DNA of 64,000 nt, from positions 384,942-448,941 of the forward strand of contig JAQUQO010000001.1 of the NCBI GenBank assembly GCA_028716045.1, read 5' to 3'. How positions within the stretch are numbered: position 1 is the first letter of the stretch; each line of letters starts with the position of its first letter. The DNA is from Patescibacteria group bacterium. GTDB taxonomy: Bacteria > Patescibacteriota > Patescibacteriia > JAQUQO01. The translations under genes and the position numbers were made by a program. Under the pieces are notes generated by a model. That model had not been told where the DNA came from, did not search any database, and saw only the letters and a list, made by a program, of their open reading frames with translations. Positions 1-64,000 of the stretch are shown piece by piece.

Positions 1-2
1 CG

Positions 3-287
3 GCCATACCGAAACTGGCGCACCTCCGCGAATCCGGTTCCATTGAGCAGGACGCCGATGTGGTAATGTTCATTTACCGCAAAGCCACGGATAGAAATTA
101 TAGCCTTGACGAAATTCCGCCGGAAGAAAAACATATTGCCGAAATTCATATTGCCAAACACCGCAACGGCCCTACCGGCTTGATTCGTTTATTTTTTGAC
201 CAAAACCGCGTGAGCTTTAAACCGCTGGACAAGCAAATGGGTCATTTTAGTCCTCCGCCGGAAGCAACAATTAACCCACAATTTTAA
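3..287 (+). CDS. dnaB: Replicative DNA helicase DnaB, C-terminal fragment (5' end lies outside the window)
   Basis: Frame-3 translation ...LRESGSIEQDADVVMFIYR...IAKHRNGPTG... matches the DnaB helicase C-terminus (motif H4/arginine finger region). Stop at 287 is followed by a hairpin terminator. Confidence 0.85.
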   Translation, partial: AIPKLAHLRESGSIEQDADVVMFIYRKATDRNYSLDEIPPEEKHIAEIHIAKHRNGPTGLIRLFFDQNRVSFKPLDKQMGHFSPPPEATINPQF

Positions 288-315
288 AAAAACTTCACAA
301 ATATAGACATCTAAT

Positions 316-345
316 CCCGAGTACTCGGGATTTTTTAACAAAATA
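316..345 (+). terminator. Intrinsic terminator of dnaB (hairpin cccgagtactcggg plus T-run); the adjacent hairpin gggggcagagaaaggtttctgccccc at 349-374 serves the minus strand
   Basis: Perfect GC stem followed by a T-run on each strand. The pair forms back-to-back terminators. Confidence 0.6.
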
Positions 346-399
346 AAGGGGGCAGAAACCTTTCTCTGCCCCCGAAAAGGTCGCGGCCGTGGCGTGGCG

Positions 400-507
400 C
401 TACTTTTCTCCGCAATTGCTCCCTCCCTCTTGCGAGGACTGAAGGAGACTTTCTTGAGAACTCTTCGTCGTGGTGTTCGCGACAGGACCTGCTGTTGAGT
501 AATTCAT
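400..507 (-). CDS. Possible 35-aa small ORF (MNYSTAGPVANTTTKSSQESLLQSSQEGGSNCGEK), not in the ORF track
   Basis: Perfect SD AAGGAGG lies 8 nt upstream of the ATG (minus strand). The ORF ends just before the minus-strand terminator at 349-374. The sequence is low-complexity with no homology I recognise. Confidence 0.25.
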   Translation of the reverse strand: MNYSTAGPVANTTTKSSQESLLQSSQEGGSNCGEK

Positions 508-663
508 TTTTCTTTACCTCCTTAATTCAGAGTTTCGCCTCTGCGCCCAAAACTACAACAGTGATTATAGAATAACACACAAACTCAAAAAAATAAAATT
601 AGATACCCACAGATTAAACTATCTCGCTGGCGACACCACTATGGTTTTTTAACCAATCCCCAA

Positions 664-752
664 TTGTCATTCTGAACGAGGTCAGCGAAGCTGACCGAAA
701 TGAAGAATCTGAATTTAGATTCTTCTCCCGAGTTCTCGGGGTCAGAATGACA
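664..752. repeat. Family-1 palindromic MITE-like element (outer inverted repeat TTGTCATTCTGA...TCAGAATGACA enclosing 3 internal hairpins)
   Basis: Outer inverted repeat ttgtcattctga/tcagaatgaca. Internal hairpins are gtcagcgaagctgac, gaatctgaatttagattc and cccgagttctcggg. The same architecture recurs at 6149-6310 and 29524-29595. Confidence 0.7.
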
Positions 753-1492
753 CTCCGCGCGGGGAGGCCCAAAAAATTCCTAAAATTAAAAGCCCTCGGA
801 TATAAATTTTCCGAGGGGCTTGATACATATTTTGCGGCCTTCTTTTGGCCGCTGGTTGTTGGGCAGTTTATGAACGGCGGTCTTACCCTGGACCCCGCGC
901 CGTTGTCGTCGGCTTATTCTCTAAAATTTGCGCTTTCGCGCATGCTCGGAGGTGCTCTCTTCATCTTTCTATCTCCTGCTTTTGGGGTTGTCGGTTAATA
1001 AACGCACACTATGTGCCGGATAAAACAAACAATCCAACCATTGTGGCATTCTTACCAATTTTGGTATTTTTACCAAATATATTGGCCGGGGTGTCAACCC
1101 GCTTTATTCTGAATGCGCTGACCAATCGATTTCTCCCGTTTTTGTTCGTATTGGTGACTTTGCCGTGTAGATGGTCGTATCCGTAAACTGGGCGATCACC
1201 TCACTCGGCGATTTTTTTTCGGCGATTTTTTCCACAAATTGGTTTCTTCCAACTTTCTGTCATTCTTTTGCTAAGTTAGCGACTACTGACATTTTACTGG
1301 CAGATTTATGCGCTGCTTAACAGGGGTGTCAACCCTACAAAGAATGCGGACCTCCTCTTACCTCCATTCTGGTTAAATCTTTACGCCAATATATAATTTT
1401 CAAACGTGGTTATATTATAACATAATGGCTAAAACCTGTCAAGAGTGTGGGGAAGGGAGATACTAATAACCGTCTAAAACCCAAGAAAAACA

Positions 1493-1830
1493 ACAAAAAA
1501 ACGAGAGTTAGTTAACTCTCGTAGGGCTCTGCTTCCCCAGGCTCATACCACATGGGATATACGCTCCCCGGCAGGCTTCCTTTTAGAAGGAAGGTGACCT
1601 CACAATGGGCCACTGACTCCTTACGTCACCATTTTATAGCAGGTGAACGCTAATTTTGTCTTTAAACTCTCCGCTAAAGAAATGGCATCTAAACCTCCTT
1701 TTCTCCTCGTAGTAGAGTTAACACTAATTTTTGCGCCGATTTACTAAATCCCATCCTACAGAAATGGCATTTTAAACCTCCTTAGCGCCTTTTTTCGTGT
1801 TAATAAATTATAAATCTCCTTAAAAGAGTT
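1493..1830 (-). ncRNA. Predicted roughly 340-nt small RNA of unknown class, carrying two SD-preceded MPFL mini-ORFs
   Basis: The minus strand carries a perfect promoter TTGACA-17-TATAAT (plus coordinates 1837-1865), then the transcript, then a 9-bp GC hairpin cgagagtta/taactctcg (1501-1522) followed by a U7 run. No protein ORF of 60 aa or more lies on this strand. There are two copies of AAGGAGGTTTArA-ATG-CCA-TTT-CTN-TAG. Confidence 0.55.
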
Positions 1831-1836
1831 GATTAT

Positions 1837-1865
1837 ATTATAGTACATTTTACTAATTTTGTCAA
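1837..1865 (-). promoter_or_regulatory. Sigma-70 promoter (TTGACA-17 nt-TATAAT) driving the minus-strand small RNA; the -35 box is contributed by a half-copy of the dispersed palindromic operator element
   Basis: Read directly from the sequence. The -35 box is plus 1860-1865 (complement) and the -10 box is plus 1837-1842 (complement). Confidence 0.6.
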
Positions 1866-1884
1866 GACCTGTCAGCCGCGACCC
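1859..1884. repeat. Partial copy of the dispersed TTGTCAAGACCCGTC...GCGAC palindromic operator/promoter element (copy 1 of 5)
   Basis: ttgtcaagacctgtcagccgcgaccc matches the left arm and centre of the 26-bp palindrome seen at 13566, 24838, 49138 and 56308. Confidence 0.6.
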
Positions 1885-1979
1885 TATTAAAAAGGCTTGA
1901 TTTAGCCAAAAGCGGGGCTATTCCAAATAATACTGAAATGTAATATAATAAATTCAATCTATAAATAATAAAACCCCAT

Positions 1980-2267
1980 ATGTTCAATAAGTTAAAACAA
2001 TACAAAGAACTGCGTGACCAAGCTAAAAAAATACAAAACGGCTTAGCCGAAGAACACGTGACGCTGGAAAACCACGGCATCAATTTAACTATGAACGGCA
2101 ATATGGAAGTGGAATTAATAAAATTAAATCCGGGATTAGACATAGAGTCGCAGGAAAAATATCTTCGCGAATTGTTAAATAACGCCACTAAAAAAGTCCA
2201 GCGTGTCATGGCTGAAAAAATGAAAAATATGGGCGGGCTGGGCAATTTTAATATTCCCGGAATGTAA
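1980..2267 (+). CDS. ybaB: Nucleoid-associated protein YbaB/EbfC
   Basis: 95 aa with the MFNKLKQ...KELRDQAKKIQ...MNGNMEV pattern typical of YbaB. It lies immediately upstream of recR, the conserved pairing. Confidence 0.85.
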   Translation: MFNKLKQYKELRDQAKKIQNGLAEEHVTLENHGINLTMNGNMEVELIKLNPGLDIESQEKYLRELLNNATKKVQRVMAEKMKNMGGLGNFNIPGM

Positions 2268-2360
2268 ATCACTGCCCCCCGATAAGAGGGATCGGGGGGT
2301 TAAGAAAGAAATCTTTTTTAAAACAACCCCCTTAATCCCCCTTATCATGGGGAAACAATT

Positions 2361-2957
2361 ATGCGGTTTCCTAAAGTCATCCAAAATTTAATTGACCAAT
2401 TCAATAAACTGCCCGGCATTGGACCCAAGACCTCCGAGCGGCTGGTTTTCTATCTGCTTAAACGCCCGAGGGAAGAACTGAAAGAATTTGCCGAAGCGCT
2501 GGAGAAAGTTTCCAACGCCACCACTGTTTGTTCAATATGCTATAACTTCACGGAAACCAACCCCTGTGAAATTTGCTCCGACAAAAAAAGAGATAAAAAC
2601 ATAATTTGCGTGGTGGCGGAAATCTTCGATTTGTTGGCCATAGAAAATACCGGAGAATATAACGGGCTGTATCACGTCCTGGGCGGAAATCTGAACCCGA
2701 TTGAGGGCATCACACCGGACGAATTGACTATCAAACAACTGCTCGCGCGCCTATCTAAAAACGGATTCCGGGAAATAATTCTAGCTCTCAATCCTGACAT
2801 TGAAGGCGAATCCACCACGCTTTATCTTTCTAAAATTTTAAAGCCCTACAAAATAAAAATCACCCGCTTGGCGCGGGGCCTGCCCATGGGCAGTAATCTG
2901 GAATACGCCGATGAAATTACTATTTCCAACGCGCTCAAGGGAAGGATGGAAATATAA
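2361..2957 (+). CDS. recR: Recombination protein RecR
   Basis: The N-terminus LPGIGPKTSERLVFYLL is a helix-hairpin-helix. A C4 zinc finger CSICYNFTETNPCEIC is present. The Toprim region VVAEIFDLLAIE follows. Confidence 0.95.
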   Translation: MRFPKVIQNLIDQFNKLPGIGPKTSERLVFYLLKRPREELKEFAEALEKVSNATTVCSICYNFTETNPCEICSDKKRDKNIICVVAEIFDLLAIENTGEYNGLYHVLGGNLNPIEGITPDELTIKQLLARLSKNGFREIILALNPDIEGESTTLYLSKILKPYKIKITRLARGLPMGSNLEYADEITISNALKGRMEI

Positions 2958-3019
2958 AACGGCTGACGGCTGATGGACCGGCTCATGGCTTACGGACTAC
3001 GGCTCATAGTGATAAAAAA

Positions 3020-3052
3020 CAAAAAATTCTCCTTTTTTGGGAGAATTTTTTT
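3020..3052. terminator. Bidirectional intrinsic terminator between the convergent recR and rplU genes
   Basis: aaaaaattctccttttttgggagaattttttt is a hairpin flanked by A/T runs on both sides. Confidence 0.6.
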
Positions 3053-3055
3053 ATA

Positions 3056-3379
3056 TTACTTACCAATCTTCTCAATTTTTATTTTGGTAAAATACTGCCT
3101 GTGACCGGCGTGCCGGCGGTAACGGGCCTTGCTTTTAAACTTTATCACCGCAATTTTTCTGTTTCTGCCCTGCTCCAAAATTGACGCTTCAACTTTGGCG
3201 CCTTTAATTTCCGGCATTCCGAGGTCAACGGATTTCCCCGCCTCATCAGCCAAAAGCAAAACTTTATCAAAAATAATCTTGCCGCCCTTGTCTCCGGCAA
3301 TTTTTTCTATTTTAAGAGTATTGCCCTCTTGAACTTTGTATTGCTTGCCGCCAGTTTTAATAACCGCGATATTAGCCAT
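3056..3379 (-). CDS. rplU: 50S ribosomal protein L21
   Basis: MANIAVIKTGGKQYKVQEGNTLKIEKI is a canonical L21 N-terminus. Confidence 0.95.
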   Translation of the reverse strand: MANIAVIKTGGKQYKVQEGNTLKIEKIAGDKGGKIIFDKVLLLADEAGKSVDLGMPEIKGAKVEASILEQGRNRKIAVIKFKSKARYRRHAGHRQYFTKIKIEKIGK

Positions 3380-3418
3380 ATCTAAAATTATTTATAAAAA
3401 ATATACATCTATATTAAC

Positions 3419-3874
3419 TTAATCAATTTTTTTTGTCAACACCTCAAATTTACCCCCTCTTTTAACACCCTCCTCCCCTGCCAATCCTCCCCTAATCTCC
3501 AAAACATAATCAACCGGCTGGGGTGGATAATATAGGGCCGTTTCGTCAAGATGGCTAACATTATGTTCAATACCTATAATTTCACCACCAGCAATCCAGA
3601 TTATATCAATATCAAACTTCATGCCCTTCATCCAAAATGGCAATGTGGAGCCATTTTTAAAAATAAACAACATGCCCTCGCCCTCCCCTATTTCTTCGCG
3701 TCCGGAAAGTCCCCTGGATATTTCGGCAGTGGAATCCGCTAACTCCGCTTCAATAACTAATTTGCCTTGGTCTAAAGAAATCCGCGCTTTGGCCGTTGAT
3801 GTTGCCCATAAAACAATAACTATCGCCCCAAAACATAAAAATAAAATAGCCACCAAAATTATCACTTTTTTCAT
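3419..3874 (-). CDS. DUF192 (COG1430) family protein with N-terminal membrane anchor
   Basis: MLFIFKNGSTLPFWMKGMKFDIDIIWI matches the DUF192 signature. Confidence 0.6.
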   Translation of the reverse strand: MKKVIILVAILFLCFGAIVIVLWATSTAKARISLDQGKLVIEAELADSTAEISRGLSGREEIGEGEGMLFIFKNGSTLPFWMKGMKFDIDIIWIAGGEIIGIEHNVSHLDETALYYPPQPVDYVLEIRGGLAGEEGVKRGGKFEVLTKKID

Positions 3875-4974
3875 AGACCCGCGCTTGATTTTGATTTTCT
3901 AACCGCTAAAATCGCCAAAACCAACATCACTAAAACTAAAATTGCCAAAGCCCAAAGCTTGCTCCGGCTCTGCAAGAACAGGGCGCCGGCGCCGAAAGAA
4001 ACTGATAAAAAATATAAAAATAAAACCGCGCCGCGATGTGAGAACCCCAAATTTAGCAGACGAAAATGTAGATGCTTAGCATCTCCCCGAAACGGCGATT
4101 TTTTTTCCACAAAAATCCTTCTTAAAATCACCCACAGCACATCCAAAACCGGAATGCCGACGACAAGAAGCGTGGTGGCGACTTTACTGCCGGAAATAAT
4201 ACCAAGAGCGCCAAGCATAAAACCGCAAAATAGACTTCCGCCCTCGCCCAAAAATATTTTAGCGGGATGCCAATTAAAAATTAAAAAACCCGCGCAGACG
4301 GCGGCTAAAATCAAAGCCAACGCCGCCACCTCCGGCTGGTACCACCGAGTCAGCAAACTCAAACCGGCGATAATCAAAGCGCCAATAATGGTAATGCCGG
4401 AAACCAATCCGTCCAATCCGTCCAAAAATTTTGTGGTATACATCATCCCCATCAGCCATAAAAAAGTGAAAACATCAGCCAATAAAGTAAATTTATACGC
4501 TATTCCATTGTGCCAAAATAAAATCCATTCATAGGTAGTAAAATCCAAAAGTCCGCCAAAGGGATTATTGATATAATGTATGCCAATACCCGAAACAATC
4601 ACAATAATTACCGCGGCCATCGGAAAAATAATCTGAAACTTCGGCGCTAAATTATATTTGTCATCTAAAAAACCGCCAATCATTAAAACAAGCCCGCCAA
4701 AAAATAAACCGGCTAAATTTTTGACTACTAACTGCTTATCCAAAATCATTTCCGGGTTTATAAAATAAATCACCGCCAAAACAATAAAAAAAGACAAAAA
4801 AAGAGCCAGACCGCCAAAAAGCGGGGTCGGCTCCTGATGGATTTTCCTACCGCCGGTGGGCTGGTCAAGAACATTAAAACGCAAAGCCAGACGGCGGATA
4901 AAAAAAGTAAGAACAATACTTATGACAAAAGAAAAAACCGTTAACCACAACATAAGGAGCATTATTTTTCGCAA
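3871..4974 (-). CDS. Polyprenyl-phosphate sugar-1-phosphate transferase, MraY/WecA family (glycosyltransferase family 4)
   Basis: Multi-TM protein with the GFLDDKYNLAPKFQ motif typical of MraY/WecA. Its start overlaps the downstream gene stop by 4 bp. Confidence 0.65.
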   Translation of the reverse strand: MRKIMLLMLWLTVFSFVISIVLTFFIRRLALRFNVLDQPTGGRKIHQEPTPLFGGLALFLSFFIVLAVIYFINPEMILDKQLVVKNLAGLFFGGLVLMIGGFLDDKYNLAPKFQIIFPMAAVIIVIVSGIGIHYINNPFGGLLDFTTYEWILFWHNGIAYKFTLLADVFTFLWLMGMMYTTKFLDGLDGLVSGITIIGALIIAGLSLLTRWYQPEVAALALILAAVCAGFLIFNWHPAKIFLGEGGSLFCGFMLGALGIISGSKVATTLLVVGIPVLDVLWVILRRIFVEKKSPFRGDAKHLHFRLLNLGFSHRGAVLFLYFLSVSFGAGALFLQSRSKLWALAILVLVMLVLAILAVRKSKSSAGL

Positions 4975-6071
4975 GTTGGATTAAGAAAACCTGAACACTC
5001 GTATCCAGCCGGGCATTGATAGTCCTCGGCGCAAGAATCCCCGGGTGATAATTTAGAATAACATTTGTTTATTGTATATCCTAAAAGAGTGTCAAGATTG
5101 CACCACTGCCCGGTTCCGCAATCATTTTGGCTGGAACAGCCCTCCCCTTGTTTTCTGCAATTATACCCCGCCCCCTCCTGCCGGCAAGTAAACCCCGGCG
5201 CGCATTTTTGGGAATTATTGCATGGAGCGCCGTCCATGCCATTTGAGCAAAGCCCACTCTCGCAAATTTTGCTTTCGCACTCCGAAGCATTGGAACAATC
5301 ACTACCCGCCGACCGGCCAGTAGAACCCTCACAAGAACCTATCCCCTTTTTAGGGTTAGCTTCCTCGTCACATTTAAATCCTTTCTGACAGTCGGCGTCG
5401 GTTAGGCAGGAAGACCCCTTGTCCCCGCCGCTGCAAAGGCCAGTGCCTCCCCCGCCGGCATTTTCAATACATTTTTGTCCTCGGGGGCAAGAATCCGAAA
5501 TTTTAAGGTCACATGTTTGCTCCGCTTTGGACGGGCAAACTATTTCCGTTTCTCCTGACAAACATTCATTCACTCTCGCGACATAGTCATTTCTATCTCC
5601 GCTAGCATTAACACCGGAGACGGGTTTACAGCAAATAGTTTTGGCTTTTTCTACTTCTGTAATCGTTCTGATTTCCGGCACTTTCAATTTTGTCAGATTG
5701 GGATTCACTGTATTTAAAATAAACCATGAGCCAAATACTAAAAATAGTCCTATCAACGCGCTGGCTATGTATTCTTTGGCATTCTTCACTCTATCCGGAC
5801 TGCCGCCGGCCGTCAGCCAAATCACTCCGCCGACGACTATCATCACAACTGCCACGATGCCGACTATGGAAAGGGCGTAATTATAAATAACGTTGATGTA
5901 ATCGGCAATATCAATTGACGCAATCATCGTGTCTTCATCATAACTCATCCCGGGAATGGGCACGGAAATTTTAACCTGCGGTTTCTCCGCGGCCAAAACA
6001 AAACCCGTGAGCAAAATTTGAAGTGCGAAAATAATGACGATGATAGATAAAATTCTTTTAGAAAAAAGCAT
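4962..6071 (-). CDS. Membrane-anchored surface protein: VirB2/TrbC-pilin-like double-TM N-terminal core fused to a long Cys-rich (EGF/Dickkopf-like) extracellular domain
   Basis: N-terminal TM segment, then the second hydrophobic segment IVGIVAVVMIVVGGVIWLTAGGSPDRVKNAKEYIASALIGLFLVFGSWFILNTV typical of TrbC/VirB2 pilins. This is followed by roughly 230 aa containing more than 40 Cys in repeated CxxGxxC modules. Confidence 0.55.
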   Translation of the reverse strand: MLFSKRILSIIVIIFALQILLTGFVLAAEKPQVKISVPIPGMSYDEDTMIASIDIADYINVIYNYALSIVGIVAVVMIVVGGVIWLTAGGSPDRVKNAKEYIASALIGLFLVFGSWFILNTVNPNLTKLKVPEIRTITEVEKAKTICCKPVSGVNASGDRNDYVARVNECLSGETEIVCPSKAEQTCDLKISDSCPRGQKCIENAGGGGTGLCSGGDKGSSCLTDADCQKGFKCDEEANPKKGIGSCEGSTGRSAGSDCSNASECESKICESGLCSNGMDGAPCNNSQKCAPGFTCRQEGAGYNCRKQGEGCSSQNDCGTGQWCNLDTLLGYTINKCYSKLSPGDSCAEDYQCPAGYECSGFLNPTCEK

Positions 6072-6148
6072 AGGGCTAAATTATAGATAAACTACTGCTT
6101 ACCGAATTTTGGCGTTAAAAAAGAATCCTTACTTTCTGTTTTTATTTA

Positions 6149-6310
6149 TTGTCATTCCGAGCGGAACGAATGAGCGATAGCGAATGAGTGCAGTCGAGGA
6201 ATCCCTTATACGCGGTTAAACGGATTGAACAAAATTTTAGCTTCTCCGAAGTTTAAGCGATTTCCTTCGGCAAGCTCAGGAGAGGCCCTCCACTTCGGTC
6301 GGAATGACAA
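6149..6310. repeat. Family-1 palindromic MITE-like element, long variant
   Basis: Outer inverted repeat ttgtcattccgagcgg...ccacttcggtcggaatgacaa with an internal structured insert. Confidence 0.65.
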
Positions 6311-6390
6311 AATATAAACAATACTCACAATTCTTACACTTTATTTTAGCATATTTTAGGGAAAATAAAAAACCGCGTTGCGTTGGCAAT

Positions 6391-6573
6391 TTGTCTTTGC
6401 GAGGCGTCCCGAGAATTCGGGACGACGAAGCAATCTGATCCGAGTGGTTATTCTGAATAAAGCAAAATCTACGGTTGTCGTCCTCGGCCTGCTAAACGTG
6501 GTCAAAATGGCACTAATCTCGCACCAGATTACTTCGCTCATCCCGCCGTGGCGGGATTCGCTCGCAAAGACAA
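6391..6573. repeat. Family-2 mosaic palindromic element (outer inverted repeat TTGTCTTTGCGAGG...CTCGCAAAGACAA with shared internal hairpin modules)
   Basis: Internal modules are cgtcccgag-N-ctcgggacg, gaagcaatctga...cagattacttc and tcccgccgtggcggga. The same modules recur at 29609-29775, 32320-32414 and 33854-33919. Confidence 0.65.
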
Positions 6574-6667
6574 TATGATATTATCGGTATTTAGAATTTA
6601 GTTATTAAAAAACCGCCCTGATATTAAATCAAAGCGGTTTAAAATGATTTTCTTGCTAAATTTTCAA

Positions 6668-6880
6668 TCAGGACTCCTCCAAAATTTCCTCGTTTTCCTC
6701 CGCGGTGGCGTTGTATCCCTGTAAAGCATAGGGAATGAGTGTGTTACTTCTGTATAAAAGACGGACGCAAACCTGCCTAGTCCTCACTCTTTCCCTCTGC
6801 AACATTTTAGGTAATTGAAACTGCTGGTAAAGTATTAACCCCACGCCCAAAATGATTAAAAAACCACAAACGTAAAGCAT
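6668..6880 (-). CDS. Small membrane protein downstream of tgt (position consistent with a degenerate YajC, but the motif is not conserved)
   Basis: 70 aa with a single N-terminal TM. tgt-yajC synteny is common, but the YajC GDxVxTxGG motif is absent. Confidence 0.3.
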   Translation of the reverse strand: MLYVCGFLIILGVGLILYQQFQLPKMLQRERVRTRQVCVRLLYRSNTLIPYALQGYNATAEENEEILEES

Positions 6881-6903
6881 TTTTCTTCCTCCTATATCTA
6901 ATT

Positions 6904-8022
<1,119 letters not shown>

Positions 8023-8087
8023 CTATTCGGCGGCGCTTTGCCCCGCCCTTTGAACAAACCCCAGTATTTATATTGGGAAGTCGGGGG

Positions 8088-8116
8088 TTGACTATAAAAA
8101 TTATTTCTATTATAAT
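8088..8116 (+). promoter_or_regulatory. Sigma-70 promoter TTGACT-17 nt-TATAAT for the CDP-alcohol phosphatidyltransferase gene
   Basis: Perfect spacing and a consensus -10 box, 40 bp upstream of the ATG. Confidence 0.55.
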
Positions 8117-8157
8117 ACCCGAAATTGCGTTCTTTGTCAATTTAAAAAGGAGGAAAA

Positions 8158-8775
8158 ATGGTCACAAAAAAATTTAGTGATTATCTTACGGAGAGAGACA
8201 AGCTCTGGCAAGAATGGATGAAAAAACACTGGCCCTGCCCCAGATATTTTACCGCTAACTTACTCACGATTGCCCGCTTCCCACTACTTATCCCCATTAT
8301 TGTTTTTATCCAAATGGGCAAAGAGTATTGGGCCCTGGCAATATTCTTTATCGCCTGCGGCGGAATCCTGGATATACTTGACGGTCCGGTAGCCAGAACG
8401 TTTAAGCAGGAAAGTGAGCTGGGAAAATTTTTAGACCCCCTAGCGGACAAACTCGTCATTCTCTTGCCGCTCTGGACTGCTGCTTTTCACAAAGAGGGGC
8501 TGGAAAGTTTGATTATTCTTATGGCGCTTACCGTTATTGAATCGCTTTTGATACTGAAAAGGATTCTTACTAAACTCGGCTGGGAAATCGGCTCACCGGA
8601 AATTAAAGCACGGCTTTCTGGAAAAATTAAATCTTATATCCAGTTTTTCGGAATCGGCGCTTATCTCATCGGACACGGAGTCAACTACGGCTGGCTCGTC
8701 CAATCCGGAATAGCTCTAATTGTTATCTCCACTTTGCTGGCCGCTATCAGCTTAAAAGACCATTTTGATTTTTAA
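8158..8775 (+). CDS. CDP-alcohol phosphatidyltransferase (PgsA-like)
   Basis: DILDGPVARTFKQESELGKFLDPLADK matches the DG(x)2AR(x)8G(x)3D(x)3D motif. The protein has multiple TM segments. Confidence 0.8.
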   Translation: MVTKKFSDYLTERDKLWQEWMKKHWPCPRYFTANLLTIARFPLLIPIIVFIQMGKEYWALAIFFIACGGILDILDGPVARTFKQESELGKFLDPLADKLVILLPLWTAAFHKEGLESLIILMALTVIESLLILKRILTKLGWEIGSPEIKARLSGKIKSYIQFFGIGAYLIGHGVNYGWLVQSGIALIVISTLLAAISLKDHFDF

Positions 8776-8887
8776 TTTCTTAAAACCCCGCTTAACGGGG
8801 TTTTTATTTTAAAAAAAATAATTTCTCTCGCGACAAGCTTAGAGAGAAATTATTTTCAGGACTGCCAATTTAACTTTTGTTTTTGTT

Positions 8888-9235
8888 TTATTTATAGGCA
8901 ACCGCTGTGCTCCCGGGAATAAGATAATCCACCTTGGAAACGGCCACCATATTTAATCCCTTAATTTTTTCCGCCAAATAACTATGCGATTGTAATTCCG
9001 CTATTTTTAATTCCAGATTTTTATTATCATCTTTCAGGGTTTCTATCCTTTTTTCTAAATCCTTAATTTCAAAACCTTTGGCCGCCACGCTGTTTATCTG
9101 AACTAAATATAAAAGTCCGGCTGCGACAATAAGAACCAAAATAATTACATTAAAATTAAGACCATTTATCCTTTTCCAAAAAGACCGTCGGCGCAACTCG
9201 TATTTAATTTTTTTGAGTCTTAAAAAACAGGTCAT
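8888..9235 (-). CDS. ftsL: Cell division protein FtsL / septum formation initiator-like
   Basis: Single TM plus a coiled coil (KDLEKRIETLKDDNKNLELKIAELQ). It lies immediately downstream of rsmH in the mraZ-rsmH-ftsL arrangement. Confidence 0.65.
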   Translation of the reverse strand: MTCFLRLKKIKYELRRRSFWKRINGLNFNVIILVLIVAAGLLYLVQINSVAAKGFEIKDLEKRIETLKDDNKNLELKIAELQSHSYLAEKIKGLNMVAVSKVDYLIPGSTAVAYK

Positions 9236-9250
9236 GTTTTTGTTTTATTT

Positions 9251-10189
9251 TTATATTTTTACCGCCACCCGCAGCTTGGCGCTGCGTGACGCCGGATTAA
9301 TTTTGAGCTCCCGTTCGCCCGGTTGAACGGCTTTTTTGGTTAATATTGTTAATGATGGCTTGTGGCCGCAGACACAGCGGGGAAATCTCGGCGGACAAAT
9401 ACATCCCCGCGCCGACTCTTTTAAAAAATTTTTCACTATTCTATCTTCCAGCGAATGGAAGGAAATAACCGCCACCCGTCCGCCCGGCGCTAAAAGTTCC
9501 AAAACGTCAGGCAAAACTTTTTTCAAATTATCAAGCTCGCCATTAACTTCTATCCGCAATGCCTGGAATGTTCTGGTGGCAAAATGGGTTTTATTGTGTA
9601 GATATCTGGGTGGGACCGACTGTTCTATAATTTTCACGAGCTCTGCGGTTGTGGTTATCCTTTTCTTCGCCCTTTCCCGAACTAAACTGCGGGCGATGCT
9701 TTTCGCGAACCGTTCCTCTCCATATTCGCGCAAAATCCGCGCTAATTCCTGCTCGCTGTAATTATTTACAATGTCCTCGGCCTTGAGTTCGCTTCGCTTG
9801 TCAAAACGCATGTCCAACGGACCAGCGCTTAAAAAAGAGAAGCCACGCTCCGGATCGTCGAGCTCACCTCGTGATAAGCCCAAGTCAAGTAATAAGCCGT
9901 CAAATTTAGAAAATCTGTTAGCATAAACGATATTTTTTAAGTTGGCAAAATTATCCCTGACTAAAATTATTCTGTTTTTGAATGGCTGAAGGCGGGTGGC
10001 CGCTTTTTTAAGCGCCCGCTCGTCTAAATCAATCCCGAGGAGTTTTCCCGCCGGCGAGGTTTTTTCTAAAATCGCTTCGCTGTGTCCCCCGTCGCCCAAA
10101 GTGCCGTCAATAAAATTTTCGTTCGGCTGAGGATTTAAATATCTAAGAACTTCCTCCTTGAGAACTGAATAATGAAATTGGCCTGCCAT
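9251..10189 (-). CDS. rsmH: 16S rRNA (cytosine1402-N4)-methyltransferase RsmH (MraW)
   Basis: FIDGTLGDGGHS and GGRVAVISFHSLEDRIVK motifs are present. Confidence 0.95.
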   Translation of the reverse strand: MAGQFHYSVLKEEVLRYLNPQPNENFIDGTLGDGGHSEAILEKTSPAGKLLGIDLDERALKKAATRLQPFKNRIILVRDNFANLKNIVYANRFSKFDGLLLDLGLSRGELDDPERGFSFLSAGPLDMRFDKRSELKAEDIVNNYSEQELARILREYGEERFAKSIARSLVRERAKKRITTTAELVKIIEQSVPPRYLHNKTHFATRTFQALRIEVNGELDNLKKVLPDVLELLAPGGRVAVISFHSLEDRIVKNFLKESARGCICPPRFPRCVCGHKPSLTILTKKAVQPGERELKINPASRSAKLRVAVKI

Positions 10190-10248
10190 AGTAAATTTTC
10201 GGGGAACAAATTATTTTGTATATTATCAAAACGAAAATGTGTATAGAT

Positions 10249-10284
10249 AGGAAAGAGGCAGAGTGAATCCGCCTCTTTCCTATA
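10249..10284. other. 12-bp perfect stem-loop in the mraZ-rsmH spacer
   Basis: taggaaagaggc-agagtgaatcc-gcctctttccta. It sits inside the operon between mraZ and rsmH, with no adjacent U-run. Confidence 0.4.
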
Positions 10285-10411
10285 GGACATATCTAAACTT
10301 TCCTCTTCCGCTGTCCGGTTAAATTTTTTGGTTTTTGATGATTTTGTTTTTATTTTAATCATCCAATACTTAACCGTCCAGCTTCGGGAAAAAATTTACA
10401 AATGTAAGGAG

Positions 10412-10873
10412 CTACACTTCGGCCTGGCCTAATTTTTCGGCAATCTCGCCTATGGATTTTTCGGTCTTCTCTTTATATGAATTCCATTTTCCTTCGTCCC
10501 AAATTTCCAAATGGTCATAGAGGCCGGTCACTATCACTTTTTTATTAAGCCCCGCGTATTTTCTCAAATACTCCGGCAAAACGATTCTCCCCTGCTTATC
10601 AATCTCCACGTCCATGGCTCCGGAAAGGCGGAGACGGGCGTAAGCTCTGTTATTCGCCTGATTGATAGAAAGTTTGGAAATATTTTCCGCCTCTTTTTGC
10701 CACTCCTCCAAAGTATGAATAAATAAACAATCGTCTAAACCTTTGGAAATCACCGCCCCCTTAGTTAAATCTGCCCTAAACTTGATTGGGACGGCCAAAC
10801 GGCCTTTTTCGTCTATGTTATGTGAATATTCTCCGATAAACATATTTGTTGATATTTTGATGGACTTATCCAC
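10412..10873 (-). CDS. mraZ: Transcriptional regulator MraZ
   Basis: MFIGEYSHNIDEKGRLAVPIKFR with a duplicated SpoVT/AbrB-like fold, upstream of rsmH. Confidence 0.95.
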   Translation of the reverse strand: MDKSIKISTNMFIGEYSHNIDEKGRLAVPIKFRADLTKGAVISKGLDDCLFIHTLEEWQKEAENISKLSINQANNRAYARLRLSGAMDVEIDKQGRIVLPEYLRKYAGLNKKVIVTGLYDHLEIWDEGKWNSYKEKTEKSIGEIAEKLGQAEV

Positions 10874-11100
10874 AGAATTTCTATCTTATCCCCACTTTTA
10901 TCCACCTAATACCATTATACACCATTTTAAACCATTTGGCAACCATCAAATGTGGGGATAACTCCACCGAGAAAATGTGCTCCGCGCTGGGTGTTTTACG
11001 GCTTTTATCGCTTGACATTATTTTGGGCTTATGTTAAAGTGCAACGTTCCCTATATTTGGGACCTTGAAAATAAAAATATCACTACCTTGGGAGGTTTTA

Positions 11101-11556
11101 ATGTTGATGACAAAAGAAACAAAGGATTATAAAGAAAAAGAATCGCCAAGTATTGAGAAGCTTCTCAAACGGATAAGAACAGAAGATACTTTGATGAGCG
11201 CCTTTCTTGTCCGCCGGAATCATAAGGAAGATTTGAAGAGATTATTGAAAGATTTGCCGAGTGAAGAATTTTCAAAAAGTTGCGGTGACCCGAGTTTAAA
11301 AACGCCGCTCTTAACTAAAATAAAACACTATGTATTCGGCAGTGAAACTGCGCTGAAAATAGCGCAAGCGCTAAACAAAATTGATGCCAATTATAAAAAA
11401 CTGGAAACGGAGTTGAAAAAATTTCAAAAGACGGACAGGCGAGTCTATTTTTATGTCCTTTCAACGGAAAACGGCGAGGTCTTTAGGGTTTTTGATGAAA
11501 TTACAGACGAAGCGAACAAAGAAATACGGGCCGCAAAAAAGAAAAAATTTTTCTGA
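11101..11556 (+). CDS. Hypothetical protein (charged, helical)
   Basis: Start chosen at an ATG preceded by GGGAGG. No motif I recognise. Confidence 0.4.
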   Translation: MLMTKETKDYKEKESPSIEKLLKRIRTEDTLMSAFLVRRNHKEDLKRLLKDLPSEEFSKSCGDPSLKTPLLTKIKHYVFGSETALKIAQALNKIDANYKKLETELKKFQKTDRRVYFYVLSTENGEVFRVFDEITDEANKEIRAAKKKKFF

Positions 11557-11624
11557 AAAATTCAAGGCAAAACAAAAGAGCCGTTTAACAAACGGCTCTT
11601 TTTAAATATCTTGTCTAATTGCCT

Positions 11625-12032
11625 TTACGCTTCCGGATTTAACGTATCCAATTCCGGGGTAATGCTTTTATTAAATACTTCTTCCCACTCATTACTTTTC
11701 TTGCCACGAAGTTCCCCTACCGTCTTCTCAATCATTTCGCCCCTCATCTTACTAATAAAAGAAATATTTTTAAAACTTAAATTTCTTCCCAAATAACTAT
11801 CAACCATCTTTTCCGCCCAAGCATGTAATTCTATTTCCTCCGCGGAAGCCTCTTTTCTTTCTAACTCTCCTGCCGTGGCTTTTCCAAAGGCTTTTTCAAT
11901 TTCTAAATCCAAATCCTTTTCAGCGCGGTGGCGTTCTATCTCTCCCGCTTTGGCAGAATTAATAGCATTCACAACCTCTTCCCCTGAAGGAAGTTCTTCT
12001 TTTTTCCCGAAAAGTTTTCTAAAAATATCCAT
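11625..12032 (-). CDS. Hypothetical protein
   Basis: 135-aa acidic helical ORF. A terminator-like hairpin lies at 11575-11605 downstream. Confidence 0.4.
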   Translation of the reverse strand: MDIFRKLFGKKEELPSGEEVVNAINSAKAGEIERHRAEKDLDLEIEKAFGKATAGELERKEASAEEIELHAWAEKMVDSYLGRNLSFKNISFISKMRGEMIEKTVGELRGKKSNEWEEVFNKSITPELDTLNPEA

Positions 12033-12213
12033 ATTATTTTTCCTCTCTTCCCGCCAGCTGGCGGATTATTTATCTTGATTTACAAATATAATTATAACAT
12101 ATTTTAGCGATTTTGTCAATACCCAACTATAATTTTAAAAAATCAATAAAATTGTTGCCTAAAAACAAAAACCCTGACTAAATCAGGGTTTTTGAAAAAG
12201 CTTGAAAAACTAA

Positions 12214-12495
12214 TTAGAGGACGGCTTCTTTGGCGGCCTTGGCTACGCGAAATTTCACAACGGTCTTGGCGGGAATAGTGATGGTGGCGCCAGTGGCCGG
12301 ATTGCGGCCCTGTCTCTCTTTGCGGTTAACCTTCACCAATTTGCCGATTCCCGGAACAACAAACTGCCCGCTTTTCTTGACTTCGCTGTAAGCCAGCTCG
12401 GTCATCTTCTCAAGAACCGTGCCAACATCCTTCTTGCTTACGCCGGCTTTCTCGGCCAACGCCTGCAAGATTTGGCTCTTTGTCATTTTTGACAT
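12214..12495 (-). CDS. hup: DNA-binding protein HU
   Basis: ILQALAEKAGVSKKDVGTVLE...VPGIGKLVKVNRKERQGRNPATGATITIPAKTVVKFR is the HU/IHF signature. Terminator at 12168-12195. Confidence 0.95.
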   Translation of the reverse strand: MSKMTKSQILQALAEKAGVSKKDVGTVLEKMTELAYSEVKKSGQFVVPGIGKLVKVNRKERQGRNPATGATITIPAKTVVKFRVAKAAKEAVL

Positions 12496-12707
12496 AGATT
12501 TCCTCTTAATTTTTAATTATTTTTAGTTAATTTGGCTAAAATTAGCAATTTTTACAATTTTCTTAGAAAATTTACACCCCCATTTCTAAAACCCCTTTAT
12601 TTATTGGCTTATTATAGCACAGTTAAAAAGTGCTGTCTAAACTGCGCAAGTGGATAAATAAAAAACCCGAACTTATAAAGTTCGGGTGTAATTTTCGGCT
12701 CTTGGAA

Positions 12708-13496
12708 TTAAAGCCCGTCCATATCGTCGTGATTCTCTTTATAAACAGAATGGACCAGTTGCGCAAGGTTAACTTCCGCACCCTCTTCTATCATTTCTTT
12801 ATGCAGAAAGTTAACTATATCAACCGCCGGACCAGTCGGAGAAGACACTTTCAGGACGGCTTCCTGCAGAGCGTTTTTGCCGTATCTGTTGATAACATTC
12901 AGAGCCGCTCCCCTTTCTCTTAAATGTTTTACATATCCGAAATCGGATATTGAGACCGCTTTCATAAGAGGAGTGTTGCCTTCATCGTCCTCCACCTCCA
13001 ACGACATTTCCCGCTTTATCATTTCTTCTACCACATATTCAAAAATTTGATTTTTCTGAGCAGTGGCGGGGACGGTAATGGCAATATGGAGCGGCGCTGC
13101 TTTTTCGCCAACCAGCTTAACAAGGGCGGCTCTTTTTTGGCAAAAGAATGTTACCATCTTTAAAATACCACCCTCAATCGCGACCGGAAGGGCTCTCTCG
13201 CCGCTCTTAGTAAGATGATTCAGGCTCCTATCATCAAAGGCGACGAAAAGCTTTTCTGCCATTTCAAGATACCCTTTAGCCGCGCAGATGATATAACACT
13301 CACTCCGCTCGTCCGGGGTTACATTGACAAGGACCCCCTTTTGAATAAAGTAATCAACAATATCACGGGCGTCGAGTCGCACGGCCTCCTTGAATTCCTC
13401 TGCCCTAACCGTTACCTCTGTCTCACCCTCTAGGTAGTATTTAATAAGTTTCAGGTTGCGATTACGAATAGCCGCCATTAAAATTTCATTTTCCAT
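12708..13496 (-). CDS. Ankyrin-repeat protein
   Basis: Several ANK-like repeats, for example DDEGNTPLMKAVSISDFGYVKHLRERGAALNVINRYGKNALQEAV. Terminator at 12661-12690. The promoter is embedded in palindromic element copy 2. Confidence 0.7.
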   Translation of the reverse strand: MENEILMAAIRNRNLKLIKYYLEGETEVTVRAEEFKEAVRLDARDIVDYFIQKGVLVNVTPDERSECYIICAAKGYLEMAEKLFVAFDDRSLNHLTKSGERALPVAIEGGILKMVTFFCQKRAALVKLVGEKAAPLHIAITVPATAQKNQIFEYVVEEMIKREMSLEVEDDEGNTPLMKAVSISDFGYVKHLRERGAALNVINRYGKNALQEAVLKVSSPTGPAVDIVNFLHKEMIEEGAEVNLAQLVHSVYKENHDDMDGL

Positions 13497-13565
13497 TCTT
13501 TTCTCTCCCTTACTATTTGATTGTCAAAAAATCCACTGCTGGCAATTTAACAGATTATTAAAAAT

Positions 13566-13604
13566 CTGTCAAGACCCGTCGGTCGCGATTGACGGGTCAA
13601 GTTC
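13566..13604. repeat. Palindromic operator/promoter element copy 2 (ctgtcaagacccgtcggtcgcgattgacgggtcaagttcc)
   Basis: Near-perfect palindrome. The minus-strand TTGACA lies 17 nt upstream of TAAATT, in front of the ankyrin gene. Confidence 0.7.
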
Positions 13605-13605
13605 C

Positions 13606-14805
13606 TTATTTTAACGCCAGAAGTTTTTTAATAATATCATCTCTTTGCTTCATGCTTAGAGCGTGTAAAACCACAATTATTTCCTTGCCCTTTTTCAGCG
13701 CCACATTTCTCTGCGCTTCCACTAAAAATCCGGTTTTAACTCCGTCAGGGTTAAAGCCGAGCAAACTGTAATTCCTGTTATTCACCTTAATGCTCCGCGA
13801 GGGAGTATTTATGACATACTCGGTGGATTTGGAAGTATCGGCTATTTCAGGAAAGGCAAAAGCGGTTTTGGCCAAAAGCGCCATCTCCTTGGGCGTACTG
13901 ACATTATGAGAATCAAGGCCGGTCATATCAAAAAATTTTGTCTTTTTAAGCCCAAAGCTCTCGGCTTTAGCGTTCATTAAATACACGAACTCCTCGCGCG
14001 GCAGGCCGGCGCTATCTGCCAGAGCCACCGCCGCCTGATTGGACGAGGCCACCAGCATGGCCACCCACAAATCGCGGAAGCTTACCCTGTCCCCTTCCTG
14101 CAAATCAACTTCGCTGGTCGCGTCCTCCCCGACTTTATCTTTGGGATAATTCAACGCGGCGGCGGTAATTATCACTTCCTTATTCCAATCCAGATTTAAG
14201 TCCAACAGCACTAAAGCGGTCATTAATTTTGTGAGCGAAGCCAGCGGCAAAATTTTATCAATATTACTGCCTTCCGCTTCGCTCTCATCCGTAAGTTTGG
14301 CGTAAGCCACGGAATTAAAAGTATAATCCGAGGTTATTTGGTCGCGATTCATCGGAATCTTCGCCAAATCTTTATTGGCAATCCCTTTGCCGAAACGGCG
14401 CATAATGGCAAAAGCTGACTGGCCGTCTTTCAGATAATATCGCAAGCCGTCCGCGGGATTAACATACCAGGCCTCGCCGCGGCTTTCCACTTGAATTAAA
14501 ATTTTACCTTTAACTCGCTCTACCAACTTTTTGTCCATTGTCTCTCCGGCTTTCTCGGGAATCTTCTCCAAATCTTTATTGGTGATACCCAACCCCAGCC
14601 GCCGCATCGCTTCGTAAGCGGCTGCGCCGTCTTTCAGATAATATCTCTCGCCGCTGGCGGGATTGACATACCAGGCCCGGCCATAGCTTTCTACCTGCAG
14701 TAAAATTCGGCCGGCAAAAATTTGGCTCAAATCCTTTTTTTCGGCCGCCCAAACAAAACTTGGGCAGAAAAGAAAAATTAAAAATAATAATAGCGCCTTT
14801 TTCAT
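13606..14805 (-). CDS. Serine-type D-Ala-D-Ala carboxypeptidase (PBP5/DacC family, peptidase S11) with two N-terminal tandem roughly 55-aa repeats
   Basis: SLTK (SxxK), SSN and KTG motifs are present. A signal peptide starts at MKKALLLFL. The duplicated module is ...ESYGRAWYVNPASGERYYLKDG...NKDLEKIP. Confidence 0.8.
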   Translation of the reverse strand: MKKALLLFLIFLFCPSFVWAAEKKDLSQIFAGRILLQVESYGRAWYVNPASGERYYLKDGAAAYEAMRRLGLGITNKDLEKIPEKAGETMDKKLVERVKGKILIQVESRGEAWYVNPADGLRYYLKDGQSAFAIMRRFGKGIANKDLAKIPMNRDQITSDYTFNSVAYAKLTDESEAEGSNIDKILPLASLTKLMTALVLLDLNLDWNKEVIITAAALNYPKDKVGEDATSEVDLQEGDRVSFRDLWVAMLVASSNQAAVALADSAGLPREEFVYLMNAKAESFGLKKTKFFDMTGLDSHNVSTPKEMALLAKTAFAFPEIADTSKSTEYVINTPSRSIKVNNRNYSLLGFNPDGVKTGFLVEAQRNVALKKGKEIIVVLHALSMKQRDDIIKKLLALK

Positions 14806-14848
14806 AGCGCTATTATTATACCAAAAAATTGTCGTTTCCGAAAGAAAA

Positions 14849-15208
14849 TTAAAATTTGAACTTGCTCGCGAGTTTACCAATCAACGGTAACTCTTTCTCT
14901 TTGCCGCCGGCCGCGTTTATCACTCCGATAATGAAAAGCGCCAATAGGCCAAGATGAAAAATCCAATAAATCTTCCACCAGACGTAAAAAGGCAGAACGG
15001 CGCTGATTACCCAAACAACCAAACAGGACAAAAAGAGCAACAAACCTTGCTTGACGTGAAACTTCACAAATGGGTCGTTCTTGGCGTCGGTCAAAAGCGG
15101 AATAAAGAAAAGAATGTAGGCGACAATTGCCATAGCCGTATTCTGCTTTTTGCCCGGCGCGGGGGGCGGATTTGTTTCCGGCTGATTTTGTTTCATCGGC
15201 TCTTCCAT
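14849..15208 (-). CDS. DUF4870-family small membrane protein
   Basis: DPFVKFHVKQGLLLF plus 3 TM segments. Confidence 0.55.
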   Translation of the reverse strand: MEEPMKQNQPETNPPPAPGKKQNTAMAIVAYILFFIPLLTDAKNDPFVKFHVKQGLLLFLSCLVVWVISAVLPFYVWWKIYWIFHLGLLALFIIGVINAAGGKEKELPLIGKLASKFKF

Positions 15209-15271
15209 AAATTGTTATTTATTTTTTAAAATAGTTTCTTTATTCGTATTTAAAAAATTATATTTGATTTA

Positions 15272-16186
15272 TTACGGTTGGAGAGCATCTTCTACCCGTC
15301 CGTTAACGGAAATAATCACTTCTTTGACTGTCGGAAATTGTTTGAGGGTTTCGGTAATTTGCGAGCGGATAGCCACCACACGACAGGAACCGCCGACTTG
15401 ATATTCTAATTGTTCATCAAACTCCGCCGTAGCCACGCCGTCTTTTATCGTCAAATTTTTCACCTTAACGCCGGAATTGATGTTAGAAAGATACCCCGCT
15501 GATTTTTCCGCTTCCGTCGGGCCTTTTAACAATTCTTCCAGCGCCGCCCGGCCGATGGCCTCGGTTCTGGGAATTTCCCGCTCCACGCTGAAAACTTTGG
15601 AGCAATCCAAAACCTCCGGGTCCAGCTTTTGATTGCCAAAAAATAATTTCATTTTAGACGTTTCCGATTTTTGAATCACTACCGGAATTTCAATTTTCTT
15701 CTCATTCTCCGGCAAACCCGAGGGATTATCATTCATTAATACCAAAGTACCGTTCTCTGATTTTAACGCCGTAAAAATCAAACTCCCCTTAAATGGCACC
15801 ATTTTCTCCGTCATCCACTCTCCCTCCGCCTCTACGCTCCCGCGGGCGATTTCCTCGCCGGCGTCATCTAAAAGTCGCGCCGGAAATGAGGCCTCAAAAA
15901 ACCAACTGCCGCGCGCCCGGCCGCTGATTTCCAAAGGACTTTTGATTCCCGCTCCCCGCGCCGGACTTTCCACCACGATTTCCTCGGATAAAACTGAATT
16001 CTCTTTTTTCTCCTCGCCGCAGCCCGACTCCGGCATAGCCGCTGACGGCTGGCCGTGTTTTATCCATTCGCCGTTCACGCAAATCCAAGAATCCTCGCCG
16101 GTAAAAATTCTTGCGCCGGCTATGGCTATTAAACCGACTGCTAAAATAATCAAAATAACTACGATAATTTTTTTCATATAATTCAA
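15272..16186 (-). CDS. Secreted/lipo-protein with Gmad2-like and GerMN domains
   Basis: N-terminal TM and signal. The C-terminal GSCRVVAIRSQITETLKQFPTVKEVIISVNGR is GerM-like. Confidence 0.55.
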   Translation of the reverse strand: MNYMKKIIVVILIILAVGLIAIAGARIFTGEDSWICVNGEWIKHGQPSAAMPESGCGEEKKENSVLSEEIVVESPARGAGIKSPLEISGRARGSWFFEASFPARLLDDAGEEIARGSVEAEGEWMTEKMVPFKGSLIFTALKSENGTLVLMNDNPSGLPENEKKIEIPVVIQKSETSKMKLFFGNQKLDPEVLDCSKVFSVEREIPRTEAIGRAALEELLKGPTEAEKSAGYLSNINSGVKVKNLTIKDGVATAEFDEQLEYQVGGSCRVVAIRSQITETLKQFPTVKEVIISVNGRVEDALQP

Positions 16187-16378
16187 TAATTATTTAATCC
16201 TTTTGTTTAAATATACCATAACCGGGTAAAATTAAAAGGAGCGCGCATTACGACGAATTTCTAGTAACGCCAAAACCGGCAGCTTAAGCTGCCGGTTTTT
16301 TATATTAAAGAGTTGAATATTTTTGTGTTTATAAAAAAGCTCCCACAAATGTGGGAGCTTAGAAAGCTCCGCTATCCT

Positions 16379-16678
16379 TTACCCTTTTCTTATTATTTTT
16401 CGAAACGTTTCCATTCTATCAACCTCAAAAATATTTGTGTAAGCCATGTCTATCAAAGAGCAAAGGTTCATTAGCTTCATAATTTCCCGATCGGTCAATC
16501 GCTCCGCTGACCTCACTATTTCCAGCTTTAGATCGGCATAGCGAAAAAGCCATTTTTTGGAATACTGAGATTTCTTACCACTTTTCCGACCCAAGGAGAG
16601 TTCTTTTGCAAGTTCTACAATGGAACTTTGCAATTCTCTGAATTCTTTCTTTCCCCTATCGCTCATCTTTCTCACCAC
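16379..16678 (-). CDS. Hypothetical protein
   Basis: 99-aa basic ORF with no recognised motif. Confidence 0.35.
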   Translation of the reverse strand: MVRKMSDRGKKEFRELQSSIVELAKELSLGRKSGKKSQYSKKWLFRYADLKLEIVRSAERLTDREIMKLMNLCSLIDMAYTNIFEVDRMETFRKIIRKG

Positions 16679-16738
16679 CTTTCTGATTTTGTTGAAGAAT
16701 GTAAATATAGTAGCACTCGTGGAGCCATTTTGTCAATT

Positions 16739-16812
16739 TGGCTCCGGGGCTTGGATTCGAACCAAGATAACATGCTCCAGAGGCATGTGTCCTACCATTA
16801 GACGATCCCGGA
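16739..16812 (-). tRNA. tRNA-Gln (anticodon CTG), CCA encoded
   Basis: Cloverleaf: acceptor TCCGGGA/CCCCGGA, anticodon stem CATGC/GCATG with loop CTCTGGA, T-arm CTTGG-TTCGAAT-CCAAG. Confidence 0.85.
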
Positions 16813-16873
16813 CCGCGCCCGCAACGCCTCGCAAGCTCGGCTTGCGATGGCGGGCGGAAAAATAAAAACAAAA

Positions 16874-18478
16874 TTATTCTATCACTTTCCCGCCGAATTC
16901 TTCAAGTATCTCACTGACTATCCCCTCCTGCGCCGTTTTTTCATCTTCCCCCGCCCTAAACCCCACATCGGCAACTATCGGCGTGATAATAATCTCTTCA
17001 CCAAAAACTTCTTGTAAAGTTTCCTCTATAATCGTCTTAATTTTGACTTCACCGGCTTTTTCTTGATGCAGTTTGTATTGAAAGCCGATACGCAGCTTAT
17101 CTTCGTCAAAATCCAAGGGCTGGCTAAGTTTCATAATAAACGGCAGAGAATGATTCTTGGCGCTGATTTTTTCCAAAAATTCCGGCCAGCGGGATTTTAT
17201 TTCTTCCGCGGTTATTTTTATTTTTTTCTTTCTCTTCACTTCTTTTTTCGCTTCAGCTTTTCCTTCTGCCGGCTCCTGTCGCATACCCTTCTCCTCCGCT
17301 TTAACAGAAGATTGACTGGCAACCGCCACGGATTCAATCCTTCCGGAGATTACATTTTCGTTGCTATTTAGTTTTTTTTTACTCTTGCCTGCGCTAATTT
17401 CAAAAATGGCTAACTCTAAAGGCAGTTGAACGATATCCGCATTTTTCAAAAGCGGAATTTTCTCCATAAAGACATTAATCATATTCAAAAGGTCAACTAC
17501 CTCAACGTAAGCGAGCAGATGCTTTATTTCTTTTTCGGTTTTTTCTTCAAAACCCTCGGCAAATTGCGCCAAGTCATTGCTAATTTTCACCAAAAGCATC
17601 TTGCGCAAAAATTCCACCGCGTCCTTGATAAACTGATTAAAATCCACCCCTTCATTTATAAGACGATTAACAAGTTCCAGCGCCTCTTTAGTCTTATCTA
17701 GAATCAAATATCCGACCAGCTCCGCCACCAGATTAAATTCCGAACGCGGAATCACGAGTTCGGCCGCGTCCTTAGTTATCTTTTTTTCTCCCAGGGAAAA
17801 AATCTGCCCAAGCAAGCTCTCGGCGTCGCGCAAACAGCCATCGCTATGGCGGGCGATATTTTCCAAAACTGCGTCTTCAATATCAATTTTTTCTTTCTGG
17901 GAAATCATTCTTAAACGCCCGACTAACTCGGCAGCGCCGATTTTTTTAAAATCAAAACGCTGGCAACGAGAAACAATAGTCAGGGGAATTTTGTGAACTT
18001 CAGTTGTGGCTAAAATAAAGATCACTCGGGCCGGCGGTTCTTCCAAAGTTTTAAGAAGAGCGTTAAAAGATGCCGTGGAAAGCATGTGCACCTCATCAAT
18101 AATAAAAACTTTATACTTGAGGCGCGACGGCGAAACGCGGGCGTTTTGGATAACGTTTTCACGGACATTATCAACCTGCGTATGCGTGGCCGCATCCATT
18201 TCAACAATATCCAGCGCGCGACCCTCGGTAATCTCGCGGCAAGCGGCGCACTCGTTGCAGGGCTCGGACTCCCCTTCTTGACGGCGCTCGCAATTAACGG
18301 CCTTGGCAAAAATACGCGCCATGGTGGTTTTGCCCACCCCGCGCGGTCCGGTAAATAAATAAGCGTGGGTGATATCGCCCGTTTCTATTTCGTGCTGCAA
18401 AGTAATCTTAATGTGGTTTTGATTAATAACGTCGGAAAAACTCTGCGGCCTGTATTTTCGGTAAAGTGTTTGAGACAT
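16874..18478 (-). CDS. dnaX: DNA polymerase III subunit gamma/tau
   Basis: YRPQSFSDVINQNH...LFTGPRGVGKTTMARIFAKAVNC gives the Walker A and Zn module. Confidence 0.95.
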   Translation of the reverse strand: MSQTLYRKYRPQSFSDVINQNHIKITLQHEIETGDITHAYLFTGPRGVGKTTMARIFAKAVNCERRQEGESEPCNECAACREITEGRALDIVEMDAATHTQVDNVRENVIQNARVSPSRLKYKVFIIDEVHMLSTASFNALLKTLEEPPARVIFILATTEVHKIPLTIVSRCQRFDFKKIGAAELVGRLRMISQKEKIDIEDAVLENIARHSDGCLRDAESLLGQIFSLGEKKITKDAAELVIPRSEFNLVAELVGYLILDKTKEALELVNRLINEGVDFNQFIKDAVEFLRKMLLVKISNDLAQFAEGFEEKTEKEIKHLLAYVEVVDLLNMINVFMEKIPLLKNADIVQLPLELAIFEISAGKSKKKLNSNENVISGRIESVAVASQSSVKAEEKGMRQEPAEGKAEAKKEVKRKKKIKITAEEIKSRWPEFLEKISAKNHSLPFIMKLSQPLDFDEDKLRIGFQYKLHQEKAGEVKIKTIIEETLQEVFGEEIIITPIVADVGFRAGEDEKTAQEGIVSEILEEFGGKVIE

Positions 18479-18632
18479 AGTTATATCTTAGTATAAATAT
18501 ATTAACTTATTATCTAAATAATATCAAGTAAATCGAAGAAATAGCTTATAACCTGAAACTTATAACTCCTAACTTAAAACGGCCTCTCGGCCGTTTTTTA
18601 TGTTATAAATTTGAGATACAAGTTATAAGTCT

Positions 18633-19244
18633 TTATTTCTTTATCACATTCTCCACCGCCGCCCAGGCGCTGCTCTTGTCTTTGGGAACAAGAATCACCA
18701 CATCATCTCCTTTTTCACCCTTAAAATACGACACGCTGGCTTTAAGAAGTTTGTATTTTCTATCTTCCACAATGGCAGAAAATTCTCCGGTATCGTCGTT
18801 CTCGAAAAGTTGACCCACCAGCCGTTCCCTTTCCACCGGACCGATTTGTTTATAGATGAAGGTGCCGCGCGCGGTGATGGTGAGTTTTAAAATATCTCCT
18901 TCAACTAATTTTGATTTGGAAGCATAATTCGCCGGCACGCTATATTGCTTGCCGTCGGGACCTATCATGTTCTGACCGTCAAAAACCCCCTCTACCGTCA
19001 TCCCCGTTTCTTTTTCCGCTGGCTTAATCAGGGTTTCGCCGCGGGTATCCAAACTCATCGGCAAATCCCCGCCCTTTTCTTCTAATAAGTCCAAAATCTG
19101 GCAAACAGAGCTTTTAATGTTTTCCAGCCGGCTTTTTATTTTAATCACTTCCGCGCTCGTCAAGGCCTCTTTTTCTTTGTTTTTATTTTCCTCTTCCTCG
19201 GCTTCCGTGTCACCAAGGTCTTCTTCTATAATTTTGCTTTTCAT
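18633..19244 (-). CDS. Hypothetical acidic protein
   Basis: 203 aa with a Glu-rich N-terminus. Terminator at 18574-18599. Confidence 0.4.
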   Translation of the reverse strand: MKSKIIEEDLGDTEAEEEENKNKEKEALTSAEVIKIKSRLENIKSSVCQILDLLEEKGGDLPMSLDTRGETLIKPAEKETGMTVEGVFDGQNMIGPDGKQYSVPANYASKSKLVEGDILKLTITARGTFIYKQIGPVERERLVGQLFENDDTGEFSAIVEDRKYKLLKASVSYFKGEKGDDVVILVPKDKSSAWAAVENVIKK

Positions 19245-19280
19245 ATTTTTATTTTTTAATTTTCTTTTATTTTGGAAACT

Positions 19281-21842
19281 TTATTCTCCCTCTCGCGTTT
19301 TTTTCTGTACCACCCTCGTCCTCTCCAAAACCTCCATCTCCACCACTTTGCGGCTGCGCCCATATTTGAGACGCGACAACTCTCTGATATTTTTTGCTAA
19401 TTCCGCGTCCGCCCGCGCAATCTCATCAAGCGAAATCGTCGCCATATTGAACGGCGGCGGATTGGCGTTATCAATCAAAAGCTTAGCGTAGGCGTTATAT
19501 TTAGGGATATTTAAAAAATCGCGAACGGAAAAAATCGGTGCGAACTCTTTGACCATATGTTCGGCGTCTTCCACACCGATACGGAAACAAACCTTAGTGC
19601 CGACATTGCCGAAAATGGCATCACGGATTCTCGTATCATTATTTTTGACCAACTGACTGATGTATTGATGGCCGATGGTCAGACAGAGGCGATATTTGCG
19701 CGCTTCGGAAAGAATAACATTAACACTTTCCGTGAGAAAATTTTGAAACTCGTCAATGTAGAGATAAAAATCCTTTCTCTCTTCTTCGGGTATGTCCGCC
19801 CTACCCAAAGACGCCATGAGAATTTTCCCGATGATAATCATGCCGAGCAGATTAGCGTTGATTTCTCCGATCTTTCCCTTAGCCAGATTGACCAAAATAA
19901 TTTTACGGGAATCCATGGCCTCGCGGAAATTAAAAGCGCTTTTCTGCTGGGCGATAATCAACCTTACGAGATCATTGGCGATGAAGGGCGTGAGCTTGGA
20001 AGTGATGTAAGGAACCATATTGGCCAGCGACGCTTCTCCACCAGCTTTCTGCGCTTCTTTCTCCCAAAAATCTTTCACCACCGGCGTGCGGCATTTGGAA
20101 AGTTTAAATTTTCTGAATTCTTCGTCAGCTAAAACTTTCGGCACTTCCAAAAGCGTGGAGCCGGACTCGGGGTCATCCATAATCAACATCAGGGCGTTGC
20201 GCATATATTGCTCAAACATCGGTCCGCCGGTAGCTTTAAGGTCGTACAACTTTTCAAAAATAGCTAAAAGCTCATTGATGACAAAAATTTTCTGGTCTTC
20301 CGAATAATATTCAAGGATATTCATGGCCAGCGGCCGCTCAAAATCCGACGGGTCAAAAATAATCACGTCTTCCGCGCGTTCTCTGGGGATACGCTCTAAA
20401 ATATGTTCAATGGCATCGCCGTGCGGGTCAATAAAACAAACGCCCTCACCGTTTTTAATATCCCGCACCGCCAGACCTTCCTGAAACCACGACTTGCCCG
20501 TACCCGTCATACCAATAACATAAAGATGCCGGCGGCGATCCTCTCTTTTTATTCTTACTTCTGTTTTCACCCCGCGATAAGTATTGACTCCTAAAAGCAG
20601 ACCCTCGCGAGGAATATTATTGGGCGCCGGCGCGCTGCGAGAAAGAAGCCAGGCGATGCGCGGCGTTTCCATGGTCGGCAGAGGAAAATGGTAAATACTC
20701 GCCATCTCCTCGGTATTTAAAATAATTTTTTTATTTTCATTAAAATGGCGATAAATGAATTCTTTGATAATTTTTTTCAAACTAGATGGCGCGCTCTGCC
20801 GAAAACCATTGCCGTATTGATAAATATTATACTGATTAAAAGAATTGACGATATTGTCCAAAATTATTTTGCCGGCCTCGCGGCTCTTAGCCGAAGCCAT
20901 TACGCGGATATTCACTTCCATCCCCGCTTTACTGCTCTTCTCTTCCAGACCCTTGACCATTTCCTCTTCCAAAGGAGAAAGGCGATAAGGTTCGTTCTGT
21001 TTTGGCGGAAGACCGGGTTTAGAAGCCGCCCCGCTGGAAGCCGCCGCTTTGAATGTTTTGCCCAACTCGCCCCAAGCGCTTTTCTTTTCCACGGCCGAGA
21101 GTTTTTTACCCTGCTGCATGGCCGTGGCAATATGCACGCCTTCCTTACGCCACTCTACCCCCGCCGGGCGAAGAACAATCTGAATCGCCGCGCCGCTTTC
21201 TTCGTCTATTTTCGACAAAGAGTTGGTTAAAGTATTAAGCGGGTCGGATTCAAGTTTGCGATAAGTTTTAATGGGAAAAGCATTTTTACGCGTCAAAGTA
21301 AGATAGGTGCCAAGAATGACGCCTTGCGGAGAAAAAATATTATAATCCTCAACTTCTTCTATCACCGAGTCGGGATACTGCGCCTGTATCTGCTGTTCCA
21401 AATAATCGCGCAAATAAAGCGGGCAGGCGACGTAAAAATAAATAAGTCCGCGCCAAACGACAATCTCCAGGGCAATTTGGTCTTGCCGGCCGAAAAACCA
21501 GGTTTTCCAACCTTTTTCCCTGCGCAACCCGCCGATGCCACTGAAAAACGTCTCGGCCACGGCAATCATCTCCTGAATTTTCTGCAATCCCGCCTGTTCT
21601 TTTTTTTCTTCCCCGCCTAAATCTTTGGGCATTCTTACCGCCAGCACCACTTTTTTAAATCCATAAATTGTCTGACCTTTCTGCCGCAAAAAATTTCTAA
21701 TCCAAAAGATGATAAAAAATAAGACAAAAAAACCAAGAAGCGCCAAAAGAAGAAAATCCAAAACAGACACCGCTTCTCCGGTTTCTAGGGTGAGTTCGCT
21801 ACCGCCCAAATTAATAGTCGTTTGCCAAAAACTTAAAAGCAT
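19281..21842 (-). CDS. VirD4/TraG/TraD-family type IV secretion coupling ATPase-like protein (membrane-anchored)
   Basis: N-terminal TMs. Walker A HLYVIGMTGTGKSWF. FIDPHGD...IIFDPSDFERPLAMNIL matches coupling-protein motifs. Walker B YLYIDEFQNF. Confidence 0.7.
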   Translation of the reverse strand: MLLSFWQTTINLGGSELTLETGEAVSVLDFLLLALLGFFVLFFIIFWIRNFLRQKGQTIYGFKKVVLAVRMPKDLGGEEKKEQAGLQKIQEMIAVAETFFSGIGGLRREKGWKTWFFGRQDQIALEIVVWRGLIYFYVACPLYLRDYLEQQIQAQYPDSVIEEVEDYNIFSPQGVILGTYLTLTRKNAFPIKTYRKLESDPLNTLTNSLSKIDEESGAAIQIVLRPAGVEWRKEGVHIATAMQQGKKLSAVEKKSAWGELGKTFKAAASSGAASKPGLPPKQNEPYRLSPLEEEMVKGLEEKSSKAGMEVNIRVMASAKSREAGKIILDNIVNSFNQYNIYQYGNGFRQSAPSSLKKIIKEFIYRHFNENKKIILNTEEMASIYHFPLPTMETPRIAWLLSRSAPAPNNIPREGLLLGVNTYRGVKTEVRIKREDRRRHLYVIGMTGTGKSWFQEGLAVRDIKNGEGVCFIDPHGDAIEHILERIPRERAEDVIIFDPSDFERPLAMNILEYYSEDQKIFVINELLAIFEKLYDLKATGGPMFEQYMRNALMLIMDDPESGSTLLEVPKVLADEEFRKFKLSKCRTPVVKDFWEKEAQKAGGEASLANMVPYITSKLTPFIANDLVRLIIAQQKSAFNFREAMDSRKIILVNLAKGKIGEINANLLGMIIIGKILMASLGRADIPEEERKDFYLYIDEFQNFLTESVNVILSEARKYRLCLTIGHQYISQLVKNNDTRIRDAIFGNVGTKVCFRIGVEDAEHMVKEFAPIFSVRDFLNIPKYNAYAKLLIDNANPPPFNMATISLDEIARADAELAKNIRELSRLKYGRSRKVVEMEVLERTRVVQKKTREGE

Positions 21843-21843
21843 T

Positions 21844-22341
21844 TTATTTTCTTTGGCTTAAATCTAAAATTTTGTCGGCCTTGATTTTAGCCTCCTGTTC
21901 CAGAAAAAATTGATTGACTCCCGGAATAATCTTCAGCCATTTTTTTATAAGATTCAAAATTTTATGCGCATTAATTCTGACTGCTTTAATCATTTTTTCT
22001 ATCCTGCTAGCCGTCTCCTCCCCGCGCTCTTTAAACTGTTTTCGCTTTTCCGGGGGCAAGCTAAAATAAACCTCGTCCAAATCCTCGGAGAGTATGTTTT
22101 CTATTTCCAAAAACGTCGGACTTTTGTAAGGAGTCGTCGGAGTTACCGGCGCACCACTCGGAATTTCCACTTTTCCCTCTCTTTTCTCGCCCTCCTCTTC
22201 CTTTTCTTGCGGTAAAAATTCTGGGGCTTTCTCGGGCGCGTTTTCTTTGACAACTTCTTTTTTGGGAAACTCCTCGGATTTTATTTCTTTTGAAAAATTC
22301 GCTTCTCCGGTTTCTATTTTTTTACTGTCATCTTCTGGCAT
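21844..22341 (-). CDS. Hypothetical Glu/Lys-rich protein
   Basis: 165 aa and low complexity. It abuts the ATPase gene. Confidence 0.35.
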   Translation of the reverse strand: MPEDDSKKIETGEANFSKEIKSEEFPKKEVVKENAPEKAPEFLPQEKEEEGEKREGKVEIPSGAPVTPTTPYKSPTFLEIENILSEDLDEVYFSLPPEKRKQFKERGEETASRIEKMIKAVRINAHKILNLIKKWLKIIPGVNQFFLEQEAKIKADKILDLSQRK

Positions 22342-22430
22342 AAATAACGGGAAAGGGTAATTTATTCACTATATTATAGCATTTTATAAAGAAAAAATAA
22401 AACAACGACAATTGATAAGCGGGTTGATTG

Positions 22431-23816
22431 TTATTCTAATCTTTTCACCTTTGTCCCCTGCTCCGTATCTTCCACCTCAAACCCCAATTTTTGTATTTCC
22501 TCGCGCCAGCGGTCGGATTCCGCCCAATCTTTACTTTGACGGGCTTTATCGCGTTTTTCTATTAATTCTTTGACTCTTGATGGTATTTTAATTTTTTCTT
22601 TCCTGACATCATCCAAGTTCAATCCTAATACTTCGTCAAACTTCAAGAGTGTTTTCTTTTTAGCGCGCCGGGAAATCTTTTCATCTTTCAAAAGTTCCCA
22701 CGCCACCGCCAAGGCCTGCGGGATATTTAGGTCGTCGTTAATCGCTTCACAAAATTGGCGCTCATAGTTCTCGTCCACCTTGCCAAACCAAAATCTGCCA
22801 AGCTCCGCTATTTTTTTATACAAATTATCCAGCGCGTTTTTGGCTCCCGCCAGCGACTCCCAACTAAATTCTACTGGATTATGATAATGAGTGTTTAAAA
22901 GCAGGTAACGATAAGCCAAGGCGTTAAAACCTTTTTTTTGAAGCGCGCCTAAAGTTAAAAAATTTTCCGCGGACTTAGCCATCTTTTCTCCGCCCTTTAA
23001 AATTACAAACTCATTATGTATCCAAAATTTAACCACCTCTTTGCCGGTCGCCGCCATATTCTGCGCCCGCTCATTGGTATGATGAACGGGAATGTGGTCA
23101 CGGCCGCCGGTATGAATATCAATGGCCTCGCCCAGATATTCCATAGACATAGCCGAGCATTCAATATGCCAGCCGGGAAACCCAACCCCCCAAGGGCTTT
23201 CCCATTCTTGCTGGCGCTTCTTGCCCGCTGGAGAAAATTTCCACAAAGCAAAATCGGTGGTATTTTTTTTATCGCAAAATTCTACCCTCTCCCCCGCCCG
23301 CAATCCTTCAACGTCTAACCCGGCCAGCCGCCCGTAGTCCTTAATTTTAGAAGTGTCAAAATAAATTCCATCTTTAGTGCGATAAGTATAGCCCTTGCTT
23401 TCCAATTTTTTTATCAGCTTGATTTGCTCTTCTAGGTGGTCTGTGGCTCGGCAAAAAATATCGGGAAAATTGATATTAAGATTTTTTAAATCCTTTAAAA
23501 ATGCCTCAGAGTAAAAACGAGCTATCTCTTGAGGCGATTTTCCTTCCCGCTCCGCGCCTTTCTCCAACTTATCTTCGCCTTCATCGGCGTCGGAAGTGAG
23601 ATGCCCGACATCGGTGATATTCATCACTTGTTTGACTTTATAGCCGTTGTATTTCAAAACGCGCACCAAAACATCGGCAAAAACGTAAGAACGCAAATTG
23701 CCGACGTGAGCGTAATTATAAACAGTCGGGCCACAGGTATAAATCCCGACTTTATTGTCATTTAGCGGCTTAAATTTTTCCTTACTGCGGGTTAAAGTAT
23801 TATAAAGATTCAGCAT
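22431..23816 (-). CDS. cysS: Cysteine--tRNA ligase
   Basis: [21 protein letters not shown] (HIGH region), KMAKSAENF (KMSKS) and a Zn-binding Cys are present. Confidence 0.95.
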
Positions 23817-23858
23817 ATTTTTAGCATAACAAAAAAGGGCCGTTTTGAACAGGCCCTT

Positions 23859-24806
23859 CTAATTGAATTTTTTAAAAGAAAAAAACCGAACCCTGGGACC
23901 TTCTTCTACCTTAACGGAGTTTTGACTTTCATAAATATCGCCGTCCACCGTGAACATCGTCTTCTCAAAACCAGCCAGTGTTATCTCTTCGGCCGAGCTA
24001 TTGATATACCTATCGCTTTTAGGGATTATCGCATAGGCCAAAAATGGAAGACGGCTGACGATAGCTAACGGAGAAACCGCGTAAGCCAAGAATCTGAATC
24101 CCCGCAAACCGTGAGTATCACGGAACGGGCGAAAGCCGAAAATGACGCGATGGATAACCGAACAGTAAAGAACCGTAAATTCTCTGCGCCCGATTTTAAC
24201 TCCGTCAATCTCCGCCGAGCATTCCAATTTTCTCAAAAATTCTTGAAATCTTACCGGCCAGCCGATTAAAACCGCCAAAATAGAAAAAATAAATATCTTG
24301 GCGACTTGCCATAATCCCTTGGGGCCGTTTTCATATTCTTTCAAAAAATTCACTGCCGGGCCCAAGGCCACTTCTAAACCGTACAAGTTTTCCGACTCGG
24401 AACCGGATACTTTAAGCAGAGATAGCCCGCGGCAAAATTTCTTCACATTTTCTTCTTTCCGCAATAAAGAAATTATTTTTGTCACGGCGTAAGCCGAATT
24501 ATGGGGAATCCCCAAAGCGGTGGCAGCAATATCCATTGTCCCGCCATGAAGAGGGACAAGCAAAGGAATTTCTGCTTCCTCGCCGAAAAAATTAAACCAA
24601 TCAGTCAGAAAACGGTGAAGAGTGCCATCGCCGCCATAGATAAATAAAACGTCAATCTTGTCCCGCCTTATTTTTTCCAATAATCCTCTTATCGCTTTTT
24701 CTTTTTTGGGAACATATAAAAAGGGTGGCGATTCCTGCAGCGTTATCCCATATAATTCCGCCCCCCGCCGACCGGCAAAAATATTGCCGTAAGTACCTAC
24801 TTTCAT
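23859..24806 (-). CDS. Diacylglycerol-kinase catalytic-domain (DAGK_cat/YegS-like) lipid kinase
   Basis: VLFIYGGDGTLHRF and LLVPLHGGTMDIA motifs are present. The promoter overlaps palindromic element copy 3. Confidence 0.6.
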   Translation of the reverse strand: MKVGTYGNIFAGRRGAELYGITLQESPPFLYVPKKEKAIRGLLEKIRRDKIDVLFIYGGDGTLHRFLTDWFNFFGEEAEIPLLVPLHGGTMDIAATALGIPHNSAYAVTKIISLLRKEENVKKFCRGLSLLKVSGSESENLYGLEVALGPAVNFLKEYENGPKGLWQVAKIFIFSILAVLIGWPVRFQEFLRKLECSAEIDGVKIGRREFTVLYCSVIHRVIFGFRPFRDTHGLRGFRFLAYAVSPLAIVSRLPFLAYAIIPKSDRYINSSAEEITLAGFEKTMFTVDGDIYESQNSVKVEEGPRVRFFSFKKFN

Positions 24807-24837
24807 TTTTACCTCCCTCCCCTATAATCTAGCGTGG

Positions 24838-24868
24838 GGCTTATCCCGTCAGTCGCGACTGACGGTTC
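24838..24868. repeat. Palindromic operator element copy 3 (core cccgtcagtcgcgactgacgg)
   Basis: Perfect 21-bp core palindrome lying 32 bp upstream of the kinase start codon. Confidence 0.65.
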
Positions 24869-24994
24869 TTAGTTTTTAATGAGCTTTAATTTAAAATAAA
24901 CCTACTGCCCCATCTTAACAAAACAGATATTTTTTATCAAGCATAAAAAAGGGGCCGTAAAGGCCCCTTTTATGTTTATTGAAAAAATCTAAAA

Positions 24995-26137
24995 CTATAA
25001 AGCGCAACAATACATCTTTAATACCGCGTTGTTAGCGTCTTTCTCAATACCGGCAACGTATTTATTTTCAGGACAAGTAAACTGCCCGACGCCGAACTGA
25101 ATGGGTGTCCAGGCACAGTTATCGCGAGTATTGCTCGAAGCACTTAAATTACCTTGAGTTGTTAAATCTCCACCCGCATTGATAGAACCGCTATTTGTAG
25201 TTATAGAACCAAATGTGCTGTTGATATTACCTTTTACGTAAACAGAAGCGGCATTGGGTTCAGCGTTTGGATCTATATAATAAGTACTGTCTGTGTCTAA
25301 AATAAAGGGTAATTTTATCCTGCCCGCCAAATTACCGGCATCACTGCTATTGGCCGGGTCTAAATAATAACTGGAATTGTCTTTATCTTGAAATTGTGTG
25401 CCATAAATAAGACCAGTAGACGTCAATTTATTTAGAGTCACCTCACCATTTATTATGTAATCGGCAGTAACCGAATCATCAGCTCTTTTTAAATAATAAC
25501 CATTGGCGCAATTAGTAATGTCTGAACAGGCTGTCTGACAAGATAAATCCTCGCACTGGATTGTGCTGATATCCGCCCAGTCCTCAATACAACCACGACC
25601 GTCGGATAAATCCGTATCCCAAGCATTAAGGCAAAGATAATCATCAACTCTCACTGCGTCACGGCCGCTATAATCGCGTAATTCCAGTTCTCCGCCAGCG
25701 CCATAATTGCTCTGAAGCGCGATTGAACCAACCCCGGAATAGATATTTACCCCGCTCTGACCTTTCACGGTGGCATAACTATTCCTGCTATATAAACTCG
25801 CGCTCCCCGTGGTCTCAAGATTAAGCGTGGAATTATCGCCAGTTCTCCATTCGCCGGCGACATTATCATACCCTGCCCTGATATACATCGGCGAGCTGAC
25901 GCCAAGCCACTTGTTGGCTATTTCGTTTATTTGGAGACCGCCCAAAATTAAATTTCCGGTTTTAGTTTGGATATCACTGCCGGCATTAAGCGGCGCGGCA
26001 ACGTTGTTCCCCGCCGGAGGGGCAGTCGGGCCCTGCCAGGCATAAAGATAATTTACCGAAAGAGCGCCGGCGACAAAAAGAAAAATAAACACCGCCACAA
26101 AAATTGACAGTTTGGTTAATTTAGTTAGTTTGGACAT
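24995..26137 (-). CDS. Secreted/membrane-anchored beta-rich protein with Cys-containing C-terminal region
   Basis: N-terminal TM anchor, Gly/Ser/Asn/Thr-rich region, and Cys pairs near the C-terminus. Confidence 0.45.
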   Translation of the reverse strand: MSKLTKLTKLSIFVAVFIFLFVAGALSVNYLYAWQGPTAPPAGNNVAAPLNAGSDIQTKTGNLILGGLQINEIANKWLGVSSPMYIRAGYDNVAGEWRTGDNSTLNLETTGSASLYSRNSYATVKGQSGVNIYSGVGSIALQSNYGAGGELELRDYSGRDAVRVDDYLCLNAWDTDLSDGRGCIEDWADISTIQCEDLSCQTACSDITNCANGYYLKRADDSVTADYIINGEVTLNKLTSTGLIYGTQFQDKDNSSYYLDPANSSDAGNLAGRIKLPFILDTDSTYYIDPNAEPNAASVYVKGNINSTFGSITTNSGSINAGGDLTTQGNLSASSNTRDNCAWTPIQFGVGQFTCPENKYVAGIEKDANNAVLKMYCCAL

Positions 26138-26155
26138 ACGATTTTATAATTATAT

Positions 26156-26716
26156 TTAATAAACTCTGATTTCTTTGGCGATAAAGGACTCGGACCAATA
26201 AATATCAGCTTCCGAGGAAACAGTAATCTTGTCTCCGACATTCAGGGATTCCAACGGATACACCATTTCCGTGAAAGTTTTCTGTCGGAGCGGCGTCTCG
26301 GTCCCGGCTTGCCGCGCGGCTTCCCTATTTTTTTCGTAAGCCAACTCTTCCGCGGCTAATTGGTCAGCCGACTTCTCAATGACTTTTATAATTGAATAAT
26401 TTTTATCAAGCGACGCCACTCTCTCAACCGGCGCCCGCGGAGCCAGTGGATTTTGACTGGGCTGTTCGGCGTTAAAGTATATTTTTTTATTAGCAACATC
26501 AATCTTGGTTATCTCGCCTTTTAAATTGAAAGCTGCTTCTTCTCCATCAGGAAAAACCCCGGTTTCATCAATCGCCTGTCCGGCCAAAGACCAGGCCTTA
26601 TCTGCTCCCGCCTGATAGCCGAAATAAAAACCCGTGTAGACAAACCCGAGAATGATGGTAACCCCGACCAAAATAGCAAGTAAAATTTTTAGCCCGAAAA
26701 GAATATGCTTTTGCAT
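26156..26716 (-). CDS. Membrane-anchored hypothetical protein
   Basis: 186 aa with an N-terminal TM. Confidence 0.4.
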   Translation of the reverse strand: MQKHILFGLKILLAILVGVTIILGFVYTGFYFGYQAGADKAWSLAGQAIDETGVFPDGEEAAFNLKGEITKIDVANKKIYFNAEQPSQNPLAPRAPVERVASLDKNYSIIKVIEKSADQLAAEELAYEKNREAARQAGTETPLRQKTFTEMVYPLESLNVGDKITVSSEADIYWSESFIAKEIRVY

Positions 26717-26794
26717 AGGTTTATGTTATCAATAATTTATATAATTATAGCACATGGAATGTAAAACTTATAATTTCTGGCTTGAAACCGCCAC

Positions 26795-27334
26795 CTATTC
26801 CCCTTCTTCCTCTTTGTCTCTAGCGAGAACAATGGCCACAATCGGCGCTACCAACCAAAAAAACCTCCCGGCGTCTCCCGTAAACACATCCTTGGTTAAA
26901 GGCGCTAGTTTGCTGACCGCCTCGGGAGCTAAATAGGACAAGACCACGCTGATTAAAAGGCCGACGTGTAAAAAGGAGAAGAGAATCACTTGCCACCATT
27001 TGCCCAGGCCGCGGGATTTGGCGATTGTTCCCATCAGCCCGCTGCGAGACAAGAGAAAAAAGAGAACCAAAAAAACACCTAAAAAGGTGGTTATTTTAAA
27101 AACAAAAAAATTGTTGATATTTATCTCCGCTTGAAGCCCCTTAATATAGGGGGCGGTATTAACGACCGCCAAAGCCATGTAAATACTTACTAAAATCACG
27201 ATTATCCTGTCGCGGCCCAAAGAAAGCCCGTAAAGCAGGGAAACCACTATAAAGAACACAAAAATAAGGAGGTCCCAACTTGGGTTTGACCAATTGACCG
27301 AACTTATCCACTTAACGATTGGCTCAAAATTCAT
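26795..27334 (-). CDS. Polytopic membrane protein
   Basis: 179 aa with 5-6 TM segments. Confidence 0.45.
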   Translation of the reverse strand: MNFEPIVKWISSVNWSNPSWDLLIFVFFIVVSLLYGLSLGRDRIIVILVSIYMALAVVNTAPYIKGLQAEININNFFVFKITTFLGVFLVLFFLLSRSGLMGTIAKSRGLGKWWQVILFSFLHVGLLISVVLSYLAPEAVSKLAPLTKDVFTGDAGRFFWLVAPIVAIVLARDKEEEGE

Positions 27335-27475
27335 CTGTTGATAATTTATGCTTACTGTATTTAGTATAGCAAAAAAAATAAAACAATAAAAGACACAACT
27401 ATTAGCTGTGTCTTACTAAAAAACTAAAACCATTACCAAAAAACCGTTTATCCCCCCATACTTTAAACATCCCTT

Positions 27476-27808
27476 TTACATGCAACCCTTTGACAATACA
27501 GATAAAACAATAATAATTACCCCGATTTGAACATAAAGTGGCTGGTCGGATAGGTCGACTTTAGGTGAAGAAGCAATTTTCACAATGGTTGCTATTACAA
27601 GAACGGCAATAGGAAGGCCAAAAATACAACCCATAATTTCTCTGCCTGACCAGTTTTTTTCTTTTTTTTCCTCTACGCGTTTGGCAGCTAAATTTCCCAT
27701 AGGCGGGCTATCCCATCTTGGCTCTTTATTTAACCCTTGACCTTCGGCGGGTTTAAAAGGGTCGGGTGGCGGTTTAATGTTAGAATCTTTTGGACCAAAA
27801 TTACCCAT
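27476..27808 (-). CDS. Small double-TM membrane protein
   Basis: 110 aa with a Pro-rich N-terminus and two hydrophobic segments. Confidence 0.35.
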   Translation of the reverse strand: MGNFGPKDSNIKPPPDPFKPAEGQGLNKEPRWDSPPMGNLAAKRVEEKKEKNWSGREIMGCIFGLPIAVLVIATIVKIASSPKVDLSDQPLYVQIGVIIIVLSVLSKGCM

Positions 27809-27976
27809 TATTATTTCTCCTTTTCTTCAAAAATTCTTTCCTAAAAGTTTATTTTAATTGTCAAATAACGTTTCTTTCTCCGCCTATATTATAAACAAAA
27901 GAGACGGGAAAGTCAAGGTTTAGCAAAATAAAAAAGCGCGATTGGCGAACCGCGCTTAAAAGTAGAAAGTAAAAAA

Positions 27977-28162
27977 TTATTCTTCACCGGTTTCGGCTTC
28001 GTCTTTGCCGTGGCTTACTATAAGCGTAGCCAACATGACAAATAATATCAGGATTTTAACCGCCCCCCGCAAAATTATTTCGCCGACCCGTTTGAAAAAA
28101 TCAGCGAAACGGTCAGCTATCCTGTAATCCGGCAAGACAATTTCACCTTGTTTCGTACCCAT
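27977..28162 (-). CDS. Small single-TM protein
   Basis: 61 aa. A hairpin terminator lies at 27930-27958 downstream. Confidence 0.3.
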   Translation of the reverse strand: MGTKQGEIVLPDYRIADRFADFFKRVGEIILRGAVKILILFVMLATLIVSHGKDEAETGEE

Positions 28163-28283
28163 CGTTCCTCCTTTTAAAAATGTTTACAAAACGAACTTTT
28201 TTATTGATATTTATTATAGAATAAAGCAGGGAAAATGTCAATAGTAAACAACCGCTGACCAAAAACAATAATCAATTTTTAAG

Positions 28284-29375
28284 TTATTCTTTCCCCCACT
28301 CCTCCAGCATCTTTTTTTGTTTCCGGGTGAGATTTTTCGGCACTTCCACTTTCACGGTTACGAGCTGGTCCCCGCGCCCCGAACCGCGAAGTTTCGGCAC
28401 CCCGCGTCCCTTGATTCTGAAAATTGTTCCTGACTGCGTGCCGGCCGGAATTTTTAAATTAACCGAACCGTCAATGGTGCTGACTTCAACCTTATCACCT
28501 AACGCCGCCTGCGGGAAAGAAATAGTGATAGTATTTAAAATATCAAAGGCGTCACGGGAAAATTCCGGATGCGGCTTAACGTTAAAATTAACATAAAGAT
28601 TGCCGGCTAAACCATCGCGGCCAACCGCTTCGCCCTTGCCCGAGTATTTGACAGTGTCGCCGCTATTTATCCCCGCCGGAATTTTGACTTTTATCTTCTC
28701 GTTCCCCTTTTTAATCCCCGCTCCGCGGCATTCCGAGCAGAGCTTCTCCGGCTTATTACCCGCTCCGCGGCATTCCGGACAAACAGAAGATGTTTCCATG
28801 GCGCCTAAAAAAGTCCGCTGGACTTTGCGAACTCTGCCCGCTCCACCGCAAGAGACGCAAGAAATTATTTTACTCCCCGGCTCCGCGCCACTGCCGCCGC
28901 AACGCTCACAAATTATATTTTTATATAACTCTAATTCTTTCTCACCACCGAACACCGCTTCGCGAAAATCAATCTGCAAATCAACTTCTATATCGCGTCC
29001 TTTGGCGCGGGTGGCCGTTTTGGTTCTCTGCCCGCCGAACGAACCGCCAAAAATATCTCCAAGTCCGCCAAACAAATCACCCAAATCATCCATGTTAATG
29101 TTAAACCCGCCGCTTTGGAATCCGCCAAACGGATTTCCTCCGCCAAATCCGCCGGCTCCCATATTTTCAAAGGTGGTGCCGAATTGGTCATACTGTTTTC
29201 TTTTTTCCAAATTGCCCAAAACCTGATAGGCCTCGTTTATTTCTTTGAACTTCGCCTCATCGCCGCCCTCTTTATCTGGATGGTATTTATGCGCCAGTTG
29301 CCTAAAAGCGCGCTTGACCTCTTCAGCCGAAGCGCTTTTTTCTATTCCTAAAATTTTATAATAATCTTTGGACAT
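28284..29375 (-). CDS. dnaJ: Chaperone DnaJ
   Basis: J-domain YYKILGI...HKYHPDK, G/F region, and four CxxCxGxG zinc-finger repeats. Confidence 0.95.
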   Translation of the reverse strand: MSKDYYKILGIEKSASAEEVKRAFRQLAHKYHPDKEGGDEAKFKEINEAYQVLGNLEKRKQYDQFGTTFENMGAGGFGGGNPFGGFQSGGFNINMDDLGDLFGGLGDIFGGSFGGQRTKTATRAKGRDIEVDLQIDFREAVFGGEKELELYKNIICERCGGSGAEPGSKIISCVSCGGAGRVRKVQRTFLGAMETSSVCPECRGAGNKPEKLCSECRGAGIKKGNEKIKVKIPAGINSGDTVKYSGKGEAVGRDGLAGNLYVNFNVKPHPEFSRDAFDILNTITISFPQAALGDKVEVSTIDGSVNLKIPAGTQSGTIFRIKGRGVPKLRGSGRGDQLVTVKVEVPKNLTRKQKKMLEEWGKE

Positions 29376-29385
29376 AACTTGAAAC

Positions 29386-29448
29386 TCACAACTTGTAACT
29401 TAAAACTTGAAACATATAACCTAAAATTTGAAACTTAATCCCTTCCTT
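29386..29448. repeat. AACTTGAAA-type short tandem/imperfect repeats
   Basis: aacttgaaactcacaacttgtaacttaaaacttgaaacatataacctaaaatttgaaactt. Similar ATAAC/AACTT motifs occur at 18549-18632 and 32416-32446. Confidence 0.5.
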
Positions 29449-29523
29449 AAACAAGCCTGCCTACGGTTCGACTGAGCTCACCAAAGTCCGGCAGGCAGGG
29501 AGGGGTTGGGGTAGAAAGAAACA

Positions 29524-29595
29524 TTGTCATCCTGAGCGTAGCGAAGGATCTCTGTCTAGATTCTTCGCCCCGAGAACTCGGGATCAGAATGACAA
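29524..29595. repeat. Family-1 palindromic MITE-like element (short copy)
   Basis: ttgtcatcctga...gaatc-tctgtcta-gattc...cccgagaactcggg...tcagaatgacaa. Confidence 0.7.
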
Positions 29596-29608
29596 TTGAC
29601 CTTTTTTA

Positions 29609-29775
29609 CTGTCTTTGCGAGGAGTCCCGCCGTGGCGGGACGACGCCTGCCTGCCGGCAGGCAGGAAGCAATCTCTAATACAGCGCCCTTGCCCAAAGCT
29701 ACGTATTAGAGATTGCTTCCCCCTCGACGACTCGACTGAGCTCGCCGAAGTCAAGCTCGGGGTCGCAATGACAGC
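29609..29775. repeat. Family-2 mosaic palindromic element filling the dnaK-dnaJ spacer
   Basis: Modules are tgtctttgcgagg, cgtcccgcc/ggcgggacg, gcctgcc/ggcaggc, gaagcaatctctaatac/gtattagagattgcttc and gggtcgcaatgacagc. Confidence 0.65.
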
Positions 29776-31668
<1,893 letters not shown>

Positions 31669-31750
31669 TTATTTCAATGTTATTTGTTAATTATTTCCAA
31701 ATTCCCGCCCCGCTGAAAATTTACCAACGGAGCGGTATATTTGCTAACAA

Positions 31751-32221
31751 TTATTTTTTCTTTTTGGCCACGGCTTTTTTAGCGGGAGCCGATTTTTTGG
31801 CAATTGTAATTTTTTTGACTTCTTTGGGCGCTCCAACCTTGGGAATGCTGATTTTTAAAAGCCCGTTCTCCGATACTGCCTTGGCTTTATCAGCATCAAC
31901 ATGGGCCGGCAGGGCCACGGTGCGGTAAAAATTTCCATAACGCACCTCTTTACGGTAAAAATTTTTCTCCTCTACCTCGGATTTGTGCTCGCTCTTCCCC
32001 TTAATCGTTAACACATCGTTTTCAATGGTAATTTCAACGTCTTTGGGGTCAACTCCCACCAACGGAGTTTCCACCATCAGATTTCCGTCTTTTTCATAAA
32101 CATCAATGGCCGGAATAAATCCTTTGACTTTAGCCGGGACCAAAGAAAAAGCATCATCTCCAAAAGCCCCTTCAAAATCCTCAAAGGGCTCAAAAAATGG
32201 TTTCCATGGAATGAGTGACAT
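31751..32221 (-). CDS. Hsp20/alpha-crystallin family small heat-shock protein
   Basis: ACD fold region ...PAIDVYEKDGNLMVETPLVGVDPKDVEITIENDVLTIKG. Confidence 0.85.
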   Translation of the reverse strand: MSLIPWKPFFEPFEDFEGAFGDDAFSLVPAKVKGFIPAIDVYEKDGNLMVETPLVGVDPKDVEITIENDVLTIKGKSEHKSEVEEKNFYRKEVRYGNFYRTVALPAHVDADKAKAVSENGLLKISIPKVGAPKEVKKITIAKKSAPAKKAVAKKKK

Positions 32222-32319
32222 ATAAAACTCCTCGATTCGACTGACATTTAATGTCTGGCCGAGATTATTTATAAAAAGATTACAACTAAGGGATTATCGA
32301 CTACCGTTTCTAAACAAAG

Positions 32320-32414
32320 CTGTCATTGCGATCCCGCCTTGGCGGGAGAAGCAATCTCTAATACGTTTAGATTGCTTCGTCGTCCCGAGCGTTCGGGACT
32401 CCTCGCAAAGACAG
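32320..32414. repeat. Family-2 mosaic palindromic element (inverted orientation) in the hsp20-grpE spacer
   Basis: gtcattgcgatccc, gccttggcggga, gaagcaatctctaatacgtttagattgcttc, gtcgtcccgagcgttcgggac and cctcgcaaagacag. Confidence 0.65.
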
Positions 32415-32446
32415 AAAAAAGTTATAAACTATAAGTTATAAAATCC

Positions 32447-32959
32447 CTACTCTGCCACGACCACTTTTGCCGGAATCAGCGCTTTATCGCCCATCTTATA
32501 TCCACTGCCTACTTCTTCCAAAATAATATCCGGCTCTTTTCCTTCTTCTTTACGCTTGCCAACGGCTTCGTGCCATTCGGGATTAAACTTTTCTCCAACT
32601 GTTTTTATCTCCTCCAACCCCAGCCCCTTCAAAAAATCATCAATCTGTTTTTTTGTCTGAAAAATTCCCGCCACCCAACCGACGTCTTTTTGCTCTTCGG
32701 GAATATGCGTTATGGCCTTTTTAAAACTGTCAATAATAGGCAAAAGCCCGAACAATATATTAGCTGTCACAAATTTAATGAGCTCTTTCTGTTTCTCCTC
32801 GGCTTCTCTTTTCAAATTTATATAATCGGCTTTGGCTCTTTTCCAACCGTCCAAATTTTCTTCCGCCCGTTTTTCCAATTTAACAACTTTCTCCCGCAAT
32901 TCATCAAGCTCGCTTTTGGCGTTATCCTGCTTGGCTCCTTTTTTATCTTCGTCGGCCAT
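32447..32959 (-). CDS. grpE: Nucleotide exchange factor GrpE
   Basis: Coiled-coil N-terminus plus the C-terminal beta-domain. It sits in the hrcA-grpE-dnaK order. Confidence 0.9.
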   Translation of the reverse strand: MADEDKKGAKQDNAKSELDELREKVVKLEKRAEENLDGWKRAKADYINLKREAEEKQKELIKFVTANILFGLLPIIDSFKKAITHIPEEQKDVGWVAGIFQTKKQIDDFLKGLGLEEIKTVGEKFNPEWHEAVGKRKEEGKEPDIILEEVGSGYKMGDKALIPAKVVVAE

Positions 32960-32968
32960 AATTAAAAT

Positions 32969-33667
32969 CTATTTATTATTGATGAGTTCTCGCGTGTATT
33001 TTAAAAGCGAATAATTGGCGCTGTAATTCATGCGCATCGGCCCCAAAATTCCGAGAACGCCCTCCGTGTCATCTAAATTATATTTAGCTAAAACGCTTCC
33101 GCAATTTTCGGCAAAAGGATTTTCTTTGCCGAGAAAAATATGGATATCGTCAATCTCTTTAAATATTTTATCAAAACCCTCGTCCAATTGGTCAATCACT
33201 AAAGATATATCACAAACCAAATTGTAATCGCGAAATTCCGGCTGGGAAAAAAGATTAGCGATGCCGGTGTAATAAAAATTGCGCGGCTCAAACCCGACGA
33301 TGACGGCCGTGCCGGAAAGTTCAGCCAAGGCCTTGGCCATGGCTTTGAGAAGTTCGGAGTGCGGGCGGCCGGTTTCATGAAGGATTTTTTCCACCGTCTT
33401 TTTTTCTTCTTTAGTTAAATCAATTTCCCGCAAAAAATTTTTGATATAAAAATTAAAACCTTTTTCCGTAGGCACGCGGCCGGCGGAAGTATGCGGTTGA
33501 TGGATATAGCCGTCTTTCTCCAGCCCGGCCATTTCATTGCGCAGGGTCGCGGGGCTGAAATTAAGCTTAGACCGTGAGGCCAAACTTTTAGACCCGACCG
33601 GCTCAGCCGTTCTGACATATTCGTCAATGATTAAATTGAGCAGAGTTTTTTGTCTGTTGGTAATCAT
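32969..33667 (-). CDS. hrcA: Heat-inducible transcription repressor HrcA (short form)
   Basis: N-terminal wHTH TLLNLIIDEYVRTAEPVGSKSLA. CIRCE lies directly upstream. Confidence 0.8.
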   Translation of the reverse strand: MITNRQKTLLNLIIDEYVRTAEPVGSKSLASRSKLNFSPATLRNEMAGLEKDGYIHQPHTSAGRVPTEKGFNFYIKNFLREIDLTKEEKKTVEKILHETGRPHSELLKAMAKALAELSGTAVIVGFEPRNFYYTGIANLFSQPEFRDYNLVCDISLVIDQLDEGFDKIFKEIDDIHIFLGKENPFAENCGSVLAKYNLDDTEGVLGILGPMRMNYSANYSLLKYTRELINNK

Positions 33668-33677
33668 AGATTTCTAT

Positions 33678-33704
33678 TTAGCACTCTCACTCTATGAGTG
33701 CTAA
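33678..33704. promoter_or_regulatory. CIRCE operator (TTAGCACTC-N9-GAGTGCTAA), HrcA binding site upstream of hrcA
   Basis: Exact match to the CIRCE consensus inverted repeat, 11 bp upstream of the hrcA start. Confidence 0.9.
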
Positions 33705-33853
33705 TTTCATTATACCCCCCGCCCAAAAGCTTGTCAAGAATCAGTTTTTCTCCCACCACCCCACCCCTCGACAAGCTCGGGGCGAAGTACCCCTCCTCTG
33801 GCAGTAGGGGAAATTTCTTGGTTATTAATGTTTAAAATTGGCTATTTCAGATA

Positions 33854-33919
33854 TTGTCTTTGCGAGTGAACTGCCAGCTAGCCCCATCAGCTGGCGGGGA
33901 GCGAAGCAATCTGAACCCC
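33854..33919. repeat. Family-2 mosaic element, partial copy
   Basis: ttgtctttgcgag...gcgaagcaatctgaacccc. Confidence 0.5.
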
Positions 33920-34027
33920 AATCCCCAGCAACTAACACCCATAAATTTAAATCCTCCCCTTACCCAAATAAAAAATCCCGCTCCGAAATTGTCCGGAAAC
34001 GGGATTTATCTTTTAGATTAGCGATGG

Positions 34028-34681
34028 CTATTTACAGCCATTTTCCTTAAGCTTTTTTTGAAGCGTAACTGCTTCGTTAAGGTAGCCAACGGCTTTGTCT
34101 GTTTGCCTGGGCGTCAGCAGGGCAGTTTCAAGATTGATTTCCGCTGCCTCCGCTGCTATTTTGTCCGCTTCGCAACTGGCAATCTTACCCTTCGTTTTTA
34201 TAGTGTCAAGGGCATAATACATGGAAAATGTAATTATAGCCAAGATAACAACTAGCGCTGTTTTTCTCTTCTCGCTTTTTCTTTCTTTTTCCGCCGCTTC
34301 GCTTGCTTTTTTGTATCCTTCTTCCCCCTCTTCTTCATTAAATATCGATGCCGGGGCGGAAGTACTTTCCACCAGAGGTTCTTTCCCTGGAAGCGGTGGC
34401 GGAGGATTTTGACTTACCAGCGGCGGGCGGTCGGGCTCGGTTTTTGGCGCCGTTGCCGCTTCACTGCTGTTACCATAAAGATTATTGACTTCTTCATCCG
34501 GAATATTGCTAAATGGGTTGCCCTCCCCCGGAGTTTTTGGCTTCAGGGCTGTATCAGGTGAAATTTCCTCCGCTGCTTTTTTTCGACAATTTTCGCAAGA
34601 ACCATCAGCTGATAGAGTGTTGTCACAAATAGAACATACCAAAATCTCCACGGGTTTTTTATCTTTATCTACATCTGCCAT
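34028..34681 (-). CDS. Zinc-ribbon membrane protein (N-terminal CxxC...CxxC, Pro-rich linker, single TM)
   Basis: CSICDNTLSADGSCENCRK, then a low-complexity linker, then a TM segment. Confidence 0.45.
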   Translation of the reverse strand: MADVDKDKKPVEILVCSICDNTLSADGSCENCRKKAAEEISPDTALKPKTPGEGNPFSNIPDEEVNNLYGNSSEAATAPKTEPDRPPLVSQNPPPPLPGKEPLVESTSAPASIFNEEEGEEGYKKASEAAEKERKSEKRKTALVVILAIITFSMYYALDTIKTKGKIASCEADKIAAEAAEINLETALLTPRQTDKAVGYLNEAVTLQKKLKENGCK

Positions 34682-34772
34682 TTTTTCTCCCTTTCTCTAT
34701 TGTAAATAATGTTAATTTTAAAACAACAAGTTTTCGCCGTATTTTAGCATAGCGGCTAAAAAATGTCAAGCG

Positions 34773-36026
34773 CTACTCATGTCTCAAGGCCTCAATGGAA
34801 TTTAAATTCGCCGCGCGGCGGGCGGGATATAAACCAAAAATCAACCCGACGGCGACGGAAAAACTAACTGACAAAAATATGGAAAACCAGGAAACATTAA
34901 ACCCCCAGTCAAAACCGCTAAACGCCGCCGCGTAGGAAATGAGTAGAGCGACAACGGTCCCGAAAATAATGCCAAAAATCCCGCCAAAAAACGTAACGAC
35001 GATTGCTTCCAATAAAAACTGATACAAAACATCCTGCCGCGTCGCCCCCAGGGCTTTGCGCAAACCAATCTCATAAGTGCGCTCGGCCACGTTCACATAC
35101 ATAATATTCATAATGCCGACACCGCCCACGATAAGCGAAATGGAAGCGAGCACCACCAGCAAAATCGTGATGCCGCCGAGAATCGTATCCATCATCTCTT
35201 TTGCCTCCTCCATAGTCATCACCGCAAAGTCGTCTTTATCGGGGTCGGTAATTCCATGTTGTTCGCGCATAATGGCAGTAAGCTCCTCAGCGGTGACATC
35301 TCCTGCCGCCGGGTCTTTCATTTTTGCCATAATAAAACTGACATAATCTATGCCGGAAATTTTTTTCTGCAAAGTGCGCACGGGAACAAAAATCAAATTA
35401 TCAAAATCGAAAAAAGCAACCACTCCCCTTTCCTCCATCACCCCGACAACTTTGTAATTTTTCCCGCCGATTTTAACATTCGCGCCCAAAGCTTCGGAGT
35501 CTCCAAAAAGTTTTTCTTTTACCTTGTGCCCAAGCACAACGACTTGAGATAAACTTTTATCTTCTTCCCCGGTAAAAAATCTGCCGAACTCAACTTCCCC
35601 GGTATCTATTTCTGTAAAATCCGCCGACACTCCAAAAATCATAGTTTTCTTAATTTCCCCCCCGACTGAAACCAAATCCTGCGACAAAACTCCGGCATAC
35701 CAATAGCTGATATTCGGATGTTTGGCTATGGCCTCGGCATCTTCTATTTTTAAAGTGGTAATAACCGCTCCCATAGCCATACTCGTCGCGTTTTCCGTAG
35801 AAGTATGCGCGGTGTTAGGCGTCTTCACCTCTATTTCTATGGCATCGGAGCCGAAGGCCTCCACCTGCCCGACAATATATCTTTCTATGCCCTGGCCGGC
35901 GGACATCACGATAATCACCGCCGCGATACCAATGACAATTCCTAAAATAGTCAAAATCGCCCGTCCCTTATTGATACGGAGAGAATTTATCGCCAACTTT
36001 AAATTATTGGAAATTATATTCAGCAT
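34773..36026 (-). CDS. ABC transporter permease, FtsX/MacB family
   Basis: N-terminal TM, large periplasmic domain and a C-terminal 3-TM FtsX domain. Start trimmed to an internal Met to remove the overlap with the upstream gene. Confidence 0.8.
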   Translation of the reverse strand: MLNIISNNLKLAINSLRINKGRAILTILGIVIGIAAVIIVMSAGQGIERYIVGQVEAFGSDAIEIEVKTPNTAHTSTENATSMAMGAVITTLKIEDAEAIAKHPNISYWYAGVLSQDLVSVGGEIKKTMIFGVSADFTEIDTGEVEFGRFFTGEEDKSLSQVVVLGHKVKEKLFGDSEALGANVKIGGKNYKVVGVMEERGVVAFFDFDNLIFVPVRTLQKKISGIDYVSFIMAKMKDPAAGDVTAEELTAIMREQHGITDPDKDDFAVMTMEEAKEMMDTILGGITILLVVLASISLIVGGVGIMNIMYVNVAERTYEIGLRKALGATRQDVLYQFLLEAIVVTFFGGIFGIIFGTVVALLISYAAAFSGFDWGFNVSWFSIFLSVSFSVAVGLIFGLYPARRAANLNSIEALRHE

Positions 36027-36033
36027 ATAAAAA

Positions 36034-37272
36034 TTATTCGTGGCGCAGGGCCTCAATCGGATGTAAATCAGCCGCTCTTTTTGCCGGAGCAAGTCCAAAC
36101 ACAAGACCAACCGCTAAAGATACTCCGATACCCAAAACAATAGACAACAGAGAAATAACAAAATCCCATTCGTAGGCGAGATAGCGCATTACCGCCGCCA
36201 CTAAAGCGGAAAATAAAGTCCCGATAATAAAACCGATTATCCCGCCGGCCAAAGTTATGGCAATTGTTTCTAGAAGAATCTGGGATAAAATATCGGTTTT
36301 AGTGGCGCCGACCGCTTTGCGCAGACCGATTTCGCGCGTGCGTTCGGTCACCGAAGCGAGCATGATATTCATCACGCCCACGCCTCCGACAATCAGAGAA
36401 ATTGCGGCAATAGCCGCTAGGAAAAATTTTAAAGCATTGGTGACGTTATTTAGAGCATCCATGGCTTGAAGCTGGGAACGGACGGTAAAATCGTCCTGCG
36501 ACGGGTCAGGGATATCATGTTCCTCTCTTAAAACTATTTTAATATCCTCCATGCTTTGGTCTATGTTTTCAGCGCTGTCAACTCTGAACCGAGCCAAAGT
36601 TATGTGATTAATGCCTAAAAGTAACTTTTGAGCGGTATAGAGAGGAAGATAAATCTGATTGTCAAGATTTTGAAACCCCGACGTGCCCCTTGACTCCATT
36701 AATCCAATGACCCGAAAACTTTCTTTTTTAATTCTAATTGTCTGACCAATCGGGTCAGCGCCGGAAAAAAGATTATCAACAACTTCCGAACCAAGAACTG
36801 CCACCCGCGCCATATTCTTTTCTTCTTCTTGGGTAAAAAATCTACCCCTGACCACGTCGGTTTCCTCAACTGACAAATAACTGGCGGTAGTACCAGTAAA
36901 ATTTGTATCTATACTGCGATTATACCAGGAAGTAGTGGCAGTCCCCTGCACATAGGAAGCCCCGGCTACAATATGTAAAGCCCGTCCCGGTTTTAAAACC
37001 GCCTCAATATTATCGTAAGTCAGAGTTGTTATGCTAATACCCATTACCGACGCCGGCGGGCCTTCCTCTTCCGAAGCTCCGGGCAAAACGCCGATAAGAT
37101 TGACACCGGCGCTTTTAATCTGGTTTAAAATTAAACTTTGCGCTCCCGCCCCCACCGACATAACAATAACCACCGCCGCGATGCCGATAATCACTCCGAG
37201 CATAGTCAAAAAAGACCGGGACTTTTTTGACCTTAATGACCGCAAGGAAATTTTTAGGTAAGCTGAGAGCAT
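36034..37272 (-). CDS. ABC transporter permease, FtsX/MacB family (paralog)
   Basis: Same architecture as 34773-36026. Confidence 0.8.
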   Translation of the reverse strand: MLSAYLKISLRSLRSKKSRSFLTMLGVIIGIAAVVIVMSVGAGAQSLILNQIKSAGVNLIGVLPGASEEEGPPASVMGISITTLTYDNIEAVLKPGRALHIVAGASYVQGTATTSWYNRSIDTNFTGTTASYLSVEETDVVRGRFFTQEEEKNMARVAVLGSEVVDNLFSGADPIGQTIRIKKESFRVIGLMESRGTSGFQNLDNQIYLPLYTAQKLLLGINHITLARFRVDSAENIDQSMEDIKIVLREEHDIPDPSQDDFTVRSQLQAMDALNNVTNALKFFLAAIAAISLIVGGVGVMNIMLASVTERTREIGLRKAVGATKTDILSQILLETIAITLAGGIIGFIIGTLFSALVAAVMRYLAYEWDFVISLLSIVLGIGVSLAVGLVFGLAPAKRAADLHPIEALRHE

Positions 37273-37334
37273 ATTTTAACTATAAACCCAGCCTCATTTA
37301 AGAATGGATTGCTGGGTCTTTTTCAAGCATATTT

Positions 37335-38057
37335 TTATTTTATAAATCCGCCATTCTTGGCGCTGCGCCTTTCCACCACTTTGTAATCGCCGACTATTTC
37401 TCCATCTTTGATTTTAATGATACGGTCAGCGTGCTCGGCAGTGTAAGATTCATGAGTAACCAAAATTATAGTATGCCCCTCGGCATTTAAATCCTCAAGG
37501 ATTTCCATAATTTGCTGGCCGGATTTGCTGTCCAAATTACCCGTTGGCTCGTCCGCCAAAATCAGCGCCGGATTGTTGACCAGCGCCCGCGCAATCGCCA
37601 CTCTTTGCTTTTCTCCGCCCGAAAGCTGGTTGGACAAATAATCTGTGCGGTGTGTCAAACCAACGGCCTCTAACGCTTCACGGGCGATGGGTTCCGGATT
37701 TTTAACGCCCTTGGCGTAAACGAGCGGCAGCATAACATTTTCCAAAACGGTGGTGCGGGGTAGAAGATTAAATGATTGAAAAACAAAACCGATGTCAAAA
37801 TTTCTGATACCCGCCATTTCCTTATCCGAAAGCTGACTCACATCCTGACCCTTAAAATAAAATTTTCCGCCGGTAGGCGTATCCAAAAATCCGAGAATAT
37901 ACATCAAGGTAGATTTGCCGGAACCCGACGGCCCCATGATGGCCACAAACTCGCCCTGATTAATAGTAAAATTAAGGCCGTGCAACACTTCAGTTACCAG
38001 GCCATCGTTATAATAATTCTTTATTAAATTTTCCGCCCTGATTAACGTCTCGGCCAT
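37335..38057 (-). CDS. ABC transporter ATP-binding protein (MacB/LolD type)
   Basis: Walker [10 protein letters not shown], signature [15 protein letters not shown], Walker [12 protein letters not shown]. Confidence 0.95.
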
Positions 38058-39967
38058 TATTTTTTCTCTTTTATATAAGCTACAACTTCTTCGCCCTCTT
38101 TCAACCCGGACAAAACTTCTACTAAGCCCTCATCGGCGCGCAAACCAATTTGCACCGGAATCTCTCTGACTTCTTTCTTCTCAAGTATTCGCACCATCTG
38201 CTCATTATTCTGGCGGATAATGGCGCGCCCGGGAATACATAAAACATTATCCCGACGAGCGGTTAAAATATCCGTATTGGCAGTCATGCCCGGTTTTATT
38301 TCTTCTTTCCCGCCATCAATACTGACATTCACTCTGTAATAAACCACGTCGTCAATAATTGTTTCCGCCGGTTCAACCGAGGTAACCTTGCCGGAATAAA
38401 CCCGGTCTTCGCCAAAAGCGTCAAAAGTAATTTTCACTTCATTGCCGGATTTGACTTTTGATATGTCCGACTCGGAAATATCAACCTCTACTTTTAATTC
38501 TCCTTCGTTGCCAACCATGGAAATAGCCGGTTTAGTTAAGCTGATTTGTTCTCCAACCTCATATTCCACGGAAGTAATTACCCCCGCTGCCGGAGCTTTT
38601 ATTTTAGTATTTTCTAAATTTTGTTCCGCCAGATTAAGAGCGGCGCGGGCTTCGCTCACCTGCGCTTCAAGAGAAGCCAAGTCTGCTTGCCGTGGCGGAG
38701 CTTTTTTATAAGCCAAAGACGCTTCCGCCGCCGCTAAAGCGGAACGCATTATCTCCACCTGATTAACGGCCGCTTTGTAAGCATTATCGGCATCAACTTT
38801 AGCCGTGGTCAAACTCTGCTCCGCGGAAGCTAAATTGTCTTCAGCCGTTTCCACCGCCGAAGTATAAGTGTCCACGTGCTTATTATAATTAAGCTCGGCC
38901 GTCAGAATCGCCTGCTCTTTGGTTTGCAATGAAGTCGATTCCGTGTTGATAGACGACCGGTCGGTATTAATTGTCGTCTTAAGCGTATTTAGAGAAGAAA
39001 GTGTTAAACCGGTGCCGGTGATAGTGCTGTCAAGCATTGTTCTCGTTTTACTCAAAGCGTCGCTCGCCAAAGAAAGCAAATCTTTCATATTACTGACTAC
39101 GATTTTTATTTCATCGTAAGAACTGTCTGCGTCCAAAACTCCTACCCACGGCTCCACGGTTTCCTTTTTGGTGGCAGTTAACTTATAAGCGTCCTCGGCG
39201 TTAATCTTTGTTTGTAATCTTAAGATACCCAACAAACTTTCAAAATCGTCGTTAATCCCCCGATTATCGATGCCCAAAATATTATCCATGTCATTCATGG
39301 CCGTGCTTAGGGCGACTAAATTTCCCAATAAGGTTGTGCGGGCGTCTTCGTAAGCGTTTCCTATTTCTTGAGTGTCTGTCTTTTTAGAATTTTCCAAATC
39401 CGCTTTGGCGGAAGCTAAAGCCGTCTCGTATTTGGCAACATTCAACTCCGCCTCCCTGACGCTTTCCTCATTGGACTTTTTAGTATTGTCCAAATCCGTC
39501 TGTACTTTTTTTAGATTGCTTTTGGCTTTAGCCACGTCTTCTTCGTAAACTTTAATTGACTCGCGGCTTTCTCCAATAATTTTAAGATTCAGATTGGCAT
39601 TGGCCGAAGCCAAAGAAGAACGCGCTTTTTCCACTTCCAACAGAGCGTCGGTGGCGTCCAATTCGGACAAAATTTGGCCCGCTTCAACCTTATCACCAAC
39701 CTTGACGTGATTTTTAAATAACTTGCCGGTGACTTTGAAACTCAAATCCATATCTGTTTCCGGCTTCACCGACCCCGTGGCTTCCACGGTCTGGGTCAGA
39801 TTACCCCGCTTTACTTTCTCGGTAGTATATTCAAAATCCGGTCCGCGGGTTTTCGTAAAAGCAAAAACCGAAACCGCCGTAACTAAAAATCCGGCAATGG
39901 CCACGATGATAATTTTCTTTGCCCCGATTTTTTTCTTTCCCGGGGTTCCCGCAATTATATTATCCAT
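38057..39967 (-). CDS. HlyD/MacA-family periplasmic adaptor with very long coiled coil
   Basis: N-terminal TM, roughly 350 aa of coiled coil, and C-terminal beta-barrel/lipoyl domains (ITFDAFGEDRVYSGKVTSVEP). Confidence 0.8.
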   Translation of the reverse strand: MDNIIAGTPGKKKIGAKKIIIVAIAGFLVTAVSVFAFTKTRGPDFEYTTEKVKRGNLTQTVEATGSVKPETDMDLSFKVTGKLFKNHVKVGDKVEAGQILSELDATDALLEVEKARSSLASANANLNLKIIGESRESIKVYEEDVAKAKSNLKKVQTDLDNTKKSNEESVREAELNVAKYETALASAKADLENSKKTDTQEIGNAYEDARTTLLGNLVALSTAMNDMDNILGIDNRGINDDFESLLGILRLQTKINAEDAYKLTATKKETVEPWVGVLDADSSYDEIKIVVSNMKDLLSLASDALSKTRTMLDSTITGTGLTLSSLNTLKTTINTDRSSINTESTSLQTKEQAILTAELNYNKHVDTYTSAVETAEDNLASAEQSLTTAKVDADNAYKAAVNQVEIMRSALAAAEASLAYKKAPPRQADLASLEAQVSEARAALNLAEQNLENTKIKAPAAGVITSVEYEVGEQISLTKPAISMVGNEGELKVEVDISESDISKVKSGNEVKITFDAFGEDRVYSGKVTSVEPAETIIDDVVYYRVNVSIDGGKEEIKPGMTANTDILTARRDNVLCIPGRAIIRQNNEQMVRILEKKEVREIPVQIGLRADEGLVEVLSGLKEGEEVVAYIKEKK

Positions 39968-39971
39968 ATTA

Positions 39972-40601
39972 TTAATTTTGCTCCTTCCTGCCGCTGTCCC
40001 ATAATAAGACACGATTATAAATAGCTAAAAGCAAGAAGGACCCGCTAAGCGTGATAATGGAAGTTAAATAAAAAATAAAATTAAATCCGAGACGCTCGGC
40101 TAAAAGTCCGCCGATGGCGGCGCAGATACCGGCGGTAATGCCGGTAGCCGTGTCATAAACCGCCCATTCATAGGCCTCGTGAAATTTATCAATATGCCTC
40201 GTGAAAAGCGCGAACCAAGTGGTGAAAGACATCGCCGCGCCAATTCCATAAACCACTTGCAATAAATAAATATGCCAAGGAAAAGTGCTGAAAGAATAAA
40301 GGATGGGGACAATGGCTATAAGAAGCGACCCCACCACCAAAAACCAAAAATCGTTTTTGTCCTTTCTGTCTTTGTCCACATATCGGCCGATGGGAATCTG
40401 CAACGAGGCCTTGACCAAAAGATAAATTGCCGCAGCAATACCGGCTACCTCCAAACTTCCTCCGATAATATTATCATTGATAAAAATGGCAAAAATGGGG
40501 TTGAGAAATCCAAAAGAGCCAAGTATTAAAACATCGGAAAAAATCAAAATTTTGATAATTTTATTAATTTTGGGAAGGGCGGGAGACTCGGGATTAGCCA
40601 T
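39972..40601 (-). CDS. 6-TM membrane protein (MFS half-like)
   Basis: IGRYVDKDRK resembles an MFS loop motif. Six hydrophobic segments. Confidence 0.45.
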   Translation of the reverse strand: MANPESPALPKINKIIKILIFSDVLILGSFGFLNPIFAIFINDNIIGGSLEVAGIAAAIYLLVKASLQIPIGRYVDKDRKDKNDFWFLVVGSLLIAIVPILYSFSTFPWHIYLLQVVYGIGAAMSFTTWFALFTRHIDKFHEAYEWAVYDTATGITAGICAAIGGLLAERLGFNFIFYLTSIITLSGSFLLLAIYNRVLLWDSGRKEQN

Positions 40602-40725
40602 AATATCTAAGATAATTTATTATATTTCACCTTTCTTCTATTATATCCTTTTGATATGGAGAAATCAATAAGTCCCGTTATCGGCGATTAAAAAAGCCCT
40701 GTCTTTAATACGACAGGGCTTTAAT

Positions 40726-41100
40726 TCATAGGTTTTCTAAAAATTCTTCAAATTTGTCAAAAAATGTCGATTTAACTATCGCATGGCTACAGCCAGCCGA
40801 CAGAAGAAGGTTATTATAACTATCCTGGTCGGAAATGGCTACCATCGGTCCGCTGAAATCCCGCCGAAATAACTTCACGAGTTCTATGGTGTCCGGCTCG
40901 GTTCCTCCGGAAGTCAGACGACCGTCCACAAGCATAAGGTCAACATCAGGATTATCTTTGAACAACCTCTTGGCTGCGCTTTCTGAAGCGGCTTCAAGAA
41001 CTTCAACTTCAGCGCCGGCGAAAATCTTTATCACGCTCACAATACCCCTACGCGATAAAGCATTATCCTCAACCAAAAGAACCTTTTTAATCTCTTTCAT
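40726..41100 (-). CDS. Stand-alone response-regulator receiver domain (CheY-like)
   Basis: VLLVEDNALSRR...DLMLVDGRL...VAISDQ receiver motifs with phospho-accepting Asp. No output domain. Confidence 0.7.
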   Translation of the reverse strand: MKEIKKVLLVEDNALSRRGIVSVIKIFAGAEVEVLEAASESAAKRLFKDNPDVDLMLVDGRLTSGGTEPDTIELVKLFRRDFSGPMVAISDQDSYNNLLLSAGCSHAIVKSTFFDKFEEFLENL

Positions 41101-41338
41101 TTTCAATCCTCCTCTTAATTTTACAAACCTCATCCTTAGATGTTATCACATCTCCACGGATTTGTCAAGACAAGTTCAAGCGGCTGTTGCTCAGCATCAT
41201 TTTTACGACCTAAGTATATAAGTAACCAAAACGTAATTTTATCTTGCCATTCCCCCTTGACAACTTAGCTAACTTATGATAAATTACTTTATTCTGGATT
41301 GTTCTAGAATTACGCACTATTTACAATTTATTTGTTAC

Positions 41339-41365
41339 TTCCGCGGCAAAAATTTTGCCGCGGAA
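41339..41365. promoter_or_regulatory. 27-bp near-perfect palindrome (TTCCGCGGCAAAA-A-TTTTGCCGCGGAA) between a TTGACA promoter and the RBS of the 41380 gene
   Basis: 13-bp arms in the position of an operator or 5'-UTR hairpin. Confidence 0.45.
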
Positions 41366-41379
41366 AGAAGAGGTAAAAG

Positions 41380-41844
41380 ATGGACGAAAAAACAAAAAAC
41401 TATATTGCGGTCGTCAACCTTATTACGGGCTTCGTTATAGGTTGTTTAGTGGCTACTCTCGTCGTAATTTTGGTATTAGAAGATGCAGAAACAACCGCCC
41501 AAACCACTACCTGCCCCGAGTCAAAACCTTGTCCGGTGTGTCAAGAACAGCCCGCCCCTAACTGCACCAACCTACCGATGGTGGTAGGAGAGGTGGAGGA
41601 AAAGGGTAGGTATGTTGGGTGGACTAGCCCCGATACATGTTGGCTAAAAATCTCATTTGTAGCCCTGCCAGAATGGGGTTTCAATGACAGAACAGTGACG
41701 TATATCTTTGTTGACGTGCCAAATGAACAATCCGTCATCTGCCAGGCTAAAATCGGCGACACATTACCTCTACGTTACGACGTGAAGACCAAAAAGGTCA
41801 TTCTCAACTTCAACAATGAAGTTGAAATACGAGTCAAAGAGTAA
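41380..41844 (+). CDS. Secreted/membrane-anchored Cys-containing hypothetical protein
   Basis: N-terminal TM plus six Cys. GC content is higher than in the flanks. Confidence 0.45.
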   Translation: MDEKTKNYIAVVNLITGFVIGCLVATLVVILVLEDAETTAQTTTCPESKPCPVCQEQPAPNCTNLPMVVGEVEEKGRYVGWTSPDTCWLKISFVALPEWGFNDRTVTYIFVDVPNEQSVICQAKIGDTLPLRYDVKTKKVILNFNNEVEIRVKE

Positions 41845-41994
41845 CTCAATTTCTATTGAAGATGCTTACGGGCGCGAGATGATAAAATTTATCCCCGCCC
41901 GTTTTTTATTTTTTCTTAATAATATTATTTTAGGGCTCGGCCTGCGCGAGATAAAATAGCCCTAGTTTATTAATATAAATTAGGGCTATAAAAA

Positions 41995-42393
41995 TTACGA
42001 AACTAAACTCAAAAACTTAAGTAAAAGGCTGATTAAAAAATAGGCAATCATTAATAAAGCAAGAAGGAAACAACCAATTGTTAACGGCGATATGTGGGAA
42101 TCTTCTCCTATTGTCCATATCACATTCAGGATTATTAAAATAACAGAAAAAATGAGTAACAGAAAATAATCAAACGGTCCAATCGGCCCTCCGGGCTGCC
42201 AATGGCTTGCAAGAATAGCTAATAACATTAAACCGCCGGGAAAGATGATGGCAACAATGACTGCTAAAACATGGCAAAGCCAACACCATATATAGTCAAC
42301 CCATAAATCTGCTATTTTTCTTGTTAGTTTCATTATTATTCCTCCTTTTAGATATTGTGTTTTAAAATAACATCTGGTTAAATTATTTAACAA
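41995..42393 (-). CDS. Small polytopic membrane protein
   Basis: Four hydrophobic segments. Confidence 0.4.
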   Translation of the reverse strand: MLNNLTRCYFKTQYLKGGIIMKLTRKIADLWVDYIWCWLCHVLAVIVAIIFPGGLMLLAILASHWQPGGPIGPFDYFLLLIFSVILIILNVIWTIGEDSHISPLTIGCFLLALLMIAYFLISLLLKFLSLVS

Positions 42394-42579
42394 ATATTGA
42401 TTTTTGTCAAACGAGCGAACGGCAAGCAGGCAGATGATATTCTGACATGGTTACTAATGGGTTGACATTTATATTATATTATGTTAATTTTCCACCGTGA
42501 ACATTGATAATTATTTTGAATGGAGATTTAACGAGCTTTTTGGCTCATAGAGGGGTAAACCCCGAAAGGAGAACATTGG

Positions 42580-44457
42580 ATGATTAAAAAACCACCTCAA
42601 AATTGGGGAGAAATGACCAACATTGAGAAAGACATCTGGTGGCGCGATAACGTCTACCAGGAGGACATGCCCCAGCTCACACTGCGCGCCGCTTGTACGG
42701 GTGCCGTGGTGGGGGCCCTACTCTCGCTTGTCAACTTGTATATTGGAATCAAGACGGGGTTCGCCGTCGGAATGGGTGTAACCGCCGTGGTACTCGCCTT
42801 TTTGGCGTTCGGTATCCTATCCAAACTTGGCATTGCCAAACAAATTACCCTGCTGGAAAACAATATAGCGCAAAGCGCGGCTACTGCCGCCGGCTATATG
42901 ACAGGATTACTGACTGCCTCATTGCCAGCGTACATGCTGGTAACGGGCGTAGTGTTCCCGATATGGCAAGCTATTATCTGGGCCATTGCCCTCGCCATAT
43001 TGGGCGTGCTGTTTGCTTTTCCCTGGAAGAAACGGTTTATTAATTGGAATGACTATCCGTTTCCCGAAGGTACGGCGGCGGCTATTGTGATGGACGGATT
43101 GCACGGCGACAACGTAGGGGAAAAAATTAAGGCCAAAATCTTGGCGTACGGCGGCATTTTCGCAGCAATCTGGCAATTCATCATAAACGGAAAAATTGCG
43201 CTTATGATTAAAGACAAAGCTTACACCGCCGGAGAAAACCTCTTAAACTGGATACCAGCAATTAAAGGCGTTGAAGTACAAAAATGGTCGGTAAATATCG
43301 GCACTGATATGGCCATGATTGGGATAGGCGGTATCATTGGCATTCGTACTGCTATTTCGTGGGCTATAGGAGGACTGATTAGCTTCTTGATTTTGCCGCC
43401 TCTGCTGGTAAAGTACGGCGTGTTTACAACATTTGAAGAACTCAACTACCGCAGCATCATCGCCTGGACAATGTGGTTGGGTATAGCCATGATTACCTTG
43501 GCCTCGCTGTATCCCTTCATCACGAAACTCGATATGATAAAAAGCGCCTTCGCTGGTTTGCGACGCAAAGGAAAGAAAGAAGAAGATGTACTTAGGGAAA
43601 TTGAACTGCCTAAATTGGTGTTTTGGGTGGGAATTCCGCTAGTAAGCATCGTGGTGATTGCCTTGGGATATTTCTTTTTCGGCATTAGTATAGAAATGGG
43701 GGTAGGCGCGATATTGCTTATCGCGATTTTCACGCTTATAGCCGTGAATTCCACGGCTCTTACTTCCTTTACGCCAGTCGGGGCGTTGGCGAAACTATCC
43801 CAACTCTACGCAGCCTTGCTATCGCCCGGCAATGCTCCGGTTAACTTGGCCACCGGCAGTATCACTGCCGAGGTAACCAGTAATGCCAGCAACCTGCTTA
43901 TGAATATCAAGGCCGGCTTTATGCTTGGCGCCAAGCCACGTCTTCAGGCAATTGCCCATATTCTGGGAGCTATTTCCGGCGCCCTGGCTGCGACCACTCT
44001 CTTCTATTACCTTATCTTCAATCGCCTCGGAGGCGATGTTAGCCAGTTCGGCAGTAACACTATGCCTTTGCCAAGCGCTAAAATTTGGCAGGGTTTAGCC
44101 GTGGTGCTTAACCAAGGTCTGTCGGCCATTCCAATCTCGGCACGTTGGGCTATTTTGGCCGGCGCCTTGGTGGGCGTGGCACTGATGTGGATTGACGACC
44201 AATTTAAAGTCAAATACAAAAAACGCTTCCCTATTTGCCCGATTGGTCTTTCTCTCGGTTTTGTGGTGCCGTTTAACTATAGCGCTACTATTGCCCTGGG
44301 TGCCGTGCTGTTCTGGCTCGGTCAAAAGTTGGCTAAAAAGAAGACGGGTGGACTGCTTGACCGTTTCTTCAAACAGGACGAAGGCGGCGTGACGCTGGCC
44401 TCCGGACTCATTGCCGGAGCTGGTATTGCCGGCATCATTATCCTCTGTCTTGGATAA
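42580..44457 (+). CDS. OPT-family oligopeptide transporter
   Basis: 625 aa with about 16 TM. The conserved OPT N-terminal block is NIEKDIWWRDNVYQEDMPQLTLRAACTGAVVGALLSLVNLYIGIKTGF. GC is noticeably higher than in neighbouring genes. Confidence 0.8.
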   Translation: MIKKPPQNWGEMTNIEKDIWWRDNVYQEDMPQLTLRAACTGAVVGALLSLVNLYIGIKTGFAVGMGVTAVVLAFLAFGILSKLGIAKQITLLENNIAQSAATAAGYMTGLLTASLPAYMLVTGVVFPIWQAIIWAIALAILGVLFAFPWKKRFINWNDYPFPEGTAAAIVMDGLHGDNVGEKIKAKILAYGGIFAAIWQFIINGKIALMIKDKAYTAGENLLNWIPAIKGVEVQKWSVNIGTDMAMIGIGGIIGIRTAISWAIGGLISFLILPPLLVKYGVFTTFEELNYRSIIAWTMWLGIAMITLASLYPFITKLDMIKSAFAGLRRKGKKEEDVLREIELPKLVFWVGIPLVSIVVIALGYFFFGISIEMGVGAILLIAIFTLIAVNSTALTSFTPVGALAKLSQLYAALLSPGNAPVNLATGSITAEVTSNASNLLMNIKAGFMLGAKPRLQAIAHILGAISGALAATTLFYYLIFNRLGGDVSQFGSNTMPLPSAKIWQGLAVVLNQGLSAIPISARWAILAGALVGVALMWIDDQFKVKYKKRFPICPIGLSLGFVVPFNYSATIALGAVLFWLGQKLAKKKTGGLLDRFFKQDEGGVTLASGLIAGAGIAGIIILCLG

Positions 44458-44576
44458 CACTGCATCTCCAGACAAATTGGGGAAAAAATCTAGACCGCTC
44501 ACAACTCGTGAGTGGTTTTTTATTTTTATTTAGCGCTAAGTCGCCCAACCTCCTTTTTGCGATCTAAGTATACGAG

Positions 44577-45305
44577 TTATTTCCAATACCCTGTTTCTGG
44601 GTCAATCCCTCGAGGATCATCGCCATACATACTTGTCGCAACTACATAGTTAATATAGTTATCATAAGTTAATTCTGTAATTTTACTAGCTGCCACATAT
44701 ACACCCAATGCTAAATAAGTGGGTTCTGTATCTTTTAGAGTTTTTAGCTCTAATTCAAGTCTTTTAATTTCTTCTTCGTCAGTATTATTCAATCCCTGGT
44801 GAGCATCGTTAATAATTTGATTTGTCATCTCTTCCATTGAGGGTAATGAACTTCTGGCCATATTTTTTCTCTTTTCTAACGCCCCTTCTAATGAATCTAC
44901 AACTTGGATCCTCATTCTTCCTGAACCATGTCTAGAATCTAACATAAAAGGAACTAAATCATATCTATTTACGATGGTTTTTACTTCTTCCTCACTTAAT
45001 AATTTTGAGAATGATATGACTACAGATATTTTATCATTTGGATGATTATGAATAACATAACAAATCCGTCGGTCACTCTCTTCTAAAGCTTGTTCTAATA
45101 AATCTTCATCATCATGCAAGTCCGGAATAATTTCTGCCTTGGGGCATTCTAAGTAAATGCCAGTTTTAACTGATTCTTCTTTTTTACAAGTCACTACAAA
45201 AAATAGTGATAACAAAATTAAAATTAATACCAATATAATAAAAGCTAATTTTAAATTCTTTGTGAGCATATATTTAAAGAGTGAGAGATACATTAAATCG
45301 CCCAA
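44577..45305 (-). CDS. Membrane-anchored hypothetical protein (very AT-rich)
   Basis: N-terminal TM and an acidic region. Codon usage is strongly AT-skewed relative to the window. Confidence 0.4.
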   Translation of the reverse strand: MGDLMYLSLFKYMLTKNLKLAFIILVLILILLSLFFVVTCKKEESVKTGIYLECPKAEIIPDLHDDEDLLEQALEESDRRICYVIHNHPNDKISVVISFSKLLSEEEVKTIVNRYDLVPFMLDSRHGSGRMRIQVVDSLEGALEKRKNMARSSLPSMEEMTNQIINDAHQGLNNTDEEEIKRLELELKTLKDTEPTYLALGVYVAASKITELTYDNYINYVVATSMYGDDPRGIDPETGYWK

Positions 45306-45348
45306 TCTCTTTATTGCGTCTGCGCAGTAATTTTAAAAAATTTGATAT

Positions 45349-45423
45349 TGGTACCGCCACGGGGAATTGAACCCCGATTACCAGGATGAGAACCTGGCGT
45401 CCTAACCGTTAGACGATGGCGGC
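45349..45423 (-). tRNA. tRNA-Glu (anticodon CTC), CCA encoded
   Basis: GCCGCCA acceptor, anticodon loop TTCTCAT, T-arm CGGGG-TTCAATT-CCCCG. Confidence 0.85.
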
Positions 45424-45505
45424 AAACGTATAAACATACTAACAAAAAAATAACCCGCTAGTCAAGGGGGTTATTTGTATATTTGTAATAAATTGGCAAC
45501 TAGTA

Positions 45506-46798
45506 TTACTTTTTCTCCCACGCTTCATCCTGCCTCACTAAAAGTTCTTTGGCGCGCAACGGTTCAGCCATCACTTCCTTGGTAACTTTTTCCATTCTCA
45601 TTCCCTGTGAACCCTTAATTAAAATCACATCCCCTTTTTCCATCAAATCCTGTAAATATCTTCCGGCCTCTTCGGCAAAATCAAAAGAAGCGACTTTTCC
45701 CTCCTCCATACCCATCTTTTTCGCCTCTTCGGCGATAAACCGAGCGCGTTCTCCGACGGTTATCAAAAAATCAAGATGATTTTCCGCCAACCTCCGACCA
45801 ACTGCTCTATGCCCCTCTTCCGTAAAATCTCCGAGCTCCAGCATATCGCCCAACACGGCGATTCTTTTGGCGCGCTCTCCGATATTCACGTCGCGCAGCG
45901 CGTCCAAAGCGGCTAACGTTGCCAAAGGAGAAGAATTATACGTATCGTCAATCAAGACGGTCTGCTTAATTCCGGAAATTATATTCATTCTCCCCGGAGG
46001 TGCTTTATAATTTTTCAGGGCTTCGGCTGTTTCAACCAGATTCATCCCGAAAGAAGTTCCGACAGCCATGGCGGCAATCGCGGAATAAATATGCTGCCGA
46101 CCCAAAACTCCCGACAAATAAACTGGCACGGTGCTGCCGGAAAAAGAAACTTTAAAACTCACACCTCCATCTATCACTCCGTTTTCATTCCTTAAATTTG
46201 ACGAAAATTCCAAAGCCTTAACGTCAGCTCCGTCCTCAAAACCGAAAGTCATGAAACGGCATTTCGCGGCCTTGCTCATATTAAGAACGTTCTTGTCATC
46301 ATAATTCAAAACAGCCGCTCCGTCAGCGGGTAAAGAGTTGATTAAAATCTGTTTTTCTTTGATAATCCCCTCTAAACTTCCAAAAAATTCCACGTGCACC
46401 GGCGCAATAGCCGTAACGACCCCAATATTCGGCCGAGCGATTTCCGTCAGATACTTTATATCTCCTTTTTTATCAGCGCCCATTTCCAAAACAAGCACGT
46501 CCGGATAATTTTTATTTCTCTTGATAAGCAATTTTTTTGCCGCCCAAAATATCCCCAGCCATTTGAAAAAGGATTTATTGCCCGAGGGCGCGCCGATTAT
46601 GGACAAAGGCAAACCAATTTCATTATTGTAATTTCCGGAACTGGCGCGCGTTCTGAATTTAGTTTTAAGGACGGCGAAAATAGCTTCCTTGGTGGAGCTT
46701 TTCCCCACCGAGCCCGTAATGCCAATAATTTTTGGCTGGTATTTTTTAATGATTCTTTTGGCAAAAAATCGCAGGCAATTCTCTAAAATTTTTTTCAT
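45506..46798 (-). CDS. murF: UDP-N-acetylmuramoyl-tripeptide--D-alanyl-D-alanine ligase
   Basis: P-loop GITGSVGKSSTKE and Mur ligase middle and C-terminal domains. Downstream of ftsI. Confidence 0.9.
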   Translation of the reverse strand: MKKILENCLRFFAKRIIKKYQPKIIGITGSVGKSSTKEAIFAVLKTKFRTRASSGNYNNEIGLPLSIIGAPSGNKSFFKWLGIFWAAKKLLIKRNKNYPDVLVLEMGADKKGDIKYLTEIARPNIGVVTAIAPVHVEFFGSLEGIIKEKQILINSLPADGAAVLNYDDKNVLNMSKAAKCRFMTFGFEDGADVKALEFSSNLRNENGVIDGGVSFKVSFSGSTVPVYLSGVLGRQHIYSAIAAMAVGTSFGMNLVETAEALKNYKAPPGRMNIISGIKQTVLIDDTYNSSPLATLAALDALRDVNIGERAKRIAVLGDMLELGDFTEEGHRAVGRRLAENHLDFLITVGERARFIAEEAKKMGMEEGKVASFDFAEEAGRYLQDLMEKGDVILIKGSQGMRMEKVTKEVMAEPLRAKELLVRQDEAWEKK

Positions 46799-46806
46799 AA
46801 TTATTT

Positions 46807-48678
46807 TTATTCACTTTTCTCGTCCGGTGGTATCTGATAATATTTTAGCACAAAATCGGCAATTTCGCCAAATAACGGCGCCACGGAAGAATCGGCAAAG
46901 GGTACGGACTTGGGATCGTCCAAACGCACCGTCGCGACAAAACGCGGATTATCTACTGGTGCAAAACCGACAAAGGAATGGATGGTGCGGCTGCCATATT
47001 TGCCTGTTCCTTTCTCCGCTACCTGCGCCGTTCCGGTCTTTCCGGCAATATAATAACCCTTAACGCCCGCTCTTTTCGGATGGCCTTCGCGCACCACGGA
47101 GACAAGCATTCCGGATACCAGAGTGGCGGCGCGGGGTGAAATAACCTGCCGCAAAACCTGCGGTTTGGTTTCAATAACTTCGCCGCTCTTTCTGACAACT
47201 TTTTTAACTATGTAAGGAGACATTAATTTACCCTGATTGGCTATGGCGCCGTAAGCCACCGTCATTTGAAGAGGGGTGGCTGTAATGCCCTGCCCAAAAG
47301 AAGCGGTGGCCATGTAAATTTCGCTGTCCTTATTAAGCGAAGAGATATTGCTGGTGCTTTCTGTTTCCAGCTCAATACCGCTCAGAGCGCCAAAACCAAA
47401 ATCTTCCACGTATTTTTGAAAAAGTTTCGGACCGATTTGTCGGGCGACAAAAATCGCTCCAGTGTTGATGGAATTATTAAGCACCCCAATCATATCGCTT
47501 TGCCCATAAACCTTATCAGCGGCATTCTTAATCGTGTATTCGCCGATTTTTACAAACCCCTCGTCAACGTAAGTAGTACTCGGCACAACTTTTTCCTGGT
47601 CAATCGCCGCCGCCATGGTGATTGACTTAAAAATTGAACCCGGCTCATATTGTCCGAAAATCGCCTGATTATTAAAATAGTCTATATTTTTTACTTCCGA
47701 ATATTTATTAGGGTCAAAATCCGGGTAAGAACACATGGCAAGAATCGCTCCGGTGGCCGGGTCCATAATGACGACTGACCCGGAATCGGCCCCATGGCGC
47801 AAGGCGTATTCGTTTAATTTTGCGCAGGCGAAATATTCTATATTATGGTCAATAGTCAGGACAATATCATCGCCATCAACAGCCGGCGTAAATTCTTTCT
47901 CGGTTAAAGCAATCCACCGCCCGGCCGCGTCCCTTTCCGAGCGCAAAGAGCCCTGACTGCCGGATAATTCTTTGTTAAAATATCCCTCTATGCCGTAATG
48001 GCCGACTTTTTTCTCACCAGTTAAACTTAAAAAACCAATTACATGGCTGCCGATATTTTTCTCCGGATAATATCTCCAACTTTCTTTGGCAAATCTGATT
48101 CCCGGGGACTCAAGCTCTTCAACTTTTTTCTTTAACTCCTCGCTCACCATGCTTTTTATCGGTTCATAAGGGTCATCTGCCTTGGAAAGCTTGGCAACCA
48201 ATTCTTCTTTGATGTTGGCTAAAGCCACGACCCGTCGCGCCTCGGCCAACTTTTTTTCATCAGTGATGCTGTCCACGCTTTTGTTGTAAGCGTTCGGTCC
48301 GGATAAAAATTCATCATCATTATACAAAACTTCAATAAGCTGTTCCGCGGTTTGGTCCGGGTTAATAACATTTTTTGGTTCGGCGTAAACCAGATAAAAA
48401 TCTTTGTTGGTGGCCGCGGGAAAAAGCTCTTCCCGTCCCGCCCGCGTATCTTGGGTATAAATCTTGCCGCGCTCCGGAAATAATTTTTGATAAATCTCGT
48501 GCTGGCCAGAAGCTAAGGCGGAATAAAAACTATGCTGTAAAACCTGTAACTGAAATAATCTCAAAATCACAAAAACGGACACTAAAAAAATAGTCGCCAT
48601 AATTAAAATCAGGCGCCTATCTACGGATTCCGAAGAAATATGAAATCCGCTTCTTTTTTTACTAAAAGTTAAAATCAT
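46807..48678 (-). CDS. ftsI: Peptidoglycan D,D-transpeptidase (class B PBP, FtsI/PBP2-like)
   Basis: N-terminal TM, dimerisation domain, and the transpeptidase motifs SIFK (SxxK), SIN and KTGTA. Confidence 0.9.
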   Translation of the reverse strand: MILTFSKKRSGFHISSESVDRRLILIMATIFLVSVFVILRLFQLQVLQHSFYSALASGQHEIYQKLFPERGKIYTQDTRAGREELFPAATNKDFYLVYAEPKNVINPDQTAEQLIEVLYNDDEFLSGPNAYNKSVDSITDEKKLAEARRVVALANIKEELVAKLSKADDPYEPIKSMVSEELKKKVEELESPGIRFAKESWRYYPEKNIGSHVIGFLSLTGEKKVGHYGIEGYFNKELSGSQGSLRSERDAAGRWIALTEKEFTPAVDGDDIVLTIDHNIEYFACAKLNEYALRHGADSGSVVIMDPATGAILAMCSYPDFDPNKYSEVKNIDYFNNQAIFGQYEPGSIFKSITMAAAIDQEKVVPSTTYVDEGFVKIGEYTIKNAADKVYGQSDMIGVLNNSINTGAIFVARQIGPKLFQKYVEDFGFGALSGIELETESTSNISSLNKDSEIYMATASFGQGITATPLQMTVAYGAIANQGKLMSPYIVKKVVRKSGEVIETKPQVLRQVISPRAATLVSGMLVSVVREGHPKRAGVKGYYIAGKTGTAQVAEKGTGKYGSRTIHSFVGFAPVDNPRFVATVRLDDPKSVPFADSSVAPLFGEIADFVLKYYQIPPDEKSE

Positions 48679-48698
48679 TCTAACTTTTAAATCTAGAA

Positions 48699-49028
48699 TT
48701 ATTCAAAACTACTGGCTTCCATTTCCTCCCATTCCCCTCTCGCTTCATTCCATTTATACGCCCGGAACTTATGGGAAAATTCGGAATCGGAATAAATATA
48801 TTTGACTGCCGTTTCTCCGCCGATTCTTTTGGAGCCGACGGTTTTTTTATCTAAGACAATCGGCCGGCTAAAACGCTCCAGCTTGATTTTCCCGAGCGGC
48901 CCGTTGAAAACTATAAATTCCACAAACCCCGGTCCACTTTCTTCTCCCAAATCCTCTTTTTTTGATTCCAAAACTTCAAATTCGTCTTTAACTCTGCCGA
49001 CTAAATTTTGCCATTTTTCATCTTGCAT
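48699..49028 (-). CDS. Hypothetical protein
   Basis: 109 aa with no recognised motif. Confidence 0.4.
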   Translation of the reverse strand: MQDEKWQNLVGRVKDEFEVLESKKEDLGEESGPGFVEFIVFNGPLGKIKLERFSRPIVLDKKTVGSKRIGGETAVKYIYSDSEFSHKFRAYKWNEARGEWEEMEASSFE

Positions 49029-49100
49029 ACGAAATAATTATAGCAGAAATAAAGAGGAAAATCAAATTTAAAAAATAGGCGAGGCATCATCCTAAAAATT

Positions 49101-49128
49101 GTAGGCGAGAATTCGAATTCTCGCCTAC
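49101..49128. repeat. 28-bp perfect palindrome GTAGGCGAGAATTCGAATTCTCGCCTAC (copy 1)
   Basis: Exact repeat of the copy at 49588-49615. Contains two EcoRI sites. Confidence 0.8.
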
Positions 49129-49137
49129 GCACAAGGG

Positions 49138-49177
49138 CCTGACCCGTCGGTCGCGACTGACGGGTCTTGACAAATTT
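49138..49177. repeat. Palindromic operator/promoter element copy 4 (inverted orientation)
   Basis: cctgacccgtcggtcgcgactgacgggtcttgacaaattt. Its TTGACA (49167-49172) forms the -35 box, 17 nt upstream of TATGGT. Confidence 0.7.
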
Positions 49178-49281
49178 TTAAATATATGGTATGGTAGAGC
49201 ATACTTGGTTTTTGTTCGTTTAGCTACCCCATAGACTTGTAAAAGACATAATCCTTAACCTTATTTAGAAAGGAAAATACT

Positions 49282-49452
49282 ATGGGGAAAAACAAAAAAA
49301 GAAAGCCTCAAAAAAGAGAAGGGTGGAAACCTCCTAAAAATTACTGGGAAAATTTAAAAAAAGAAGTGCTGAGAGATCGGCACGAGTTAGAAGAAGCGGA
49401 TAAACAGGCCGCAAAAGCAATTAGTGAGGCATGGAATCTACTAACCAAGTAA
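49282..49452 (+). CDS. Small basic protein (56 aa, MGKNKKRKPQKREGWKPPKNYWENLKKEVLRDRHELEEADKQAAKAISEAWNLLTK), not in the ORF track
   Basis: RBS GAAAGGAAAA precedes the ATG. A promoter from element copy 4 lies upstream. An intrinsic terminator (agcaccgacataaatcggtgct plus T-run) lies downstream at 49463-49500. Confidence 0.55.
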   Translation: MGKNKKRKPQKREGWKPPKNYWENLKKEVLRDRHELEEADKQAAKAISEAWNLLTK

Positions 49453-49587
49453 TCCAATCGCAAAAGCACCGACATAAATCGGTGCTTCTTTTATTATTTT
49501 TCGTAGGCGAGGTCGTCCTGGTTATTCAACGAGATAAACGCGACCTCGTCTATAATTTCGGAGAAAAGGCATGTCTTAAGTTTCATC

Positions 49588-49615
49588 GTAGGCGAGAATT
49601 CGAATTCTCGCCTAC
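49588..49615. repeat. 28-bp perfect palindrome GTAGGCGAGAATTCGAATTCTCGCCTAC (copy 2)
   Basis: Identical to copy 1. It lies between the converging small ORF and rarA. Confidence 0.8.
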
Positions 49616-49639
49616 TTAACCATAACGGCTTAAACGATT

Positions 49640-50908
49640 TTAACGTTCACCCTTAAGATACTTTCTCCCATTCAATTCCGGCGGCAGATAATCCTGAATA
49701 TCGCCTTTGTAATTATGCTCGGGATTATATTTGTAATCCTTGCCGTAGCCGATTTCTTTCATAAACTTAGTTGGGGCGTTGCGGAGGTGTAAGGGCACTC
49801 CGAGATGCGAAGTATTGCGCGCGTCCTCGGCGGCTTTACTATAAGCAGTGTAAAGCAAATTTGATTTGGACGACTTAGCGCAATAAACCACCGCCTGCGC
49901 CAGATGCACGCTGCATTCCGGCATACCGAGTTTATGGCAAGCGTCGTAAACGGCGTTGGCCTGAACCAAGGCCTCGCTATTAGCCATACCCACATCCTCA
50001 CTCGCGAAGCGCACCACCCGCCGCGCGATATAAAGCGGGTCAGCTCCGCCTTCCAGCATCCGCGCCAGCCAATAAAGAGCCGCGTCAGGGTCAGAACCTC
50101 TCATGGATTTATGGAGAGCGGAAATCAGATTATAAAATTCCTCTCCTTTTTTATCAAAAATCAAATGCGTCCTTTGCAGGGCTTCTTTAATATCTTCTTT
50201 TTCTATTTTAATATTCCCCTTGCCGCGGGATTTTGCCTTGAAAGCCAGCTCTAACCCATTTAAGGCCACGCGCGCGTCTCCGCCGGAAAGCTCGGCTAAA
50301 CATTCCAGCACTTCGGCGCTGATATTTATTTTATAATCGCCCAGTCCTTTTTCTTTATCGCTCAACGCCCTTTTTATAATTTTAATAATATCTTTATCCC
50401 CGAGCGGTTTTAAAATAAAAACCCGCGAACGCGACAAAAGCGCTCCGATAATTTCAAAAGAAGGATTTTCCGTGGTGGCGCCGATAAGTGTGATAACCCC
50501 CTTCTCCACGTACGGCAAAAGCGCATCCTGCTGGGCCTTGTTCCAGCGATGTATTTCATCAATAAATAAAATCGTTCTCCGACTGACTTCATTTAAATTC
50601 TTTTCCGCCCGCTTAACCGCCTCCTTTAAATCGTCCTTACCGCTCATCACTCCGGAGAGCACAATAAAATCGGAGTCAGTTTCTTTGGCAATGATATTGG
50701 CCAAAGTGGTTTTACCCACTCCGGGCGGGCCCCAAAAAATCAGCGAGGGCAAACTGTCTTTCTCAACCATCCGCCGCAACATTTTGCCTTTGCCAACGAT
50801 GTGCTCTTGGCCAAAAAATTCATCAAAATTCTCCGACCGCATCCGGTCGGCCAACGGGGCATTTTTGGACCTAACTTGCTCGCCTTGGTATTGGAATAAA
50901 TCGCTCAT
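49640..50908 (-). CDS. rarA: Replication-associated recombination protein A (AAA+ RarA/MgsA)
   Basis: Walker A GPPGVGKTT, Walker B LFIDEIHR, and the C-terminal MgsA domain. Confidence 0.9.
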   Translation of the reverse strand: MSDLFQYQGEQVRSKNAPLADRMRSENFDEFFGQEHIVGKGKMLRRMVEKDSLPSLIFWGPPGVGKTTLANIIAKETDSDFIVLSGVMSGKDDLKEAVKRAEKNLNEVSRRTILFIDEIHRWNKAQQDALLPYVEKGVITLIGATTENPSFEIIGALLSRSRVFILKPLGDKDIIKIIKRALSDKEKGLGDYKINISAEVLECLAELSGGDARVALNGLELAFKAKSRGKGNIKIEKEDIKEALQRTHLIFDKKGEEFYNLISALHKSMRGSDPDAALYWLARMLEGGADPLYIARRVVRFASEDVGMANSEALVQANAVYDACHKLGMPECSVHLAQAVVYCAKSSKSNLLYTAYSKAAEDARNTSHLGVPLHLRNAPTKFMKEIGYGKDYKYNPEHNYKGDIQDYLPPELNGRKYLKGER

Positions 50909-51043
50909 ATAAATAATGTTTAGCGTTTATATTTTACTACAAAATCCAAAGTCGGTCAAAATATAAAACTTGACTAAATTTAGCAAATGTTATAAAGTTT
51001 AAAATTGTTCTTTTCTACCAACCCCCCGACAAAAGGAGAGAAA

Positions 51044-51280
51044 ATGGGAGCTAATATTTGTGAATGCGGCAAACCCGCCAACGACAGTGTGTCTGAACAG
51101 GATAAAGATGGGCGCACCATAACTCTTTTCGGCTGTCCGTGCCAAAAAGTATGGGTCGTGACAGAATGCCATCATTGCGGAAGCGTAATAGACGAACGCG
51201 AAAAGCCGAAAAAATGTTCGTGTTGCGGACACTTTATTTGCCCGAAATGCGGCAGGTGTTCGCCAAACTGCGAACATTAA
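51044..51280 (+). CDS. Small Cys-rich zinc-ribbon-like protein (78 aa, about 16 Cys)
   Basis: RBS AAAGGAGAG. CECGKP...CPCQK...CHHCG...CSCCGHFICPKCGRCSPNC. Confidence 0.5.
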   Translation: MGANICECGKPANDSVSEQDKDGRTITLFGCPCQKVWVVTECHHCGSVIDEREKPKKCSCCGHFICPKCGRCSPNCEH

Positions 51281-51381
51281 AATTCCCCCAAGAAAATACA
51301 GAGGCGCTGGGTCGCCTCTTTTTTATTGACTAAATATAAAAAATAATATAAACTTAAATCATTATTAATTATCAGTTATTT

Positions 51382-51454
51382 CGGGCTGTAGCGCAGTTGG
51401 TAGCGCGCATCGTTCGGGACGATGAGGCCGGAGGTTCAAGTCCTCTCAGCCCGA
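51382..51454 (+). tRNA. tRNA-Pro (anticodon CGG), CCA not encoded
   Basis: Acceptor CGGGCTG/CAGCCCG, anticodon loop TTCGGGA, T-arm GGAGG-TTCAAGT-CCTCT. Confidence 0.85.
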
Positions 51455-51543
51455 CTGGGTCAAAAGTTAACAAAATAAAATGTCCCGCTCTATTGGGGCG
51501 ATCGGAGGTTTCCGCCAAAGGCGGATCAGGTCGAATGACCTGA

Positions 51544-51564
51544 CAAGTCCTCTCAGCCCGACCA
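51544..51564 (+). repeat. Direct repeat of the tRNA-Pro 3' end (caagtcctctcagcccga) followed by CCA
   Basis: An 18-nt exact copy of tRNA positions 56-73 lies 90 bp downstream of the gene. This copy is followed by CCA, whereas the gene is not. Confidence 0.6.
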
Positions 51565-51598
51565 TTCGACTTCGTTCTTTGAGAAAGGAGAAATTTAA

Positions 51599-52207
51599 AT
51601 GAATATCGAAAATCTTGTTCAAGGAAAGATAGAAAAATACGAGACAAAAAACGGGCTTGGCCATACGGCAAAAATTTTTTTAGCCCTTAGCTCCGTTAAC
51701 CATCCGGAGGTGAAGGAACATAATGAAAGAGTTGCCTTACTGGCCGAAGCGATAGCGGGGAAATTGAAAAAAGATAAAAAAGCGGCTTTTTTTGGCGGGC
51801 TTCTCCACGACGTAGGAAAAATATTATTCCCCTATAAATTATTTGACGGGCACGACATAACCGGAGAGGAATATGAAGAAATTAAAAAGCACGCCCTCGC
51901 CGGCTTCAATGCCCTCAAAAATTTTCACGCTTTTACCGCGCTCTGCGCCGGGCTCCACCATGCTCTTTATATGAGAGGTTATGGTCTAAAAATTGATGAC
52001 TTCCCGAAAAAGTGGGGGCTCCATACTATTAAAAAAGTTCTGGAAATTTCTGCTATTATTTCCGTGGCTGACTTTATTGACGCCGCCACCCACCGCCAGA
52101 CAATACTGAAAGACGCGCCGGGAGACAAATCTTGGGAAACAATTTTGCGAGAGAAATATCCGGAAGACCAACTCATTATAGATACGGCCCTATCTCTGAA
52201 CCGATGA
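51599..52207 (+). CDS. HD-domain phosphohydrolase
   Basis: H...HD motif LLHDVGKILF plus further metal-binding His. Confidence 0.7.
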   Translation: MNIENLVQGKIEKYETKNGLGHTAKIFLALSSVNHPEVKEHNERVALLAEAIAGKLKKDKKAAFFGGLLHDVGKILFPYKLFDGHDITGEEYEEIKKHALAGFNALKNFHAFTALCAGLHHALYMRGYGLKIDDFPKKWGLHTIKKVLEISAIISVADFIDAATHRQTILKDAPGDKSWETILREKYPEDQLIIDTALSLNR

Positions 52208-52360
52208 TAAAAATAACCGCCCCGAAACTCGGGACGGTTATTTATTTCTAAACGTTTGACACCTTTAAATAAAAATGATATCGTGTCATATTGTCCTAAT
52301 TTTTGGACAATTTTAATAATCTTTGGTCTTTTAAAAACTATAAATAAAGGAGAAACTGAA

Positions 52361-53560
52361 ATGAGAAAGTTAACTGGTTTTGAAAAGGAACGACGCCAAT
52401 GGTTAGTGAAAGAACTTCGTTATTTAGGGCTAACCACTCCGGAAATCGCCAAGGCCATCAATTTTAGCGAATCCCTGGTTCACGCCATTCTTAAAGAATG
52501 TAAAGTTAATAAAAATAAGCAAAAAAGAACCGAAACCTTCGGTTTGGCGTTTCGGCGTTATGCTGAACTAGAAACGACAGAACTGAAAACAAGGCAAGAG
52601 GAAGAACTTTGTTGTATTTTGAGAAAATGGCTGGGGATTGAGAGAAAACGCATTGTCGATTTTTTTGAAGGCGTTGTTGAAACTTTGCAAGAGCTTACCA
52701 TTCTTTTCTACCCGCCCGGATGTGAAGCGTACATCAATCTTCTCCGCGTGGTGTTCGGCGAAAAAATTTACCAAGGCATATTCTCTTCGGGAATTATGAA
52801 TGATGAAATGCTTCTTAAGTATTTGCAGGAAGAAATAGACGATGAAATTGCTAAACGGTGGGAAAAATATTTGAAAGAAGTCGCCGATGGCGCTATCCCG
52901 CCTCCCCATTCTCTCGCAGGAGCAAAAGCGCCCCTAATGAGAGAATATCTTGCTGAATATCGTTCTCAAATTATGCCCACCCTAACTGACACTTCTCTCA
53001 AATACATTGACGCCATTATCTCGAGCACTCTGACTGAACGCGAAGCGCGAATTATTCGCCTGCGGTTTGGCTTAAAAGATGGTGGCGTTCCTCACACCTT
53101 GAAAGAAATTGGACAAAAGCTTGGTGTTACTCTAGAGCGTATCCGCCAGATTGAGGGCAAAGCACTCCGAAAACTCCGCCATCCGTCAAAGGGGCTTAAA
53201 TATCTTGGACGACCGCTTCACAGCACTCTTGAAAAAGAGATTAAAGAAAAAACAAGGGAAATAGAAGCGGCGCTAAGGATCGCTGAAATGACAACCTTAT
53301 CAAAAAAATACCCCCTGTTACCAATGCTTCTAAGACCAACAGAGGAGATAAAGTTCTCAATCCGCGCCTCTAACTGTTTAAGAAATGCTGACATTAAATA
53401 TATCGGCGAACTTGTCCAAAAAACGGAAAAAGAATTGCTCAAGACCAGATACTTCGGGCGTAAATCACTCCGTGAGATAGAAGAAGTTCTAGCGGACATG
53501 GGGCTTTCTCTCGGTATGAATCTTGACGATGAACTGAAAGAAGCAATAAAACAACTCTGA
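52361..53560 (+). CDS. Chimeric transcription protein: N-terminal domain of unknown function, then sigma-70 region-4 HTH, then RNA polymerase alpha-subunit C-terminal domain (alpha-CTD)
   Basis: [15 protein letters not shown]...[31 protein letters not shown] aligns with RpoD region 4.2 at about 60% identity. [53 protein letters not shown] aligns with E. coli RpoA alpha-CTD at about 60% identity. No sigma region 2 or alpha N-terminal domain is present. Start chosen at an ATG after AAAGGAGAAA. Confidence 0.75.
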
Positions 53561-53629
53561 GACAGAAAAATGTAATTGCGCAACGAACACAAAAGACCCC
53601 GACAACGAAGGGGTCTTTTTTAATTTAAA

Positions 53630-54097
53630 TTAATAATGATAACTCCTGCCGGTGGAAATCATAACGGCGCGGTAGAGTTGTTCTAAAAGCACCACCCGCG
53701 CCAGTTCGTGCGGCAGAGTCATTTTGGAGAGCGACATTTTTTGGCCGACGCGAGTAAGAACGGCGCTATCAAACCCCAGTGCTCCGCCGATGACAAAAAT
53801 AAAATGCCGGTTTTTATTTTCCAAATATCCCGCGAATTCCACGGACGAAAATTCTTTCCCGCGTTCATCTAGAATAATAACTTCCTCCGCGGGAAATTTT
53901 TCTAAAAAATCCATAATCCTCTCTGCTTCTACTTTCTTTGATTTCTCTTTGTCCGAATCGCGTTTAAACGGCTCGGATTTTAATTCGCACACGTTAATTT
54001 TCGCGTAAGGTTTCAAACGCTTTAAATATTCCGAGATCGCATCGCTCCAATATTTTTCTTTAATTTTGCCGACAGCTAAAATTGTGATTCTAAACAT
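53630..54097 (-). CDS. rlmH: 23S rRNA (pseudouridine1915-N3)-methyltransferase RlmH (SPOUT)
   Basis: ITILAVGKIK...IFVIGGALGFD...LPHELARVVLLEQLYRA. Confidence 0.9.
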   Translation of the reverse strand: MFRITILAVGKIKEKYWSDAISEYLKRLKPYAKINVCELKSEPFKRDSDKEKSKKVEAERIMDFLEKFPAEEVIILDERGKEFSSVEFAGYLENKNRHFIFVIGGALGFDSAVLTRVGQKMSLSKMTLPHELARVVLLEQLYRAVMISTGRSYHY

Positions 54098-54141
54098 AAA
54101 AACAAAAAGCCCCGAACTGACGCCGGAGCTTTTAAATTATA

Positions 54142-54705
54142 TTATTCTAAACTCTTGCTGTAATTAATGTTTATCTGGGTTAAGGAAGAAAACATCTCTT
54201 CGGTGTCAACACTGACCGAAACTGAAGCGCCGTCTTTTTCCGCGTCCACGGAATAAGAACTGCCTTCACTTGACTGGCTGGTTATTTTCCAGCCGTCGGC
54301 GAATAACTTTTGATAAAAACTCTTTGCCTTGGCAAATTCATCGGTTGTCTTAACGGTAACGTCAAAACTTAATTCGTAATCACTGGAATTATCGGAAACT
54401 CCGGTCACTTTGCTATCTGAAGTATAGGCCAACTCCTTGGGAAATTTTGCCGGCAAATCCAAGGACTCGGCTTTCTCAAATTCCAAAAGCTCGTACTTCT
54501 GACTTACTTTGGCTAAATTTTCCAGGGCCTTACCAGCGTCTTCCGTATCCCCTTCACCTAAGGCCTTACCTAAATCGCCCAACTCTTGCGTAGCTTTGTA
54601 CTGGTCTAAAATTGACGGCTCGCCGGTGGTTTTACCACAACCGCTAAATAATACGGCGCAAAGCGGCAGCAGGAGAACTAAACCTAAAACTTTTTTGTTT
54701 AGCAT
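54142..54705 (-). CDS. Lipoprotein (hypothetical)
   Basis: Lipobox LFSGCGK and an acidic mature chain. Confidence 0.5.
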   Translation of the reverse strand: MLNKKVLGLVLLLPLCAVLFSGCGKTTGEPSILDQYKATQELGDLGKALGEGDTEDAGKALENLAKVSQKYELLEFEKAESLDLPAKFPKELAYTSDSKVTGVSDNSSDYELSFDVTVKTTDEFAKAKSFYQKLFADGWKITSQSSEGSSYSVDAEKDGASVSVSVDTEEMFSSLTQININYSKSLE

Positions 54706-54757
54706 AACTTATTGAGTTAATAATATTAGTTAATTATAAAATTGCCCGGCCGAAACG

Positions 54758-55534
54758 TCAAATGAAAATTTTTATCCCCACCGGGCAATGGTCGGAGCCC
54801 TTAACTTCATTTAAAATAAAAGCGTCTGCTAATTTGTTTTTTAACTTTGCTGATGCCAAAAAATAATCAATGCGCCAGCCGATATTTCTCGGTCGGGCGT
54901 TGAATTTATAACTCCACCACGAATACTGGATTTTCTTCGGATAAAAATGGCGGAAGGTATCAATAAAACCGGCGGATAAAAAATCATCCATACCGCTCCG
55001 CTCTTCGTCAGTAAAGCCAGCATTACCCCTATTGGGCTCGGGATTTTTTAAATCAATTTCTCTGTGCGCCACATTGAAATCGCCGCAAATAACCACCGGC
55101 TTTTTCTTTTCCAATCTTCGAACGTACTGTAAAACCCCTTTGTTAAAATTAATTTTATAACCAAGTCGCGACAACTCGTGAGTGGCATTGGGAAAATAAA
55201 CGTTCAAAAAATAAAATTTTTCAAATTCCAAGGTCTGCACTCTACCCTCAACGTCAAACTCCCTAACGCCAATCTTCTCAAAATAGCCAACCGGCTTTAT
55301 TCCTTTTTTTAATAAAACCGCCGTGCCGCTGTATCCCGGACGGACCGCCGGATTCCAATACTCGTCATAATCCCGAAAGTCAAATTTTTCCTTGAGTCGG
55401 GCCTCGTTGGTTATTTTTATTTCCTGAATTCCTAAAATATCCGGCTGGTATTTATCTAAAAAATCAACAAAACCATTCCGCACCGCCGCGCGGATACCGT
55501 TGACGTTCCAAGACATTAGTAAGAGATTTCCCAT
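54758..55534 (-). CDS. xth: Exodeoxyribonuclease III (AP endonuclease)
   Basis: MSWNVNGIRA, QEIK, and the C-terminal SDHCPV. Confidence 0.9.
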   Translation of the reverse strand: MGNLLLMSWNVNGIRAAVRNGFVDFLDKYQPDILGIQEIKITNEARLKEKFDFRDYDEYWNPAVRPGYSGTAVLLKKGIKPVGYFEKIGVREFDVEGRVQTLEFEKFYFLNVYFPNATHELSRLGYKINFNKGVLQYVRRLEKKKPVVICGDFNVAHREIDLKNPEPNRGNAGFTDEERSGMDDFLSAGFIDTFRHFYPKKIQYSWWSYKFNARPRNIGWRIDYFLASAKLKNKLADAFILNEVKGSDHCPVGIKIFI

Positions 55535-55560
55535 ATTTATTCAGTATAACAAAAAATCGC

Positions 55561-56241
55561 CTAGGCGGCGATTTTATTAAATTTTTTTAATTCCTCCAAA
55601 CCGTGTTCAAAAAACCTCACGGCTCTGGCGGGATTTTTGCTTTCCTTGCCCCTTACCAAATCTTTCTTAGCACAAGACAAAATTTCCGGGGATAAACGTT
55701 TGGCCAGCGAACCTATTTTTCCGGCTAATTCCTTCTCCAGTAATTCGCGGCGTTCCTGCCATACTTCGTATTCTCTCTTTTGTCTTTCCGTCGCTTCCAC
55801 GGCGGCATCCAGCTTCCGCGAGTTTTCTTCCGCCCGCCGCTTCGCTTCCTCTTTTGCTCGTTTCTCTTTCGCTTCAACTTCTCTTTTGAAACGCTCTTCT
55901 TCCATCTCGTGATGGCTTATCTCCTCCTGCGCCGCTTTTATTATTTCCCCATCGCGTTCACTACTTTTCAAAAGTGCGGCATAAGTTATACGAGGGTTCC
56001 AAAACGCCTTAAAAATATTGGGCTTAAATTCCGGGCGAAGCAACCTTTGCGTCTTCCATACCCATAATATAACGTAATAATAAGCAACAAACGCCCATAA
56101 AAAATGGCCCAGCAAAACTCCTAGAAAAAGATAAGGGTCCTGTCCAGCGTATAAACCGACCAAAAATACGAGTACTCCAAGTATGATAATAGCAATGGAA
56201 ATACCCCTGTTTCTCTTTGCCCAGCTAAGTCTTTTTTCCAT
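55561..56241 (-). CDS. Membrane protein with C-terminal coiled coil (hypothetical)
   Basis: Two TM segments and a Glu/Lys/Arg-rich coiled coil. The promoter is provided by palindromic element copy 5. Confidence 0.4.
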   Translation of the reverse strand: MEKRLSWAKRNRGISIAIIILGVLVFLVGLYAGQDPYLFLGVLLGHFLWAFVAYYYVILWVWKTQRLLRPEFKPNIFKAFWNPRITYAALLKSSERDGEIIKAAQEEISHHEMEEERFKREVEAKEKRAKEEAKRRAEENSRKLDAAVEATERQKREYEVWQERRELLEKELAGKIGSLAKRLSPEILSCAKKDLVRGKESKNPARAVRFFEHGLEELKKFNKIAA

Positions 56242-56307
56242 TTTGTTCCTCCTTGATTTTTTGATTTTGAAAAGAGCTTACTAAATATACTATAAAAAAT
56301 CTGCCAA

Positions 56308-56374
56308 TCTGTCAAGACCCGTCAGTCGCGACTGACGGGTCAAGACACGTCGATTGCGACCGACATGTCAAGCG
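56308..56374. repeat. Palindromic operator/promoter element copy 5, with a degenerate second tandem copy
   Basis: ctgtcaagacccgtcagtcgcgactgacgggtcaagac followed by acgtcgattgcgaccgacatgtcaagcg. The minus-strand TTGACA lies 17 nt upstream of TAGTAT, in front of the 55561-56241 gene. Confidence 0.75.
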
Positions 56375-56384
56375 TCCATAAAAA

Positions 56385-56930
56385 TTACGCCGACCGTAGC
56401 GAATACCGGCAGCCGCAATAGTTTTGGCGGTAGATTTTTCTTTCGGCAATCATTTTTTGCGCCCTTTCCTGCCGCCCGACGGTTTTCCAGTCAGCTTCAT
56501 AAAATTTAATGCCATATCTCTCACCCAACTCCAAACCGATGGGATTTATCACCTCGGCTTTTTTGTTGTGGCCGCTGGTCAAACTTGTCCCAAAATAATC
56601 AAAACTATTATCTTTGCCGTAACGCGCCGCTCTCTCCAAACGCAGGTTAAAACAGGCCGCACACCGCGCTCCGCCCTCGGGCTCATTTTCCAAACCACGA
56701 ATCGCCTCCTCCCAATCCGCCGGCTCGTAATCCATGTCAATCATTGGAATCCCCCACTCGCGGCAAACGCGCACTACCTCCGCTTTACGTTTTAGATATT
56801 CCTCTTCCGGAAAAATATTAGGATTATAGAAAAAAACAGTTAGGTCAAACCGTTCTTTCAGCTCTTCAATAATAACAATACTGCAAGGCGCGCAACAAGT
56901 ATGGAGTAAAAACTTTTGAAACATAATCAT
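56385..56930 (-). CDS. queH: Epoxyqueuosine reductase QueH (DUF208)
   Basis: LLHTCCAPCS and the C-terminal CGC cluster are conserved QueH motifs. Confidence 0.8.
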   Translation of the reverse strand: MIMFQKFLLHTCCAPCSIVIIEELKERFDLTVFFYNPNIFPEEEYLKRKAEVVRVCREWGIPMIDMDYEPADWEEAIRGLENEPEGGARCAACFNLRLERAARYGKDNSFDYFGTSLTSGHNKKAEVINPIGLELGERYGIKFYEADWKTVGRQERAQKMIAERKIYRQNYCGCRYSLRSA

Positions 56931-56978
56931 TCCTCTAAAATAATAAAAAATGGGCGCGATGATTTTCGACAAAATCGA

Positions 56979-58769
56979 CTACTCTTTATGTCTGGCAAAT
57001 CTCACTCTGTCTATATCAGTCAAAAGTTTTTTGCGCAGACGGACGCTCTTGGGGGTAATTTCCAGATACTCATCCTCGGCCATTACCTCCATACCGCGCT
57101 CCAAGGTCAGGGGCAAAGGCGGAGTAAGTTGAATGGCAATGTCCGCGTTAGAGGAACGCATATTGGTCAAATGTTTACCCTTGATTGGATTAACCGTCAA
57201 TTCCTGCCCCTTGGCGGTATTGCCGATAACCTGTCCTTCATATACTTCCACATTCGGGGCTACATAAAGCACACCCCTTTCCTGAAGATTGGAAAGAGAG
57301 TAAGCCAGCACCTTGCCCGTTTCGCCGGAAATCATGGAACCGACATCTCTCTTTTCAATTTCTCCGACATAAGGGTAAAAACCAATAAATTCACTGCACA
57401 AAATTCCCTCCCCGCGAGTGTCCACTATAAATTCGTTGCGATAGCCGAGCAAGCCGCGAGTGGGTATTTTATAAATTAGCCGCGCGTGATTTTGTTCGGG
57501 GCGCATTTCTATCATCTGGCCTTTTCTTTTGGACATCTTTTCTATAACCGGACCGGCAACATTTTGATTAATATCAATGGTGACTTGCTCAAACGGCTCA
57601 TGCCGCACGCCGTCAATCTCTTTGATAATCACTTGCGGTTGGGAAACCTGCAATTCAAATCCTTCGCGGCGCATATTTTCCAGCAAGATGGCGATATGCA
57701 ATTCTCCACGGCCATAAACTTTGTAATATTCCACCGGAGAAAAATCTATTTTTAAACCAACATTCACTTCCAGCTCTTTTTTTAAACGCTCCTTAAGTCG
57801 GCGGCTGGTCACATATTTTCCTTCCAGACCGGCGAAAGGAGAATTGTTCACTAAAAAATTCAAGGAAATAGTCGGCTCGTCAATTTTAATCGCCGGCAAT
57901 AATTCCTGGTCAGCTTGCGAGCAAACCGTATCCCCGATGTAAATATCCGGCAAGCCGGCCATCATCACAATGTCCCCGGCTAAAACTTCCGGCATTTCTT
58001 TTCTTGTAATGCCTTCAAAAGTAAATAATTTAGTAATGGCTCCGGGAATAATCTCGCCGCTATGTTTTTTTATGAATACTTTGTCGCCGACACCAATCCG
58101 CCCGTCATAAACTCGGCCGATGCCCAAACGCCCCAAATAATTATCATAAGCCAAATTAAACGGCTGAAAAGCAAACGGCAAAGTTATATCTGTCTTCACC
58201 GGAGGGACTTTGGCGAGAATCGTGTCTAAAAGCGGCACCAAATTTTCGGACTCGTCCTGCAACTTCATTTTAGCGATGCCTTGCTTGGCAATCGTGTACA
58301 CTGTGGTGAAATTAAGCTGTTCGTCATTGGCACCTAAATCCATAAAAAGCTCTAAAACTTTTTCCTGCGCCCACTCCGGCCGAGCCGCCGGTTTGTCAAT
58401 TTTATTTAAAACCACAATGGGCTTAAGGCCTAGTTCCAATGATTTTCTCAAAACAAACTTGGTTTGCGGCATCGGACCCTCCTGGGCGTCAACCACCAGC
58501 AATACCGAATCAATGGAACGTAAAACCCGCTCCACCTCCGAACCAAAATCAGCATGGCCCGGTGTGTCCACGATATTAATCTTTGTTCCCTTATAAAATA
58601 CGGACGTATTTTTGGAATAGATGGTAATCCCGCGCTCCATCTCCAAAGCGTTGGAATCCATGCTGATACTATCATCGCTAACCATGCCGGTTTGGCGCAT
58701 CAAAGCATCGGTCAATTTGGTTTTGCCGTGGTCAACATGGGCGATAATTGCGATATTTCTTATTTCCAT
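56979..58769 (-). CDS. typA: Translational GTPase TypA/BipA
   Basis: [34 protein letters not shown] and BipA C-terminal domains. Confidence 0.95.
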
Positions 58770-59004
58770 AAAATGTCTAAAGGAGGTTAAACTATAAGTA
58801 TATATTAAAATGGAAAAAATATCAAGACTATTTTAAAACCACCCGAGGGCGGCTTTAAATACTTCCTCAATATCACGTTTTTAAATCTGACCGATAATCA
58901 TGTTAGGATATTTGCGACTAGACAGCGTTCTAACATACAATTTGGCTACGAGAATTAAAGGTGTTAGCATTTTAGGTTGTTTGTTTTATCATTTATCAAT
59001 CGTA

Positions 59005-59673
59005 TCATAATTTCACACCAAGCTTTGATATCTTCATATCGTGTGGAATAAAAATCTGCCGATTAGTTCTTAAATTCTCAGCTACGGCCTTTCTTAATGA
59101 ATATTGCAAGATCACATCGCCACTTCCTGAATGATGACCCAAAGCTCTAGTTGTAGAATCAAGACCGTTTCTTTCTTCTTTAATATTCACTGGCTTTATC
59201 GGCACTTTCTGTCCTCGAAATTTAGCAACAATTAGTCGTCCTGACACAATCGAAAAATTAAATGAAATCAGGCCAAAATAATCATTTGCATTAAGAACGA
59301 CATCAAGCGGGGTTATTTGCTTCTGATATTTTGGCAATTCATTAAAGTTTTTAATTAAATCTTTTAGTATCTCCTGAAAACCAATCTCTGATATTTTTTG
59401 TCTCTCCCCGCATTTTTGAACAATGATATATTTTTCGCCATCATTATTTTTGTGTTTTATACTCACACGGCCACTAGCATGCCACGATACGTGATCTATC
59501 TCCTTTTTAACTTCATCGTTCTGGCTATCTATAAACTTAGTAGATGGTATGTATAAAATATCTCCCGTATATGTTCTAATAATAATCGTCCCGACGTTAA
59601 AATAATCCTCCCTAGATTTAATAATAACCTTATAGTCAACTGATTTTTTAATTTTCCCGGCAATTTCTTCCAT
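59005..59673 (-). CDS. Hypothetical protein (AT-rich gene)
   Basis: 222 aa with no recognised motif. Composition differs from the core genes. Confidence 0.4.
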   Translation of the reverse strand: MEEIAGKIKKSVDYKVIIKSREDYFNVGTIIIRTYTGDILYIPSTKFIDSQNDEVKKEIDHVSWHASGRVSIKHKNNDGEKYIIVQKCGERQKISEIGFQEILKDLIKNFNELPKYQKQITPLDVVLNANDYFGLISFNFSIVSGRLIVAKFRGQKVPIKPVNIKEERNGLDSTTRALGHHSGSGDVILQYSLRKAVAENLRTNRQIFIPHDMKISKLGVKL

Positions 59674-59774
59674 AGTTATGAGAGAAAAAACTTTTCTTTT
59701 TTATAAACTCTTGTCAGCTTTTCTCTCTATCTTCTGTCAACTTCTATCAATTTTGCTGCGGATAATAGACGATG

Positions 59775-60227
59775 TTAAAACCTGCCTAGCGCTTCTTTCG
59801 CATAAAACTTAACAGCGGGACTAATATCAAATTCGGATTTCTCCAAATCTTCTTTGCTAAACCATCTTATATCTTTGTGCTCCACTTCATTAAATATAAA
59901 TTTATCTGATTTAGCTTTCGCAAAATATACAAGCCCTACGTGTTGATGGGTTTCTGAAATTTTATGAATATCTAAAAATGACGGAGTATATAAAAATTTA
60001 GTCCCCTTGGATTCAATGGTTGGTTTTTCGCTTAAAACTTCTATTTCTAATCCGCATTCTTCTTTCGTCTCTCTAAATAGGGCTTCTTCCAGATCTTCGT
60101 TCAATTCAATGTGCCCACCTATAGGCAACCACCTATTAAGCTGCCTATGATATATTAAAAGCACCTTATCTTCATGAACAATAAATATACTTACTATAAA
60201 ATCTATGAGATCGTGAATGTGTGACAT
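59775..60227 (-). CDS. NUDIX hydrolase
   Basis: Nudix box GGHIELNEDLEEALFRETKEECGLEI. Confidence 0.8.
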   Translation of the reverse strand: MSHIHDLIDFIVSIFIVHEDKVLLIYHRQLNRWLPIGGHIELNEDLEEALFRETKEECGLEIEVLSEKPTIESKGTKFLYTPSFLDIHKISETHQHVGLVYFAKAKSDKFIFNEVEHKDIRWFSKEDLEKSEFDISPAVKFYAKEALGRF

Positions 60228-60439
60228 GTTTGTATTTTATTTTAATAACAATCTTCCAACTCTTTAGGTTCGCAAATTCTTTCCAACTTTTTCGTTTATC
60301 CCCTACTTAATCCCATCAACTTTACTCCGAACGCTGAACAAAATCCGGAAAGGGGCATAATATTTAGCATAAATTAAATCTCCCCGTATCGTGAACAATA
60401 TTAAAATCTGAATCTGCCCAAGCCAATTTAGTTGTTGAT

Positions 60440-62443
60440 CTAATTACCCTGATTAGGTTGTGGCGGTTGTTGGGGCTGATTAGGTGGCGCGGGCGGGCTG
60501 GGCTGTGTGGGTTGAGTTGGCGGCGTGGGCTGGGCGGGCGGAGTTGGTTGGGTCGGTAATGTTGGCTGGCTGGGCGGAGTCGGCTTAGCGGGTTTAGCGG
60601 GCTGCTCTGACTCTCCGGACTGCGTCGGTTTAGCGGGCTTACTAGGTTTAGTGGGCTGTTCGGGCGGAGTCGGTGGCGTTGGTTGACCGGATTCTGTGGA
60701 TGGAACGGGTTGAGTGGTCTGTTCCGGTTTGACGGGCTTGGCCGCCTTTTGACAGTTCATTACACAAACATCCTTGTTAGTCGTACAGGCGGAGCTTTTC
60801 GCGGTAACTAGAGCGTGACAAGCGGTCTCTGCTGAATCGCATACCCTGGCAATACACGCACGCATCACTTCTGCTGTCGAACGGTTACCTTCAGCGTCTT
60901 TGGTCTCACATGTTACTTCTCTGCAATACTGTCCTTGTGAACGGCAAGCCTCGGTCTCCACACTTAGTGCAGAGATACAATCTCTTCCAGTTAATTCACA
61001 ATCTTCAATACACTTCACCGGATTGGGATTAGTATTCTGACCTTGTCCTCCTCCTTGACCAGAACCCGGATTAAAACCCTCGCCTTGATTGGGACCGCTA
61101 TTACTCGGACCACCATCTTGGCCCCCGCCGCCTTGTCCCTGCTCTCGATCACCTTGACTACCTTGATTTTGTCCATCTTGACCCTCTGGACGAGCCGGAG
61201 GAATTGGGGTAAATGATTCAAAACAAGTTTTCATTTGTGTGCCGATGGTTGGGTTGGGCATCACGCTTCCGCTTTTTAATTTTTCAATGGTATCTGCGCC
61301 TAAAGAGGAAGTCAGACAAACCGAAATTTCCGCCGGCATATTATTAAGAGATTCTTGTATTTTTTGTTGGCCTTCCTGCATGGTCTTCTGGTCTTCCTCG
61401 GAAATCATGCCATTGTCTTTGGCAAAATTGAAACAAACTTCGGAATTGGCCGCGGCGTTGCAAAAGGCGTCGCATTCTTCCTTAGTTTTACATCCGCCGG
61501 GACCTTCACCGCCGGTTTTCATGGCCGCTTGCGCTTCATCGGTAGTCATTGCTCCCGTGGCCTCGGCAAATTTAACGCATTCTTCAAAATGGGCCTCTTG
61601 AGAACAATAATCCTGGCATCCCTCTTCGCCGCAGCCGGGGAGCTCGACTCCTTCTTCCATGGCATTAAGCATTTTTTGCAATTGTCTCATCTTTGGAGGA
61701 GATAGGATTCCCGCTGTTGTAGCAAAACTTCCGCATTCGGCCGCGTGTTCCGAACCTTCGCGACAATAAACTTCACATTCAGTACCATGACACGGAGGCA
61801 CGGCGCCATTTTTTATGGCGGTTAAAACTTTTCGCGCGTTTTCCTGCTCCGCGGCCGGCAAAATTCCGGCTTCGGTGCCGAAGTTTATGCACGCTTCCAT
61901 GCCTTTGGCGGACGCGCAATAATTTTCACAATCTTTCCGGCCGGTGCAGCTTAAGGGCTTAACGCCGCTTTTAACGGCGGTGACAATCTTCTTAGCTTCT
62001 TGTAAATCTTCTTCGGGCAGTAACTCGTTTTTCTCCGCGAAAGCAACGCAGGTTTCCAGATTGTCTTTGTTATCGCAATAATCCTCGCAAGCGTCCGTTC
62101 CCTGGCATTCGCCGGGGCCGGTCATGCCGACGGCCTGGAACTTTTTGGCCGCGGATACCTCTTCCGCCTTCATTAAGCCGTGGTCTTCGCCGAAGGCGAG
62201 ACAGACATCGGTATTCTTCGTCTCATTGCAAAAAACTTTGCAATCTTCCCTGTCTTTGCAATTTCCCAATTCCTTGACGGGATACTGAACGCTTTCCACG
62301 GCGGTTTGATTTTGAGCTTGAGGTGTCTCTGTTTTAACCTCTTCTTGCGCCATTGCGAATGAGCCGATGACAAAAACGGAGATGATCGCAAACGAAACTA
62401 CGATTAAAACTCTAAAAATATTTTTGTTCATATTTTTATTCAA
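60440..62443 (-). CDS. Secreted surface protein with six tandem roughly 45-aa four-Cys repeats, a Gly/Gln-rich segment, a second Cys-rich module and a Pro/Thr-rich C-terminal tail
   Basis: Signal peptide. Repeats follow the pattern C-x5-C-x3-C-x9-C...(F/V)(A/G)(E/T)xxG(L/I/M), for example GNCKDREDCKVFCNETKNTDVCLAFGEDHGLM. The tail is PTPPTPPEQPTKPSKPAKP... Confidence 0.6.
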   Translation of the reverse strand: MNKNMNKNIFRVLIVVSFAIISVFVIGSFAMAQEEVKTETPQAQNQTAVESVQYPVKELGNCKDREDCKVFCNETKNTDVCLAFGEDHGLMKAEEVSAAKKFQAVGMTGPGECQGTDACEDYCDNKDNLETCVAFAEKNELLPEEDLQEAKKIVTAVKSGVKPLSCTGRKDCENYCASAKGMEACINFGTEAGILPAAEQENARKVLTAIKNGAVPPCHGTECEVYCREGSEHAAECGSFATTAGILSPPKMRQLQKMLNAMEEGVELPGCGEEGCQDYCSQEAHFEECVKFAEATGAMTTDEAQAAMKTGGEGPGGCKTKEECDAFCNAAANSEVCFNFAKDNGMISEEDQKTMQEGQQKIQESLNNMPAEISVCLTSSLGADTIEKLKSGSVMPNPTIGTQMKTCFESFTPIPPARPEGQDGQNQGSQGDREQGQGGGGQDGGPSNSGPNQGEGFNPGSGQGGGQGQNTNPNPVKCIEDCELTGRDCISALSVETEACRSQGQYCREVTCETKDAEGNRSTAEVMRACIARVCDSAETACHALVTAKSSACTTNKDVCVMNCQKAAKPVKPEQTTQPVPSTESGQPTPPTPPEQPTKPSKPAKPTQSGESEQPAKPAKPTPPSQPTLPTQPTPPAQPTPPTQPTQPSPPAPPNQPQQPPQPNQGN

Positions 62444-62723
62444 AAGGATTAGTTTTTATATTTGAAAAAGGATTGGTATTTTTATACGGATTGGCGTCGG
62501 GAACATCTTCCAACGGATTAATTACTACGGCGTCCATGTCCGGCAAAACGCCCTTGGCCACGCCTTGGTTGATGGATTCGACCGCTTCTTGAATATCCGT
62601 AACCGCTTGTTCGGCTTGTTTGGTAACGGAAGGTTTGTGAAATTTAATCCACAAAAAACAACCTCCTCCGGCCAAGCCCAGGATTAACATCGCCAAAACG
62701 ACGATTAATAATTTTTTGTTCAT
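62436..62723 (-). CDS. Small secreted protein
   Basis: Signal peptide plus a 60-aa mature chain. Confidence 0.4.
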   Translation of the reverse strand: MNKKLLIVVLAMLILGLAGGGCFLWIKFHKPSVTKQAEQAVTDIQEAVESINQGVAKGVLPDMDAVVINPLEDVPDANPYKNTNPFSNIKTNPFE

Positions 62724-62983
62724 ATGGTTTTTTATTTATATGGTCCTTTTATAATTAAATTTATTTAAAAATAAAACATAAACTATTGCTAAAAATGATC
62801 AAGTCACTCCGTAGCTATACTACGCTATTTCATAGCTACGTAGTAGCGACGGATAACCTTAGTGAAGGATGGCTCCCCCGCCACAACTTTTTTCGAACCC
62901 AGTGTTTAAACCGTTTTCTTGCAACATCGAGAATAACGAGTCGATTTTAGGGTTATATAATACCTGTTCGAACTCGTACGTTC

Positions 62984-63060
62984 CAGCTCCGGGACTTGGA
63001 TTCGAACCAAGATAAGCAGCTTCCTCGCCAAAGGCGAGTGCGCCTCGGGCGCAAAAGGCT
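62984..63060 (-). pseudogene. 3' half of a tRNA-Gln(TTG) (from anticodon-loop A37 to the acceptor end) preceded by a roughly 38-nt structured module
   Basis: Minus strand: AGCCTTTTGCGCCCGAGGCGCACTCGCCTTTGGCGAGG then AAGCTGCTTATCTTGGTTCGAATCCAAGTCCCGGAGCTG. The last 39 nt are identical to the 3' half of the intact tRNA at 63073-63143. Confidence 0.7.
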
Positions 63061-63072
63061 TTGTCAGCACAG

Positions 63073-63143
63073 CTCCGGGACTTGGATTCGAACCAAGATA
63101 AGCAGCTTCAAAGGCTGCTGTCCTACCATTAGACGATCCCGGA
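63073..63143 (-). tRNA. tRNA-Gln (anticodon TTG), CCA not encoded; 11-nt leader and trailer are perfectly complementary
   Basis: TCCGGGA...GCAGC-CTTTGAA-GCTGC...CTTGG-TTCGAAT-CCAAG-TCCCGGA-G. Flanks are TGTCAGCACAGC (5') and CTGTGCTGACA (3'). Confidence 0.85.
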
Positions 63144-63156
63144 GCTGTGCTGACAA

Positions 63157-63396
63157 TTATTTCAAAATTTGATCTAAAAATTTTCTCCCTTGCCCTGACT
63201 TCAAAAATTTTTCTCTTTGCATGGCCTCTGCCCGCGTTAGATAATCTTCTCTATAAATTAGTTGCCACGGACGATGTCCTTTAGTAAATCTATAATCGCC
63301 CTTATTGTGACGCCGCAATCTCTCGCCGGCATCTTTTCCACTCCCGACATAACGTTTGCCATCTTTCAAACTTTTTAAAACGTAGGTTTGATACAT
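63157..63396 (-). CDS. GIY-YIG family nuclease (stand-alone, 79 aa)
   Basis: MYQTYVLKS...GKRYVGSG...RLRRHNKG...LIYRE...REKFLK shows the GIY-YIG catalytic core pattern (Y..Y.G...R...H...E). Confidence 0.8.
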   Translation of the reverse strand: MYQTYVLKSLKDGKRYVGSGKDAGERLRRHNKGDYRFTKGHRPWQLIYREDYLTRAEAMQREKFLKSGQGRKFLDQILK

Positions 63397-63410
63397 ATCA
63401 ATCTTATGGG

Positions 63411-63530
63411 TCGCTTCCTCGCCAGAGACGAGTGCGCCGAAGGCGCAAAAGGCTGCTGTCCTACCACATTTAGCCTGCCCGCGGTCGCGGGACGCGGCCA
63501 GGGACGATTCCGGAAGAAATAACCAACGGC
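63411..63530 (-). pseudogene. Diverged 5' half of tRNA-Gln(TTG) (acceptor to anticodon U35, with about 30-nt insertion in the D-loop) fused to a second copy of the 38-nt structured module
   Basis: Minus strand: TCCGGAATCGTC[CCTGGCCGCGTCCCGCGACCGCGGGCAGG]CTAAATGTGGTAGGACAGCAGCCTTT then TGCGCCTTCGGCGCACTCGTCTCTGGCGAGGAAGC, running directly into the GIY-YIG ORF. Confidence 0.6.
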
Positions 63531-63544
63531 TGACAGCTGCTATT

Positions 63545-63952
63545 TTATATCTTTTTTAACGCTTTGTCAATCGCTTCGTTTACCAAAAAATCAGCATCTT
63601 TGTTATCTTCTCGATAGATATGCTTAAAGGTGACTTTTTTAAAGCCCATGGTCAGATTCCAAACTTTCACAAACAACGGTGCCAAATCTTTGTCTTTTAC
63701 TTTATATTCCCTGTTCATCTGTTTAGCCACCAATTCGCTGTCCAAAAAACATTCCACTTCCACGGCTTTTAATTCTTTGGCTTTTTCTAAACCAAAAATC
63801 AGCGCTTTATATTCCGCTTGGTTATTAGTCGTTTCTCCGATATATTTCCCCGCTGACCAAAGGACTTTTTTTAAATCTTTTATTACCGCCCCAATTCCTG
63901 CCGGCCCCGGATTACCTCGCGCCCCGCCATCGGTATATACTTTTAATTTCAT
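63545..63952 (-). CDS. rnhA: Ribonuclease HI
   Basis: VYTDGGARGNPGPAGIGAV...TNNQAEYKALIFGLE...DN are the RNase H catalytic DEDD residues and context. Confidence 0.9.
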   Translation of the reverse strand: MKLKVYTDGGARGNPGPAGIGAVIKDLKKVLWSAGKYIGETTNNQAEYKALIFGLEKAKELKAVEVECFLDSELVAKQMNREYKVKDKDLAPLFVKVWNLTMGFKKVTFKHIYREDNKDADFLVNEAIDKALKKI

Positions 63953-64000
63953 ATACTTTCGTATTATATTTTTTGTATATCCACCATCTTGAATTGCAAT

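What the first reader, a model, noticed from the sequence alone, without database searches (positions are those of the whole stretch)
60440..62443. Large secreted protein built from six tandem 4-Cys repeats plus a Pro/Thr-rich wall-spanning tail
Six roughly 45-aa repeats share a C-x5-C-x3-C-x9-C framework followed by an amphipathic helix-like segment. A Gly/Gln/Asn-rich low-complexity region follows, then a second 10-Cys module, then a 90-aa PT/PQ-rich C-terminal tail. The architecture suggests a surface-displayed, metal- or ligand-binding repeat protein. I do not recognise the repeat family.
Basis: seen in the sequence. Interest (0 to 1): 0.55.

Follow-up and report, generated by a model that had tools for sequence, protein, structure and literature searches.

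The report
Secreted cysteine-stapled helical-repeat protein, Patescibacteria
This gene encodes an exported protein made of six ancient cysteine-stapled three-helix repeats plus a proline-rich tail; it belongs to a large, unnamed family found so far almost only in ultra-small Patescibacteria, is always paired with a tiny membrane protein, and is probably a cell-surface scaffold whose function has never been tested.

Summary
ORF 60440..62431/62443 (-) encodes a 663/667-aa protein. It has a Sec-type signal peptide and six 47-53-aa repeats with C-x4/5-C-x3-C-x8/9-C, followed by a 2-Cys helical cap and a G/Q/N linker. Then come a 12-Cys (not 10) module and a roughly 100-aa Pro/Thr/Gln tail.

The repeats are not recent. 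There is no DNA-level repeat, and each repeat position is more conserved between species (56-69% identity) than repeats are to each other (26-48%). AlphaFold2 predicts a confident all-helical array, three helices per repeat.

Nothing matches it significantly in Pfam, NCBIfam, PADLOC or PHROGs, in PDB sequences, or by Foldseek against PDB and viral models.

The family is large. A single-repeat profile finds 1,854 clusters (at 50% identity), with 6-13 repeats each, and 408 species genomes encode a relative, nearly all named as Patescibacteria. In 83 of 85 loci a ~90-aa membrane-anchored protein with an invariant NP...NPF...NPF C-terminus lies directly upstream. No other neighbour is conserved.

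Cysteine counts are even in 258 of 266 members, which favours disulfides over metal sites.

Best reading: a disulfide-stapled surface or envelope scaffold working with its small membrane partner. Function is untested. I class it as a new variant of a known kind, of moderate interest.

The parts
60440..62431 (-). Gene for the repeat protein (663 aa from the ATG at 62431; an in-frame TTG at 62443 would give 667 aa). The stop codon is at 60440-60442.
   Evidence: ORF list. Identical to NCBI PHD51_00765, 663 aa. Sequence around the start.
62348..62431 (-). Sec-type signal peptide (MNKNIFRVLIVVSFAIISVFVIGSFAMA|QEE): positively charged n-region, about 20-aa hydrophobic core, AxA cleavage motif.
   Evidence: Read from the sequence. 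The same layout occurs in the 120 relatives. No signal-peptide predictor was available.
62123..62275 (-). Repeat 1 (aa 57-107; Cys 62, 68, 72, 81)
61964..62122 (-). Repeat 2 (aa 108-160; Cys 113, 119, 123, 132)
61808..61963 (-). Repeat 3 (aa 161-212; Cys 166, 172, 176, 185)
61649..61807 (-). Repeat 4 (aa 213-265; Cys 218, 223, 227, 237)
61508..61648 (-). Repeat 5 (aa 266-312; Cys 271, 276, 280, 289; its third helix is shortened)
61352..61507 (-). Repeat 6 (aa 313-364; Cys 318, 324, 328, 337)
61193..61351 (-). Helical cap (aa 365-417) with two conserved Cys (376, 407); the end of the confidently predicted domain.
   Evidence: pLDDT above 90 up to about residue 415 with three helices. Conserved Cys columns.
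61025..61192 (-). Gly/Gln/Asn-rich low-complexity linker (aa 418-473), predicted disordered.
60746..61024 (-). 12-Cys module (aa 474-566) made of two 6-Cys halves, with spacings 3,6,10,6,4 / 17 / 4,6,10,6,3. Among the sampled relatives it is seen complete only in P0002, and its start is seen in the partial protein P0012. Other relatives carry different Cys modules at this position.
   Evidence: Low AF2 confidence.
60443..60745 (-). Pro/Thr/Gln-rich tail (aa 567-667), predicted disordered or extended. It has no LPXTG motif, no transmembrane segment and no hydrophobic C-terminal peptide.
   Evidence: Short tandem DNA arrays at 60486-60552.
62436..62723 (-). Partner gene: a 95-aa protein with an N-terminal transmembrane helix, a second helix and an extended C-terminal tail NPLEDVPDANPYKNTNPFSNIKTNPFE. 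Its stop codon lies 4 nt before the ATG of the repeat gene.
   Evidence: Found directly upstream on the same strand in 83 of 85 loci. Consecutive NCBI locus tag PHD51_00760. AF2: helices 3-29 and 32-58, coil 59-95.

Best explanation
The gene encodes a Sec-exported, acidic, all-alpha repeat protein of a Patescibacteria bacterium. After signal-peptide cleavage, six three-helix modules plus a cap stack into one rigid helical array.

In each module the CxxxC pair on helix 1 is probably disulfide-linked to the Cys in the preceding loop and the Cys in helix 2. That would give two staples per module and about 13 disulfides in the domain. Behind this conserved domain come a disordered linker, a lineage-variable cysteine-knot module and an extended Pro-rich spacer.

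The protein is made together with a small single-pass membrane protein whose invariant, extended NP/NPF-rich tail is the most likely docking partner. Together they form a two-component cell-envelope or surface scaffold. The conserved helical array and the small anchor would form the constant part, and the Pro-rich stalk with its variable modules would form the variable, ligand- or host-facing part.

Shown here:
- the anatomy of the protein
- the age and conservation of the repeats
- the predicted helical fold
- the size of the family and its restriction to one lineage
- the gene pairing
- the even number of cysteines

Inferred:
- the disulfide pairing
- a physical interaction with the small protein
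- the orientation in the envelope
- a scaffold or adhesion role
For: Anatomy and export signal.

Fold: AF2 gives pLDDT above 90 across residues ~45-415 (model numbering), all helical, three helices per repeat.

Age of the array:
- The same repeat position is 56-69% identical between species, against 26-48% between different positions.
- There is no DNA-level repeat.
- 77 of 84 paired loci have exactly six full repeats.

Cysteines:
- All four Cys are present in 2027 of 2046 repeat instances.
- The Cys count of the mature protein is even in 258 of 266 members and ranges from 24 to 140 in steps of two.
- CPR bacteria are enriched in MdbA-like oxidoreductases and VKOR (PMC6744442).

Family size: 1,854 clusters at E <= 0.001, and relatives in 408 species genomes, nearly all named as Patescibacteria.

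Partner gene:
- It lies directly upstream in 83 of 85 loci.
- It is the only conserved neighbour.
- It has a transmembrane helix and an extended invariant tail.

Surface context:
- ConA-like lectin domains are fused in 3 of 19 long relatives scanned.
- The C-terminal half carries different Cys modules in close relatives.
- The window also encodes a PBP transpeptidase and a Mur ligase, so a wall is present.
Against: There is no experimental datum and no informative homologue.

No coordinates were available, so Cys-Cys distances and the shape of the array were not inspected.

The interaction with the small protein is inferred only from gene adjacency. The number of NP motifs does not track repeat number, though with little variance that test has little power.

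The window protein lacks any recognisable anchor of its own: no LPXTG, no transmembrane segment, and none of the hydrophobic C-terminal peptide seen in 88 of 120 relatives.

Many of these organisms live in anoxic water and lack quinone synthesis, which makes 19 extracellular disulfides demanding.

The even-Cys statistic counts related sequences, not independent events.
Confidence: 0.5

Rival explanations
1. Extracellular metal or cluster binding. Each invariant 4-Cys group would coordinate a metal ion (Zn, Cu, Fe) or an Fe-S cluster, making the protein a metal store, buffer or redox wire rather than a disulfide-stapled scaffold.
For: Four invariant Cys per repeat. A strongly acidic domain, pI 4.6 and net charge -27. 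An anoxic lifestyle in which thiolates would survive.
Against: Cys numbers rise in steps of two, including totals not divisible by four, in the variable modules too. Two of the four Cys sit one helical turn apart (CxxxC) inside a helix and one sits in the next helix; from general knowledge this is the geometry of disulfide-stapled helical hairpins rather than of Cys4 sites. There are no conserved His/Asp partners; the His of the family consensus is absent from most repeats of the window protein. Sec export of an unfolded chain gives no cofactor-loading route. CPR bacteria have disulfide-forming enzymes.
Confidence: 0.15
2. An envelope-biogenesis or housekeeping factor. The helical array would act as a chaperone or assembly platform at the outer face of the membrane, for example for wall, pilus or S-layer assembly, together with the small membrane protein. 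It would not bind any external ligand.
For: Unusually high conservation for a surface protein: 40-58% identity over about 95% of the N-domain query among the 120 closest hits, whose source names span several candidate phyla. The strict pairing with a membrane protein.
Against: There is no conserved linkage to wall, pilus or division genes. Lectin fusions and swapped C-terminal modules point outward. A long Pro-rich spacer is unnecessary for a factor that stays close to the membrane.
Confidence: 0.15
3. A freely secreted effector or inhibitor that acts on the host or on competitors. Its many disulfides would serve to resist proteases.
For: The window protein has no anchor motif. Kazal-like stretches occur in two relatives, one of them with no single stretch passing on its own. 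The Cys spacing weakly resembles scorpion toxins, but below threshold.
Against: Effectors usually evolve fast and vary in copy number. Here the domain is conserved across 408 species genomes, and only one copy is seen in this window. The co-encoded membrane protein and the Pro-rich stalk argue for retention at the cell. Most relatives have a hydrophobic C-terminal peptide.
Confidence: 0.1
4. The S-layer or another lattice-forming envelope protein of these bacteria.
For: It is acidic, exported and lineage-wide. From my own knowledge, CPR cells are reported to have an S-layer-like envelope whose protein is not identified.
Against: From general knowledge, S-layer proteins are typically very poor in Cys, whereas this protein has 38. 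There is no SLH or other lattice or anchoring domain. About 40% of the chain is predicted disordered.
Confidence: 0.07

Closest known systems
Helicobacter cysteine-rich proteins (HcpA/B/C) and COA7: Sel1-like-repeat proteins in which each helical repeat is bridged by a disulfide
   Same: These are exported (or intermembrane-space) all-helical tandem repeats, each repeat locked by conserved cysteines, that form a solenoid used as a binding scaffold. The comparison rests on my own knowledge plus PMC8892353 and PMC3851747, both seen only in the search listing and not read.
   Different: Sel1-like repeats are two-helix units of about 36 aa with two Cys. Here the units have three helices, about 52 aa and four Cys. 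There is no Pfam Sel1 hit. The only Sel1 structure listed by Foldseek is insignificant (6ork_B, E = 7.2).
Armadillo-type three-helix repeat solenoids (importin-alpha, beta-catenin)
   Same: One short and two longer helices per repeat, stacked into a continuous array. From my own knowledge, such arrays bind extended peptides, which is what the NP/NPF tail of the partner protein looks like.
   Different: This is a resemblance of topology only. There is no sequence or significant fold match. Armadillo repeats are cytoplasmic, about 42 aa long and free of cysteine staples. Peptide binding was not tested here.
Disulfide-stapled helical hairpins (twin Cx9C CHCH domains, twin Cx3C small Tims, plant alpha-hairpinins)
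   Same: A CxxxC pair on one helix face, used to staple neighbouring elements.
   Different: Those domains have symmetric twin motifs on two helices and occur singly. Here the pattern is C-x5-C-x3-C-x8-C, with one Cys in a loop, repeated six or more times.
Gram-positive wall-spanning surface proteins with Pro-rich spacers (LPXTG proteins)
   Same: An N-terminal signal peptide, a folded functional region, and a long Pro/Thr-rich C-terminal spacer.
   Different: There is no LPXTG motif, no C-terminal transmembrane segment and no positively charged tail in the window protein. Most relatives end instead in a short amphipathic peptide (consensus about SLLGSxxxxFxxxFxR) of unknown role.
Scorpion short toxins (Pfam Toxin_2, the CS-alpha/beta fold)
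   Same: The C-x5-C-x3-C spacing of the first three cysteines.
   Different: The score is below threshold (15.6 against 25.1 bits, E = 0.021). The repeat lacks the downstream CxC strand and is predicted all-helical.

Membership tests
Sel1-like repeat / Helicobacter cysteine-rich protein family (Pfam PF08238) | Sequence match to the Sel1 repeat profile | tested here: not met
   hmmscan against Pfam at E <= 10 returns only a sub-threshold Toxin_2 hit.
Sel1-like repeat / Helicobacter cysteine-rich protein family (Pfam PF08238) | Two-helix (alpha/alpha) repeats of about 36-44 aa with one disulfide | tested here: not met
   Three helices and four Cys per 47-53-aa repeat. Foldseek match to a Sel1 structure has E = 7.2.
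Scorpion short toxin, CS-alpha/beta (Pfam PF00451) | Score above the gathering threshold, and an alpha-helix stapled to a beta-strand through CxxxC...CxC | tested here: not met
   15.6 bits against a cut-off of 25.1. The model is all-helical and there is no CxC.
LPXTG sortase-anchored surface proteins | C-terminal LPXTG-like motif, then a hydrophobic segment, then basic residues | tested here: not met
   The C-terminus is ...QPPQPNQGN. The C-termini of relatives also lack LPXTG.
S-layer proteins | SLH or another lattice or anchoring domain; Cys-poor composition | tested here: not met
   No such Pfam or NCBIfam domain. The protein has 38 Cys.
Cys4 metal-binding repeats (zinc-ribbon, metallothionein or Fe-S type) | Metal bound by the four cysteines | not testable with these tools
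   Only indirect evidence against: Cys parity in steps of two and the placement of the Cys in helices.
The unnamed Patescibacteria six-repeat family (orthologues of NCBI PHD51_00765) | Signal peptide, IQYPVxELGNC start of the mature chain, six 4-Cys three-helix repeats, 2-Cys cap | tested here: met
   The relatives are 40-58% identical to the window protein over about 95% of the N-domain query. Six motifs sit at matching positions.
The unnamed Patescibacteria six-repeat family (orthologues of NCBI PHD51_00765) | Small transmembrane protein with a C-terminal NP...NPF...NPF tail encoded directly upstream | tested here: met
   Window 62436..62723. The same arrangement is found in 83 of 85 loci.
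The unnamed Patescibacteria six-repeat family (orthologues of NCBI PHD51_00765) | Hydrophobic or amphipathic C-terminal peptide after the Pro-rich region | tested here: not met
   Present in 88 of 120 relatives and absent from the window protein and its closest clade. It is therefore a common feature, not a defining one.

The most novel reading that the evidence does not exclude
The two genes encode a previously undescribed envelope apparatus specific to one lineage of ultra-small bacteria. A membrane anchor would thread its extended NP/NPF tail into the groove of a new disulfide-stapled three-helix-repeat solenoid fold. That base would carry a Pro-rich stalk with exchangeable tip modules (cysteine knots, lectins) used to attach to host cells. 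This would be a sortase-independent way of displaying adhesins and a candidate determinant of host contact in Paceibacteria-type Patescibacteria.
Probability: 0.25. Interest if true: 0.7.

Novelty: new variant of a known kind. Interest (0 to 1): 0.5.

Why it matters
Patescibacteria (CPR) make up a large share of bacterial diversity. They live attached to other cells, yet very few of their surface components are known.

This family is large: 1,854 clusters at 50% identity, and relatives in at least 408 species genomes. It is strongly conserved, restricted to this lineage, exported, and absent from the domain libraries searched. It also has a confidently predicted fold with no solved relative and a fixed partner gene.

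That makes it a concrete and easily testable candidate for a core envelope or host-contact component. It is also a clean case for defining a new domain family. If the cysteines are all disulfide-bonded (about 19 in this protein), the family would be a marker of active oxidative protein folding outside the cell in organisms thought to be strict anaerobes.

Tried and rejected
- **Domain libraries.** Pfam, NCBIfam, PADLOC and PHROGs scans of the protein and its partner gave nothing above threshold.
- **PDB by sequence.** Profile searches with the full family and with a single repeat gave a best E of 0.11, not meaningful.
- **Homologues of the 12-Cys module.** The word index found no candidate, so I compared relatives by eye instead.
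- **Disulfide connectivity from natural variants.** I looked for repeats that had lost two Cys together. None exist.
- **NP motif number against repeat number.** No correlation, rho = -0.06, but there is almost no variance to work with.
- **Further conserved neighbours.** None beyond the small gene.
- **A disulfide oxidoreductase or VKOR inside the window.** None recognised. The one candidate, 41380..41844 with a CPVC motif and a transmembrane segment, has no Pfam hit.
- **Literature.** Searches for a description of this family found nothing specific.
- **Recent repeat expansion.** Rejected.
- **Phage or defence origin.** Rejected.
Full report
**What is in the sequence**

The minus-strand ORF 60440..62443 is real. 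It is identical to the NCBI protein PHD51_00765 of a 'Patescibacteria group bacterium' MAG on a 927,681-bp contig. That record starts at the ATG at 62431 and gives 663 aa.

Reading the translation (numbering from the TTG) gives this layout:
- aa 5-32: a Sec-type signal peptide ending AMA|QEE.
- aa 57-364: six tandem units of 47-53 aa, each with four Cys. Spacing is x5/x3/x8 in four units, x4/x3/x9 in unit 4 and x4/x3/x8 in unit 5.
- aa 365-417: a cap with two more Cys.
- aa 418-473: a Gly/Gln/Asn-rich stretch.
- aa 474-566: a module with 12 Cys arranged as two 6-Cys halves.
- aa 567-667: a Pro/Thr/Gln tail.

The 4-Cys motif occurs six times, against 0.028 expected in shuffles.

**The repeats are ancient, not a recent expansion**

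Tandem Repeats Finder and the repeat finder detect no repeat-length DNA identity in the repeat region.

Among 115 relatives with six regularly spaced motifs (40 of them compared pairwise), a given repeat position is 56-69% identical between species. Different positions are only 26-48% identical, both between and within proteins. Six motifs sit at matching positions in nearly all of the 120 closest relatives, and 77 of 84 loci have exactly six full repeats.

All four Cys are present in 2027 of 2046 repeat instances. The rest are truncated alignments, apart from one repeat with a substituted third Cys.

**Predicted structure**

With a 120-sequence alignment, AlphaFold2 gives pLDDT above 90 over residues ~45-415 (model numbering). 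The fold is all helical: one short and two longer helices per repeat, plus a three-helix cap. The linker, most of the 12-Cys module and the tail fall below 50.

The second and third Cys lie one turn apart in helix 1, the fourth lies in helix 2, and the first lies in the loop before helix 1. I could not inspect coordinates, so the pairing C1-C3 / C2-C4 is an inference from helix geometry.

The domain is acidic, with pI 4.6 and net charge -27.

**Comparison with known families**

No curated library recognises the repeat:
- Pfam gives only a sub-threshold Toxin_2 hit, which is a coincidence of Cys spacing.
- NCBIfam, PADLOC and PHROGs give nothing.
- PDB sequence searches with the family profile and with a single-repeat profile give nothing meaningful.
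- Foldseek against PDB and against viral models gives nothing below E = 0.3. The weak PDB hits are generic helical-repeat proteins such as PPR, TAL, Sel1 and MO25.

The nearest analogues are therefore analogues by principle only:
- Disulfide-bridged Sel1-like-repeat proteins (Helicobacter Hcp, COA7).
- Armadillo-type three-helix repeats.
- CxxxC-stapled helical hairpins.

The defining features of each were tested and not met.

**Family and distribution**

The N-terminal 388 aa find 482 clusters at 90% identity. The 120 best are all unnamed or 'hypothetical', 500-680 aa long, and 37-58% identical to the query over most of its length (about 95% for most).

A profile of the single repeat, searched against 1.84 billion representatives, finds 1,854 proteins at E <= 0.001 and 1,008 at E <= 1e-30. 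They have 6-13 matched repeats and lengths up to 1,555 aa. So repeat number does vary across the wider family, although it is fixed at six in the orthologous group.

In GTDB species representatives, 408 stretches encode a relative. The best 80 lie on 80 different contigs. The record names are Patescibacteria of the Parcubacteria/Paceibacteria type: Jorgensen-, Nomura-, Yanofsky-, Wolfe-, Taylor-, Lloyd-, Nealson-, Staskawicz- and Terrybacteria, plus Minisyncoccia. A few are labelled Magasanik- or Peregrinibacteria, and two have implausible labels that probably reflect binning errors.

Only one gene in the window carries the repeat.

Directly upstream lies a 95-aa ORF (62436..62723). It is on the same strand, and its stop is 4 nt before the ATG of the repeat gene.

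tblastn with this ORF finds a homologue in the same position and orientation in 83 of 85 fetched loci. An all-against-all comparison of every ORF in these loci shows that it is the only conserved neighbour; the next best family occurs in 9 loci.

The small protein has an N-terminal transmembrane helix, a second helix, and an extended tail. The tail has invariant Asn-Pro positions and ends in ...NPFxxIKTNPF(E/Q/K). It has no family assignment.

The functional unit is therefore a two-gene cassette.

**The C-terminal half is variable**

Close relatives replace the 12-Cys module with other small Cys modules. These include a truncated copy of the N-terminal repeat, or a CGDGxC...CPxDC unit. Linker and Pro-rich lengths also differ.

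The scan of 19 long relatives gave:
- Three with a ConA-like lectin domain (Laminin_G_3).
- Two with Kazal-like stretches.

The last 18 residues are hydrophobic (mean Kyte-Doolittle above 0.3) in 88 of 120 relatives. In the sampled C-termini this is a short amphipathic peptide of consensus about SLLGSxxxxFxxxFxR. The window protein and its nearest clade lack it.

**Disulfides or metal?**

The number of Cys in the mature chain is even in 258 of 266 family members. It takes values from 24 to 140 in steps of two, including totals not divisible by four. This is the signature expected when every Cys is paired. The sequences are related, however, so the nominal p-value overstates the evidence.

Méheust et al. 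2019 report that an MdbA-like thiol-disulfide oxidoreductase family is enriched in CPR bacteria and is often adjacent to VKOR (PMC6744442). A machinery for extracellular disulfides therefore exists in this group, though none was recognised inside this window.

I therefore favour about 19 disulfides in this protein over metal sites, and I keep metal binding as a rival at about 0.15.

**Most likely mechanism**

I read the protein as a secreted, disulfide-stapled, acidic helical array with these three parts:
- The constant part of an envelope or surface scaffold, made by the array.
- A partner, the co-encoded small membrane protein, whose extended NP/NPF tail probably docks onto the array.
- A Pro-rich stalk that carries lineage-variable modules.

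Which end faces outward is unresolved. Conservation of the N-domain plus the membrane partner, together with variability and lectin fusions in the C-terminal half, suggests the N-domain is membrane-proximal. The hydrophobic C-terminal peptide of most relatives would fit the opposite orientation.

NP-motif number does not track repeat number, but there is almost no variance to work with.

**Literature**

Several full-text searches found no description of this family. The metatranscriptomic study of archaea-parasitising Paceibacteria lists other highly expressed exported proteins, none recognisable as this one (PMC10936435).

**Verdict**

The feature is a real, ancient and strongly conserved member of a large, unnamed, lineage-restricted family with a fixed partner gene and a predicted fold without solved relatives. 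In kind it is a new variant of something known: a cysteine-stapled helical-repeat surface protein on a Pro-rich stalk. Function remains untested.

Interest 0.5.

Noticed in passing
window 62984-63023 (-) and 63070-63109 (-): An exact 40-nt copy of the 3' half of tRNA-Gln(UUG) (gene 63072-63143) lies 86 nt downstream of the original, between the tRNA and the two-gene cassette. It could be a leftover attachment-site duplication from an integration event or a degenerate tRNA copy. Zero matches are expected by chance.
   Followed up: partly
window 52256-53560 (+): A 434-aa ORF combines a sigma-70 region 4 domain (E = 6e-21) with an RNA polymerase alpha-subunit C-terminal domain (E = 3e-20). This is an unusual pairing of two promoter- and activator-contacting modules in one protein.
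   Followed up: no
window 59005-59673 (-): A 222-aa ORF between TypA/BipA and a NUDIX gene has no Pfam hit and only a negligible PHROG hit. It sits in the lowest-GC stretch of the window (37% against about 43%).
   Followed up: no
window 61239-61705 (+), and the matching antisense ORFs in 82 related loci: Long antisense ORFs inside the repeat gene recur across the related loci. They cluster only because they lie opposite conserved coding sequence, so they are shadow ORFs rather than genes.
   Followed up: yes
window 41380-41844 (+): A 154-aa ORF with an N-terminal transmembrane segment and a CPVC motif has no Pfam match. I considered it as a possible membrane-anchored thiol-disulfide oxidoreductase, but nothing supports that.
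   Followed up: partly
relatives P0149, P0224, P0239 (C-terminal regions); P0141, P0240: Some long family members carry a ConA-like lectin domain (Laminin_G_3) after the repeats, plus an extra N-terminal segment. Two others have Kazal-like stretches.
   Followed up: partly
loci L064 and L083: Two contigs that carry the cassette are labelled Gammaproteobacteria and Aenigmatarchaeota in their records. These are probably mis-binned Patescibacteria contigs.
   Followed up: no
window 63157-63396 (-) and 63545-63952 (-): A stand-alone 79-aa GIY-YIG nuclease-domain protein and an RNase H-like protein lie just upstream of the duplicated tRNA-Gln segment.
   Followed up: no

What the first reader, a model, noticed from the sequence alone, without database searches (positions are those of the whole stretch)
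62984..63530. tRNA-Gln(TTG) locus with intact gene, GIY-YIG nuclease and flanking half-tRNA pseudo-copies joined to a repeated anticodon-loop module: intron or homing-element footprint
Read 5' to 3' on the minus strand, the locus contains, in order: (1) A diverged 5' half tRNA (acceptor through CCUUU of the anticodon loop, with a roughly 30-nt D-loop insertion). (2) A 38-nt structured module UGCGCC-UUCG-GCGCACUCG-UCUC-UGGCGAGGAAGC. (3) A 79-aa GIY-YIG nuclease ORF. (4) A complete tRNA-Gln(TTG). (5) A second copy of the module, UUUUGCGCC-CGAG-GCGCACUCGCC-UUU-GGCGAGG, whose two hairpins differ by compensatory changes. (6) A perfect copy of the 3' half of the tRNA starting exactly at anticodon-loop A37. 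The break between halves falls in the anticodon loop after U35/before G36. The upstream exon ends in U and the inserted module ends in G, the same boundary nucleotides as group-I intron splice sites. Possible readings: a tRNA-Gln gene interrupted by an intron-like mobile element that encodes a GIY-YIG homing endonuclease and carries its own replacement tRNA, or a decayed duplicate created by endonuclease-driven gene conversion. The two module copies with compensatory substitutions argue the 38-nt module is a functional RNA structure, for example a mini-intron or ribozyme fragment, or the nuclease recognition site.
Basis: partly seen in the sequence, partly recalled or inferred. Interest (0 to 1): 0.8.

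Follow-up and report, generated by a model that had tools for sequence, protein, structure and literature searches.

The report
tRNA-splitting nuclease cassette with spare tRNA
A tRNA-Gln gene of a Patescibacteria (CPR) bacterium has been split in its anticodon loop by a 424-bp selfish cassette that carries a tiny GIY-YIG nuclease gene and its own complete replacement tRNA, one example of a widespread element family for which I found no published description.

Summary
On the minus strand lie, in order:
- a decayed 5' half of tRNA-Gln(UUG)
- a 30-nt double-hairpin module
- a 79-aa GIY-YIG ORF
- an intact tRNA-Gln(UUG) clamped by a 13-bp leader/trailer stem
- a second module
- an exact 3' half.

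It is not an intron. There is no ribozyme core and no room for one.

Comparative data support a mobile cassette.
- In 68 of 77 assessable relatives found by protein alone, the ORF abuts a same-strand tRNA.
- Broken copies of that tRNA flank the unit, with breaks in the anticodon, T or D loop.
- In the anticodon- and T-loop classes the same module sits in the break, at TTY^GAA.
- In L097 and L018, and in ORF-less L114 and L084, the outer halves belong to a different tRNA-Gln sequence than the inner gene. The inner tRNA therefore came in with the cassette.

The module covaries across 67 distinct copies. It also occurs alone:
- in an otherwise complete tRNA-Gln (L107)
- in-frame in dnaN, where a 93%-identical ortholog has a clean empty site.

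The nuclease is a bare catalytic domain closest to UPF0213 and Slx1.

Break-and-repair spread driven by this nuclease is inferred, not shown. No prior description was found.

The parts
63542..63570 (-). Sigma-70-like promoter (TTGACA, 17-nt spacer, TAAAAT) just upstream of the outer 5' half. Presumed promoter of the resident tRNA gene, now driving the whole cassette.
   Evidence: 11 of 12 consensus matches. This is a consensus match only; its function is inferred.
63448..63514 (-). Outer (resident) 5' half of tRNA-Gln(UUG), positions 1-35, decayed. It has a G6->A change and a 33-nt GC-rich insertion in the D region (about 63469-63501).
   Evidence: D3: exact 19-nt copy at 63448-63466; alignment with the inner tRNA.
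63418..63447 (-). Module A: 30-nt double hairpin TGCGCC-TTC-GGCGCA / CTCGTC-TCT-GGCGAG, inserted exactly between U35 and G36.
   Evidence: D2; fold -15.2 kcal/mol, z = -2.8; covariation across 67 distinct copies.
63413..63417 (-). GAAGC: tRNA positions 36-40 retained after module A, then unrelated sequence up to the ATG. Together with the 3' arm of hairpin 2 it forms a purine-rich GAGGAAG stretch.
   Evidence: the same short tRNA continuation follows the module in most related loci.
63157..63396 (-). GIY-YIG nuclease ORF, 79 aa, catalytic domain only.
   Evidence: PF01541, E = 1e-12; 26 invariant residues, including Y5, Y16, R26, H30, N31, E62; UPF0213 and SLX1; model pLDDT 95; best folds UPF0213, Slx1, I-TevI catalytic domain.
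63144..63156 (-). Leader arm TTGTCAGCACAGC. It pairs with the trailer arm and extends the acceptor stem by 13 bp.
   Evidence: I1: 20-nt arms, 100% complementary; z = -9.2; such stems occur only at cassette tRNAs.
63072..63143 (-). Inner, intact tRNA-Gln(UUG): the working gene and the cassette's replacement copy.
   Evidence: ARAGORN; Rfam RF00005, 65.2 bits, E = 1.7e-13.
63061..63073 (-). Trailer arm GCTGTGCTGACAA. It starts at the discriminator G73 and so overlaps the tRNA call by 2 nt.
   Evidence: I1.
63054..63060 (-). AGCCTTT: tRNA positions 29-35 retained in front of module B.
   Evidence: (D2) and 55: the same short 5' flank occurs in other 3'-type copies.
63024..63053 (-). Module B: TGCGCC-CGA-GGCGCA / CTCGCC-TTT-GGCGAG.
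   Evidence: fold -17.9 kcal/mol, z = -3.7.
62984..63023 (-). Outer (resident) 3' half of tRNA-Gln(UUG), from G36 to 2 nt beyond the gene. It is an exact 40-nt copy of the inner tRNA.
   Evidence: D1, 100% identity, spacing 86; blastn 38/38.

Best explanation
The locus is a resident tRNA-Gln(UUG) gene that a 424-bp selfish cassette has split between U35 and G36.

The cassette consists of:
- a 30-nt double-hairpin module
- a 79-aa GIY-YIG nuclease gene (a bare catalytic domain of the UPF0213/Slx1 type)
- a complete replacement tRNA-Gln(UUG), held in a 20-bp helix by a complementary leader and trailer
- a second copy of the module.

The outer half-tRNAs are dead remains of the interrupted gene. 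The inner tRNA is the working one.

Shown:
- the architecture
- its recurrence across many Patescibacteria
- the loop-specific breakpoints
- the structural constraint on the module
- the foreign origin of the inner tRNA in several relatives
- the insertion of the module alone at a clean TTY^GAR site in dnaN.

Inferred:
- The whole unit is transcribed from the old tRNA promoter. The leader/trailer helix lets the tRNA be cut out of the long transcript.
- The nuclease breaks DNA at TTY^GAR sites in tRNA stem-loops.
- The break is repaired by copying from a cassette-bearing template through the tRNA-half homologies (synthesis-dependent strand annealing). Depending on where the new strand re-anneals, this yields two-sided copies, one-sided copies, ORF-less fragments and tandem arrays.
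- The module in the break destroys the target site.
- Recombination between the two module repeats would delete the ORF and the inner tRNA and leave only a module-interrupted tRNA. The cassette would therefore be hard to lose.
For: 1. Tight ORF-tRNA linkage. Of 80 loci found by protein similarity alone, 68 of 77 assessable have a same-strand tRNA directly beside the ORF: 62 just downstream and 6 just upstream.

2. Nuclease lineages track their targets. All 20 tRNA-adjacent ORFs at least 65% identical to the window ORF sit at tRNA-Gln(UUG). More distant ones sit at Gln-CUG, Asn, Tyr, Lys, Ser, Ala, Ile, Phe, Pro or Met.

3. Broken copies of the adjacent tRNA flank the unit, with class-specific breakpoints: 34|35 by ARAGORN count (= U35|G36) for Gln-UUG, 54-56 (T loop) for Gln-CUG, Asn, Tyr and Lys, and about 17 (D loop) for Phe, Pro, Met and Ser.

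4. The same 30-nt module fills the break at CCTTT^GAAGC (48 distinct contexts) and at GGTTC^GAATCC (24 contexts). Across 67 distinct copies, 99.8% of cells are paired and three pairs covary: GC/CG 52:14, CG/UA 49:18, UA/CG 44:22. No shuffle out of 500 reaches the observed covariation score.

5. The replacement tRNA is imported.
- L097: outer TCGGGGA..AGGAGC|GCTCCT..TCCCCGA halves pair with each other and differ from inner TGCGGGA... (29/37 identity).
- L018: outer halves are a different tRNA-Gln type from the inner gene.
- L114 and L084: ORF-less nested cases; in L084 the outer gene resembles the native gene of relative L085.
- The inner leader is conserved between the window and L013, while the outer leaders differ.

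6. A search with the module pattern alone found 29 metagenome loci. Of these, 21 have the ORF next to the module. The rest look like derivatives: a solo module in a full-length tRNA (L107), ORF-less cassettes (L105, L114), and tRNA plus 3'-type copies (L095, L111).

7. Signs of an endonuclease life cycle: ORFs with in-frame stops or truncated matches (L013, L023, L079, L094), ORF-less copies, tandem ORF duplications (L026, L065, L077, L100), and tandem arrays of half-tRNA + module units (L001, L006, L007, L088, L095).

8. The module inserts at the DNA level without a target duplication. dnaN of L093 and L115 carries it in-frame (+10 aa). The 93%-identical ortholog L118 has the empty site GGCTTTC|GAGGGT. 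The 77%-identical ortholog L119 has a 30/30-identical module amid diverged flanks.

9. The protein is a confident bare GIY-YIG fold nearest UPF0213 and the structure-specific nuclease Slx1, with the catalytic residues invariant.

10. A promoter-like site lies upstream of the outer 5' half. Leader/trailer stems of at least 6 bp occur at 29 tRNAs, 28 of them with the ORF or tRNA-fragment copies directly beside them; the rest of the tRNAs extend by 0-5 bp.
Against: - No cleavage activity or target has been shown for any member. At 79 aa the protein has no DNA-binding domain, so how it would find TTY^GAR sites is unknown.
- The inner tRNA keeps an intact copy of the supposed target, so the cassette is not obviously immune to its own nuclease. 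I read the tandem arrays as the trace of such self-cutting, but that is an interpretation.
- The origin of the module, and how 30 nt are copied into dnaN with only about 6-nt flanking matches, are unexplained.
- In the window the outer and inner tRNAs are nearly identical: the 3' half is 40/40, and the outer leader even shares TGTCAGC with the inner one. An in-situ duplication cannot be excluded for this particular locus.
- None of the four syntenic loci examined shows a simple empty tRNA-Gln site.
- The module also exists without a nearby nuclease gene: the window tRNA-Pro fragment and L002.
- Only 21 of 78 ORF-adjacent tRNAs have the long leader/trailer stem.
Confidence: 0.65

Rival explanations
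1. Intron. The outer halves are the exons of a functional tRNA-Gln. Everything between them, or the 30-nt module alone, is removed from the RNA by self-splicing (group I) or by an unknown enzyme.
For: - The break is at 35/36, the site where genuine group I introns sit in Patescibacteria tRNA-Asn and tRNA-Asp (PMC13011429).
- The 5' exon ends in U and the insert ends in G.
- All insertions sit in tRNA loops and are hairpin-shaped, as expected if a cloverleaf had to be kept.
- That paper notes that some divergent introns escape RF00028.
Against: - No Rfam family other than tRNA matches credibly at E <= 10.
- About 394 of the 424 nt are the ORF, the tRNA, the two modules and the leader/trailer stem, so there is no room for a P3-P9 core.
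- By a strict pattern only 6 of 36 assessable Gln-UUG loci have a module on both sides.
- The outer 5' half has an acceptor mismatch and a 33-nt insertion.
- An intact tRNA-Gln(UUG) is present in the ORF-bearing Gln-UUG loci that reach far enough.
- The same module follows C56 in T loops, which is not a group I 5' splice site.
- The module occurs in-frame in dnaN and antisense in a Clp-like gene, where it is evidently translated or tolerated rather than spliced.
- The module folds on itself and does not form a bulge-helix-bulge with the exons.
Confidence: 0.04
2. Local debris with no mobility. The GIY-YIG gene is a vertically inherited housekeeping gene co-transcribed with tRNAs. The half-tRNAs and hairpins are leftovers of slippage, unequal crossing-over and gene conversion in a repeat-prone region.
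For: - In the window the inner and outer sequences are almost identical and the leaders partly match.
- In L001, L002, L004 and L012 the 5' copy includes the same leader as the intact gene.
- Tandem arrays show active local recombination.
Against: - Related ORFs sit at more than 12 different tRNA species. One MAG has them at two tRNAs (PCRZ01: L049 Phe, L060 Gln-CUG).
- Outer and inner tRNAs differ in L018, L084, L097 and L114.
- Syntenic loci of relatives differ in content: ORF present, a different GIY-YIG subfamily, ORF absent, or no tRNA.
- Breakpoints are loop-precise and carry the same conserved module in unrelated tRNAs.
- The module shows presence/absence polymorphism in dnaN.
Confidence: 0.12
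3. Mobile, but not by this nuclease. The 30-nt module is a REP/PATE-like hairpin element, or a recombination site, moved by a trans-acting enzyme encoded elsewhere (for example an HUH transposase or a recombinase). The GIY-YIG ORF and the tRNA are cargo trapped between two module copies.
For: - Modules occur without a nearby ORF: the window tRNA-Pro fragment, L002, and dnaN and the Clp-like gene.
- The cassette is bounded by direct module repeats, like att sites or element ends (D2).
- Insertion without target duplication next to a short specific sequence resembles IS200/IS605 behaviour (established knowledge, not tested here).
- The 79-aa protein lacks any DNA-recognition domain.
Against: - ORF and module are tightly linked in both directions: 21 of 29 module-found loci have the ORF, and a module lies 10-25 nt before the ATG in most Gln-UUG loci.
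- No other conserved gene accompanies the loci.
- Nuclease lineages track the tRNA type and the loop.
- A nuclease is what a break-and-copy element needs.
Confidence: 0.15
4. Assembly artefact. The half-copies come from mis-joined short reads across tRNA repeats.
For: - Exact 40-nt and 19-nt repeats lie within 400 bp.
- L083 breaks inside the tRNA and ends in tRNA-Glu-like sequence, so assemblers do struggle here.
- L001 and L006 contain N gaps.
Against: - The left two-thirds is identical in an independent assembly.
- The same ordered architecture, with different sequences, recurs in dozens of unrelated assemblies from NCBI, JGI, ENA and Logan.
- The modules differ at 5 of 42 positions, which a repeat collapse would not create.
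Confidence: 0.02

Closest known systems
Free-standing GIY-YIG homing endonuclease genes of T4-like phages (Seg family; SegB lies in the T4 tRNA gene cluster). From my own knowledge, not tested here.
   Same: A GIY-YIG nuclease gene sits next to tRNA genes. Spread is presumed to occur by a double-strand break followed by copying of the nuclease gene together with flanking markers. Decay and patchy distribution are also shared.
   Different: Seg proteins are about 200 aa or more and have DNA-binding domains; this protein is 79 aa of catalytic domain only. Seg genes do not split their target, do not carry a whole replacement gene and have no hairpin boundary module. The hosts here are cellular CPR genomes, not phages: only 2 weak viral hits, neither near a tRNA.
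Group I introns at position 35/36 of Patescibacteria tRNA genes (Nakagawa et al. 2026, PMC13011429)
   Same: Same phylum and the same 35/36 position in the anticodon loop. The 5' flank ends in U and the insert ends in G. Some of those introns carry homing endonuclease genes (HNH type).
   Different: Those introns are 184-894 nt ribozymes detected by covariance models and shown to self-splice. They sit in Asn, Asp, Met, Phe, Tyr and Thr genes, with no GIY-YIG and no Gln. Here there is no ribozyme core, a complete tRNA lies inside the insert, and the same module is used in T loops and in a protein gene.
Integrative elements that target tRNA genes and restore the displaced part (phages, genomic islands; crossover in the anticodon or T loop). 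From my own knowledge.
   Same: An insertion inside a tRNA gene is compensated by an element-borne copy. A displaced tRNA fragment is left as a direct repeat, and the breakpoints lie in the anticodon or T loop.
   Different: There is no integrase. The element is 424 bp rather than kilobases. A whole tRNA with its own leader and trailer is supplied, and fragments are left on both sides. A 30-nt hairpin module sits in the break.
Small palindromic mobile repeats: REP/BIME with RAYT transposases, IS200/IS605-derived PATEs, and Rickettsia palindromic elements. From my own knowledge.
   Same: These are short GC-rich hairpin units inserted at specific short sequences without target duplication. In-frame insertion into protein-coding genes (Rickettsia elements) matches the dnaN case.
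   Different: At 30 nt the module is smaller than any of these. Copy number is low: two canonical copies in 64 kb. It is linked to a GIY-YIG nuclease rather than an HUH transposase and is aimed mainly at tRNA loops.
UPF0213 (YhbQ / BH0048 / EF2693) proteins and the Slx1 nuclease domain
   Same: These are the best sequence and fold matches. They are the same minimal GIY-YIG domain. Slx1 cuts branched and stem-loop DNA, which would suit cutting at extruded tRNA-gene stem-loops (inference).
   Different: Identity is only 24-35%. Slx1 has an added RING domain and an Slx4 partner. No mobile-element role or tRNA linkage is described for UPF0213 as far as I could find.
Archaeal split and multi-intron tRNA genes (Nanoarchaeum, Thermoproteales). 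From my own knowledge.
   Same: tRNA genes are broken in loops, with GC-rich sequence at the break, and insertions occur in the D, anticodon and T loops.
   Different: Those pieces are joined or spliced through bulge-helix-bulge motifs and are the only gene copies. Here no such motif forms, the modules are direct repeats, and an intact gene is present.

Membership tests
Group I intron | Conserved catalytic core (P3-P9) detectable by covariance model | tested here: not met
   cmscan of 62300-64000 at E <= 10 gives no Intron_gpI hit. Only about 30 nt between the halves are not accounted for by the ORF, tRNA, modules or stem.
Group I intron | [quoted passage not shown] | tested here: met
   ...CCTTT | TGCGCC...GGCGAG | GAAGC. 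This is not diagnostic, because the same module follows C56 in T loops.
Group I intron | Exons are joined in RNA (splicing) | not testable with these tools
   Needs tRNA-seq, RT-PCR or in vitro splicing.
GIY-YIG nuclease superfamily | Domain match above the curated threshold | tested here: met
   PF01541, 48.5 bits against a cut-off of 22.6.
GIY-YIG nuclease superfamily | Catalytic Tyr, Tyr, Arg, His/Asn and Glu conserved, on the beta-beta-alpha-beta-alpha-alpha fold | tested here: met
   Y5, Y16, R26, H30, N31 and E62 are invariant in 26 sequences. The model has pLDDT 95.4. Top folds are UPF0213, Slx1, I-TevI catalytic domain and UvrC N-terminal domain.
Homing endonuclease gene (free-standing) | Nuclease gene in or beside its presumed target, with patchy presence among relatives | tested here: met
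   68 of 77 loci are beside a tRNA. Syntenic loci L084, L085 and L086 differ in content. ORF-less and disrupted copies exist.
Homing endonuclease gene (free-standing) | Separate DNA-binding domain recognising a long target | tested here: not met
   The whole protein is one 79-aa catalytic domain.
Homing endonuclease gene (free-standing) | Cleaves the cassette-free allele and not the occupied one | not testable with these tools
   Needs a biochemical assay. Note that the inner tRNA retains the intact site.
tRNA-targeting integrative element | Encodes a tyrosine or serine recombinase | tested here: not met
   The only real ORF in the cassette is the GIY-YIG gene. The flanking genes are an RNase H and a 95-aa protein with no Pfam match.
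tRNA-targeting integrative element | Direct repeats of part of the tRNA at both ends, with the gene restored | tested here: met
   Repeats D1, D2 and D3; intact inner tRNA.
Archaeal-type (bulge-helix-bulge) tRNA intron or split tRNA | Exon-intron pairing that forms two 3-nt bulges separated by a 4-bp helix | tested here: not met
   Both hairpins of the module pair within the module. The junction bases lie in a multiloop. Modules A and B are direct repeats, not complements.
REP/BIME or IS200/IS605-type hairpin element | Associated HUH (Y1) transposase | not tested
   None was seen in the called genes of the loci inspected, but whole genomes were not searched.

The most novel reading that the evidence does not exclude
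This is a new class of bacterial mobile element. A bare Slx1/UPF0213-type GIY-YIG nuclease cuts DNA stem-loops at TTY^GAR. It spreads together with a 30-nt double-hairpin module that marks both cassette ends. The module can also spread alone, even in-frame into essential protein genes such as dnaN. The full cassette makes itself indispensable by replacing the essential tRNA gene it destroys: deletion between the module repeats would leave only a dead, module-interrupted tRNA.
Probability: 0.35. Interest if true: 0.9.

Novelty: new variant of a known kind. Interest (0 to 1): 0.8.

Why it matters
- Patescibacteria have tiny genomes, so an insertion into a tRNA gene is expected to be costly. An element that invades such genes yet brings a spare copy is an unusual way to be selfish without being lethal.
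- It explains many odd 'tRNA fragments' in CPR genomes. It also explains many mis-called 100-135-aa 'GIY-YIG' proteins whose ends are translated tRNA or module sequence.
- It gives a first testable function for a member of the large UPF0213 group of minimal GIY-YIG proteins.
- The 30-nt module is a candidate for one of the smallest site-specific insertions known. It can add 10 residues to the sliding clamp.
- For annotation, these loci can hide or duplicate tRNA genes.
- If the nuclease recognises a very short or structural target, it may be of practical interest.

Tried and rejected
1. Group I or other Rfam family: permissive cmscan found only the tRNA. Rejected.

2. My first module search pattern had one base too many and found nothing. 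Corrected.

3. Other GIY-YIG copies or canonical modules elsewhere in the 64-kb window: none. There is only a variant hairpin pair in a tRNA-Pro fragment.

4. A simple empty site at the syntenic RNase H -> tRNA-Gln locus of relatives: not found. L084, L085 and L086 are all different but none is naive.

5. Phage carriage: only two 46%-identical hits in viral contigs, with no tRNA beside them. No PHROG match. NCBIfam gives only a sub-threshold group I intron endonuclease hit, 16.5 bits against a cut-off of 56.

6. Literature: ten full-text searches found no description of GIY-YIG/tRNA cassettes or of this module in CPR bacteria. The library excludes most subscription journals.

7. 'Compensatory changes between the two window modules': checked base by base and rejected.

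8. Split-tRNA trans-splicing and hairpin-end (P-nucleotide) footprints: considered and dropped. The modules are unrelated to their flanks, are direct repeats, and are conserved across genomes.

9. Module as an intrinsic terminator: rejected. No T-run follows it.

10. My strict module pattern undercounts diverged copies (for example L002, L003, L018). The architecture counts are therefore lower bounds.
Full report
**What is in the window**

Read on the minus strand, the region 63570-62984 contains the following:
- A strong sigma-70-like promoter match: TTGACA, 17-nt spacer, TAAAAT (63570-63542).
- A diverged 5' half of tRNA-Gln(UUG) (63514-63448). It has a G6->A change and a 33-nt GC-rich insertion in the D region, but its last 19 nt are an exact copy of the tRNA.
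- A 30-nt module (63447-63418) made of two abutting hairpins, TGCGCC-TTC-GGCGCA and CTCGTC-TCT-GGCGAG.
- Five further tRNA bases, GAAGC.
- A 79-aa ORF (63396-63157).
- A complete tRNA-Gln(UUG) (63143-63072). Its acceptor stem is extended by a perfect 13-bp pairing of leader and trailer, giving a 20-bp helix.
- Seven tRNA bases, AGCCTTT.
- A second module (63053-63024).
- An exact 40-nt copy of the tRNA from G36 to 2 nt beyond its 3' end (63023-62984).

Supporting scores:
- The ORF matches Pfam GIY-YIG at E = 1e-12.
- The tRNA scores 65.2 bits against Rfam tRNA.
- Each module folds as two hairpins (z = -2.8 and -3.7). The clamped tRNA folds with z = -9.2.
- An independent Logan assembly (L083) is identical from the RNase H gene through the 5' half, module and ORF into the tRNA. 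There its contig breaks on the repeat.

Four corrections are listed under the observation check.

**It is not an intron**

- A permissive Rfam scan (E <= 10) of both strands finds only the tRNA.
- The 424 nt between the outer U35 and G36 break down as ORF 240, tRNA 72, modules 60 and leader/trailer about 22. About 30 nt are left, far too little for a ribozyme core.
[quoted passage not shown] They are 184-894-nt ribozymes. That study reports no GIY-YIG genes and no tRNA-Gln introns.

**The ORF family lives beside tRNA genes**

- The ORF has more than 400 close homologs (65-83% identity among the best 120). The source names that exist mostly point to Patescibacteria.
- A scan of one genome per species found 359 relatives. 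I kept 80 loci.
- ARAGORN and a script show a same-strand tRNA directly beside the ORF in 68 of 77 assessable loci: 62 just downstream, often within 1-30 nt, and 6 just upstream.
- All 20 tRNA-adjacent ORFs at least 65% identical to the window ORF sit at tRNA-Gln(UUG). Less similar ones sit at Gln(CUG), Asn, Tyr, Lys, Ser, Ala, Ile, Phe, Pro, Met or Thr.
- Many database 'proteins' of this family are 100-135 aa only because the gene call runs into the tRNA, giving ...GSSNGRTxAFEA...GSNPSP, or starts in the 5' half and module, giving MVGQxPFxP....

**Broken tRNA copies and the module**

Local alignment of each adjacent tRNA to its surroundings shows partial copies with sharp, class-specific ends:
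- Positions 1-34 upstream and 35-72 downstream for Gln(UUG), by ARAGORN count. This equals U35|G36.
- Positions 1-54/56 and 55/57-end (T loop) for Gln(CUG), Asn, Tyr and some Lys.
- Positions 1-17 (D loop) for Phe, Pro, Met and Ser.

In the anticodon and T-loop classes the break holds the same 30-nt unit, T-SCGCC-NNN-GGCGS-A-YYCGCC-NNN-GGCGRR. It lies between CCTTT and GAAGC (48 distinct contexts) or between GGTTC and GAATCC (24 contexts). The D-loop class has a variant, TCCGCC..GGCGGA CCAGCC..GGCTGG, at AGTT^GGT.

On an alignment of 67 distinct copies, 99.8% of cells pair and three pairs covary: GC/CG 52:14, CG/UA 49:18 and UA/CG 44:22. No shuffle out of 500 reaches the observed covariation score, and slid controls collapse to 33-47% paired. 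My search pattern restricted those columns to two letters each but did not force complementarity.

**The inner tRNA comes with the cassette**

- L097 has the window's full architecture. Its outer halves (TCGGGGA...AGGAGC | GCTCCT...TCCCCGA) pair perfectly with each other and differ from the inner tRNA (TGCGGGA...; 29/37 identity in the 3' half).
- L018 is the same: the outer halves are a different tRNA-Gln type, with an AGCCAAGTGGTAAGGC D arm and a CTCCCCAGCCA end.
- In ORF-less L114 the inner gene also differs from the outer one.
- L084 lies at the locus syntenic with the window (LepA-RecJ-RNase H). There an intact tRNA-Gln is nested, with a long flanking stem, in the T loop of an outer pseudo-tRNA. 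That outer gene resembles the native gene of relative L085.
- The inner leader of the window is conserved in L013 (TAATTGTCAGCACAGC against TAATTATCAGCACGGC), while the outer leaders are unrelated.
- Leader/trailer stems of at least 6 bp occur at 29 tRNAs, 28 of them with the ORF or tRNA-fragment copies directly beside them. The other tRNAs in the loci and the window extend by 0-5 bp, nearly all 0-2.
- In the window itself inner and outer are nearly identical. For this single locus a recent event, concerted evolution or in-situ duplication cannot be told apart.

**Derivatives**

A search with the module pattern alone found 29 metagenome loci. Of these, 21 have the ORF next to the module. The others include:
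- a complete tRNA-Gln with a solo module at 35/36 beside an intact gene (L107)
- cassettes without the ORF (L105, L114)
- an intact tRNA followed by module + 3' half, once or in tandem (L111, L095).

By a strict pattern, 36 assessable Gln(UUG) loci divide as follows: 18 with a module only upstream, 7 only downstream, 6 on both sides (the window type) and 5 with neither. Four ORFs are disrupted.

Tandem arrays of [leader + 5' half + module] (L001, L006/L091) or of [module + 3' half + trailer] (L007, L088, L095) occur. So do tandem ORF duplications (L026, L065, L077, L100).

**The module is a DNA-level insertion**

- In two contigs (L093, L115) the module lies in-frame in dnaN and adds SAEGGSASGG.
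- Nearly all of the 120 best orthologs are 10 aa shorter. The 93%-identical one (P0242/L118) has the empty site GGCTTTC|GAGGGT.
- A 77%-identical ortholog (L119) carries a 30/30-identical module among diverged synonymous sites. L120 has a decayed copy.
- There is no target duplication, and the site (GCTTTY^GARG) resembles the tRNA-Gln anticodon arm.
- Another copy lies antisense in the C-terminal tail of a Clp-like ATPase (L109).
- Two T-loop copies are inverted (L041, L048), as expected at the palindromic site TTC^GAA.

**The protein**

- A profile of the family matches UPF0213 proteins (1zg2, 1ywl) and the Slx1 nuclease domain.
- An AlphaFold model (pLDDT 95.4) finds the same proteins, then the I-TevI catalytic domain and the UvrC N-terminal domain.
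- Y5, Y16, R26, H30, N31 and E62 are invariant.
- The protein is a catalytic domain with nothing attached.

**Proposed mechanism (inferred)**

1. The nuclease breaks DNA at TTY^GAR in tRNA stem-loops.
2. The ends invade a cassette-bearing copy through the tRNA-half homologies.
3. Synthesis copies module, ORF and inner tRNA.
4. Re-annealing at the first homologous stretch gives one-sided products, and at the far one gives two-sided products. Out-of-register repair of the still-cleavable inner tRNA gives arrays.
5. The module in the break inactivates that copy of the site.
6. The old tRNA promoter drives everything, and the leader/trailer helix would allow the tRNA to be excised from the long RNA.
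7. Deletion between the two module repeats would leave a dead tRNA, so the cassette is hard to lose.

Open points: no activity has been shown, target recognition by a 79-aa domain is unexplained, and so is the origin of the module and its copying into dnaN with only about 6-nt matches.

**Novelty**

Ten full-text searches found nothing on such cassettes. The parts are familiar: GIY-YIG homing genes, tRNA-targeting elements that restore the gene, and hairpin mini-elements. The combination is not. I rate it a new variant of a known kind, with a substantial chance of being more than that.

Noticed in passing
window 51456-51560 (+): About 55 nt after tRNA-Pro(CGG) (51382-51455) lies a solo 3' fragment of the same tRNA: CGGAGGTT + two hairpins (TCCGCCAAAGGCGGA, TCAGGTCGAATGACCTGA) + CAAGTCCTCTCAGCCCGA. 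It is a T-loop break with a hairpin pair and no nuclease gene nearby.
   Followed up: partly
window 16813-16858 (-); L085 3181-3223: A GC-rich nested hairpin (CCGCCCGCCATCGCAAGCCGAGCTTGCGAGGCGTTGCGGGC...) directly abuts the 5' end of tRNA-Gln(CUG). By eye, an almost identical hairpin abuts tRNA-Gln(UUG) in the relative L085, and a similar one fills the 37/38 break of a 3' fragment there.
   Followed up: no
L093 3959-3998 (-), L115, L119, L120; empty site in L118: The 30-nt module is inserted in-frame in dnaN (+SAEGGSASGG). It is present or absent among close orthologs and is identical in two orthologs only 77% alike.
   Followed up: yes
L109 3101-3140 (-): The module lies antisense inside the C-terminal tail of a Clp-like ATPase ORF.
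   Followed up: partly
L084 2998-3247: An intact tRNA-Gln(UUG) with a long flanking stem is nested in the T loop of an outer pseudo-tRNA-Gln. The outer gene also has a 20-nt palindrome at 35/36. There is no nuclease ORF.
   Followed up: partly
L085 2930-3560: Two GIY-YIG ORFs of a more distant subfamily (...YIGFSNDLRRRIQEH...) flank tRNA-Gln(UUG) at the locus syntenic with the window.
   Followed up: no
L001 2520-2990; L006 1780-2040; L007 1830-2080; L088 10440-10640; L095 12990-13164: Tandem arrays of half-tRNA + module units lie next to the intact tRNA. Several are interrupted by N gaps, so copy numbers are uncertain.
   Followed up: partly
proteins P0004-P0114: Many database GIY-YIG 'proteins' of 100-135 aa owe their N- or C-terminal extensions to translation of the tRNA half, the module or the downstream tRNA. 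These are annotation artefacts.
   Followed up: yes
L083 2860-2874: The independent assembly of the same organism ends inside the tRNA D arm and switches to tRNA-Glu-like sequence (GGACGCCAGGTTCTG). This is probably a repeat-induced chimeric contig end.
   Followed up: no
window 60440-62443 (-): A 667-aa ORF has many repeated Cys-containing units and a long Pro/Gln/Thr-rich tail, about 540 nt downstream of the cassette.
   Followed up: no
L002 3893-4561; L001 2092-2457: Other small selfish-looking genes lie nearby: a T5orf172/MUG113 protein in L002 and a 23S rRNA intervening-sequence protein in L001.
   Followed up: no
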